Source: the human T2T-CHM13v2.0 reference genome, Homo sapiens
Direction: 5' to 3' (one strand)
NCBI RefSeq assembly: GCF_009914755.1
Contig: NC_060937.1
Length of the DNA: 64,000 nt
Shown here: positions 1-64,000 of the stretch, piece by piece
Numbering within the stretch: the first letter of the stretch is position 1
Layout: the number at the start of each line of letters is the position of its first letter
Notes under the pieces: generated by a model
Told to the model about the DNA's origin: nothing
Databases searched by the model: none
Seen by the model: the letters and a program-made list of their open reading frames with translations, nothing else
Translations under genes and position numbers: made by a program

Positions 1-170
1 TGAGTGGTTGGGATTACAGACACACACCACCATGCTTGGCCAATTAAAAAAAATTTTTTTTTTGTAGAGATGGGGTCTTGCTACATTGTCCAGGCTGGTC
101 TTGAACTCCTAGGCTCAAGCAATCCTCCCACCTTGACCTCCCAAAGTGGCATTAGCCACAACCCCCAGCC
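1..170 (-). mobile_element. Alu fragment (old, AluJ-like), cut by window edge
   Basis: gtagagatggggtcttgctacattgtccaggctggtcttgaactcctaggctcaagcaatcctcccacc...cccaaagtg is a reverse Alu left arm. Confidence 0.85.
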
Positions 171-171
171 T

Positions 172-905
172 ATTTTCAGGTTTTTGAGAACCTTCCATAC
201 TGTTTTCCATAGTGGCTATACTAATTTCCATGCCCACCAAGTGTGTAAAAGTTCCTCATTCTCTATGTTCTCACCAATGTTTGTTACTTTTTGTCTTTTT
301 GATGATGACCATTTTAACTGGGATGAGATGACCTCAGTGTGGTTTTGATTTGCATTTCCCTGATGATTACTGATGTTGAACATTTTTTATATACCTGGTG
401 GCCATTTGTATATCTTTTCTGAGGGTTGTCTATTCAGCTCATTTGTTCATTTATTAATTGAATTATTTTGATGTTTACTGTTGAGTTGTTTAAGTTCTTT
501 TTATATCCTGGATATTAATCTCTTGTTGGATGAATCATTTGCAATTTTTTTCTCCCATTCTGTAGGTTGTATCTTCAGCCTGTTGATTGTCCCATTTACT
601 GTGCAGAAGCTTTTTAGTTTTACATAATTCTGTTTGTATATTTTTGCTTTTGTTGCCTGTGCTTTTGAGGTATTCGCCATAAAATCTTTGCCCAGACCAA
701 TGTCCCGAAGTATTTCTCCTATTTTTTCTTCTAGTATTTTCATAGTTTCAAGTTTTACATTAAAGTCTTTAATTTATTTTGAGTTTATTTTTATATATGG
801 TGATGGGGTCTAGTTTCATTTTTCTGCATATGGATGTATAGTTTCTTAATATCATTTAATGAAGAGACTTGCATTTTACCTAATGAATGTCCTTGGCATC
901 TTTGT
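172..905 (-). mobile_element. LINE-1 ORF2 3' fragment (older L1PB/L1MA-type)
   Basis: ORF 501..743(-) KILEEKIGEILRDIGLGKDFM...KLKSFCT matches the L1 ORF2p C-terminal region. Confidence 0.85.
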
Positions 906-1538
906 CTTACATGTAATATTCTGTTGACAATTGAAAGGATGCATAAGTATTTTAGATACCAGGCATATAAATAACAAAAATATTTTATGAAAGTCGTTTC
1001 TTATTTCCTTTTTAAAAAAGATACGTTTGTTAAGAACTGTATGCATCATGCAGTATTCTTAGGGCTTTGTATATTCAACTTCTGATGCTCAAGGAAGCTG
1101 TAGTTTAGAGAAATTAAGTAACCCCCACACCCCTAGTCATACAACTTCTTTGTAGCAGGAATCAACCTAAGCCTGTTGGCCTTTAAAACCTATAGACTTA
1201 ACTTCTGCTATTTAAATATTCTTACTTCGATGGAAGCCAATTAATTGCATTTTACTGAAGTTACCTTGATTGAAAAATATGACTTAGAGACTTAGTTATT
1301 CTTGCTAGTTACCTTACATATAGTTTCCCAACTCCCCTACAGTAATTCTGAGGTCTGTTTACACTTGTCCCTCTTAGGGGTTTCAGATGCAGGCGAAGAG
1401 CTAATGCCCTGTCCTAAACATGTTTGAGGTATATGATCCACTCCTATAATATTGATTTCCTGTAAGTTCATAATGATCATTGAGATCAGTGTGATAACAA
1501 TGGAAAGTGTTGCGGATTTAGTGCTAATGAGTATATGT

Positions 1539-1565
1539 GTACACACATACACACACACACACACA
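1539..1565. repeat. (CA)n microsatellite
   Basis: tacacacatacacacacacacacaca. Confidence 0.9.
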
Positions 1566-4506
1566 AAACATGCTATTCAGTGCTGTGTAAAAGAAAGGCT
1601 CTCAAGTATTCCTGAAACTTAGTTTTAGTCATGTAGTGGTTCTTCCTCTCAAAATTTTTATGAAAAGTTTTTCTGCTGTTCATATGTCAAATACAAAATC
1701 TCTTCAGTGCATTGATCCATATAATTTTACACTAATAGTGGGGCTGTACCTGTTGACTTTTCTAACTGGCTTGCACTGTTGTAGCAAATAGGAAAATACT
1801 TGCAGCTGCAAATATTGATTTGAAGATGAATTCTTGTCAATATGCCCTCTGATTCTGTCATATTGGTATGATGCGTTGTAGAAAATAAAATTCCTTTATT
1901 CAGACTAAGGTACAGAAGGATTTCTAGTAGTTGTATAAAAAATGAGTAACTGATACATTATTATTTGAGTTCCTCTCTACCTAAGGAAAAACATTCCCTG
2001 GGAATAGGCTGCTACTCAGTAGGCTAAAGAAACTCTACTTGTGTCATAAAAATTAATTTTGCTTCTTGAAAAATAAATTGTTATTGATTTCACACATTTA
2101 GGGATTTCTGGTCATACTGTAATTTGATAATATAAGTAGCTTGTTAACATCATCAAAATGTGTTTGTTGAGCACTTTGATGATGTGTACATGTGCCAGAC
2201 AGAGCTGTTCTACCATGTTCTCCCTGCCTTCCTCCAGTCCTCTCAAGTATCATTTTCTCTTTCTGTGCACATCTTTAGTGAAGAAAATGAGGAAGACCTT
2301 GCTAAAATAAAATATTCAGTCTTAGGAAAAAACAAAGTAAGAAATAGGGTCACTTGATGGCTACTGGAATTGTGGTCCTAGGTGATTTGTGAGCTTATTC
2401 TTACTGTAGCATATGATATGCATTCCTTTAATGTAAATAACTCTAAAAGCATGTTATTTTCCAGTAATGAAAGAATCATGGTGCCTCATAAGCTCTTGTT
2501 CACTTGGGAGTGTTCAGGAATCTCCCAGATTTGACACCAGAAGAGGCAAGGTCAAAGCAATTAGGCTGCACTGGTATCTTCAGTGAAGATGCCCTTACTG
2601 CCCTGTGCTGACCGTGGTCTCCCCAAGGCTGAGTCTAGATTGCTGTCACACTGTCAACTTATTTGTCATTGTGAAGCCAACAGGGAAGTGGCAATTAGTT
2701 TGGGGGTAGAAGAGTTTGTAGGAGAATAGAAGCATTTAAAAGAATCTTTGTGGGAGAATAATAAAGATAATAAATATGAGCTCCATTTCTTTGCATGAGA
2801 TCAGAGAGACAGGAAAATATAATGGAGATGATGTATACAATTTCTGGTTGAAGGATCTGTCTACTTCATCATTTGGAGAGCCACATGAGTGCATGTCTTA
2901 GATGGTCTGTCTGCTGTTCTTTCTGGCCAGAAGAAGGAAAGCCAGGAAGCACTGGGAATCACAGGCTGTGACACCAAAGTCAACTCTCAGACATCCCGGG
3001 ACTAAGGATCGGTGAACATTTGGATGGGCCTCCATTTGTTCAACATATATTAATTGCATACCCTCTTCAAGCTGAACGCTTTGTTAGATACCTGGGGAAA
3101 TCATGGTGAATAAGGTGGACACAGTCCTTGTCCCTGTGGAGCTGATGGGGGTCACAGGAGAGAGCAACATGAAACTTGTACTTACACACCTAATTATTGA
3201 GTTACGTTTATGCTAAGTGCTGTGAAAGGGAAATGAGTGTCCCAGAAGGCCATATGGTGCAGAGACATAACATAGTGCACAGAAAACATGCTGGCAGAGA
3301 CCTGAAGTTTCCATAGAAGTGGCCGGTGATGATGGGGAACTGCATTCCATTCAGGTTAATGACATGAGTTGTTTCTTTGTAAAGCTAGAGGTTTCTCAAG
3401 CCTTGCTCCCCTTGAAATCTTGAACTACGGCTGCTAACAATTAGATACCTTGTAAATTTGAAAATATATGCTCCCCCATTTTTTTCCAAGCCCTCTATGG
3501 AGAAACTTGCAAGCTGTGAAATGGTCTAAAGACAGCATGAAAAAAAAAATTGCACAGAAAATTCACAGCAGTTTAATTAGTCTCTAATTTTACTGGGCAG
3601 TCCAGTAAAATTCATTGGAACAATTTGAATTTTGGAGGGGGGGGCACTTGATTTTAAAACCCTAATAACCTCATCCTCTATTACAAATTAAGTGGCTCAG
3701 GGTGCTATTTAGCTATTGTCATTGAAATGTCACAGAAGAATCCAAGTAAGGGAAAAGATCCATTTATCTTTCTCTGCTATGCCTTTTAAATGCTTTCATC
3801 AAAACAATAGCAAGAATAATATTTTAGGTAATTTTAGATAATATGGAAGACATTACAGGACATACCTATAGTGCCAGAAGAGAATTTATAACACTCTTGT
3901 GACCCACCTTAATATTAAGCCCCCTGTAGGCTGGTCTGAAACCTTTTGTGGATGCTCTTCAAAAGTAGGACACTAAAACCCTAATTTTCATTTAAGAGCA
4001 TATACACATATTGTATTTAAAATGTTGCACACCTGGTATTTTGCCCACCCTGCTTGTCAGCCTTGAGGAGCTATGGGAGCTTGTCCAACAGTAATTAATG
4101 CAGATGGTCTTTTGGAGCTGAGTTTTCCATTGTGATTTTCAACATTTGTATGTTTCAGAAATCTGCCTACTGTACTATAAATGCATTCTTATGCAAATTG
4201 CTACCATCATATGGCCCAATTTCTTAGTATGAGGAGCATGAAACTTTTAATTACATGTCACTGTTTTAAAACTTTCCATTTCTTTTCAGACTTATATATT
4301 CTACTAGCTATATTACATTGAAGAAATGCCAAATACTAAGAGTAGTATTTGATGTGTTTGAAGTGAAGTCTTCAAGGGGTGTATTATTTGAAGACAGTAG
4401 TTCTTCATGGGGTGTAGTAAAAGACGCAAGAATAAGAAGGAAATGAATGCAACCTAATTCATCCATGGCTGGATTCACTAGCACAGAGCTTATCATCCAT
4501 AGGCTT

Positions 4507-4622
4507 TATCTTAGTCTATTCAAGCCACTATAAAAAAATTAAGACTGAGCGGCTTATAAACAACGAACATTTATTTTTCACAGTTCTGGAGGCTGGAACA
4601 TCCAAGATCAAGACACTGGAAG
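4507..4622 (-). mobile_element. MaLR LTR fragment (MLT1A/MST-like)
   Basis: tatcttagtctattc...ggcttataaacaac...cacagttctggaggctgg...ccaagatcaag is the typical reverse MLT1 end. Confidence 0.7.
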
Positions 4623-5224
4623 AAGGAAACAAATGCCAGTCATCAATTCTGTAAGATAACTGGAGAAGAGTGACATATTTATTTGGCATTGCAGAGCCTT
4701 CACATCTTTCATCTTTAACCCACCAGTCAGCAAATTTCTGTTGAGAACCACTTTGGGCCCACACTTTGCTAATCAATAGTCACCCAACCAGCCTAGCTGA
4801 TGTGAGGGATGAGGGGAAAGCCCTCCAGCTTGCCCCCCACCCCGAACTGTTGGTGGTAGCCTTTCATCTTTCAAATGCCAGCCTGGGCCTGTTATTCTCT
4901 TGCCTAGGACCCTGCAGCAGCTCTCATTGCCCTTTTGTGTAGGCCTGGAATGGGGTGATTCTGATGGTGATGGCCCTCTTTACACAGCTGCTGTGGCCCA
5001 GAGTCACCCAGCAGAGGCCCAGCCTGCCTTAGCTGCCAGCATGCACTGCTTTGTGCCTACAACCTGGGAAAAACATGGCAAGTTGTAGACTCTTTTTTAA
5101 AGAGTGGTCTACACATTTTTGGGTTAAAAGCCACGTTGGACATATTTCTTTCTCTACATGATTTGCATTCAAAGGAATGGAACAACTTTATTAATAATCT
5201 ACAGTGTGAATTGTTAGTTTCTAT

Positions 5225-5365
5225 CACAGAATTTGGATGGCATGGGGAACAAGGAATGAGCTTTGAAGTTAGACCGAGATTACCACTAATTGCTGTGTGA
5301 CCCTGATTCAATTATTTAACTTCTCTGATCCTTGAATTCCTCATTGGAAAAAGGAAAATAACACC
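5225..5365 (+). mobile_element. MIR SINE
   Basis: gctttgaagttagac...taccactaattgctgtgtgaccctg...ttatttaacttctctg MIR core. Confidence 0.6.
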
Positions 5366-5421
5366 AACTTCATTTGTTAATGACTGGATACACTAGTACA
5401 GTGCGTATAATCCATAGGTTT

Positions 5422-5734
5422 TATCTTAGTCTGTTCAGGCTGCTTTAATAAAATACCATCAACTGGGTGGCTTATAAACAATAAACATTTATTTCTAATA
5501 ATTATGGCTGGGAATTCCAAGATGAAGGCATGGGAAGATTTAATATCTGGTAAGAGACCATTCCTCATAGATGGTGCCTTCTTGCTGTGTCCTCACCTGG
5601 TAGAAGGTGCAAATGAGCTTTTGGGGGCCTATTTTATAAAAGCACTAATCCCATTCCTGAGGGATTCACTCTCATGATTTAATCACCTCCCAAAGGCCCC
5701 ACCTTCCATACCATCACATTAGAAATTGGATTTC
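5422..5734 (-). mobile_element. MaLR LTR (MLT1A-like), first part; split by an L1 and resuming at ~13314-13357
   Basis: MLT1 sequence ends at ccatcacattagaaattggatttc and resumes aacatgtgaatttttgagtgacacaaacattcagacc after the L1. Confidence 0.8.
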
Positions 5735-13299
<7,565 letters not shown>

Positions 13300-13444
13300 A
13301 AAATTTAGATTTCAACATGTGAATTTTTGAGTGACACAAACATTCAGACCACATAGTAGGTTCTAAATAAATATTTATAATAATATTGCTAAGAAATACC
13401 ATTTTGCATGCTTAATAAGGGCCCAGCATTATGCTAAGCACTTA

Positions 13445-13800
13445 TTTTTAATTTTTGTGTGTACATAGTAGGTGTATATATTTATGGGGTACATGCCATG
13501 TTTTGATACAGGCATACAATGTGCAATGGTCACATCAGGGTAAATGAGGTCTCCATCACCTCAAGCATTTATCCTTTCTTTATGTTACAAACAATTCAGT
13601 TATCCTCTTTTCATTATTTTTAAATATACAAAAAATTATTGTTGACAGTAGTCACCCTGTTGTCCTATCAAATACTAGATCCTATTTATTCTATCTAACT
13701 ATATTTTTGTATCCATTAATCATCCCCAATTGCCTGCAACCCCACTACCCTTCCCAGCCTCTGGTAACCTTCATTCTGTTCTCTATCTCCATGAGTTCAG
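13445..13800 (-). mobile_element. L1MA-type 3' end fragment
   Basis: gtacatagtaggtgtatatatttatggggtacat...ttcccagcctctggtaac is a reverse L1MA 3'UTR. Confidence 0.8.
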
Positions 13801-13809
13801 TTGTGTTAG

Positions 13810-13995
13810 TTTTATGCTAAGCGCTCTTAATCCACAGTCCCATTTTATTCTCACAATAACCTTGTGGAGTAGCTACTGTTGTCACCTATTTTACACAGGA
13901 GGAAACAAATGCTCAGAGAGTTCAAGTAACCTGCCTCAGGTCACACAGCTAAGGACACAGTAAAGCTGAATGTCTGGGCCCTTAATCATATGCTG
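13810..13995 (-). mobile_element. MIR SINE
   Basis: ctcacaataaccttgtg...attttacacaggaggaaac...gctcagagagttcaagtaacctgcctcaggtcacacagct. Confidence 0.7.
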
Positions 13996-14149
13996 AACAA
14001 CCTCTTCATTGTGTCTTTTACCTAATTCCACCTCCAACTTGAAAATAATTGATATTCGTAATTACCACTTCTACTTTTTAGTGGCTACTGTCTCAACTGT
14101 GAATTATGATTTAAACAACTAAGTTAGTATTTAGTTTACACTTGGAAAA

Positions 14150-15070
14150 AATAGTGTAGATGAATATTATGAAAGATGATAAAGCTTTAAAAAGGTTACA
14201 TATTGCAACCCTTACAAGTGAGTGCACAAAAAGGCAGACAAAAAAGGAACAAAAAGATTTGGTCAACACTCCACAAAAGTAAAAAAATCAAATAGCCAAT
14301 AAGCATATTTAAATAGTGCTGACCATCATCAGTAATCAGAAGAATGCAATTCAAATCACAGCGAGGTGTATATCCATTAGAATGGTGACATTTTAAAAAT
14401 CTGACCTTTTAAATATTAGTGAAGATGTACATGGGGAACTCTCATACAGTGCTGGTGGGAAAGGAGAAATTGACACAGCCACTTTGGGAAATAATTTAGT
14501 GTTGTCTAGTAAACTTCCATGTGTGCCATAATTTAGGGTTTCTGCTCATAGATATATGAGAAATTCATACATGTGTATCTAGAGACATGGACAAGCCTGT
14601 TCAAAGCAGCATTGTTCATAATGGCCAAAAACTAGAAGTGGGAGCAACTCAAACTTTCATTGATGTTAGAATAAATGAATCTATTGTGATGTATGCACAC
14701 AATGGATCATTATTTGTCAATGCAAATGATGAACTGGGGCTACATGTGGATGAAAATTACAAGTACAATGTGTAGTAGAAATTGCAAGACCACAGAATCC
14801 AGACAGTGTGGTTTCATCCACGTCAAGTTTGTAAACAGACTTCAGGATATTGTTACCGCCACAGGTGAAGTGGTAAAACTATGAGGAAAAGCAAGACATG
14901 ATCACTACAGACATCTTGACAGTTGTTTCCTCGAATGGAAAGGCGGGGTTGAGACCTGACATCCCTCTGGCTGCCAGTGATCTTCTATTCCCACTCCTCA
15001 CCTGGGTAACAATTGCATGGATGTTTGTTTTATAATTATGTGTTAAACTGCACAGATAAGTGTTAAGTAT
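14150..15070 (+). mobile_element. Ancient L1M (L1ME-like) 3' region
   Basis: Decayed L1 3' motifs (aatagccaataagcata, gcagcattgttcataatggccaaaaactagaa). Confidence 0.65.
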
Positions 15071-15689
15071 TGTATTTTATAATAGATATGTTTAAAACTA
15101 TATTATAGTAGTTGATTAAGAAAAATATGTGAATGAATATGTATAATTTGGTTTGAAATAATGCATTTAAATGGTTATGGCTGGTTGAGAATATGATGCA
15201 AATGAAGAAAAAGTGTATTTTTTGTACTTCTCTCTAATGAATACGTGTCCTTTTATAAGAAAGGAAATAACTTATCTTAATACTTATGTACCTTGGATGG
15301 CTGAGTCTCAATCTGACATCCTAGCCAGATAACTTAGTTTAAACCATAAGCAATAGAAGCCAAAGACAGTTTAACATATTGTTTACTTTCTATTTGTTTA
15401 TTAGTCATTGTTTCCATTCAGTGGCAACTTCAATCACAAAGTTTCCCATTTATAAAAAAGAAGGCAAAAAATTGTTCAATTACTAACTAATCAAAGGTAG
15501 TCTCATTTAGCTTCCAATTGGAGTTTCAGGGGAGTTCAGACTCACTGGAGGGAAACTTAGTAAGAATATTTGCCTTGGTCTAGTGAAGTGGGACATCATA
15601 GAGGGCTAGAGACAATGTAGGCTGGGCTCAAAAACAAACCTCCAGCCTCATTCCCTACCCTGCTCTCCCTGACCTGCTGTCCCTTCACT

Positions 15690-16040
15690 CCGGTACCTTT
15701 GCACGTGATCACTGCCCCCACATCCCTCCAACCCCACTGCTCTGCAGCGCCCTTGCCCTCTTGACAAGTCTCGCATACTTCATGTCTCAGCTCAAACATA
15801 ACCTTCTTCACTGAAGCCTTACCTGGCTCCTCCTCCATGCTCCCAGAGAGAAATCTTTGCCCAAACCTCTGGGCTGGTGCTTGCTACAATATCTTGTCAT
15901 TACTTATTTACATGTCCCACTAATTGGTGAATTCCTAGAGCTGAGGATTCTGTCTTTTCACTTTGAAATCTCCAACAGCTAATACCATATCAAGTACGAT
16001 GTAGCCAACCAATAAATATATGATAAATGAATGAATAAAG
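15690..16040 (+). mobile_element. L2 3' fragment
   Basis: ctcagctcaaacataaccttc...aataaatatatgataaatgaatgaat L2 tail. Confidence 0.55.
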
Positions 16041-16684
16041 GAATGCTTGAGCTCTTTCAAGAAAATGATATCTCCAAAAATTTTTAAAAGGATGAGGCAG
16101 GCTTTCAAGTAAAACTACAGGATCTAATATGAGGACACTTAATACTAAATAGACTACATTAGGGATTTTTAAATTTATATGGGGAGAATGTTAGCTTTAA
16201 AAAGGGCACAATTTTATTGTGCTTTTGAATTAATGGTGAAAATAAATTATTGGGTAGAAAGAGACAAATAATCCAGATCATTTCTTTTATTTGGCTTAAT
16301 GAAAACTGCCACAGTGAATAAAATTCAAACATCTACCTGTGTAGCTTTAAAAATGCAAAGTATTTATTACCACTAGTTACTTATTCACATGCTCTCAGTA
16401 TCTAATAGATCATGCAAAGTCCTGATTCCCCAAGAGAACTGGATTATTTTCTTCCTACAAATCCATCATATTCAGAGCTTTACTCATTTTGTTTCAAGCA
16501 GTATGTACAGGGATTTCTCATTAATCATTTACAACATGCCTGTTTATTATGTGGGGATAGAGAGGTACTAGGAAGAAACAAGAAAGATAAAAAGCTATTT
16601 CAAAATGTCAGGAATTCACCTAATCTCAAGGTTCATGTTATTTTCCATGGGGGAAGAATGTGATTAGTTAGTAATAATAACCAA

Positions 16685-17200
16685 CTCATTTATTTACAAA
16701 TATTTACTGAGTGGGCAATGCTTGTGAAGTGTATTGTCTAATGGGGAATATGGACAGGTGAGAAGGCATTCAACCCATAGTGTAGTAAAGCTGTGGCCCC
16801 AGAGCATTAGAACAGCAGGCTGAGGTGTGAAGGATGTGTTGGAGTAGAGGGAGGAGGCTGCTGCAGAGCTCTCCCTACAGGAGGCATGGCACTGGTGTGA
16901 ATTACGAAGTTGCAGTGACTGTGGAAAAAAAAAGTGGACTAGATTTAAGACAGACAACAAGATGTATATTTCAAAAGATTTGGCATTTTATTGAGCATAA
17001 AGAAGTGAGAGAGGGAGGAGATGAAGGCAAGATCATTATTTATGGCTTGGGCAAAAAAGCACATTTACCAAGTTAGGGAAGCTAAAAATGAAAAGAGGTT
17101 TTGTTAGGTGACAGTGAGTTCAATTTTGGACATATGGAGTGTGATGTGCATGGGAGATATCCGAAGAGAAACATTCATCTATAGGTTGGAGATTATATAG
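16685..17200 (-). mobile_element. L2 fragment
   Basis: tcatttatttacaaatatttactgagtg...gagttcaattttggacatatggagtgtga. Confidence 0.55.
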
Positions 17201-17269
17201 AGAGATAAGATGTATAATAAGATATATGTCTACATGTATATGTGTATACACATATATGGAACACAAATA

Positions 17270-17720
17270 TTAGGAGTTCCATAAAAACAACAGAGAAATC
17301 AGAGGAGAGGTAATTATGAAGCAACATATCAAGAAAATTTCCCAGAACTGCAGAATGAGAGTTTACAGATTAAAAGGCCCCCTAAGTGTCCAGCATAATG
17401 GATACAAAAAGATCCAGAGCAAGACACATCAGCATGAAATTTTACAACGCTGGGGAAAAGGAGAAGGCACCAAGAACTTCCCAAGAGAGCAGACAGATCA
17501 CACACAAAAGGCTGAGATTTAGAATAGCATCAGTAGGCTTATCAGTAGCAACCCTGGAAGTTAAAAGAGAAATGCCTTAGCATTTCTGGGGGAAATGACT
17601 GCCATGTGCCACGTTAAAATTCCGCACTCAGCCAAGCAACCAGTTGGATGAAGAAATCTTCAGCTTTGGAAGCTGTCAGGTAATTTACCTCATGTATACC
17701 TTTCTTCAGGAACTTAAAAA
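17270..17720 (+). mobile_element. Ancient L1M ORF1 fragment
   Basis: gaaaatttcccagaactg...agcaaccctggaagttaaaaga; ORF 17386 RHISMKFYNAGEKEK resembles ORF1p. Confidence 0.6.
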
Positions 17721-18459
17721 AAAATGTGCTCTACCAAAGTAAGGAAGCAGACCAAGAAAGAGGAAGGCATAGGAACCTGAAGTAGGAAGAAAGCAAAGGA
17801 ATTTCCCAGAATGATGATGTGACTCAAATAACAGCCATGCCACAGCCCTAGAAATGACCAGTCTAGAATGAAATGGAGAATTGAGGGCTCCAGGAAGAAT
17901 GGCTCTAAGAAAACAAAACCACACTGAGGTATAACCTTACATGTCATAATTGTGAGAGGAAAGTTATATGCTGATGGAGAACTTGTGGGAGAATTAGCAA
18001 TATATACATAGAAAACTGAGCAAACAAAAACCAAGGCAGCTATTAAACCCAGGGAAAACAAAAGTCAGACAAGAAGATGGTTCAGTTGTAAATAATATTT
18101 ATATTTGGTTTAAACAAGGTGAACTGAATTTTGACGTAACCAAAAATGGTACAACTGTATTGCAATGATGGGGGAGGTAGTGTGGAAGGGAGCCTGCAGA
18201 GAAAGAAAATTGTCATTTGCTGTAATAAGAAGTTACTGAAATATATGTAAAATGTAAATATCAAGAAGTAGCATTATAAACATGTTACTTATATCTATGG
18301 AGATGAATAGAGAAAACAGCTTAAAATGTGGAAGTGATGAGTATGAAAGCGTATGGAGGGATAAGACAAGATACTACTGGGTGGTTTTTGTTGTTGTTTA
18401 AAACCTTGCAGAATGACCTTTCAGAAAGGTATCAGTACAGAACTTTGTTTTAAAAAATA

Positions 18460-19150
18460 GTTTTCTACCATATGATCTAGCAGTTCTACTACTGGGTATA
18501 TATCCAAAGGAAAGGAGATCAGAACATTGTAGAGGTATCTGGACTCTTGTGTTTATTGCAACACTATTCACAATAGCCAAGATGTTGAATCAACCTTGTC
18601 CATCAACAGATGAATGAATAAAGAAAACGTGGTACATATACACAATGGAATACCATTCATCCATTAAAAAGAATCGAGTTTTATCATTTATGGCAACATG
18701 GATGAGCTTGGAGGACATTATGTTAAGTGAAATAAGCCAGGCACGGAAAGCCAGATATCACATGTTCTCACTTATATGTGGAATCTAAAAAAGTTGATCT
18801 CTTAGAACTAGAGAATAGAATAGTGGGTACTAGAAATTGGGAAGGGTAGGGAGGAGAGACAATAAGAGATGAGTTAATGAATGCAAAATTACAGTTAGAA
18901 GGAATCAGTTCTAGTGTTCTATAAAACTGTAGGGTGACTCTAGTTAATTATACACTATTGCATATTTTCAAGTAGCTAGAAGAGAGGATCTGGCATGGTC
19001 CCAACACAAAGAAATGATCTATGTGTGAGGTGATGGGTATGCTAGTTATCCCAATTTGATCACCGCATATTGTTTACATGTTCCAAAATATCACTCTGTA
19101 CCCCATACATATGTACAATTACTATGTGCCAATTAGAATAATAAAAATCA
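18460..19150 (+). mobile_element. L1MA 3' end
   Basis: ctaccatatgatctagcagttctactactgggtatatatccaaagg...tcactctgtaccccatac, A-rich end. Confidence 0.85.
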
Positions 19151-22100
19151 TTTTTTAAAAGGTATGCAAAGAATGAAAAGGAAAAAATGGAAGAATTAAT
19201 TGCTGGACTGTGCTGTGGCCACAGTGATACCTGGTGACTATAAATTTGATGTCCCTATCTGTGTCATTGTGTGCTCAGCTGGGCTAGAAAAGGGTGACAA
19301 CTGGATTGAGCTAGGGTTGGGTTCTGCAGACAGTTCTGACCATGGTAGTGTCTGTTGTCTCTGTGAAATGAGAGCAAGCATGTGACTAATAAGGTAGTAG
19401 AAGTAAAGGAATCTGGTGTAAACTTTAGGTTGAATAATAAGTGAGGTGAAGACAGAAGGAGACTGATGGTGTGGGGAAAGGGATTATAGTCTGAGTTGTA
19501 GATATGAATTGATAGAGAGGCAACAGCATAGTGAGATGGCAAGGGGATAGAAGGTTGTAACCAGAAAGAAGGATATGTGAATTTCAGAGGCGAAGTTTAA
19601 GGTGATGACAAGGTCCATGGTGATGCCCAGGGTCTTGATTCAGGGTGCCTCTTGGGTTGCAGGTGTCAAAGAACTGAAAGCTGGCATGCTGGATGAGTCA
19701 TGCATTGGGGATTGCCACTGTCAGGACCTGAGGGTAAAGGGGAAGACTGCACCTGGGGGGTGTGAGGGACAGTAACCATGCTGTAAGAATAGTGTTCAAT
19801 TAGCCAGCAAGAACCTTGGAACCTCAAAGGAAAGGTACTTTACACACGTGTGGGGCCTCATGTTCTAGTGGGGTATTTGAGAGTTTGAAGGAGACCTCCT
19901 GACCAGGACATAGTTGGATGTGGAGGAAAAGCACCAGTGGCAACCATTTGAGAAAACTGCTCTGAGAGAGATTGAGGACAAAGGTAGGGGATGGAGATTT
20001 TTTTACCAAAGGAAGAAGGAGTTCCACATAGTATGGAGGAAGCATCAGAGGTAGAAAGGTTGGGGCCAGGGATGGAAAGAATGTTGGGATTTGCTGGCCC
20101 CCAGCATTTGAAAACAAATGGCTTAAGCCATTTCCTGGTCTCTTAGTCACCGCCTTCCTGCCCTCTCCCCAACACCCCGACTCTCTTCTAAGCTTTCTCA
20201 CCCCTGCCCCTTGCTTCTTTCCTTCAAATGGAATCAGACTCTACTTGGATCCATTGTGCTTCTATGGGCAGGTGAGCAGGCAGGCAGTAGAACTTGTTAC
20301 TTCTCAGGACTCACTGAGGCCACTGCAGTGTAGTGAAATGCAGGCTAAGTAGGGCCAGAAGTTGCAGGTTCAGGCACATACTGGTAAATGCAGATATGTT
20401 ACAAACTCCGTACCTTCAGTTCCTTCATTTGCAAACCAGTAATACCAATAATACCCACAGAGTTTGGACAGGTGTCAGGTGAGGTAACATACACAGAAGC
20501 AACTGCAACCTGGCATCTGCTGTTTATAAATGCTTATGATAAATATTTCCCCCAAAAGTGTAACTTCCGTTACAGCTCATACCTGTGTCTTTCACTAGGA
20601 CAGTGCCTTACAGGTTATTTGTGCTTAGTAATGAATTGATCAGTGAATTTATTGGGCTTGGGGGGGAATTTACAAAGCTTTTACACATACATATATTTCA
20701 AAAACCACTTGTTCACTCTTCTGTCCTTATCTTTTCATAATAATCTTCAGAATTAATTATCCCTTAGTCTTATCCAGGTAATAATTAGGCTTCTAATGGA
20801 GGCCTAATTTTTCTAGGCCTCTATTTGAATACAGAAACCTCCCTATTCTCCCTTAAATTCCTAGCTACAATTTCTACCTTCATGCATGCAGTACATGTGT
20901 GTTGAAATGGAACAAACCTTAAATAGGTTAAAATCCACCTTCCCAGTATTCAGATTGTTTCTCCTATTAACTTTAGTGCCTCAATATCAGATATTCCTCT
21001 TAATATTTAAAAAATTACTATTGGCAGCTGAAAACTGATTTCCTTTCCTCTAGTCCTCGCATCTAACTCTCCTGAGTTCGCTTGTGCGCGCGCTCTCTCT
21101 CTCTCTTTAGTTTATAACTCATCCAGGTTTCCTCTTTTATTTGATATATTCTGATCGAGATAATGTTTCCTTTCTTCATTCTATCCAATCCCTATAAATC
21201 CTACCTTGAACTGTTCCCATTCAATTCATCTTACAAATGGCATCAGAATCTGTCTTTTCTGATTACATCATTCATGTTTTCTGTTCACCTCCTTCCAGTT
21301 ACACTGGAGTGATTATCATCACTTGCGTTGTGGCCACCTTTGCTTTTCCCTCTTCTTGCTTTGCTCCATCTGCGTCTGCAATCCTCGTGTTCCCTGTGTG
21401 GGAGCTGATCTGTGGGGCCAGGGCAGGGTCAGCCCCGTGGCATGTGCTTTCACAGGCAAGTGGAGGGAAAACTTCAGATACTTAGGGGATAAAGTCTGTT
21501 GCTGTATATATTTCTTTATCCTTTCTGTTTCTTATCTTTTCTTACTTATATTGAGATTTACTTGCAGGAATTTGCAGCCTATTGTATGTGAGATTAAGAG
21601 CCTATAAAAATGTTTTAGGTTTTTTTTTTTTTTGATGTGCTGATTTCTTTTTATTAAAAAAAGTATATAGCATTCTCTTAAATCTTGTTTTCCCATTGAG
21701 ATGTGCTCAGTGAGGATCCTGAATTAGCTATTATCATTTGTTATTTCTTTTTCTTTTTTTTTTTTGAGATGACAGCCTCGTCCTCAGAGTGAGCCGTTAT
21801 TCTTGTTTATGTTCAGGGACTCAGGGGACTAATGGAGACCAAGCAGTTAGTGACTTTCTGGTGAGTAAAAAGAGTTTCCTCATTTTTTAAAATCTATAAT
21901 TGACACATTGAGCCATCACTCTTGATTGGGCAGCTTTAGGGCCCGCAAGTCATGTTTTCATGGCTCCTTTGCAATTGGTCTTTGTTTTAAGCATTTGTAA
22001 TAAACAAGTTGTAAGTCACTTTTATGATGTCCGGTTCAGGAATAAAATACACAATGGTGCTTCTGCCAGCTGTTGTCGAAGCCACTGATAGCATTGTGGA

Positions 22101-22554
22101 AGGCCCTTGTCCACGGGAGAAACTGAGCTTTTACACTCTCCTTCTCTTTTCTGAGACACTCTCTATGGATTGCTAGGCAGCACCCACCCCTGTAGGCTTT
22201 TGAGATGCTTCTTGCTACACTATGGCGAAACAGTCTAGGACCATCTGGGTTTGTAGTGATTGGCATTGGGTGAATATAATCAGTGCCAGTATTTCAAATT
22301 AAACTTAAGGGCTTCTCTTCTGAGACCAGACTGAGGCTGGCATTTCTTTCCCTCCTGCTGCCTTCTTCCTTCCCGGCAAAAGCCCCAGTGCTCTGGGGTT
22401 TGTGTACAAACATTCTTTCATGTAGCTCTGAATCTCCGTATAGATAAGGCACACGAGGAGCCTTCTTGACCAACATACGGCCCCATGAGAGAAGAGCCTG
22501 TGCATTTATTGATTAAGGAGCTATTTTCTCTGGCCGGCATTGTATTATTCAGCT

Positions 22555-23010
22555 CTTTTTTGGTTTCATATTAGAGAAACCTAATTCAAACTGCCTTAGG
22601 CAACAAGAAAGCAAAAGGGCAGAGGGATTTTGGGCTCACAGAACTGAGAGGTTCCGGAGGTCATGGTGACGTGAGGCACGACTGTCCCCCAGGGGGGACT
22701 TCAACCGCAGCGGCAGGAATACATTTTCATCTCCTGGCCCCTTGTTCCCCTCTCTTGGCTCATCCTCAGAAAGGCTCTCCCCACATGGGAACAAAGATGA
22801 TCAGCAGCTGCTCCAGGCCCATATCCTGCCAGCTTGGGCATCTATCGAGTAGAGAATTTTTGTCTAGTAAATCCAGCAAAATTCCCGAGGTAGGGCTGTC
22901 ATCGTCCCAACTCACATCTTGTTTCATTCTCAAGCCAGGATACTGTGTAACACCAGAGCGGTGCAGAGCTCTGATCCAGCAGGCCTGTGTTGTACGCCCC
23001 CTCCAGGCCC
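22555..23010 (-). mobile_element. Old MaLR LTR (MLT1J/K-like)
   Basis: agagaaacctaattcaaactgccttag...ggctcacagaactgag decayed MLT1 motifs. Confidence 0.45.
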
Positions 23011-23348
23011 TGGTGCATCAGGCCGCTACTCTGACCACATGAAACAAGAGGAGGGAAGGGTTGATTCCCCAAAGGTCAGCAGGGGTGCTGTTCAAAGGAG
23101 CTGTCAGGCCTAGTACGAGATGCCCGCTAGCCTTAGCCGCACAGAGTCTGCACTGGGGGAAAGAGATCAGGGAAAGCTGAATAGGGTCTAAGGAAATACT
23201 GCTATTCAAGAAAGCTAAAAAAAAAATAAGGAAAAACTTCATAAATAAGTGTCAGGGACTCCAGGGACTAATAGAGACCAAGCAGTTAGTGAGTTTTTGG
23301 TGAGTAAAAAGAGTTTCGTCATTGAGCCATTCAGTTAGACAGGGAAGC

Positions 23349-23820
23349 TGCAGTACGCTGAATACTGGCCCCTGAATATGTCCATGTATGAATCACCAGA
23401 ACCTATCAATGTTACCTTATAGGGCAAAAGGGACTTTGCATGAAGTTCAGGATGTTGAGATGGGGAGATTATCCTGGATTACCCAGATAGAGACAATGTC
23501 ATCATAAGCATCCTTGTAAGAGAGAGGCAGGAGGAATTAGAAAGACATGATGCAGGAAGCAGGGATCGGAGTGATTGCTTTCAAGATGGGAGAAGGGGCC
23601 ACCAGCCAAGGAATGAAGGAAGCCACGAGAGGCGAACAAGGCAAGGAAACGGACTCTCCCCTGGAGAGTCTAGAAGGCACCAGCCTGGCCGACCCCTTGG
23701 CTTCAGCCCAGTGAGCCTGATTTCAGACTTCTGACCTCCAGAACTAGAAGAGAATAAACTTGTGTTGTCTGAAACTGCTAAGTGATAATTTGTTACAGTG
23801 GTAATGGGAAAACTAAAACA
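23349..23820 (+). mobile_element. MLT1D-like MaLR solo LTR
   Basis: TG...CA ends; ggcaaaagggactttgca, atggggagattatcctggattaccc, cagacttctgacctccagaact..aagagaataaa. Confidence 0.85.
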
Positions 23821-23979
23821 GAATGAGCTGAAATTGAAGATGACCTGGAGTAGGCCAGGCAGACAAGGGAGAGGCTGAGCACTCAGCCTCCGTGAACAGC
23901 ACAGGCTGAGACACCCAGGGTCACATGGAAACAGCAGGGGCACCTGGCAGAGGACAGGAGATCCTGGAGGATGCTTACC

Positions 23980-24720
23980 CCACACCATGGAGTTGGGACT
24001 TCCTACTGAAGCCCAGGGTAAGCTTTGGAAAGGTTTTAACAGTAAAATCATGGGATCTTGTTAAAGGCTTAAGGTCTTTCTGGCAGTGCTAAGGAGGGTG
24101 AGTTAGGTAAAGATGCAGAGGTTAAGGCACAAGACAGAAATTACTGAAGAGAATTTTGTAGTTGTCCCAACAAGAAATGAGGACTGAGCTGAGGTACAAA
24201 GTGAGAATGAATCAGGGGCCAGACTTAGGAGCTACTGAAGGTCAGAAAGACCTCATCACTGCTAGATATGGTAGGATGAGGAAGAAGACTGACTTGTTTC
24301 TGGTTTCAGTGACTGGGAGGACAATTGACTAGGAGAGAAAATATAGGACAGAGAATAGGTTTGAGAAGAAGTTAACCAGCTCCATTTGGGGAACAGTGTT
24401 TTTTGTCATCAAATAGATAAGCAGTAATGTCTATTTGGCAGCTGAAAACAGGTCTGGATCCCAGGAGAGGTATCTGGGCCTACCTGGATTGGAAATCACA
24501 GATGTGGTCATCAGTGTACATAAGTTGGTGATGTGAGCCTGTTGAATGGATAAGCTCACTCAGAAGACTGGACAGGAGAAGGCTGAGGCTGCACTGGGGA
24601 TACCTTGGTCCAGGTCTAAGGAAAGAAGACAGAGTAGCCAAGAAGGCTGAGACAACAGCCGGGAGGCAGTAGGAAAACATGAGACCAAAGACCACACTAG
24701 CATTTCTAGACACTCAGGGA
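23980..24720 (-). mobile_element. L2 fragment
   Basis: gactgacttgtttctggtttcagtgactggg...ggcagctgaaaacaggtctgg decayed reverse L2. Confidence 0.5.
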
Positions 24721-26577
24721 TCTCATTGAGTGAAACGAAAGCTTACCGTGTATTTAGAAGACATTTAGGCTGAGTCTAGATTGTAAAAAAAATGGCAAGA
24801 AGAACAGAAGGTCTTGATTCATCTCTGTAATTATCTGTGCTATCAAGAATTCCCAGACCATACAAGAGTTCTCCAGGTAGCCTTGTGTTCCTATGGTAAG
24901 TTTTGCCAGCAAAGGGAGGGTAAAACTTTCGATTTGAGTTATTCCTATAGGACTGCTTGGACTAGACTTATCTGTCCTTATCCTTTTATGGATCAGACAA
25001 ATTATTTTCATTAGTGGTTTGGTTTCTCTCCTTTTTGCTTATTAGTTATTATACAAGTAATATGTGATGATTACAAAATATGGAACTAATGCAGAAGCAT
25101 ATTAAAATAAAAAGTAAAAGCTCCTAAATCCTACTGATTAGAAGTAACCATTATTAAAAGTTTGGTACCTTATCTTTCAGATATTTTTACTTATTTCTAA
25201 GCATAATACATATGACATTTTGTGTTATGAAAATGGGGTAATTCCATGCATGCTGTTCAACTAGCTTTTTAATTTATCATGGGCAGCTTTCCATGCCAGT
25301 ACAATATAGAGCTATGACATCCTTTTTAATGGCTGCATAGTACTCCCTGGTTTGAATATGCCACAGTTCATATAACTTATGTTATATATGTTATAATTTA
25401 TGTTTTTGCATACTTGTAGAAGTGTTTCCAAGAGAGATTTATAGAAGTGGAATTGCAGGGTCAAAACTATCAATATTTGCATTTTTGATAAAATTCAAAT
25501 TGTGCTCCATGAAAGCTGAATGGAAAACACTGAAAGGCTAAATAAATAATTGTATTTTGTTTTCCTTTAAGCACAAAACATTAGGTTTAGTGCAGATTTG
25601 GGGACTTTAACATTTCCCTTCTCAGCTTTCAGGAGTCTTAGTGTCTTTCCATATTTGTTGATACCTAAAATCAAAGCCAAGTGAAGGAAAAGAATGGGGA
25701 GCTTAGCCATATAGTGGGTACCCTGAGGGGTACCCGTGACTTCAGCAGAGTGCAGTGGCTGGGCTTTCCATACCTGGAAGGTCCAGCCTTCTGTGAGCCC
25801 TGAAATGCCTGGGCAGACCTCCTGGAAAGAAGCCCGGAGGAGAGCAGGGGTTGGAGGGGTACACGCTTAGACCCTATCTGGGTCAAAGTTTGTGTTCTGG
25901 TGGGGACGGCAGACACTAAGCAAACAGGTGAGGATAGAATAGATTGTTGGGCAGTGACAAATGCTGTGAGGAAGAATGAAGCGGGTGAAGGGGAAACTGG
26001 CAGGTGATGAGAGGGCCACAGTAGTTGGAGCACCAGGCATGGTGAGGAGACCTTGCTGTGCTGAGACCTCCTGAATGGATGGATGAGCCATGCTTAAGGG
26101 CTAGAGGAAGAATATTCTGTGCAGAGGAACTCAAGCCACAGGAGGAAGCATGGCATGTTTGGGGACCAACAAGGCTGGCATTGTGGCTGGCAGATGTGGG
26201 CAGGGACAGTGACAGCAGTATGGCTGTGAGGTCATCTAGGGCTACACTATCTGATATGGTGGCACATATCAATTAAATGATTGCTTAACTAAATGAATCG
26301 ATTAAATGATTGAGACTTCAGTGTCAGTAGGGCATGGGGCATGTTGGAAGAGCTGTTCTCAGACACTGTTTGTTGGGAATATGAATTAGTGGATCCTTTT
26401 GTTGACAATTGGACTGTGCATAGCAATACTGCAAATGAGCAGACTGAATCCAGCAAAAGCAATTCTGTGCATTTGTCCTCTGAAGATCCTGGTCTGTGTG
26501 TACAAAGAAACAAGTAGAAGCTATTTCAGTGGCTAAACTTGTAACAATCTAAATGCTCATCCATAAGACGATGGTGA

Positions 26578-26912
<335 letters not shown>

Positions 26913-27975
26913 TGATATGGCTCTTTTTAAAAAAATCTGTAAATACACTGATAAGAAAAAGATCTCCAAAAATGTGGGTAGGTAAAAAGAAATTGCAATG
27001 TTTATTTCATATATTTATCTAATAGCTGTATTTGTATATGTGTGTATATTTATAAATACCTAGGAAAAAATCTGGGAGAATAAACACAAAATTGCTAGTA
27101 GCAGTTACCTCTGGAAGGAAGAGTGAGGTCTCAGGGTTTGGGGGTGAGCATGGGGGTGACATCCATGGCCTGCATCTAAGGAACAAAAGCAAGCTTTGTT
27201 TTTGAAATGACCTAACAGTGTGCTGAAGCCAAGGCAGGTTTGGGTTAATCTAGGTCTGTGTGATTTCGCTAATCTCACATCCATTGCTGTTTGACTTTCT
27301 GACAAACGTGACGTGAAGGTGAGCACTGTGCCCGGCACACAAAGGAGAAGCTGCACTGTGCCCTGGGTATTGCTGGACACAATATGAGGAGCGTCCACAT
27401 GCTTTTGCTGGACCAGCTCTGGCAGCAAGTTCCACGAAGGCTTAGCTGCAGCCAAGAGAGCTAAAAGGCTCTCTAGGTCACCTCTGTGGACCCGCTGCAT
27501 GGAAATTAATTAGAGTCGGACCATGTCCCCCGTGGCTTGGCTCCGGGTGATGCCGAAGTCATTAGCAGCTATGCGCAGCTACAGCGTCCTTCCCTGTCTT
27601 CTGAAAATTTGTTATGGCAGAGAGAGGCAGGCAGACTAAATTGGTGGCTGAGGATGTAAAATTTTAATTCCCAGATAGTTTGGTCAGGGTCATTGGGGTG
27701 GCAGTGACCTTCAGAGAAGGGGGCGTTTTTCATCAAATCAGAGACAGCAGTGTCCTTACTTCTCCCCTGACCACTCAAAACTAAATTCCCTTTCCTATGA
27801 AGAAGTGTGTCATTCATCTAGCACAGGGGGTGGTGACCATAGCAACAAATCACCCAAATATTTCTTTTGTTGATATGTTTGACTTTCTTGAAGCCACCCT
27901 TTCCACAACTTATGTTGCCATTTCAATTTTAAGTAGCTTACTTTCTACCTATTTCTCTTTTCCAACTATACACAG

Positions 27976-28074
27976 GAACAAAGAAAGATGCTCCGAAAGA
28001 TCAAGATACGAATAAACCTGCTGTTTCATCTCCTAAGAGAGTAGCAGCTTCAACCACCAAGCTTCATTCACCAG
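27976..28074 (+). CDS. MTUS2: MTUS2 internal coding exon (99 nt, phase 1-1): (G)TKKDAPKDQDTNKPAVSSPKRVAASTTKLHSP(G)
   Basis: Pyrimidine tract then cacag acceptor at 27975, CAG/gtatgt donor; open frame that joins the 62644 exon in phase (CCA G|GA TAC); not found by the ORF track. Confidence 0.85.
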
Positions 28075-28511
28075 GTATGTAAGAAATATGATGTGTTCCT
28101 TGGGGGGATGACTTCAACTTGGAATTTATCTTATTCAGATGTCATTAATGGAGCAATGCCAACCCATGTGATTTACTCAATTGTTCCAGAGCTTGACATA
28201 CATATGCTGATGTTTTCTGACTCTAGATGAAATGAACCAGCTGTTCACATCATTTAATCTTAAAAAACAAGATGCTATGCTATGTTTCAGTGGGAGAATC
28301 TTCTCTGTGTAGGGGTATCTGCCATTCCAATAGCAAGTAGAAATAATTTACAATTGAAAACACTTTAAAGATCTAACCTTAAGAAATAATATTGTCTAAA
28401 AGGAAGAAGAACAGAGATAATGGGTATCAAATGATTTGTTAGTCTGTCAGCAAGGAAACCATTTATTTGCATTCAGATATGAATAAACTACATAAGGTTG
28501 CTTGAAAGTCA

Positions 28512-28831
<320 letters not shown>

Positions 28832-28968
28832 AAGAAAAGAAAAGAAGAAGAGGAAGAGGGAGGAGGAGGAGGAGAAGGAGGAGGAGGAGGGAGGAAGGAG
28901 AAGAAGAAAAGAAGAAGGAAGAAGAGGAAGAAGAGGAGGAGGAAGAGGAAGAAGAAGAAGAAGAAGAA
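28832..28968. repeat. GA-rich polypurine low-complexity tract derived from the Alu tail
   Basis: (GAA)/(GGA) repeats with no pyrimidines. Confidence 0.9.
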
Positions 28969-29059
28969 ATCCTATTGTAAGACATTCATGCCATTGTAGA
29001 ACAGTATGTAACACAACTTCAAAAGATTTTCTTTAAGCCCAAAAATGGTGGCCATAATA

Positions 29060-29310
29060 GCAGCTAATGTTTGAGCTCTAACTGCATGCCAGGTACTGCC
29101 CTGTGCTCTTTCAATATCTTAATTGATTTAATGTCCACAAAAACTCTGTGAGACAGGTTGTATTATTGCCCCTCTCTTTACATGTGAGGAAAGTGAGGCA
29201 CAGACATTTCATTAATTTGCCTAAAGTCACAGGTGATAAGTAGTAGAGCCTTGGTTTTAACCTAAGCAATCTGTGTCCCGGACTTACATTGTTAGTTGCT
29301 ACACTGTTAA
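29060..29310 (-). mobile_element. MIR SINE
   Basis: ttacatgtgaggaaagtgaggcacag...atttgcctaaagtcacag. Confidence 0.7.
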
Positions 29311-30059
29311 CCCAGCAGCATGGAGAATAGAGAACTTATTAAAATTGCTGATTAATTTAAAATTTATGGAAAATAGGTCAAAGCCGTAAATGTGAAGGAC
29401 AGGAGACAAAGCCTGGTAATTGAGTGAGAGATCTGAGGACCCTGCATAAATCTGGAATTTCTAAAGGGTAACACCTTGGCCAGATGCACAAGGAAGGAAA
29501 AGAAAACTCACCCTGCGGGAGACTGACTGATTGCAGCTCCAGCTCTGAGGGAAGCCGAGGATGGGGAGCAAGCCCTCCCCCAGGAACCTTTGACCACAAG
29601 CCAGCCCCACTGCAGTTTAAGAGCTGGAGTCTGTGCTGCCACTGTGCTCTGAAAATCCAATTTAAAATGCTGCAGTTCTTATGGCTACTTAGTTGACTAA
29701 GATGTGAAATCACACACACAAGGAAACAAGCCACCATAAATAAGGTCCTTATATTCTAGAGAAAGAGTAAAAATAATATGTAATTTTAGACTTAACCATG
29801 TTAAAATATCTGTTAAAATTTCTAAGATGACCAATAAAATACATATATATTGTTCTGAACCCTAGATGGGAAAATATTGGAATGAGGGGTTAAAAAAAAT
29901 TCAATCAATATAAAGGAAGGAAAAAGAAGGAAAGAAGGAAGGCCAGGAGGGAGATGGGAGAAATTGAAAGAATACAATAAGATATTAGAAATGAACTCAA
30001 ATATGTCATAATGACTTACATGAACTATACTCTCTAAACTAACTCAAAGATTTAGATTA

Positions 30060-30529
<470 letters not shown>

Positions 30530-30559
30530 TTATACCAAAAAAACTAAACTGAAGAAAGT

Positions 30560-31500
30560 TTGTGGCATTATAGTTGTAAAACATATCTATTGTGGAATAA
30601 TGAACAAATACTAAACTACCCTATGCTTAAAGTATAGAACTTGGTAAGTTTTGCCATGTGTACGCAGCTGTGAAACCATCATCCCATGCAAGATAACACA
30701 CATGTCCACCAACCTTCCAAGTTTCCTGGGACCCCTTTGTCATACCACCTGCCTACCATTCTACACCCCCACCCCAAACCCCAGACAACCACTGATCTGT
30801 TCTGTCACTAGAGATTAGTTTGTATTTTCTAAAATTTTATATAAATGGAATCATTTAATATGTATGCTAGTTTTACTGGCTTCTTTCAACATAATTTAGA
30901 TTCATCCATCTGGTAATAACCAATTCCATTTTACTAGTGCGTAGAATTCTATTATATAGATATCACTATTTATTTACTTGTTGATGGAAATTGGGGCTTT
31001 CCCCCCAGAACTTGGCTGTAATAAGTAAAGCCAAATCTTTGTACAAATGTACAAGATTTGTACAAATCTTGGTATGAACATCTGCTTCCATTTCTCTTGG
31101 GTAAATATCTAAGAATGAAATGGCTGGGTCATATGGTAGCTACATGTTTAACTTCTTAAAAATGCCAAACTGTTTTCCAAAGTGGTTGTACCATTTTACA
31201 TTTTCAACAGTTGTATATGACAGTTCCAGTTTCTCCACATTCTTGCCAACCCTTAATATAATCAGTCTTTTTTTATAGACATTCTAATAGGTGTGTCATG
31301 ATACCTCATTGTGGTTTTAATTTGCCTTTTGCTAATAACTGATGATGTTATAATGTTGACTATCTTTCTATGTGTTTGACAGCTGTATATGTTCTTTGAT
31401 AAAATATCTATCCAAATATTTTTCCATTTTTTAAATTGGGTTGTTTTCTTATTGAATTTTGAGAGTTTTATATTCTGGATATAATTCTTTCTTATGTTAT
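30560..31500 (-). mobile_element. Ancient L1M 3' region (host of later insertions)
   Basis: ccagacaaccactgatctg, ttttatataaatggaatcat, gccaaactgttttccaaagtggttgtacc. Confidence 0.75.
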
Positions 31501-31563
31501 AAATTACTATAAATTTTATTAATTTACAAAAATAGTATTCATTTTCCATATATGAAATACATT

Positions 31564-32399
31564 TGATAATAGAAAAATCCAAATTCTGCCAAAATATGTT
31601 TAAAGAGGTACATTTTGAGTCAGTATGAGTGACCATGGCCCAGGCCACACAATCTCAAGAAGTCCTGATAAAGTGTGCCTGAAGCAGCCAGATTACAGCT
31701 TGATTTTATACATTTCAGGGAGACATGAATTGCAGGAAAATCATAAATCAATATGAGGAAGGCATACATTGGTTTGGCCTTAAAAAGGCCAGACCTCTCA
31801 AAGCAGAGGGCTGGGGAGATCATAGGTGGGTTTTAGGGATTCTTTAGTTGACGGTTGGGATAGTTAAGCTAATGTCTAAAACTTGAAATCAGTAGAAAGG
31901 AATGTTTGAGTTAAGCTAAGGGGGTTGTGGAGACCAAGGTTCTTAGTATGTAAATGAAGCCTCATATGTGGCAGCCCTCAGAGAGAATAGATGGAAAATG
32001 TCTCTTTGCAGATTTCAAAGCTCTCAGGCTCTCAGTTAATCTCTCCAGATCTGAGAAAGCCTAGAAAGGGAGAGGTCTGACTACATTAATGGAACATTAA
32101 TCTGATGCAAATTATTCCCACAAAAGACAGCTTTGCAGGGTCATTTTAGTCTGATGATCCTGTGGCAGCCGTTTCAAAACACGTTAAAGAAATATACTGT
32201 GGGATAAAATCTTTTTTACTTCTTTCAGCATCTGCTATCTGTCATGTTATGCTGTGTACCAGAGTCAGGTTGGAAAGCAAGCTACATTATGTAGGGTTCA
32301 TAAAACCTGTCTGATGAGATTTTATGGTTTGTAGGGTGTGACTCCCCCAGGCCCTTAGATAGGAATTTGGGCAAGAGAAAAAGAAGGTCATAGTCCTCA
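31564..32399 (-). mobile_element. ERV1 solo LTR, MER4 family (MER4D/E-like)
   Basis: TG...CA ends with 4-bp TSD catt (31560-31563 / 32400-32403); reverse start tgaggac...ttgcccaaattcctatctaaggg. Confidence 0.8.
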
Positions 32400-32953
32400 C
32401 ATTTAAAAACTATTATTTTATGTTGCATGCAGCTCATTATATTTGTAAGTGGTAGATAATTACAGATTTCTATTATAATATTTTAATATACCCTTTTTTA
32501 AAATTATACTTTAAGTTCTGGGATACATGTAGAGGACGTGCAGGTTTGTTACATAGGTGTACACGTGCCATGGTGGTTTGCTGCACCCATGAACCCATTA
32601 CCTGCATTAGGTATTTCTCCTAATGCTATCCCTCCCCTAGCCCCCCACCCCCTGACAGGCCCGGGCTTGTGATGTTCCCCTCCCTGTGCTCCCTGTGTCC
32701 ATATGTTCTTGTTATTCAGCTCCCACTTATGAGTGAGAACATGTGGTATCTGGGTTTCTGTTCCTGTGTAAGTGTGCTGAGAATGATGGTTTCCAGCTCC
32801 ATCCATGGCCCTGCAAAGGACATGAACTCATCCTTTTTATGGCTGCATAGTATTCCATGGTGTATATGTCTCACATTTTCTTTATCCAGTCTATCACTGA
32901 TGGGTATTTGGGTTGATTCCAAGTCTTTGCTATTGTGAATAGTGCTGCAATAA

Positions 32954-33270
<317 letters not shown>

Positions 33271-35889
33271 GCATGTGTCTTTATAATAGAATGATTGATA
33301 ATTCTTTGGGTATATATCCAGTAATGGAATTGTTGGGTCAAATGGTATTTCTGGTTCTAGATCCTTGAGGAATCACCACATTGTCTTCCACAATGGTTGA
33401 ACTAATTTACACTCCCACCAACAGTATAAAAGCGTTCCTATTTCTCCACATCCTCTCCAGCATCTGTTGTTTTCTGATTTTTTAATGATCGCCATTCTAA
33501 CTGCTGTGAGATGGTATCTCATTGTGATTTTGATTTGCATTTCGCTAATGACCAGCTTTTTTTACATGTGTTTGTTGGCCACATAAATGTCTTCTTTTGA
33601 GAAGTGTCTGTTGATTTCCTTTGCCCACTTTTTGATGGGGTTGTTTGCTTTTTACTTTTAAATTTAAGTTCATTGGAGATTCTTGATATTAGCCTTCTGT
33701 GAGATGGATAGATTGCCAAAATTTTCTCCCATTCTGTTGGTTGCCTGTTCACTCTGATGCTAGTTTCTTTTGCTGTGCAGAAGATCTTTAGTTTAATTAG
33801 ACCCCATTTGTCGATTTTGGCTTTTGTTGCCACAGCTTTTGGTGTTTTAGTCGTGAAGTTTGCCTGTGTCTAGGTCCTGAATATTATTGCCTGGGTTTTC
33901 TTTTAGGGTTTTTGTGGGTTTAGGTCTTATGTTTAAGTCTTTAATCCATCTTGAGTTAATATTTTTGTAAGATGTAAGGAAGGGGTCCAGTTTTCAGTTT
34001 TCTGCATATGGCGAGCCAGTTTTCCCAACACCATTTATTAAATAGGGAATCATTTCCCCATTGCTTGTTTTTGTCAGGGTTGTCAAAGATCAGATGGTTG
34101 TAGATGTGTGGCATTATTTCTGAGGCCTTTATTCTCTTCCATTGGTCTATATATCTGTTTTGGTACCAATACCATGCTGTTTTGGTTACTGTAGCATTAT
34201 AGTATTGTTTGAAGTCAGGTAGCGTGATGCCTCCAGCTTTGTTCTTTTTGATTAGGATAATCTTGGCAATGCAGGCTCTTTTTTGGTTCCATATGAAATT
34301 TGAAGTAGTTTTTTTCTAATTATGTGAAGAAAGTCAATGGTAGCTTGATGGGGATAGCACTGAATCTATGAATTACTTTGGGCAGTATGGCCATTTTCAT
34401 GATACTGATTCTTTCTGTCCATGAGCATGGAATGTTTTTCCATTTGTTTGTGTCCTCTCTTATTTCATTGGGCAGTGGTTTGTAGTTCTCCTTGAAGAGG
34501 TCCTTCACATCCCTTGTAAGTTGTCTTCCTAGGTACTTTTTTCTCTTTGTAGCAATTGTGAATGGGAGTTCACTCATGATTTGGCTCTCTGTTTGTCTAG
34601 TATTGGTGTATAGGAATGCTTGTGATTTTTGCACATTGATTGTGTATCCTGAGACTTTGGTGAAGTTGCTTATCAGCTTAAGGATATTTGGAGCTGAGAC
34701 GATGGGGTTTTCTAAATATATAATCATGTAATCTGCAGAGACAGTTTGACTCCCTCTCTTCCTGTTCGAATATCCTTTATTTGTTTCTCTTGCCTGATTG
34801 CCCTGGCTAGAGCAATACTTCCAAATTTCATATGGAACCAAAAAAGAGCCACATAGCCAAGACAATCCTAAGCAAAAAGAACAAAGCTGGAGACATCACA
34901 CTACCTGACTTCAAACTATATTACAAGGCTACAGTAACCTTCCAATACTATGTTGAATAGGAGTGGTGAGAGAGGGGATCCTTGTCTTGTGCCAGTTTTC
35001 AAAGGGAGTGCTTCCAGCTTTTGCCCATTCAGTGTGGTATTGGTTGTGGGTTTATCATAAATAGCTCATAGTATTTTGAGATATGTTCCATAAATACCTA
35101 GTTTATTGAGAGTTTTTAGCATGAAGCACTGTTGAATTTTATCAAAGGTCTTTTCTGCATTTATTGAGATAATCATGTGGTTTTTGTCATTGGTTCTGTT
35201 TATGTGATGGATTAGGTTTATTGATTTGCATATGTTGAACCAGCTTTGCATCCTAGGGATAAAGCCGAGTTGATCATGGTGGATAAGCTTTTTGATGTTC
35301 TATGGGGTTCAGTTTGCCAGTATTTTATTGAGGATTTTCTCGTTAATGTTCATCAGGGATATTGGCCTGAAATTTTCTTTTTTTGTTGTGTCTCTGACAG
35401 GTTTTGATATCAGGATGATGCTGGCCTCATAAAATGAGTTAGGGAGGAGTCCTTCTTTTTCTGTTGTTTGGAATAGTTTCAGAAGGAATGGTACCAGCTC
35501 CTCTTTGTACCTCAGGTAGAGTTTGGCTATGAATCCATCCGGTCCTGGGCCGTTTTTCGTTGGTAGGCTATTAATTACTGCCTCAATTTCAGAACTTGTT
35601 ATTGGTCTATTCAGGGATTCGACTTCTTCCTGGTTTAGTATTGGGAGGGTGTATGTGCCCAGGAATTTATCCATTTCTTCTAGATTTTCAAGTTTATTTG
35701 AGTAGAGGTGTTTATAGTATTCTCGGATGGTAGTTTGTATTTCTGTGGGATCAGTGGTGATATCCCCTTTATCATTTTTTATTGCGTCTATTTGATTCTT
35801 TCTTTTCTTCTTTATTAGTCTGGCTAGTGGTCTATCTAATTTGTTAATCTTTTCAAAAAACAAGCTCCTGGATTCATTGATTTTTTTGA

Positions 35890-36290
<401 letters not shown>

Positions 36291-36549
36291 TTCTCTAGTT
36301 CTTTTAATTGTGATGTTAGAGTGTCGATTTTAGATCTTTCCCGCTTTCTCCTGTGGGCATTTAGTGCTATAAATTTCCCTCTAAACACTGCTTTAGCTGT
36401 GTCCCAGAGATTCTGGTACGTTGTGTCTTTGTTCTCATTGGTTTCAAAGAACTTATTTATTTTTGCTTTAATTTCATTCCTTACCCAGTAGTCATTCAGG
36501 AGCAGGTTGTTCAATTTTTCTGTAGTTGTGCAGTTTTGAGTGAGTTTCT

Positions 36550-36852
<303 letters not shown>

Positions 36853-38104
36853 TTGAGTGAGTTTCATAATCCTGAGTTCTAATTTGATTGCACTGTGGTC
36901 TGAGAGACTGTTTCTTAGGATTTACATTCTTTTGCATTTTCTGAGGAGTTTTTTACTTCCGATTATGTGGTCAATTATAGAATAAGTGTAATGTGGTGCT
37001 GAGAAGAATGTATATTCTGTTGATTTGGGGTGGAGAGTTCTGTAGATGACTATTAGGTCCGTTTGGTCCAGAGCTGAGTTCAAGTCCTGAATATCCGTGT
37101 TAATTTTCTGTCTCATTGATCTGTCTAATATTGACAGTGGGGTGTCAAAGTCTCCCACTATTATTTTGTGGGAGTCTAAGTCTTTTTGTAGGTCTCTAAG
37201 AACTTATTTTATGAAGCTGAGTGCTCCTGTATTGGGAGCATATGTATTTAGAATGGTTAGATCTTCTTGTTGCATTGATCCCGTTACCATTATATAATGC
37301 CCTTCTTTGCCGTTTTTTATCTTTGTTGGTTTAAAGTCTGTTTTATCAGAGACTAGGATTGCAACCCCTGTTTTTTTGTTTTGTTTTGTTTTGTTTTTGC
37401 TTTCCATTTGCTTGGTAAATATTCCTCCATCCCTGTGTTTTGAGCCTATGTGTGTCTTTGCACGTGAGATGGGTCTCCTGAATACAGGACACCAAGAGTC
37501 TTGACTCTTTATCTAATTTGCCAGTCTGTGTCTTTTAACTGGGGCATTTAGCCCGTTTACATTTAAGGTTAATATTATTATGTGTGAATTTGATCCTGTC
37601 ATTATGATGCTAGCTGGTTATTCTGCCATTTAGTTGATGCAGTTTCTTCATGGTGTCAATGGTCTTTACAATTTGGTATGTTTTTGCAGTTGCTGGTACC
37701 GGTTATTCCTTTCCATGTTTAATGCTTCCTTCAGGAGCTCTTGTAAGGCAGGCCTGGTGGTGACAAAATCTCTCAGTATTTGCTTGTCTGTAAAGGATTT
37801 TATTTCCCCTTCACTTTTGAAGCTTAGTTTGGCTGGATATGAAATTCTGGAAAATATTTTCTTTAAGCATGTTGAATATTGGCCCACACTCTCTTCTGGC
37901 TGGTAGTGTTTCTGCAGAGAGATCTGCTGTTATTCTGATGGGCTTCCCTTTGTGGGTAACCTGACTTTTGTCTGTGGCTGCTACTAACATTTTTTCCTTC
38001 ATTTCAACCTTGATGAATCTGCTAATTATGTGTCTTAGGGGTGCTCTTCTCGAGGAGTATCTTAGTGGTGTTCTCTATATCTTCTGAATTTGAATGTTGG
38101 CCTG

Positions 38105-39085
38105 TGTTGTGGGAAGTCAGGGACCCCGAACGGAGGGACTGGCTGAAGCCACGGCAGAAGAACATAAATTGTGAAGATTTCATGGATATTTATCACTTCC
38201 CCAATCAATACTCTTGTGATTTCCTATGCCTGTCTTTACTTTAATCTCTTAATCCTGTCATCTTCGTAAGCTCAGGAGGGTGTATGTTGCCTCAGGACCC
38301 TGTGATGATGGCGTTAACTGCACAAACTGTAGAGCATGTGTGTTTGAACAATATCAAATCTGGGCACCTTAAGAACAGGATAACAGCAATGTTCAGGGAA
38401 CAAGGGAGATAACCTTAAAGTCTGGCTGCCTGTGGGCCAGGCGGAACAGAGCCATATTTCTCTTCTTTCAAAAGCAAATAGGAGAAATATCGCTGAATTC
38501 TTTTTCTCAGCAAGGAACATCCCTGAGAAAGAGAATGCGTCCCTAAGGAGAGATCTCTAAAATGGCTGCTTTGGAGATGACCATATCTTTTACGGTCGTA
38601 GATAAGGGATGAAATAAGCCCCGGTCTCCCATAGTGCTCCCAGGCTTATTAGGACGAGGAAATTCCTGCCTAATAAATTTTGGTCAGACCGGTTGTCTGC
38701 TCTCAAACCCTGTCTCCTGATAAGATGTTATCAGTGACAATGTGTGCCCGAAACTTCATTAGCAATTTTAATTTTACCCTGGTCCTGTGATCTTGCCCTG
38801 CCTCCATTTGCCTTGTGGTATTTTATTACCTTGTGAAGCATGTGATCTCTGTGACCCACACCCTATTCGTACACTCCTTCCCCTTTTGAAAATCACTAAT
38901 AAAAACTTGCTGGTTTTGCGGCTTGGGGGGCATCATGGAACCTGCCAACATGTGATATCTCCCCCAGACACCCAGCTTTAAAATTTCTCTTTTTGTACTC
39001 TTTCCCTTTATTTCTCAGACCGGCCAACACTTAGGGAAAATAGAAAAGAACATATGTGAATTATCGGGGGCGGGTTCCCCCAATC
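38105..39085 (+). mobile_element. MER11 solo LTR (HERV-K HML-8 / HERVK11)
   Basis: Starts tgttgtgggaagtcagggaccccgaacggaggga, ends gggcgggttcccccaatc; 6-bp TSD ggcctg 38099-38104 / 39086-39091; AATAAA 38898-38903. Confidence 0.9.
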
Positions 39086-40936
39086 GGCCTGTCTTGCTAG
39101 GTTGAGGAAGTTCTGCTAGATAATATCCTGAAGAGTGTTTTCCAACTTGGTTCCTTTCTCACCATCACTTTCAGGTACAGTCAAACATAGGTTTGGTCTT
39201 TTCATGTAGTCCCATATTTCTTGGCAGCTTTGTTCATTCCTTTTCATTCTTTTTTCTCTAATCTTTTCTTCACCCTCTACTTCATTAAGTTGATCTTCAA
39301 TCTCTGATATCCTTTTTCCCGCTTGATGGATTTGGCTATTGAAACTTGTGTGTTTCACGAAGTTCTTGTGCTGTATTTTTCAGCTCCGTCAGGTCATTTA
39401 TGTTCTTCTCTAAACTGGTTATTCTAGTTAGCAATTCCTCTAACCTTTGTTCAAGGTTCTTAGATTCCTTACCTTGCCTTCTGAAGCCTACTTCTGTCAG
39501 TTCGTCGAACTCATTCTCCATCCAGTTTGGTTCCCTTGCTGGCCAGGAGTTGTAATCCTTTGGAGGAGAAAAGGCATTCTGGTTTTTGGAATTTTCAGCC
39601 TTTTTGTGCTAGTTTTTCCTCATCTTCATAGATTTATCTACCTTTGGTCTTTGATGTTGGTGACCTTCCGATGGGGTTTTTGTGTGGACGTCCTTTTTGT
39701 TGATGTTATGCTATTCCTTTCTGTTGTTAGTTTTCCTTCTAACATTCAGGCCCCTCTGCTGCAGGTCCACTAGAGTTTGCTGGAGGTCCACTCCAGACCC
39801 TGCTTGCCTGGGTATCACGAGCGGAGGCTGCAGAACAGCAAAAATTGCTGCCTGTTCCTTCCTCTGGAAGCTTTGTCCCGGAAGGGCACCCGCCAGACGC
39901 CAGCTGGAGCTTTCCTGTATGAGATGTTTATTGACCCCTGCTGGGAGGTATCTCCCAGTACAGGAGGCATGGGGGTCAGGGACCCACTTGAGGCAGTCTG
40001 TTCCTTAGCTGAGCTCCAGCGCTGTGCTGGGAAATCCACTGCTCTCTTCAGAGCTGGCAGGAAGGAACAACATTTAAGTCTGCTGAAGCTGCACCCACAC
40101 CTGCCCCTTTCCCCAGATGCTCTGTTTCAAGGAGATGGGAATTCTATCTATAAGCCCCTGATTGTGGTCACTACCTTTCTTTCAGAATTCCCTGCCCAGA
40201 GAGGAGGAATCTAGAGAGGCAGTCTGGCTACAGCGGCTTTGCAGCACTGAGGTGGGCTCTGCCCAGTTCAAACCTCCCAGCAGCTTTGTTTACACTGTGA
40301 GGGGAAAACCACCTACTCAAGCCTCAGTAATGGCAGATGCCCCTTCCCCCACCAAGCTCAAGGGTCCCAGGTTGACTTCAGAGTGCTGTGCTGGCAGCGA
40401 GAATTTCAAGCCAGTGGATCTTAGCTTGCTGGGCTCTGTGGGGATGGGTTCTGCTGAGCTAGACCACTTGGCTCCCTGGCTTCAGCCCCCTTTCCAGGGG
40501 GGTGAACAGTTCTCTCTCACTGGTGATCCAGACACCACTGGCATATGAAAAAAAAAAACTCCTGCAACTAGCTCTGTGTCTACCCGAATGGCCACCCAGT
40601 TTTGTGCTTGAAACCCAGGCCCCTGGTGGTATAGGCACCCAAGGGAATCTCCTGGTCTGTGGGTTGTGAAGACCATGGGAAAAGCGCAGTTTCTGGCCCA
40701 AATGCACCATTCCTCATGGTACAGTCCCTCATGGCTTCTGTTGGCTAGGGGAGGGAGTTCTTAGACCCCTAGCACTTCCCAGAGGAGGCAGTGCCCCACC
40801 CTGCTTTGTCTCACCCTCCATGGGCTGCACCCACTGTCTAACCAGTCCCAATGAGATGAGCCATGTACCTCAGTTGGAAATACAAAAATCACCCGCCTTC
40901 TGCGTTGATCTCGCTGGGTGCTGCAGACCAGAGCTG

Positions 40937-41449
<513 letters not shown>

Positions 41450-41649
41450 TGACCGGACCATCTTGCCAGCCACCCTACCTTTTCTTTCTGTAATTCTTAT
41501 ATGAGCTAAATGATACACAGTTTTCCCCGATAGTCTAGGGCTTGTTTCACATTCTCCTAACAGTACATTTTGAAGAGGTTATGTTCTTAATTTTAACTAA
41601 GTTTAATTCATGATTTTTTTCTTTTGTACACTGTTTTTGGTATTATCTA

Positions 41650-42000
<351 letters not shown>

Positions 42001-42529
42001 TTACATTTAAGTCTATGATCCACTTGAGTTAGTTTTTGTATATAGTGTGAGGTGTGGCTTGAATTTTTCTTTTCTTGCTTAAGGATTTGCAACTGATTTC
42101 TATAATTTTTTTAATAAAGACACTATTATTTAAAAGAACAAATATTTAACTATGCAAACTGTGAAAGTGGAGGATATGCCTGCCTCCTGTTCCCAGGGAG
42201 AAGGCAGAAGTGGGTGGGCAGGGGAAAGGTAAGGGTTTTGAGAGCAACACGGTCTCTTCAGTGTGGGCTCTGCAGGCTAAGGAGAGGCGGGGCTGAGGCT
42301 TGCAGAATGCTCAGGTGAAGCAGTGGGAAGTGCCCTGGTGGGGACAGTGGCTCCTGTGGGGGTAAAACAAGGGTCAATAGGATGAGGCAGTCTGGAGGCT
42401 CAGGAGAAGGTGGCAGGGCCCTGACTCTAGGCTGGGCTGCAGGCTGGGTGTGCGCAGAGGTACATGGTCCTCCCGGGGCGGCTCCTTGGGGTGTAGGAAG
42501 GCCCAATACAGACATTGTTGCACCTACTC

Positions 42530-43300
42530 CTAGAGCTCCCAAGGTGGCTCTTCAACTGGGCTGTGGCCGGCGTACTTCCTGCAGTAGGGCAGGCTGCAGG
42601 CTGAGGGAAGGCTGCTTCTCCTGGAAGACACTGCTGCTGGAGAGTGGAGGCTTCTTCTGAGCGGCCCAGGCCTGGGCACAAAGGCGGGGACCTCTCCATG
42701 TCTCCTGATGGGCTTGAAAGCTGATAGCCTGGGTGATGGGATCTGCTTGCTACGCTTGGTGTCTGGGACCTCAAACCAGAGTGGCTCATCGAATTTCCTT
42801 TTTCCCTTGCTGTGCTGGCTGAGGGCCTACAGCATGGTCTCCCTGGCACAGGGATCTGGGGCCTGGGGGGAGGTGGCGCTTATACAGGCTCCCCTCTGTG
42901 CTCCGGCGGGGCGATTTTCACTGTCACCAGGCTGCGGACGGGCTGGGGGGTGCCGGGCCTTCCAAAGCCACTGCTTCATGTAGGCCAGGTGAGCCTCAGA
43001 AAAGTCCGGCCCAGTGATGCTCAGGAGCGGTGGCCTGTTGGGAAAGTGCCTCCAGGCCTCAGGGACCATCTCTCTCTGGATACGGGCATAGTCCCAGTTG
43101 GGAGGAGCGGTGAGGAGGGGCCGGGTGCGGACCCAGCGCTTCCCATTGACGTAGACGACTTTGCAGCCATCCTTGACCTGGGAGCGGAGAAGGGGCCTGG
43201 ACCGCAAGGCCCGGTGTTTCTGGGATTGGGGCGGCACCCTGGCCCGGGGCGGCACTATGGTCCGGGGCCAGCCCAGGTACCAGCTCAAGTAGTTGCCCAT
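42530..43300 (-). pseudogene. POM121L13P: Intronless POM121-like pseudogene, POM121L2/POM121L12 type (probably POM121L13P; symbol from memory)
   Basis: MGNYLS start at 43300; EAWRHFP...AYMKQWLWKARHP; off-frame SLVTVKIAPPE (POM121 SPVTVRIAPP); DPCARETML*ALSQ..KRKFDEPLWFEV..SAFKP..AFVPRPGPLRRSL after the TAG at 42827-42829. Confidence 0.85.
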
Positions 43301-43530
43301 GACAGCAATGCAGTAGTCGGGACGTTCTCTTAGAAATTCAGCTTCCAGAAGTTTCCGAAGTCTGCGGCCGGGGCCAAGTGTGCTGAGCTTGGTGACCGTT
43401 GGAATCAGGACGCCAGAAAGCGCGCAAAGCATCGCAAGCTGGCACCCTCTGGCCATAGGGTTCCGCACGGGCCAGGCCGGTGCCTCGCGGAATCCGGGAC
43501 ATCACGGGGCGCAGCTGCAGCGGGGGAGGG
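42880..43530. promoter_or_regulatory. CpG-island-like GC-rich segment over the 5' part of the POM121-like gene
   Basis: Dense CpGs (gcggccgggg, gcgcgc, cctcgcgg) in an otherwise CpG-poor window; judged by eye. Confidence 0.55.
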
Positions 43531-43992
43531 CAGCACCCAGATGATCTGGGGGACGAGGGAAGCTCAAGCCTCCCTCCTTCCCACTGATGGTCCCAGTCAC
43601 TTGGCTCTGGGCAGAGGGGCCTAGCAGCTGCCTCTACTTTTGTGCCTGACCTTTAAAGGTAGAAGATAGAATTTCTGCCAGGTCCTGAAAACTGCAGATG
43701 CCTGTTGACAGAAGGGTGCTGTTTTTGATCAGTGTGAAAATGAACACAATACACTTGGATACTCTTTCAAGGAAAAACAAATCATTTACTCATATCAGTA
43801 AAGGTGATGTGTGTTTCATTCTTCTAGGATGGATGTTAATGTCACTTTTTGCAATTTTGCTCTTAAGAAAATGGAGTCATCAGGTTTTGTTTTAGCACAG
43901 GCAATGTTGATTTTTTGTGGATTTCCTGTGATTTCCAGCCTTCGTACATTCATGAATAGATTGTCTGTCTCTGAACACTAATGTCATCTCTC

Positions 43993-46900
43993 TTTTTTTG
44001 CTTTTATTTTTTAAAATTATTTCAGTAGTTTTTGGGGGAAAGGTGATGTTTGGTTATATGTATAAGTTCTTTAGTGGTGATTTCTGAGGTCTTGGTGCAC
44101 CCATTACTCTAGCAGTGTACGTTGCATGCAATGTGTAGTCTTTCATCCCTCACTCACTTCCCACTCATTCCCCCAAGTCCCCAAAGTGCATTGAATCATT
44201 CTTATGCCTTTGCATCCTCATAGCTTAGCTCCCACTTATGAGTGAGAACATACAATGTTTAGTTTTCCATTCCTAAGTTACTTCACTTAGAATAATGGTC
44301 TCCACCTTCATCTAGGTTGCTGTGAATGCCATTATTTCTTTTCTTTTTTAAGGCTGATTAGTATTTCATAGTACGTTTGTACCACATTTTCTTTATCCAC
44401 TCGTTAATTGATGGGCATTTGGGCTGATTCCGTATTTTTGCAATTGTGAATTCTGCTGCTCTACACATGTGTGTGCAAGTATCTTTTCTGTAAAATGAAT
44501 TCTTTTCCTCTGGGTAGATACCCAGTAGTGGGATTGCTGGATTAAATGGTAGTTCTGTTTTTAGTTCTTTAAGGAGTCTCCACACTGTTTTCCATAGTGG
44601 TTTGTAGTAGTTTACATTCCCACCAGCAGTATACAAGTGTTCCCTTTTCACAACATCCCCACCAACATCTATTGTTTTTAGATTTTTTTGATTATGGCCA
44701 TTCTTGCAGGAGTAAGGTGGTTATCGCATTATGGCTTTGATTTGCATCTCCCTGATGATTAATGATGATGAGCATTTTTTCATGTTTGTTGGCAATTTGT
44801 ATAATTGAGAATTGTCTATTCATGTCTTTAGCCCACTTTTTGATGGGATTATTTTTTTCTTGCTGATTTGTTTGAGTTTCTCATAGATTCTGGATGTTAG
44901 TCCTTTGTCAGATGCATAGTTTGCAAAGATTTTCTCTCACTCTGAGGGATGTCTGTTCACTCTGCTGATTATTGCATTTACTGTGCAGAAGCTTTTTAGT
45001 TGAATTAAGTCCCAGCTATTTATCTCTCTTTTTATTGCATTTGCTTTTGGGTTCATGGTCATAAAATCCTTGCCAAAGCCAGTGTCTACAAGGGTTTTTC
45101 TGATGTTATCTTCTAGAATTTTTATGGTTTCTTTAATTTTTGTAGATTTAAATCTTTGATCCATCTTGAGTTGATTTTCTTGTATAAGGTGAGAGATGAG
45201 GATCCAGTTTCATTCTTCTGCATGCAGCTTGCCAATTATCTCAGCACTATTTGTTGAATAGGGTGTCCTTTCTCCACTTTATGTTTTTGTTTGTGTTGTT
45301 GAAAATCAGTTGACTGTAGGTATTAGGCTTTATTTCTCGGTTCTATATTCTGTTCCATTGGTCTATGAGCTTATTTTCATATGAGTACCATGCTGTTTTG
45401 GTGACTGTATCCTTAAAGTATAGTTTGAAGTCAGGTGATGTGATGCCTCCAGATTTGTTCTTTTTGCTTAGCCTTGCTTTGGCTATGCGGACTCTTTTTG
45501 GGTTCTATATGAATTTTAGAATTGTTTTTTTCTAGTTCCGTGAAGAATGATGGTGGTATTTTGATGGGAATTGCATTGAATTTGTAGATTGCTTTTGGCA
45601 GTGTGGTCATTTTCACAATATTGATTCTACCCATCCATGAGCATGGCATGGGTTTCCATTTGTTTGTGTCATCTGTTATTTTTTTTGGCAGTGTTTTATA
45701 GTTTTCTTTGTAGAGGTCTTTCACTCCTTAATTAGGTGTAATATATTTCCAAGTGTTTTTTTGTTTGTTTTGCAGCTATTGTAAAAGGGGTTGAGTTCTT
45801 GATTTGATTGTCAGTTTGGTTGCTGTTGTTGTATAGCAGTGCTACTGATTTGTGTATATTGATTTTGTATTCTGAAATATTGCTGAATTCATGTGTCAGT
45901 TCTAGGAGCTTTTAGGATGAGGCTTTAGGGTTTTCTAGGTATACCATTATGTCATTGGTGAACAGCGACAGTTTGACTTTCTCTTTACTGATTTGGATGC
46001 CCTTTATTTCTTTCTCTTGTCTGATTACTCTGGCTAGGACTTCTAGTACTATGTTGAATAGAAGTGGTGAAAGTGGGCATCCTTGACTTGTTCCAGTTCT
46101 CAGAGGGAATGCTTTCAGCTTTCCCCCATTCAGTATAATGTTGGCTGTGGGATTGTCATAGATGGCTTTTATTACCTTAAAGTATGTCCTTTCTGTGCTG
46201 ATTTTGCTGAGGGTTTTAATCATAAAGGGATGGTGGATTTTGTCAAATGCTTTTTCTGTGTCTATTGAGATGATCATGTTATTTTTGTTTTTAATTCTGT
46301 TTATATGGTGTATCACATTTATTGACTTGCATATGTTCAACCATCCCTGCATCTATAGTATGAAACCCACTTGATCATGGTGGATTACCTTTTTTATATG
46401 CTGTTGGATTCCATTAACTAGTATTTTGTTGAGGATTTTTACATCTGTGTTCGTCAGGGAAATTGGTCTGTAATTTTCTTTTTTTGTGATGTTCTTTCCT
46501 GGTTTTAGTATTAGGGTGATAATGGCTTCATAGAATGATTTAGGGAGGATTCCCTCTTTGTCTGTCTTTTGAATTAGTGTCAATAGGATTGGTACCAGTT
46601 CTTCTTTGAAGGTCTCATAGAATTCAACTGGGAACTCATCTGGTCCTAGACTTTTTCTTGTTGGCAATTTTTTATTATCATTTCAATCTTGCTGCTTATT
46701 ACTGGTCTGTTTGGAGTTATAATTTCTTCCTGGTTTAATCTAGGAAGGTTGTATATTTCCAGGAATTTTTCCATCTCCTCTAGGTTTTCTACTATGTGCA
46801 TGTAAAGGTGTTTATAGTAGCCTGGAATGATCTTTTGTATCTCTGTGGTATCAGTTATAGTATCTCCTGTTTTGTTTCTAATCAGGTTTATTTGGATCTT

Positions 46901-49900
46901 CCCTCTTCTTTTCTTGGTTCATCTTGCTAATGGTCTATCAATTTTGTTTATCTTTTCAAAGAACCAGCTGTTTCATTTATCTTTTGTATTATTTTGTCTT
47001 TCAATTTTATTTAGTTCTGCTCTGATCTTTGTTATTTCTTCTCTTCTGCTGGATTTCAGTTTGGTTTGTTTTTGTTTCTCTAGTTTCTCGAGGTATGACC
47101 TTAGATTGTCTGTTTGTCCTCTTTCATCTTTTTGATGCAGGCATTTAATGCTCCAAACTTTCTTTCCTTGTAGCACTGCTTTTGTTGTATCCCAAAGGTT
47201 TTAATAAGTTGTATCACTGTTATCATTTGGTTCAAAGAATTTTTAAATTTCCTTCTTGATTTCATTGTTGACCCAATGATCATTCAAGAGCAGGTTATTT
47301 AATTTCCATGTATTTGCATGCTTTTGAGGGTTCCTTTTGGAGTTGAGTTCCAGTTTTATTCCACTGTGGTTTGAAAGAGTACTTGATGTAATTTCAATTT
47401 TCTGAAATTTATTGAGACTTCTTTTGTGGCCTATCATGTGGTCTATCTTGTAGAATGTTCCATGTGCTGATGAATGTACATTCTGCAGTTGTTGGGTAGA
47501 ATGTTCTGTAAATATCTGTTAAGTACATTTTTTCTAGGGTATAGTGTAAGTCCATTGTGCCTTTGTTGACTTTCTGTCTTGATGACCTGTCTAGTGCTGT
47601 CAATGGGGTACTGAAGTCTCCCACTGTTATTGTGCTGCCATCTTATCTCATTTTTTTAGGTCTAATAGTAAATGTTTTATAAATTTGGGAGCTCCAGTGT
47701 TAGGTGTATATACATTTAGGGTTGTGATATTTTCCTGTTGGACTAGTCCTTTTATCATTACATAATGTTCCTCTTTGTCTTTTTTAACATTTTGCTTTAA
47801 AGTCTGTTTTGTCTGATATAACAATAGCTACTCCGGCTCATTTTTGGTGTCCATTTGCATGGAATGTCTTTTTCCACCCCTCTACCTTAAGTTTATGGGA
47901 GTCCTTATGTGTTGTTAGATGAGTCTCTTGAAGAGAGCAGATACTTGGTTGATGAATTCTTATCCATTCTGCCATTCTGTATCATTTAAGTGGAACATTT
48001 AGGCCATTAACATTCAATGTCAATATTGAGGTGTGAGGTACTATTCTACTCATTATGCAGGTTGTTGCCTGAATACCTTGTTGTTGTTTTTTTGTCATTC
48101 TGTTATTGTTTTATACATCCTGTGAGATTTATGCTTTAAGGTGGTTCTATTTTGATGTATTTTGAGAATTTGTTTCAAGATTTATAACTCCCTTTAGCAA
48201 TCTTGTAGTTCTGGCCTGGTAGTGGCAAATTCTCTCAACATTTGTTTGTATGAAAAAATTCTGTGTCTTTCATTTATGAAGCATAGTTTCATTGGATACA
48301 AAACTCATGGCTGACAATTGTTTTGTTTAAGGAGGCTAAAGGTAGGACCCCAATCCCTTCTGGCTTGTAGGGTTTCTGCTGAAAAATTCGCTGTTAATCT
48401 GATAGATGTTCCTTTATAAATTACTTGATACTTTTTCCTCACAACTTTTAAGATTCTTTCCTTTGTCTTCACTTTAGATAACCTGATGACTAGGTGCCTA
48501 GGCAATGATCTTTTGCGATAAATTTCCCGGGTGTTCTTTGAGCTTCTTGTGTTTGGCTATCTAGATCTCTAGCAAGGCCAGAGAAGTTTTCCTTGATTAT
48601 TCCCTCAAATGTGTTTTCCAAACTTCCAGATGTCTTTCCTTTCTCAGAAACACCAATTATTGTTACATTTGGTCATTTAACATAATCCCAAACTTCTTGG
48701 AGGCTTTGTTCATTTTTTAAAATTCTTTTTTCTTTGTCTTTGTTGGAATGGGTTAATTCAAAAGCCTTGCCTTCGAGCTCTGAATTCCTTTCTTCTGCTT
48801 GTTTGATTCTATTGGTGACAATTTCCAGTGTATTTTGCATTTCTCTAAGTGTGTCCTTCATTTTCAGAAGTTGTGATTGTTTTTTATTTATTTATGCTGT
48901 TTCTCTGGAGATTTTTTCATCCATGTCCTATAACATTGTTTTTTAAGTTGGTATTCACCTTTCTCTGGTGCCTCCATGTGTGGCTTCATACTCAAACTTC
49001 TGAATTATTTTTCTGGCAATTCAGAGATTTCTTCTTGGTTTGGCTCAATTGCTAGTGAGCTAGTGTGATCTCTTGGGGATGTTAAAGAATCTTGTTTTGT
49101 CATATTACTGGAATTGTTTTTCTGGTTCTTTCTCATTTGGGTAGCCTATGTCAGAGGGAAGATTTGGGGCTGAAGGGCTATTGTTCAGATTCTTCTGTCC
49201 CACAGGGTGCTCCCTTGATGTGGTGTTCTCCTCCCTTCCCCTAGGGGTGGGGCTTCCTGAGAGCCAAACTGTAGTTATTGTTATATTTTTTCTGGGTCTA
49301 GCCACCTAGCTGAGCTACCAGGCTCCAGGCTGGTACTGGGGAGTATCTGCAAAGAGTCCTCTGATGTCATCTGTCTTCAGGTCTGTCAGCCGTGAGTAAC
49401 GAGCACCTCCTCCAGTGGAGATAGCAGGGGAGTGAAATGGACTCAGAGAGGGTCCTTGGTTGTAGTTTTTAGTGCACTGGCTTAGTGTTGGTTGGCCGCC
49501 AGCCAGGAGGTGGTGCTTTCAAGAGAGCCTCAGCTGCAGTAGTGTAGGGAGGATACAAGCTTGCCCTAATGCCACCTGGGTGGTAAGTATTTGGTTTCTT
49601 AGGTGGTGGACAGGGCCATAGAGCTCCCAAGAGATGGTGTTCTTTGTCTTCAGCTACCAGGGTGGGTAGAGAAAGACCATCAGGTGGGGGCAGATTTAGG
49701 CATGTCTGGGCTCAGACTCTCCTTGGTAGAGGGGGCTTCCTGTGGCTGTTGTGGAGGATGAGGATGTGGTTTCAGGCCAATGGAGTTATGTTCCCAGGGG
49801 GATTATGGCTGCCTCTGCTGGGTCACGCAGGTTGCCAGGGGACTGGGGGAAAGCTGGCAGTAACAGGCCTTACCCAATGCCCATACAGCCAGCAACGCCA

Positions 49901-50572
49901 GTCTCACTCCCACCATGGCCCCCCAACAGCACGAGAGGGACATGCCCCAGGCTACAAGCCTCCCTGCTGAGAAAGCAAGCGGGACTTTCAGGTTTCACGT
50001 CTCCCCACCTGCAGCAGCTTCTGTGCGCCTGTCTGTACTCCCAGATCACCTCCTCTCCAGACTCTGTCCAGGAAACTGCACAAATCGTTTCAAAGTTCAG
50101 CTGGAATTTTCCTTCTCCCTGTGATCTTTCCCCAATTCCACTGGCACCCCTCCCCAAGAACTCCTGAGAGACAAAAGCAGAAATGGCTTCCCTGGGGTCT
50201 GAGAGTGCCCACGGAACTCTTCCCACTGCTTCCCCTACCCCTATATTTTGCTCAGCTCTCTAAATTTGTCTTAGCTCCCTATAAGGTCAAATCCTTCTCC
50301 CATGATCTGGTTCTTCAGGCTCCCCAGTGAGGATGTGTGTTTGGGGGCAGTCGTTCCCCTTTCACACTTTAGACACTCATAGTTTGTCAGTGTGTCATGG
50401 AGCCCGCAGCAACAAGCCACCTCTTTCAAAGGGTCCGTGGATTCTCTCAGCTTTCCTGGTGTGTTCTTCAGTAGTTCTTGGAGCCAAAGTTCACAGTGTG
50501 TCTCCACAAGCTGCTCTGTCCATCTGAATGGGAGCCTCAAGTTAGTCCTGCCTCCTGTCTGCCATTCTCCCT
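43993..50572 (-). mobile_element. Full-length inactive LINE-1 (L1PB1-like)
   Basis: 3'UTR ttatttcagtagtttttggggga...aagttctttagtggtgatttctgag; ORF2 fragments (45912..46352 [17 protein letters not shown]); ORF1 48305-48861; 5' end gggagaatggcagacaggaggcaggactaac on -. Confidence 0.95.
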
Positions 50573-50596
50573 CACTTTCTGATTTCTATTCTTTTT

Positions 50597-53500
50597 ACTC
50601 TTCTTCTGCTTATACTGGGTTTGATTAGTTGATGTCATTGGTTGGAGGTCTTTCTTTCATTGTGTATGTGTTTAGTACATAAATTTCTCTGTATATGTTG
50701 TAGTTACAGTCCACAAATTTTGACACACTGGGTTTTCATCTTCATTGAGTTCAAAATATTTTCAGATTTCCCTTTTTGATTTCTTCTTTGGTCCATGGTT
50801 ATTTGGAAGTGTATTGTTTAGTTTGCACATATTTGGGGACCTCTCAAGGACCTTTCTGTTATTGATCTCTAACTTGTAATTCTTTGGTTGGAGAACATAC
50901 TTTGGATGATTAAAAAAAAAACCCTATTCCTCTCCTCACAGCACCTCTGACACGACACGTGTGGGGTTTCCACACCAAGCAATTATCCACTTCTCTGTGG
51001 ACGCCACCCGAGTGTCCTACAATTTGATTCAAGTATAACACTAATTACCCAGAGTTAGCACAGACCACACAGGTTAAGGGCTCAATCTCACAAGACTACC
51101 CCTCACTTTAGGTGCCAACTACAAGTAGTAGGTGTGTATGTGACCCACACGTCTGTCTGACTTGGCTACAAATTGGAGGTTCTCACAATCTCCTCCATAA
51201 GTTGAATAATTTATTAAAACAGCTCACAGAACTCAGGGAAACATCTTACTTACATTTACCAGTTTATTATAAAAGATATGATAAAGGATACAGATGAACA
51301 GCTGGATGAGGAAGTACATAGAGTCAGGTCCAGAGGGGTCCTGAGTGTGGGAGCTTGTGTCCCCACAGAGAGAGGTTGCTCCACCCTATTGATACCTGGA
51401 TGCATTCGCCAACCCAGAAGCCCTCTGAATCCTATACTTTAGGGATTTTTATAAGGCTTCATCACATAGACATGACTGATTCTTAACTCAATCTCCAGCC
51501 CCAGAGGAAGGGGAGAGAGGGAGCTGAAAGTTCCAAGCTTCTAATCATGGCTTGGTCTTTTTGGTGACCAGCCCCTATCCTGAAACTATCCAGGAGCCAC
51601 CAAGACAGTCTATTAGGGCAAATGATGCTTCTGTTACCCAGGAAATTCCAAGGGATTTAAGAGCTCTGTGTCAGGAACTGGGATCAAAACCAAATGTTAG
51701 AACAAAAGATTCTTCTAGCATCCATATCACTCAAGAAATTACAAGGGTTTTAGGAGCTCTGTGTCAGAAATTGGGGACAGAGACCAAATATATATGTTTC
51801 TTATTATGTCGCAGATGACTTGAATCCTTTTAAATTTATTGAGCCTTGTTTTAAGACCCACAGCAAAGTCTGTCTTGGTAAACATTTCATGCCTATTTAA
51901 AAACAGTGTCTACTCTGCTGTTGTTATGTGGAGTGTTCTACAAATGTCATAGGTCAAGTTGGTTGAAGCATTGTCAAGTATTCTATACCCTTACTGATTT
52001 TCTGTCTACATGTCCTACCAGTAGCTGAGAGAGGGCTTGAAATCTCAGACTGTAATTGCAGACTTGTCTGTTTCCTTTGTCAATTTTATCAGCCTTTCCT
52101 CCATGTATTCTGAAGCTCTATAAGGTATATAAAGTTTTAGTTTTATCATTTTGATGAATTGGCCACTTTATCATTATGAGATGAACTTCTTTATCCCTGG
52201 TAATACTTTTTTCCTTGAAATCTGCTTTTTTCATTGTTAATAGAGCCACTTCAGCTTTCTCTTAGTTTCAGCATGGTATAATCTTTCCATACTAACCTTT
52301 TCATCTATTTGTCTATTGATTTTTAAGTAGGTTTCTTATAGGCCTCATGTAATTAGATCTTACATTTTTATCCAATCTGAAATCTCCGGCTTTCATATGC
52401 ATTTGATGTTATTACTGATTTATTGAGATTAAATCTACCATCTTGCCGTATTTTCTATTTAACCCATATGTTCTTTCTTTTCTTTTCCCTCTTTTACTGC
52501 CTTCTTTTGGCATTGGATAGTTTTTTATGATTCCATTTATCTCCTTTGTTCATGTATTAGCTATCTGTCTCTTATTTTTGTGTTCTCAGTGGTTGTTTTA
52601 GGGTTCATAATATATGTCATTAGTTTTAACATTCTAGCTTCAAGTGACATTATATCACTTTGTACATGGTGTAGGAATCTTACAACAGCATATTTCCATC
52701 TCTCTTCTGGCATTTGTGCTATTGTGATTATATATTTTGCTTCTACATATATTATGAACCTATAATACATTGTTATTATTATTGATTATCAACACTCAGT
52801 TTTCTTTTAAAGAAATTTAAATAAGAAGAAGTCTGAGTTACTCATTTAATTGCCATTTTTAGTATTTTTTATTTCTTTGTGTAGATCTGCACTTCTATCT
52901 GGTATCATTTTTCTTCTGCCTGAAGGACTTCCTTTAACATTTATTGTAGTGGAGATTTGCTCGTGGTGAATTCTTTTGGTTTTTGTTCACCTATACTTTT
53001 GATAAATATTTTTGCTTTGTTCAGAATCCAAGTTGGCATTTTTTTTCTTTAAGTACTTAAAGATGCTGTTGTAGTGATTTCCAGCTTGAATGGTTTCTAG
53101 TGGAAAATCTGCTGTTATTCTTATCTGTGGGTCTTTGTACATAATGTGTCTTTTTTCTCTGGCTGCTTTAAAGATGTTCTCTTTATCTTTGGTTTTGAGC
53201 AGTTTGATTACAATATGCCTTGATATTGTTTTCTTCCTGTTTTTGTGCTTGAAGTTTGTTGAAATTTTTGGATCTGTTTTTATACAGTTTTCATCAAATA
53301 ATAGGGTGTTTTGTCCATTGTTTCTTCAAATATTTTCAGTCCTAATTCTTCGTCTTCAGGGACTCTAATTACACATTCATTAGGCCTCTTCAAGTTGCCC
53401 CAGAGCTCCTGTTCAAAGTGATATTCTGTTCATTTCTTTGAGTATTTCTTCTCTCTGTGTTTCATTCTAGATAGTTTCTCTTGCTATATCTTCACTACTT
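50597..53500 (-). mobile_element. Ancient L1M ORF2-ORF1 region, split by a MER21 LTR
   Basis: Decayed reverse L1 EN and ORF1 sequence (tactctgctgttgttatgtggagtgttctac, gaaaatctgctgttattcttatc). Confidence 0.7.
50910..51813 (-). mobile_element. MER21-family solo LTR
   Basis: acccagagttagcacagaccacacaggttaagggctca, ggaaattccaagggatttaagagctctgtgtcaggaac; flanking gatga duplication. Confidence 0.8.
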
Positions 53501-53524
53501 TTCCTTTCCCTTTCTTTTTCTTAA

Positions 53525-53995
53525 AATAACATTTATTTACTAACTTACAGTTCTGTATGTTAGACATCCAGAAGTGGCTTAACTTGAATTCTCTGCTCAA
53601 ATTATCACAAGGCTAATATGAAGAAATCAGCTAGGCTGAGTTCTTGGCTGGAGGCTCGGGAGAAATATTTGCTTTTAAAGTCATTTAGGTTGTTGGTAGA
53701 GTCTATCTCGTGTGCTTGTAGTACCAGAGTCCTTGTTTCCTTGCTGGGTATCAGTCAGGGACCACCTTCAGCTCATAGGGCCACCCACATTCCTTGCTGT
53801 GTGCCCTACTTTATCTTCAAAGCAGTAATGGTGTGTTGAATCCTTCTCAGACTTCAGATCTCTGACATACTCTATGACCAGTTGGAGAAAACCCTGCTTT
53901 TAGTAAACTTACTTGATTAGGCCAGGCTCACCCAAGATCATCTTCTTCTTAATACGTAATATAAGATAGTCATGAGAGTGGTATCTCATGATGTT
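53525..53995 (-). mobile_element. MaLR LTR (MLT1E/G-like)
   Basis: aacatttatttactaacttacagttctgt...tgattaggccaggctcacccaagat. Confidence 0.6.
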
Positions 53996-54011
53996 CATGG
54001 TTGTTATGCAG

Positions 54012-54389
54012 TTGTTTTAGTCCGCTTGGGCTGCTATAACAAATACCATAGATTGGGTGACTTAAACAACAGATTTTTTTTCTCATGAATCTGGAGGCTG
54101 AGAAATCCAAGATCAAGGTGCTGGCTGATTTGGATTCTGGTGAGGGCCCTCTTCCTTGTTTGCAGATGGATACATTTTTGCTAGCCTTACATGTGGGAGA
54201 GATAGATTATTGCTCTCATATTTCTTCTTATAAGAGCACTAATCCCATTCATGAGGGCCCCACTCTTGGGACCTAATCACTTCCCAAAGGCCCCACTTAC
54301 AGATGTCATCACATTAGGAATTAGGGCATATATATATTTCATATATATATATATATATCTTCAGAGGACACAAACATTCAGTTCCTAGC
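54012..54389 (-). mobile_element. MaLR LTR (MLT1A-like) with internal (TA)n
   Basis: tgttttagtccgcttgggctgctataacaaataccatagattggg...gacacaaacattcagttcctagca. Confidence 0.8.
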
Positions 54390-54976
54390 AGCAGGGTATG
54401 TACATGAAGGGGCAATCATTGAGGGCAAGTGTAGGGTCTTGCCACCACAGGTGGAAGTGGATTTCAAGTCCTAAAGGATGGCAACCTGGAAATGCTACAT
54501 AACCATGGTGGAGAGATCTGGGAGGGACAGTTTTTCTTTTTCCAAGATCTTCATTTCTTTTTGATGATGATGCTTCTTTTTTCAGATTACTGAATATCAA
54601 AGAAAATCAACTGAAATGGTTAGTGCCTCCATCAGGCCTTTGGGCCTTCAAATGACATCTGGCCTAGGAGAAGCTTTCTGGGTGGCTCATTTAAGGAGAG
54701 TTTCTCTCCCCTCCTGGGCTGTAAATTGAATCGTGGCAGGAACTATATTTTCTGTCATCTCTCCCATCCCCAAAACAAAACAAACCATAACAACAAACAT
54801 CCCCTGACCCTCATGTTTCTGACACATCTTTCTCCCCCTCTGGACATCCAGGCTTGAGAAAGAATTGTTTATGTTCCCCATCCCGGTTCCCGTGCTTACA
54901 AATAACTCTACCTGCTGCCATCTAGACACTCCACTATTCTACTACAAAGGCCACTACTGATTTCTTGGTTAGTAAG

Positions 54977-55290
54977 TTTTTTTTTTTGTTTTTTTGAGAC
55001 AGGGTCTCCCTCTGTCACCCAGGCTGGAGTGCAGTGCATGATGTCAGCTCACTTCAGCCTTGACCTCCAAGGCTCGAGCAATCATCCCACCTCAGCCTTC
55101 CAAGCAGCTGGGACTATAGGCGTGTACCACCATACCTGGCTAATTTTGTTTATTTATTTTTTTTTTTTGTAGAGATGATGTCTCTCCGTGTTGCCCAGGC
55201 TGGTCTCAAACACCTGAGCTCAAGCCATCGTCCCGCCTTGGCCTCTCAAAGTGCTGGGATTACAGGCATGAGTGAGCCACTGTGCCTGGC
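54977..55290 (-). mobile_element. AluJ
   Basis: Diverged dimer with AluJ features (gagacagggtctc, gctcaagc). Confidence 0.85.
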
Positions 55291-55839
55291 ATTAGTTAAT
55301 TCTTGATAGATATGTCCTGTTCCTTAGCACTTTCATTTTACATTATTGATTACTCCTTTCTTTCTAAAACTTGTTCCTTCCTTCGCTTCTTTGAACAACC
55401 CCATCTGCCTATTCTCTTTTTGCATGCATCTGCAAGTGTTGGTTCTTAGTTGCCTTCACTAGAAACCCTTCCCCAGCGTTTTCTAAATCTTGCCAGGTGA
55501 TATTGGCAGAAAATAGACTGAACTGAGTTAAATCCTAATTTGGTGAATCATGTGTGACCTCCTGGAAATTATACAACTTCTCTCTCAGTTTCTTCTTCTG
55601 TGAAATGGAAATTTTACCCATGCTGCAGGGTTATGGTGAAGGTGAGTGATGATGCATGTAAAGCACCAACACGTCAGAGCTCTCAGTCTTCCGTAGCTCC
55701 AGCCTTCCTGATAGCAGAGACCATATTTTAAAGATAGAACATTCTGACGCAGCTGTTTTGATGCCAGCATTTTGATAAAATGGCAGCCAAATATCCCCAT
55801 GTCCAAATGGGCCTATCAAAATATCCTTATTGAGTGTTT

Positions 55840-57690
55840 TTTATTAGTTGAGCTATAATTCACAAACCATAAAATTTGCCCTTTTCAAGTGTACATTTCA
55901 GTGATCCCTGGCAACCACTAGTCTACTTTTTTGTTTTATGGATTTAATCTACTCTGGAAGTTTCATGTGAATGGAATCATATGCTTTGAGGCTGTTTGTG
56001 TCTGTTTCTTTCATTTAGTATAATGTTTTTAATGTTCATCCATGAATCAGTGTTTTATTTCTTTTGATGGCTGAATAATATTCTGTTGTATGGATATAAA
56101 ACAATTTGTTTATCCATGCATTAGTTGGTGGACATTTTGGTTGTTTCACTTTTTGCCTACTATCATTAATGCTGCTATGAAAATTTGTGTCACTAATCTT
56201 TTCTTTTGCAGTATCTAATCTACTCTTCATCCTTTCAGTGTATTTTTCATCTCAGACCTTGGAAATTTTTCTCTACAGTTCTTATTTAGGTCTTTTTTGT
56301 CTTCCTTGTCTTACTTGACATGTTAAATTATTCCTCTAGCTTCTTAAACATATGAAATACATTTACAATAACTGTTTAACTGTCCCTGTCTAGTAATTCT
56401 GTTATCTGTGTCATTTTTTGTCAGTTTCAATTGATTGCATCTTCTCATTATGGGTTGTATAACCCTGCTTGTTTACATGCCAGGGGATATTTTTTAGATG
56501 ACAGGCATTATGAATTTTTCCTTTATGAGTATTGGATATATTTTTATTGCCATAGTATTTTTTTTAGACAGCATCTCACTCTGTTGACCATCACTTCAGT
56601 GGCAAGATAATATCTCATTGCAGCCTCAACTTCCCTGGCTCAACCGATCCTCCCACATCAGTCTCCCAAGTAACTAGGACTACAGGCACATGCCACCACA
56701 CTTGGCTAATTTTTTAAGGATTTTGTACAGACAAGGTCTTACTATATTGCCCAGGGTCGTCAACCCTGGCTCAAGCAATCTTCCTGCCTCAGCCTCCCAA
56801 AGTGCTGGGATTACAGACACACACCACTGCACACAGCTGATTTTTGTATTTTTTATACAGGTGGGGTCTTCCTGTGTTGCCCAGATTGGTCTCTAACTCC
56901 TGGGCTCAAGCAGTCCACTCACCTCAGCCTCCCAAAGTGCTGGGATTACAGGCATGAGCCACCATGTCTAGCCCCCATAGTATTCTTAAGCTTTTTTCTG
57001 GAGTAAAGTTATGTCACTCGGAAGGAGTCTGATCATTCTGGGTTTTGCTTTTCAGCCTTATTAGGCAGGTACTGATCAGCACTTCTTCCTGGCTAATTTT
57101 TCTACACTACTGAGCAAAACCCTTCTGAGTGCTTTACCTGATGCCCCATGAATTACGAGGTGTTCCACGCTGGCTGCTGAGAACAGGAATTATTTGTGGC
57201 CTTTGGTGGACTCTAAGTATTGTCCCACTAATCCTTGGCAGAGTTCTGTCCCCATCCTGAGATCCTCTCTCCACAGGCAGGTATGCACTGATCAGAATCT
57301 GGCTGAAAATTTGAGGTCACTCTTCAGATCTTCAGAATTCTCTCTGTGGAGCTCAATCCTCTCTGGTATCCTACCTTGTACGCACTAACTCCTGACCTCC
57401 CTGAGCCCCTAGATCCACTTTCTCAACTCAGAGAAACCTCCAGGCTCCACCTGAGTCCCCTGATTCCCTGCATCACAGTTTGAAAAGTCACATGGGCAAT
57501 GAGCTTAAGCAACTGTAGACTCACCTTGTTTGTTTTCTGACTCTCAGGGATCACTGTGCTTCAATATCTATAGTTTAATGTCTTGAAAACCATTGTCTTG
57601 TATATTTTGGGCATTTTTTTTTTTTTTTTTTTGCTGGTTTCAAATGAGAGGGTAAGTCTAATCCCACTTACTTCATCTTGGCCAGAAGTA
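55840..57690 (-). mobile_element. Old L1M fragments (3'UTR and 5' region)
   Basis: ccctggcaaccactagtctact, ggctgaataatattctgttgtatggata and similar motifs. Confidence 0.6.
56560..56974 (-). mobile_element. Three-armed AluJ-like element
   Basis: One right arm and two left arms inside a single TSD ccatagtatt (56550-56559 / 56975-56984). Confidence 0.8.
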
Positions 57691-60545
57691 GCCATATTTG
57701 AATGTAAATATTTGGCAATTGTCATAACACTATTAAGCCACTATTTTTCACCCTTGGAGAAAAAAGGGATTCAGATTTACCTTGATAAATAGCACCTGTA
57801 CTTCTTGTAAATCACAATAAGTTTCCTAAAGTTGAAAATACTGTATGCCACGTTTTATCTTGTCTAGAGAGTGGGTTATATGAACAAAGTGTTTATTGTT
57901 AGATCTGGAAACCCTGATTGTAGCTTCCTGTTTTTCTGGTTCTTCTGTACATCAAAATAAAAAAGAATCTGCTCCTACCTTGGGAGTACCTTGCTCCTAC
58001 AGGGCATACTTATGGGATGGCCTGGTGCTGCCCAAATTTGTAATTTCTGCCCCGACCTGTACTTAAGACCAGCTGGAAGGAAATCCCCACCCACAAGCCA
58101 TCTGCTCAGCTTCTCCCCACCACCAGCTCACCCCAGCCAAGCCATTGCCAGTACTAAGTAGGAAAATAGTGGGCCACTGGGCAAAATTTTTTGAAATAAA
58201 TTTAGATTGGTTTGATAAAAATAAAGCCTGTCCAAGTCCATGAAGAACTCAGCGCAGGGACTCCCTAGAGTGTCCTGCTGTCTGTCACGATGCTGACCAA
58301 ACCCGTGAACTGCTTTGTCTTTAAGTGGGAAGCTATCAAAGTTCTGTCCTATAATTCTTTGCCTTCTTATCTATGGTGTGAAGGTCATGGGCCATCTCTG
58401 ATGTTATAAATATTGAGGTTCCCGTGCTGCACTATTTGTTATTGTGTCAGTTAAGCTTTCCAGCTTTAAAATTAAACCAAGCTTTTTCATCCATTACAAT
58501 CCTCTGGATAGGGACTGGATGGCTGCCGATGAATTTTTAATATTTTCTTTCCATTTTCAAGGGCCGTGTCCTCTCCAGTGCTCAGCCTTTGCACGCAACG
58601 CCTAGCCTTTGCACGCAAACTGTTTGCATCCACCTTTGTGCTGTAGAAGGTCACCAGCTTCTCCCTGGAGACCTCACAGTTGCCAGCTGCCACTGAGATC
58701 AGCATGGATTCTATCTTCTCCTAACCAGAGTTATGTAGCCAGTAGGACCAGCTACAAAGAGATTATGATTGGGGTAACATTTAGATGGCAGGAGGGTGTT
58801 CTAGATTTAGAGTATGCACCCAAACCAGCGAGATCTGTTAGAGATGTTGTAGAGTGGTTCAGCAATGTGCTTAATTGGTAAGAGCCCTGGGCAAGGTGGT
58901 CAGAAGACCAACAGCCAGGCCTGGCCAGGCTCCTACAGGACAATGGATTGCCTGAGGGCAAGGACTGGCTGTATTTCTTATCATTTCCCACTGTGCCTTG
59001 CACAGTCTTATTCACAGAGTATGTGCTGAATAGAAGGTGTCAAATGTTTTTGTCGCCAAAAACCACATGACATGAAGCATGCATGTGAAATCAGCTTTGT
59101 GTGTAGGTCATGACGAAACACTAATCTAGGTATTTCTGCTTGTATATTTCACACAGAAAAGGAAGTACATTGGAGATAAAGCTCATTAACAGTTCGGTAG
59201 TGTACTAGGGCCAGTCAGTAAGAAATTGGCAATTCTACTCTATTTTCCCTTCATTTAAAGATTCTGAATCCATTGATAAGCCCTGTGTTGAAGGCCTCTA
59301 TTCACTAATGTCCATTTCCTAGTTCAGCTGGGTGGAAATCAGAAAGACATTGTAGGGGACCAGAGTGTTGCTTCTTTGGAAAGAGTCTAAGTAGGTTCTG
59401 GCTGCCTGCATGGTGAGGTCAGTGGCATGCCTGCCTGCTTTGCTGCTTTGAACCTTAGACCACCCCAGAAACAATAGAAATACTTCAAGCAGTGGGGAAG
59501 GAGGTGATGACAAAACACTCCTACATCTAAAAGTGTCATGGGGGAACATGACATGCCCCTCCTTTAAAGCCTGCATGGTGGCTCTTCCTGAGAAATATGA
59601 TGGGAAAGAGGTCAGGAGTGGGTCACCACCACACCAACACCACTTCTCATCCCAGACCCACGATGTGCCCTGTGAGCTGTCTGTGACCACCACCCTCCAG
59701 AAGTTGGCCATCTAATTATCCGATACAAACCTGGTACTTCCTAAGCAGATGTGCATTCTAGCTTCACTGTCTGCCAGCTCTTGAGAGAAAAATGAGAAGC
59801 AAACACCTGTTCTGAAACAGCTGAAGCTGGCCATGTCAGTGATCTTCGTTCAACATAAGCTCTCTGTCCCCAAGGTGGCAGTGAGCCTGAGCTGCGATCT
59901 TTTTGTTTCACCCTGGGGACGGTATGACATGTGGGTGGACAGGAAAGGGGGTGACAGACAGTACATCAGGGAATCAGCTATAGAAGTAGTAACAAAGATT
60001 GACAGCACGAGAAAGAATACTGTTTTTAGCGAAGACAAAAGACTGCCAGTGACAGTACGATGATTATTAGTCCTAGGCAAAGTCACGCTGGATATGTTTA
60101 GAGAATGGCAGGACCCTTTTCAACTTAAAGCAATAGAGAACTCTACAACCAACTTTGTTTCTCAGCTTTTTCTTCCTAAAGTCTTAGCACTGGTGTCGGA
60201 GCCTTGATCTGTGCTCTGACAGTGATTGAGTGCCACCAGTCCTGAACCAGGATTGGTTTCACAAGGTAGTTTGGTGTCACAGAGCGGCTAAACTTTCACT
60301 TGGTGTGTTGATCCCAAAAGTGGGTGTTGTCAGAGGAGCCTCTGTCTTAGCTCAGAATGCGGGTTGTTCGCTGGCCCCAGAAGAAGAGGTGAGCTTTTTG
60401 CACTGTTGTTCAGTAGAACACTGGAATTTTGAATAGGTGAGTAAAAGCAATATAATAATGACACCAATATCAAAGTAAGTGCCAAGAATAGAATTTCACT
60501 GAATCCTTTTATATTCTCCATTTACCATTGAGTATAATTTCTAAC

Positions 60546-60577
<32 letters not shown>

Positions 60578-60596
60578 ATTATTATTATTGTTATTA
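60546..60596. repeat. (ATG)n(ATT)n compound microsatellite
   Basis: atgatgatgatg...gatattattattattgttatta. Confidence 0.9.
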
Positions 60597-62643
60597 AAGG
60601 TGGTAGTTCTTAGGAGCTATCCTCCCCAGAAATAAATCTAACAGCCAAAAATGCGTGACAGTGTGAGCGCCTGCTAACGTCCACAAGCTCAGAGGTGACT
60701 CTCTGTACCATAGGTTACAATTAGCTCTAATTCACTGAGCTGGAAATTGTTTTATTATTTCCTTTAGATTTCTAAAAGAAGTGCCTTCTATTGTAACAGT
60801 GTCAGGCACCTGGTACCTCAACAAATTAATTAAAGCACTGAAGTGTTTTATAAAATCACGAGCCACAGCAATAAAATGGAAAACAGCAATTGTGGGGAAA
60901 AAAATATCTATCTTTGGTCTTAGGCTGTGTCTTAGAGTTTAATGCAGGCAATAAAATCTCTCACCTTTTCTTGATGATGTTTAGTTGGTAGTCATATTTG
61001 TTTTGTTTTCAGCACTGAGAATGTTGAGATAAAGTACATATTCAGGTTGATTTGCCTACAACAAGCAAGTGAGTTTTCTGGAATATTATGTATTCTGCTA
61101 TCATAAACACAGTTTCTATGAAGCAGTGATTTCACATTCTCCTATTCCATTAAGTCAGAATAATTTACGATATGCCATATGTGAGGTTACATGGCAATCT
61201 CTGATGACTTTTTAGGAGGAGAAGGAATTAATTAAAATTAGCATGGTTACCCTTAACCACTAGAAGCATTTAGGTCAATTAACCACTTTCCCCTTAAAAG
61301 ATGAGGCCACTTGCACGTTCACAAACCCATTACTCTGCATTGTCTCAGTACACCAGGTACTGAAGGGGCTACCATTTTCTGGTTTGTTTTATATGTTGCT
61401 CCCTGGTATCTCGGAGAGGAAAACAGAAGAGGAAGAAAACATTTGAAATATTAGTGGATTTATGATTGTGCTGGTCAGTGTCTGTGTCATGTCCTCTAGG
61501 AGTGTAATCTACTAGAGTGAAGGAAAGAACGTGCCTTTGAGATGTAAGCCCATTGTCAATAGCAGGGGTTCTCCGACCGCCTGCACATCCCAGGTCTGTC
61601 TGTGCCTCCTACAGAGGGACCAGAGGAAGACGCCTGCCCATGCACGGGTCTTGGACTGTGGTGGAGTGCTTTCCTCTGTGCTATTTTGGGGGACCTTGCC
61701 TTTTCTTTTTTGAGCTTCAACCTAAAAATCACCTCTCCTTAATGCCCAAAACCCTGTCCTCAACCCCAGGCAGAGCTCCTTGCCCCGTCTTCTGTGGCCC
61801 CACAGCCCCTCACATTCACCTGGCAGGAGCCAAGTCACAGAGGGCTTTGCCGGCCATGGTAAGGTGTGTGGACTTCCTATTCATCGTGAGAGAAAGTGAG
61901 CAGAGGGGTTCACACAAGTGATGACGTGCCTCACGTGTGCAAAGGTCATTCTGGCTGTGGCGTAGTGAAGGAAGAGAGGAAGCAGGGCTTCCCATCAGAG
62001 AGTGAGAGGGGATGGCGGCTCAGACTACACCTTTAGCCATGGAGGAGGCGTCAAGTCACATTGGAGGGATGTGTTGCAGGAGACCTCACAATACATTGGT
62101 GCTATAGGAATTTAAAGTCAGGAGTTGCTAGAGCAGCGGTAGCCAGGGCTGTGACTTGGACGTGACATTGAAGAAAAGGGTCACTAGAGCAGCCTCTACG
62201 GCGAAGAAAGGGGCATCGAGGTGTTATTCTCTGGTGCCCAATTAAAAGGTTGCTAGACGATTATAAGTCTGACTTCTATCTGGATTGATTGATTAATTTC
62301 CCATTAGACATTGTCAAAGAGTAATCTCCTTTAAGAAAAAAAAAAAAAAAAAAGCTTCTCTCTCTCCAAGCAAGCCTAGAAGAAGTGTCGGAAGCTGGAA
62401 GGAATTTGGCAATTTTGTCTGTTATCCTTTTTCCAAGCACGAAACCTTGCACTTAACAACCACATTAATGGAACAATAATTTTAGTCCCTGACTGTTTTT
62501 TCTTTTCAATCCTTAAAAATGACAAACCGTGGGCAATTTCTTCTCTACCACTTGAAGAACTCCTTGTGTAATAAGAAGCCGTTGTCACATGTGTACTGAG
62601 TGTTTTTTCACAGGTGACCGGGGTTTGGTTTTCTTTCTCACAG

Positions 62644-62855
62644 GATACCCAAAGCAGAGGACTGCGGCAGCTCGAAATGGGTTTCCGCCCAAGCCGGACC
62701 CGCAGGCCCGTGAGGCTGAGCGGCAGCTGGTGCTGCGGCTGAAGGAGCGGTGTGAGCAGCAGACCAGACAGCTGGGCGTTGCGCAAGGGGAGCTGAAGAG
62801 GGCCATCTGCGGCTTTGATGCCCTCGCCGTGGCCACGCAGCATTTCTTTAGAAAG
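62644..62855 (+). CDS. MTUS2: MTUS2 internal coding exon (212 nt, phase 1-0), start of coiled-coil region
   Basis: ttttctttctcacag acceptor, AAG/gtgag donor; [71 protein letters not shown] recognised as MTUS2; CpG/GC-rich codon pattern. Confidence 0.92.
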
Positions 62856-64000
62856 GTGAGGCCCCATTTCGTGAAGGTCCAAGGGCATTTTGGTTGGAGG
62901 AGAGTGTGGTGATGGTGACGGTTGTTTGTGTATGTTGCTGTTTTGGGTTTGAGTTTCGATCAGAGTGGAGTTTGGATTTTCAGGAGTTCAGGCAGAATCT
63001 CCTGAGGCATCCCATCATCTTTGGGGAGCCACGTTTATCCTTAGGTGTGAAAGAAATACGTCTGGGAAGGATCATTAATAATCTTCATTCCAAAAGACGA
63101 AATTATGTAAAAAATGAAAGGAAAGGATATACAGGAACATTTTTGAAGGTGGGATCTTTGCAGGAAATGGAGCGTGTGGTAGTTTGCATTTTCGAGGGGA
63201 GATGGTCACTTTCCGACATTACTGCTCACATCACAACAAAGGGAGACAGGGCCCCAGTACCGTTCACGTCGGCTGTTGATGGGCAATGGAATGTGCTTGG
63301 CCTGGGACTCTTCTCAAGGCCATGCTCACAGTTCCCAGAGCAGCATGGGGTGAGGTTCGGATTCTCCTTGTGCCCTCAATTTTTCTGAAAATGCAGGGAG
63401 GTTGGTTTCTCCTCTGCAAATGTCTGGATCTGTGTGTGTATACTGAATCTGTTATTAACCATGGAGCAGATAAGCATCCCAGCCTTTCCCCAGGGAACAG
63501 AGGTGGGAGCCTAGTGTCCCACTGCATTTGTTCTCCACCTTGAAGTCACCAAGGTGTGCTTGGGGGAGAAAAAGCATAAACATAAGTGCACATTTTTGAG
63601 ATGCACATATGGACCTCCTGGTATCTATACATGGGAGGAAGTAAAAGTGCTGTATAAATGCTCTCCAAATAAGAAAGTGAATTAACGAAATATCTGGTCA
63701 ATTTGAAAAGAAAAGCAGAAGAATGTGAAGTGGCTCCATGTCCCCTGGCAGCTCCTTTTTGGCCTTTTATGACATCCTTCACCTTCCCCTCTACTCCAGT
63801 ATAGAAGCCTGAGCTGCTCTTTTTTGTTGTTATTATTTTTGTTTGTGTAAAGCTTTCAACAGAAAGAGCCATTTATCAATCTGTTGTGGTATTAAATGAC
63901 AAGTTGAGTAGACAGCCCTGAAATTTCCATTTTACCAATAGTTTCAGCCTCCTCCCCAACCAGAATTTTAACCCCAGCAGAAAATGGCCAATGTGAATTT

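What the first reader, a model, noticed from the sequence alone, without database searches (positions are those of the whole stretch)
42093..50596. POM121-like gene apparently delivered as a ~1.9 kb L1 3' transduction
Seen: the - strand L1PB (43993-50572) has no convincing TSD at its own 3' tail. The sequence beyond its 5' end (ctgatttctattcttttt, 50579-50596, followed by ac, close to the L1 endonuclease TTTT/AA site) recurs 16/18 identical at 42093-42110 (ctgatttctataattttt), next to a short T-run, on the far side of the POM121-like gene. Both outer flanks are old - strand L1M sequence. Known: L1 read-through transcripts mobilise downstream DNA. Inference: L1 + ~0.7 kb upstream region + POM121L ORF + 3'UTR (about 8.5 kb) were inserted in one event, i.e. 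a whole single-exon gene copied with its own putative promoter rather than a classic promoterless retrocopy. This could be a mechanism for dispersal of the POM121L family.
Basis: partly seen in the sequence, partly recalled or inferred. Interest (0 to 1): 0.8.

Follow-up and report, generated by a model that had tools for sequence, protein, structure and literature searches.

The report
POM121-like retrocopy fused behind an L1
A 1.9 kb RNA-derived copy of an X-linked POM121-like gene lies directly behind a full-length L1 inside one pair of target-site duplications, so L1 machinery put it there; whether by read-through (3' transduction) or by a second insertion into the L1 tail cannot be settled from this genome, and either way it is a known kind of event.

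Summary
The two 18-mers match 16/18, which is far above chance. They bracket a full-length minus-strand L1 (about 44003-50573) plus a 1.9 kb POM121-like unit (42113-44002).

The unit is an RNA-mediated copy of a chrX locus. Homology to two chrX copies starts at the L1 3' end. It stops about 35 nt after the chrX copies' only AATAAA.

3' transduction is plausible but not shown.
- The chrX loci have no adjacent L1.
- The L1/unit junction has no A-run.
- A retrocopy landing in the L1's tail, or a template-switch chimera, gives the same anatomy.

The three other chr13 paralogues that also follow this L1 are segmental duplicates of a block of at least 20 kb, flanks included. They are not independent transductions, so "a dispersal mechanism for the family" is not supported.

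The L1-like flanks lie about 1.8 kb apart in L1 coordinates, so they are not two halves of one site. The window's ORF ends prematurely.

Verdict: a new member of a known kind, of modest interest.

The parts
50579..50596 (-). 5' copy of the target-site duplication. It is preceded in sense orientation by GAGT, which gives a TTTT/AC nick site on the opposite strand.
50574..50578 (-). 5 unassigned bases between the TSD and the L1 5' terminus.
   Evidence: other L1 5' ends align up to 50562-50573
44003..50573 (-). Full-length but dead L1 of a primate-age family. The subfamily label L1PB is not verifiable here. ORF1 domains lie at 48308-48891 and RT at 45915-46682.
42113..44002 (-). POM121-like retro-unit: the exact stretch shared with two chrX loci (about 78% identity overall). 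It starts within about 3 nt of the L1 terminal AATAAA and ends about 35 nt after the parent's only AATAAA.
43600..43992 (-). AT-rich, CpG-free upstream block. It is 90% identical to chrX copy X1 and only 3-4% diverged among chr13 copies D, A and B.
43201..43600 (-). CpG-island-like stretch around the start codon (GC 0.60-0.67, CpG o/e 0.63-0.88).
42827..43468 (-). Open frame of 213 aa. The family-conserved start MGNYLSW is at 43300. The frame ends in a TAG at 42829-42827 where copy A reads on to a 291-aa frame.
42106..42112 (-). A7 run after the unit (T7 on the + strand). 5 of the 7 bases can equally be the start of the TSD, so little or no poly(A) remnant is left.
42093..42110 (-). 3' copy of the target-site duplication.
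41995..42092 (-). Left flank: an antisense old-L1 fragment that maps to about 45140-45236 of the window's own L1.
50597..50911 (-). Right flank: an antisense old-L1 ORF2 fragment that maps to about 47078-47356 of the window's own L1. It continues at 51889-52038 after an unrelated insert.

Best explanation
Proposed history:
1. An L1 of a primate-age family had inserted just upstream of an X-linked, intronless POM121L12-like gene. This source allele is not present in this genome.
2. Its transcript ran past the weak L1 terminator and through about 0.7 kb of upstream DNA, the CpG island and the coding region. It was polyadenylated at the gene's own AATAAA.
3. The 8.4 kb RNA was reverse-transcribed at a TTTT/AC nick in old L1 debris on chr13. 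This gave TSD - L1 - unit - TSD, i.e. a 3' transduction.
4. Later a block of at least 20 kb containing the composite was duplicated to four chr13 sites.

Shown: one footprint with a real TSD; RNA-mediated origin from a chrX-like parent; the later segmental duplication.

Inferred: that the RNA was an L1 read-through, rather than a separate gene transcript that landed in the L1 tail or was joined to it.
For: - The TSD brackets L1 plus unit and is far above chance. It is nearer to perfect in the inferred ancestor.
- No repeat bounds the L1 alone or the unit alone.
- The L1 and the unit have the same orientation. The unit begins within about 3 nt of the L1 terminal AATAAA in all 4 chr13 copies.
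- Homology to chrX covers exactly 42113-44002. It ends about 35 nt after the only AATAAA in 1.7 kb of the chrX unit, i.e. the first terminator a read-through would meet.
- The unit includes about 400 nt of CpG-free DNA upstream of the CpG island. On chr7 the equivalent point lies about 1 kb upstream of the island and ORF. This is more easily explained as untranscribed upstream DNA carried by a read-through than as a 5' UTR. That reading is an inference.
- The review PMC5470649 (passage read) states that L1 transduction of downstream DNA could encompass a gene.
Against: - No L1 lies next to either chrX copy. The nearest L1 pieces are 9 kb away or inverted, and are only 68-76% identical to this L1.
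- No other locus in the genome carries the unit (all 8 candidates scored).
- The L1/unit junction has 0-3 nt in place of an internal A-tail. PMC4859970 (passage read) says a 3' transduction typically has two A stretches.
- The terminal A-run is only 7 nt and overlaps the TSD.
- The transcription start of the parent is unknown, so the unit could be a complete or truncated gene transcript.
- Unit-to-chrX distance (K about 0.22-0.27) is somewhat larger than L1-to-L1 distances (13-16% difference). The comparison is confounded by GC content.
Confidence: 0.42

Rival explanations
1. Nested insertion. The L1 inserted first, with the 17-18 nt TSD. Later a polyadenylated transcript of the X-linked POM121L12-like gene was retroposed into the L1's A-tail in the same orientation. 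The L1's 3' TSD copy then ends up beyond the retrocopy.
For: - It predicts exactly the observed order TSD - L1 - unit - TSD.
- It needs no L1 at the parent locus, which matches chrX.
- The unit ends at the parent's polyadenylation site, as any processed copy does.
- A-tails are favoured L1 endonuclease targets (established knowledge, recalled).
Against: - It needs A-rich TSD and tail remnants on both sides of the unit. Only 0-3 nt are seen upstream and 7 nt or fewer downstream.
- It needs a parent transcript that starts at least 400 nt upstream of the CpG island, in CpG-free DNA.
- No intron loss is available to prove a processed mRNA (no intron-sized gaps).
Confidence: 0.33
2. Template-switch or RNA-joining chimera. 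Reverse transcription began on the poly(A) of a POM121L12-like transcript, reached a point 0.7 kb upstream of the ATG, then jumped to the 3' end of an L1 RNA and copied it to its 5' end. This would be one insertion event without any L1 at the parent locus.
For: - The two parts join directly in the same orientation with no A-run between them, in all 4 copies.
- The 5' part is a full-length copy, the composite has a common TSD, and no source L1 is required.
- L1 chimeras with mRNAs are documented (bioRxiv 10.1101/2025.02.02.635956, abstract and passages read).
Against: - Catalogued chimeras have the L1 as the 3' partner and small RNAs or exons as the 5' partner (same preprint). The feature list of chimeric retrogenes is recalled, not read.
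- The jump would have to land exactly at the end of the L1 body.
- 8.4 kb of continuous reverse transcription across a jump is demanding.
Confidence: 0.13
3. No single footprint. The 18-mer match is a chance resemblance of T-rich L1 debris. The L1 and the unit arrived independently, perhaps with a 1.8 kb target deletion.
For: - The flanks are about 1.8 kb apart in L1 coordinates.
- Each 18-mer can be loosely aligned to L1 sequence at its own position (the window agrees with the majority of 18 L1 copies at 8 of 18 columns in the left 18-mer).
Against: - 16/18 was reached by 0 of 1,932 pairs and by 1 of 2,706 tiles in the controls.
- The repeats sit exactly at the two ends of the composite, start with the A-run and have a TTTT/AC site.
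- The paralogues make the match better, not worse.
- No alternative TSDs exist.
Confidence: 0.07

Closest known systems
L1 3' transduction (Moran 1999; Goodier 2000; Pickeral 2000). These were seen only as citations in PMC5470649 and PMC4859970; the original papers were not held.
   Same: An L1 followed in the same orientation by unique DNA that ends at a downstream polyadenylation site. One TSD encloses both, at an endonuclease-type nick site.
   Different: There is no internal A-run. No source locus with an L1 exists in this genome. The cargo is a whole intronless gene with its upstream region (1.9 kb). Transduction of a whole gene is mentioned in the review only as a possibility.
SVA-mediated transduction of the AMAC1 gene (Xing et al. 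2006).
   Same: An entire intronless gene is copied as retrotransposon-transduced sequence.
   Different: The carrier there is SVA and several independent copies exist. Here the carrier is an L1, there is a single event, and the later copies arose by segmental duplication.
Processed retrocopy inserted into the A-tail of an older retroelement
   Same: It gives the same final anatomy, and the parent needs no L1.
   Different: It needs two events and a parent transcript that begins 0.7 kb upstream of the ATG. The A-rich remnants expected on both sides are nearly absent.
Chimeric L1 insertions by template switching or RNA ligation. The U6/L1 type and the mRNA/L1 chimeras of bioRxiv 10.1101/2025.02.02.635956.
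   Same: Two RNAs are joined head to tail without an A-run, share a TSD and end in a 3' poly(A).
   Different: In the catalogued cases the foreign RNA lies 5' of a usually truncated L1. Here a full-length L1 lies 5' of the gene copy.
POM121L12 (chr7) and POM121L2 (chr6). These gene names are recalled from chromosome position; no tool gave them.
   Same: Homologous N-terminal region and Pfam PF15229 segment. The upstream AT-rich block is shared with the chr7 locus.
   Different: The window copy has a premature stop before the Pfam segment. The chrX parents are broken in this genome.

Membership tests
L1 3' transduction | Non-L1 sequence directly 3' of the L1, in the same orientation. | tested here: met
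L1 3' transduction | The TSD encloses L1 plus extra sequence, not the L1 alone. | tested here: met
L1 3' transduction | The extra sequence ends at a downstream poly(A) signal and is followed by a poly(A) tail. | tested here: inconclusive
   The end lies about 35 nt after the parent's AATAAA. The A-run is only 7 nt, and 5 of those can belong to the TSD.
L1 3' transduction | A second, internal A stretch (the source L1's tail) between the L1 and the transduced DNA (PMC4859970, passage). | tested here: not met
   0-3 nt in all 4 chr13 copies.
L1 3' transduction | The transduced DNA maps to a locus lying directly 3' of a source L1. | tested here: not met
   Both chrX loci lack an adjacent L1, and no other locus exists. 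A lost, unfixed source allele cannot be excluded.
Processed retrocopy (nested in the L1 tail) | The copy ends at the parent's polyadenylation site, and parental flanks are not shared. | tested here: met
Processed retrocopy (nested in the L1 tail) | Loss of introns relative to the parent. | not testable with these tools
   The unit and the chrX copies are colinear without intron-sized gaps, and the parent appears intronless.
Processed retrocopy (nested in the L1 tail) | The 5' end lies at or downstream of the parent's transcription start. | not testable with these tools
   No expression data are available. The CpG island lies about 400 nt downstream of the boundary, which argues weakly against this.
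Template-switch chimeric retro-insertion | Two RNA copies joined directly in the same orientation, with a common TSD and a 3' poly(A). | tested here: met
Template-switch chimeric retro-insertion | The usual partner order: a small or cellular RNA at the 5' side and a truncated L1 at the 3' side. | tested here: not met
   The order is reversed and the L1 is full length.
POM121 family protein (Pfam PF15229) | The protein scores above the Pfam gathering cut-off. | tested here: not met
   The window ORF has no hit. Copy A scores 20 bits against a cut-off of 27. The chr7 ORF scores 30.4 bits and the chr6 ORF 131.8 bits. Homology is shown by BLASTP at 2e-30 and 2e-26.

The most novel reading that the evidence does not exclude
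An L1 read-through copied a complete intronless gene together with a working CpG-island promoter from chrX to chr13. The copy stayed unmethylated and transcribed in the germ line, and after fourfold segmental duplication at least one copy still encodes a protein. That copy is A at chr13:28.00 Mb, with a 291-aa frame. This would be a gene family born by L1 3' transduction rather than by classical promoterless retroposition.
Probability: 0.1. Interest if true: 0.6.

Novelty: new member of a known kind. Interest (0 to 1): 0.3.

Why it matters
If the read-through origin were proven, this would be a clean natural example of L1 moving a whole gene with its own promoter. Reviews mention that route to gene duplication as possible but document it rarely.

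As it stands, the locus is a useful caution. A retrocopy in an L1 tail and a 3' transduction leave the same footprint. Paralogues that all sit behind "the same L1" can be plain segmental duplicates.

The window copy itself is a pseudogene inside an MTUS2 intron, and nothing shows that it does anything.

Tried and rejected
- **Source L1 near the paralogues.** I examined 20 kb around each chrX copy and around the chr7 and chr6 loci. I found only distant L1 pieces (68-76% identity), either 9 kb away or inverted.
- **Other carriers of the unit.** One search found none beyond 4 chr13 sites, 2 chrX sites, and weak chr7 and chr6 matches.
- **An "empty site" in other L1 copies.**
  - 18 genomic L1 fragments matching the left flank stop aligning at window 42048-42075.
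  - One locus (L041) has left-like and right-like pieces 133 bp apart. The right-hand match is weak (71%), and the mapping onto L1 coordinates contradicts contiguity, so I rejected it as an empty-site proxy.
- **Dating the L1 against the unit**. This was not decisive, because the unit's rate is heterogeneous (K from 0.10 to 0.43 along it).
- **An 8/10 resemblance** between chr13 sequence after the unit and chrX sequence after the homology end. It is chance: 341 of 5,000 shuffles and 87 of 1,249 tiles reach it.
- **A purine-rich 12/14 match** between the unit's first bases and the flank beyond the 5' TSD. It is misplaced for a TSD and is shared with chrX, so I rejected it.
- **dN/dS** between the window copy and copy A is 0.66 over 193 codons. 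This gives no clear sign of constraint.
- **Papers.** Pickeral 2000 and Szak 2003 were not held.
- **Print searches.**
  - 'pom121l' with 'retrotransposition' found 3 papers (2 listed, both read as passages), neither about this locus.
  - 'pom121l13p' found 0.
  - The main text of bioRxiv 10.1101/2025.02.02.635956 does not mention POM121 or MTUS2. Its supplements are closed and could list this locus.
Full report
**What is there.** The window is chr13:28520001-28584000 of the human T2T assembly.

On the minus strand lies a dead, full-length L1.
- Nine other genomic L1 5' ends stop aligning at window 50562-50573.
- 36 other L1 3' ends, 84-87% identical, stop at 43984-44028, and 14 of them stop at 43999-44006.
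- ORF1 domains (48308-48891) and reverse-transcriptase pieces (45915-46682) are recognised in 5 of 10 open fragments.
- One frame holds 92 stops.
- I could not check the subfamily name L1PB, because no repeat library is on hand.

Immediately 3' of the L1, in the same orientation, lies a 1.9 kb GC-rich unit (42113-44002) with a 213-aa open frame.

**The unit is POM121-like but broken here.**
- The window ORF has no Pfam hit.
- Paralogue A (chr13:28.00 Mb) has a 291-aa frame. It matches the chr6 1,035-aa ORF (Pfam PF15229, 4e-38) at BLASTP 2e-30. The match starts at the shared MG.(Y/F)LS start. It matches the chr7 312-aa ORF at 2e-26.
- I recall these two genes as POM121L2 and POM121L12 from their positions. 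No tool named them.
- The window copy has a TAG where A reads on, just before the Pfam segment.
- dN/dS between the window copy and A is 0.66 over 193 codons.

**The repeat is real.**
- The 18-mers match 16/18. That was reached by 0 of 1,932 random pairs of antisense-L1 stretches, by 1 of 1,353 window tiles against the left zone and by 0 of 1,353 against the right zone.
- In sense orientation the repeat begins with the A-run and follows GAGT, which gives a TTTT/AC nick site.
- The 5' copy lies 5 nt from the L1 5' terminus. The 3' copy abuts the end of the unit.
- Copies A and C carry the same repeat, and the inferred ancestral pair is about 16/17.
- No repeat bounds the L1 alone (best 12/14, misplaced) or the unit alone (best 11/14).

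**The unit is RNA-derived from a chrX-like parent.**
- A whole-genome search with 42111-43992 scored all 8 candidates. It found four chr13 sites, two chrX sites (15.229 and 15.285 Mb, about 75-79% identity), and short chr7 and chr6 matches.
- Against a 13 kb query, the chrX homology covers exactly 42112-43992 at both loci.
- In the alignment it starts within about 3 nt of the L1's terminal AATAAA. It ends at a shared CTTTATTA, about 35 nt after the only AATAAA in the chrX unit.
- Upstream of the boundary, chrX carries non-L1 DNA that stays homologous to the chr7 locus for another 830 bp. So chrX and chr7 are DNA-level paralogues and chr13 is the derived copy.

**Why 3' transduction is not proven.** Three histories give TSD - L1 - unit - TSD.
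- (a) Read-through from an L1 upstream of the parent.
- (b) A gene transcript retroposed into the A-tail of an L1 that was already there. This leaves the L1's 3' TSD beyond the retrocopy.
- (c) A template switch from the gene RNA to the L1 RNA.

Evidence against (a):
- Neither chrX copy has an adjacent L1.
- No other carrier of the unit exists.
- The L1/unit junction shows 0-3 nt where the source L1's A-tail should be, in all four chr13 copies. A review states that transductions typically show two A stretches (PMC4859970, passage).

Evidence for (a):
- The unit contains about 400 nt of CpG-free DNA upstream of a CpG island that surrounds the start codon.
- On chr7 the equivalent point is about 1 kb upstream of the island and ORF. 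If transcription starts in the island, which is an inference, that DNA is not in the normal mRNA.
- The parent's first terminator after the boundary is the one that was used.
- A source allele that never became fixed would leave no trace.

Histories (b) and (c) need a transcript that starts far upstream. History (b) also needs A-rich remnants that are almost absent. History (c) fits the A-less junction but reverses the usual partner order. I put (a) at 0.42, (b) at 0.33, (c) at 0.13 and a chance or independent origin at 0.07.

**The chr13 paralogues are segmental duplicates.**
- Copies at 28.00, 28.26 and 28.43 Mb align to the window well beyond both TSDs. The alignment runs from about 35,000 to at least 57,000 in pieces, including the left flank in A and the right flank in C.
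- The four copies differ by 7-9% in the L1 body.
- They therefore descend from one composite and are not separate transductions. Spread of the family by transduction is not supported.

**The flanks.**
- Both are antisense old-L1 debris. The left flank maps to about 45140-45236 of the window's own L1, and the right to about 47078-47610.
- So the pre-insertion site already had, within about 50 bp of the nick, a 1.8 kb discontinuity. I cannot explain why the two coincide. An empty orthologous site would show whether it pre-existed.

**Comparison and novelty.** L1 3' transduction, nested retrocopies and L1 chimeras are all known (PMC5470649 and PMC4859970, passages; bioRxiv 10.1101/2025.02.02.635956, abstract and passages). 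I found nothing in print on this locus. The supplements of the preprint are closed. This is a new member of a known kind, of modest interest.

Noticed in passing
window 43600-43992 and the same stretch of L013, L015 and L017: The AT-rich upstream block differs by only 3-4% among copies D, A and B, against 8-9% in the adjoining L1 (Fisher p between 1e-3 and 8e-5). Copy C is at the neutral 8.5-9%. The cause could be constraint or local gene conversion.
   Followed up: partly
window 43201-43600; also copies A and B: A CpG-island-like stretch keeps CpG o/e of 0.63-0.89, while the 3' part of the unit has decayed to 0.15-0.26. This suggests long-term germ-line hypomethylation of the copied 5' end.
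   Followed up: partly
window 42092 / 50579-50627: The two old-L1 flanks are about 1.8 kb apart in L1 coordinates, and the break lies within about 50 bp of the insertion nick. The coincidence is unexplained.
   Followed up: partly
L019-L022 (chrX 15.218-15.238 and 15.275-15.295 Mb): The two chrX copies are 97.6-99.75% identical in the 3' part of the unit but only 87% identical in the 5' block. This is likely gene conversion. Both coding frames are broken.
   Followed up: partly
L015 near 5535-5539 and L017 near 5038 (window 42913-42925): Copies B and C both lose colinearity with the window at almost the same point inside the ORF, and both lack the 3' half of the unit. This suggests a shared older deletion.
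   Followed up: no
window 40939-41457 and 41663-41994: Alu-like insertions are present in the window copy but absent from copy A. They probably arrived after the segmental duplication.
   Followed up: no
window 50912-51888: About 1 kb of unidentified sequence, beginning with an A10 run, interrupts the right-hand old L1, which resumes at 51889.
   Followed up: no
L013 5353-6228 (chr13:28.00 Mb, copy A): Copy A keeps a 291-aa POM121-like open frame that reaches into the Pfam PF15229 segment (20 bits, below the cut-off). It is the only chr13 copy that could still encode a protein.
   Followed up: partly
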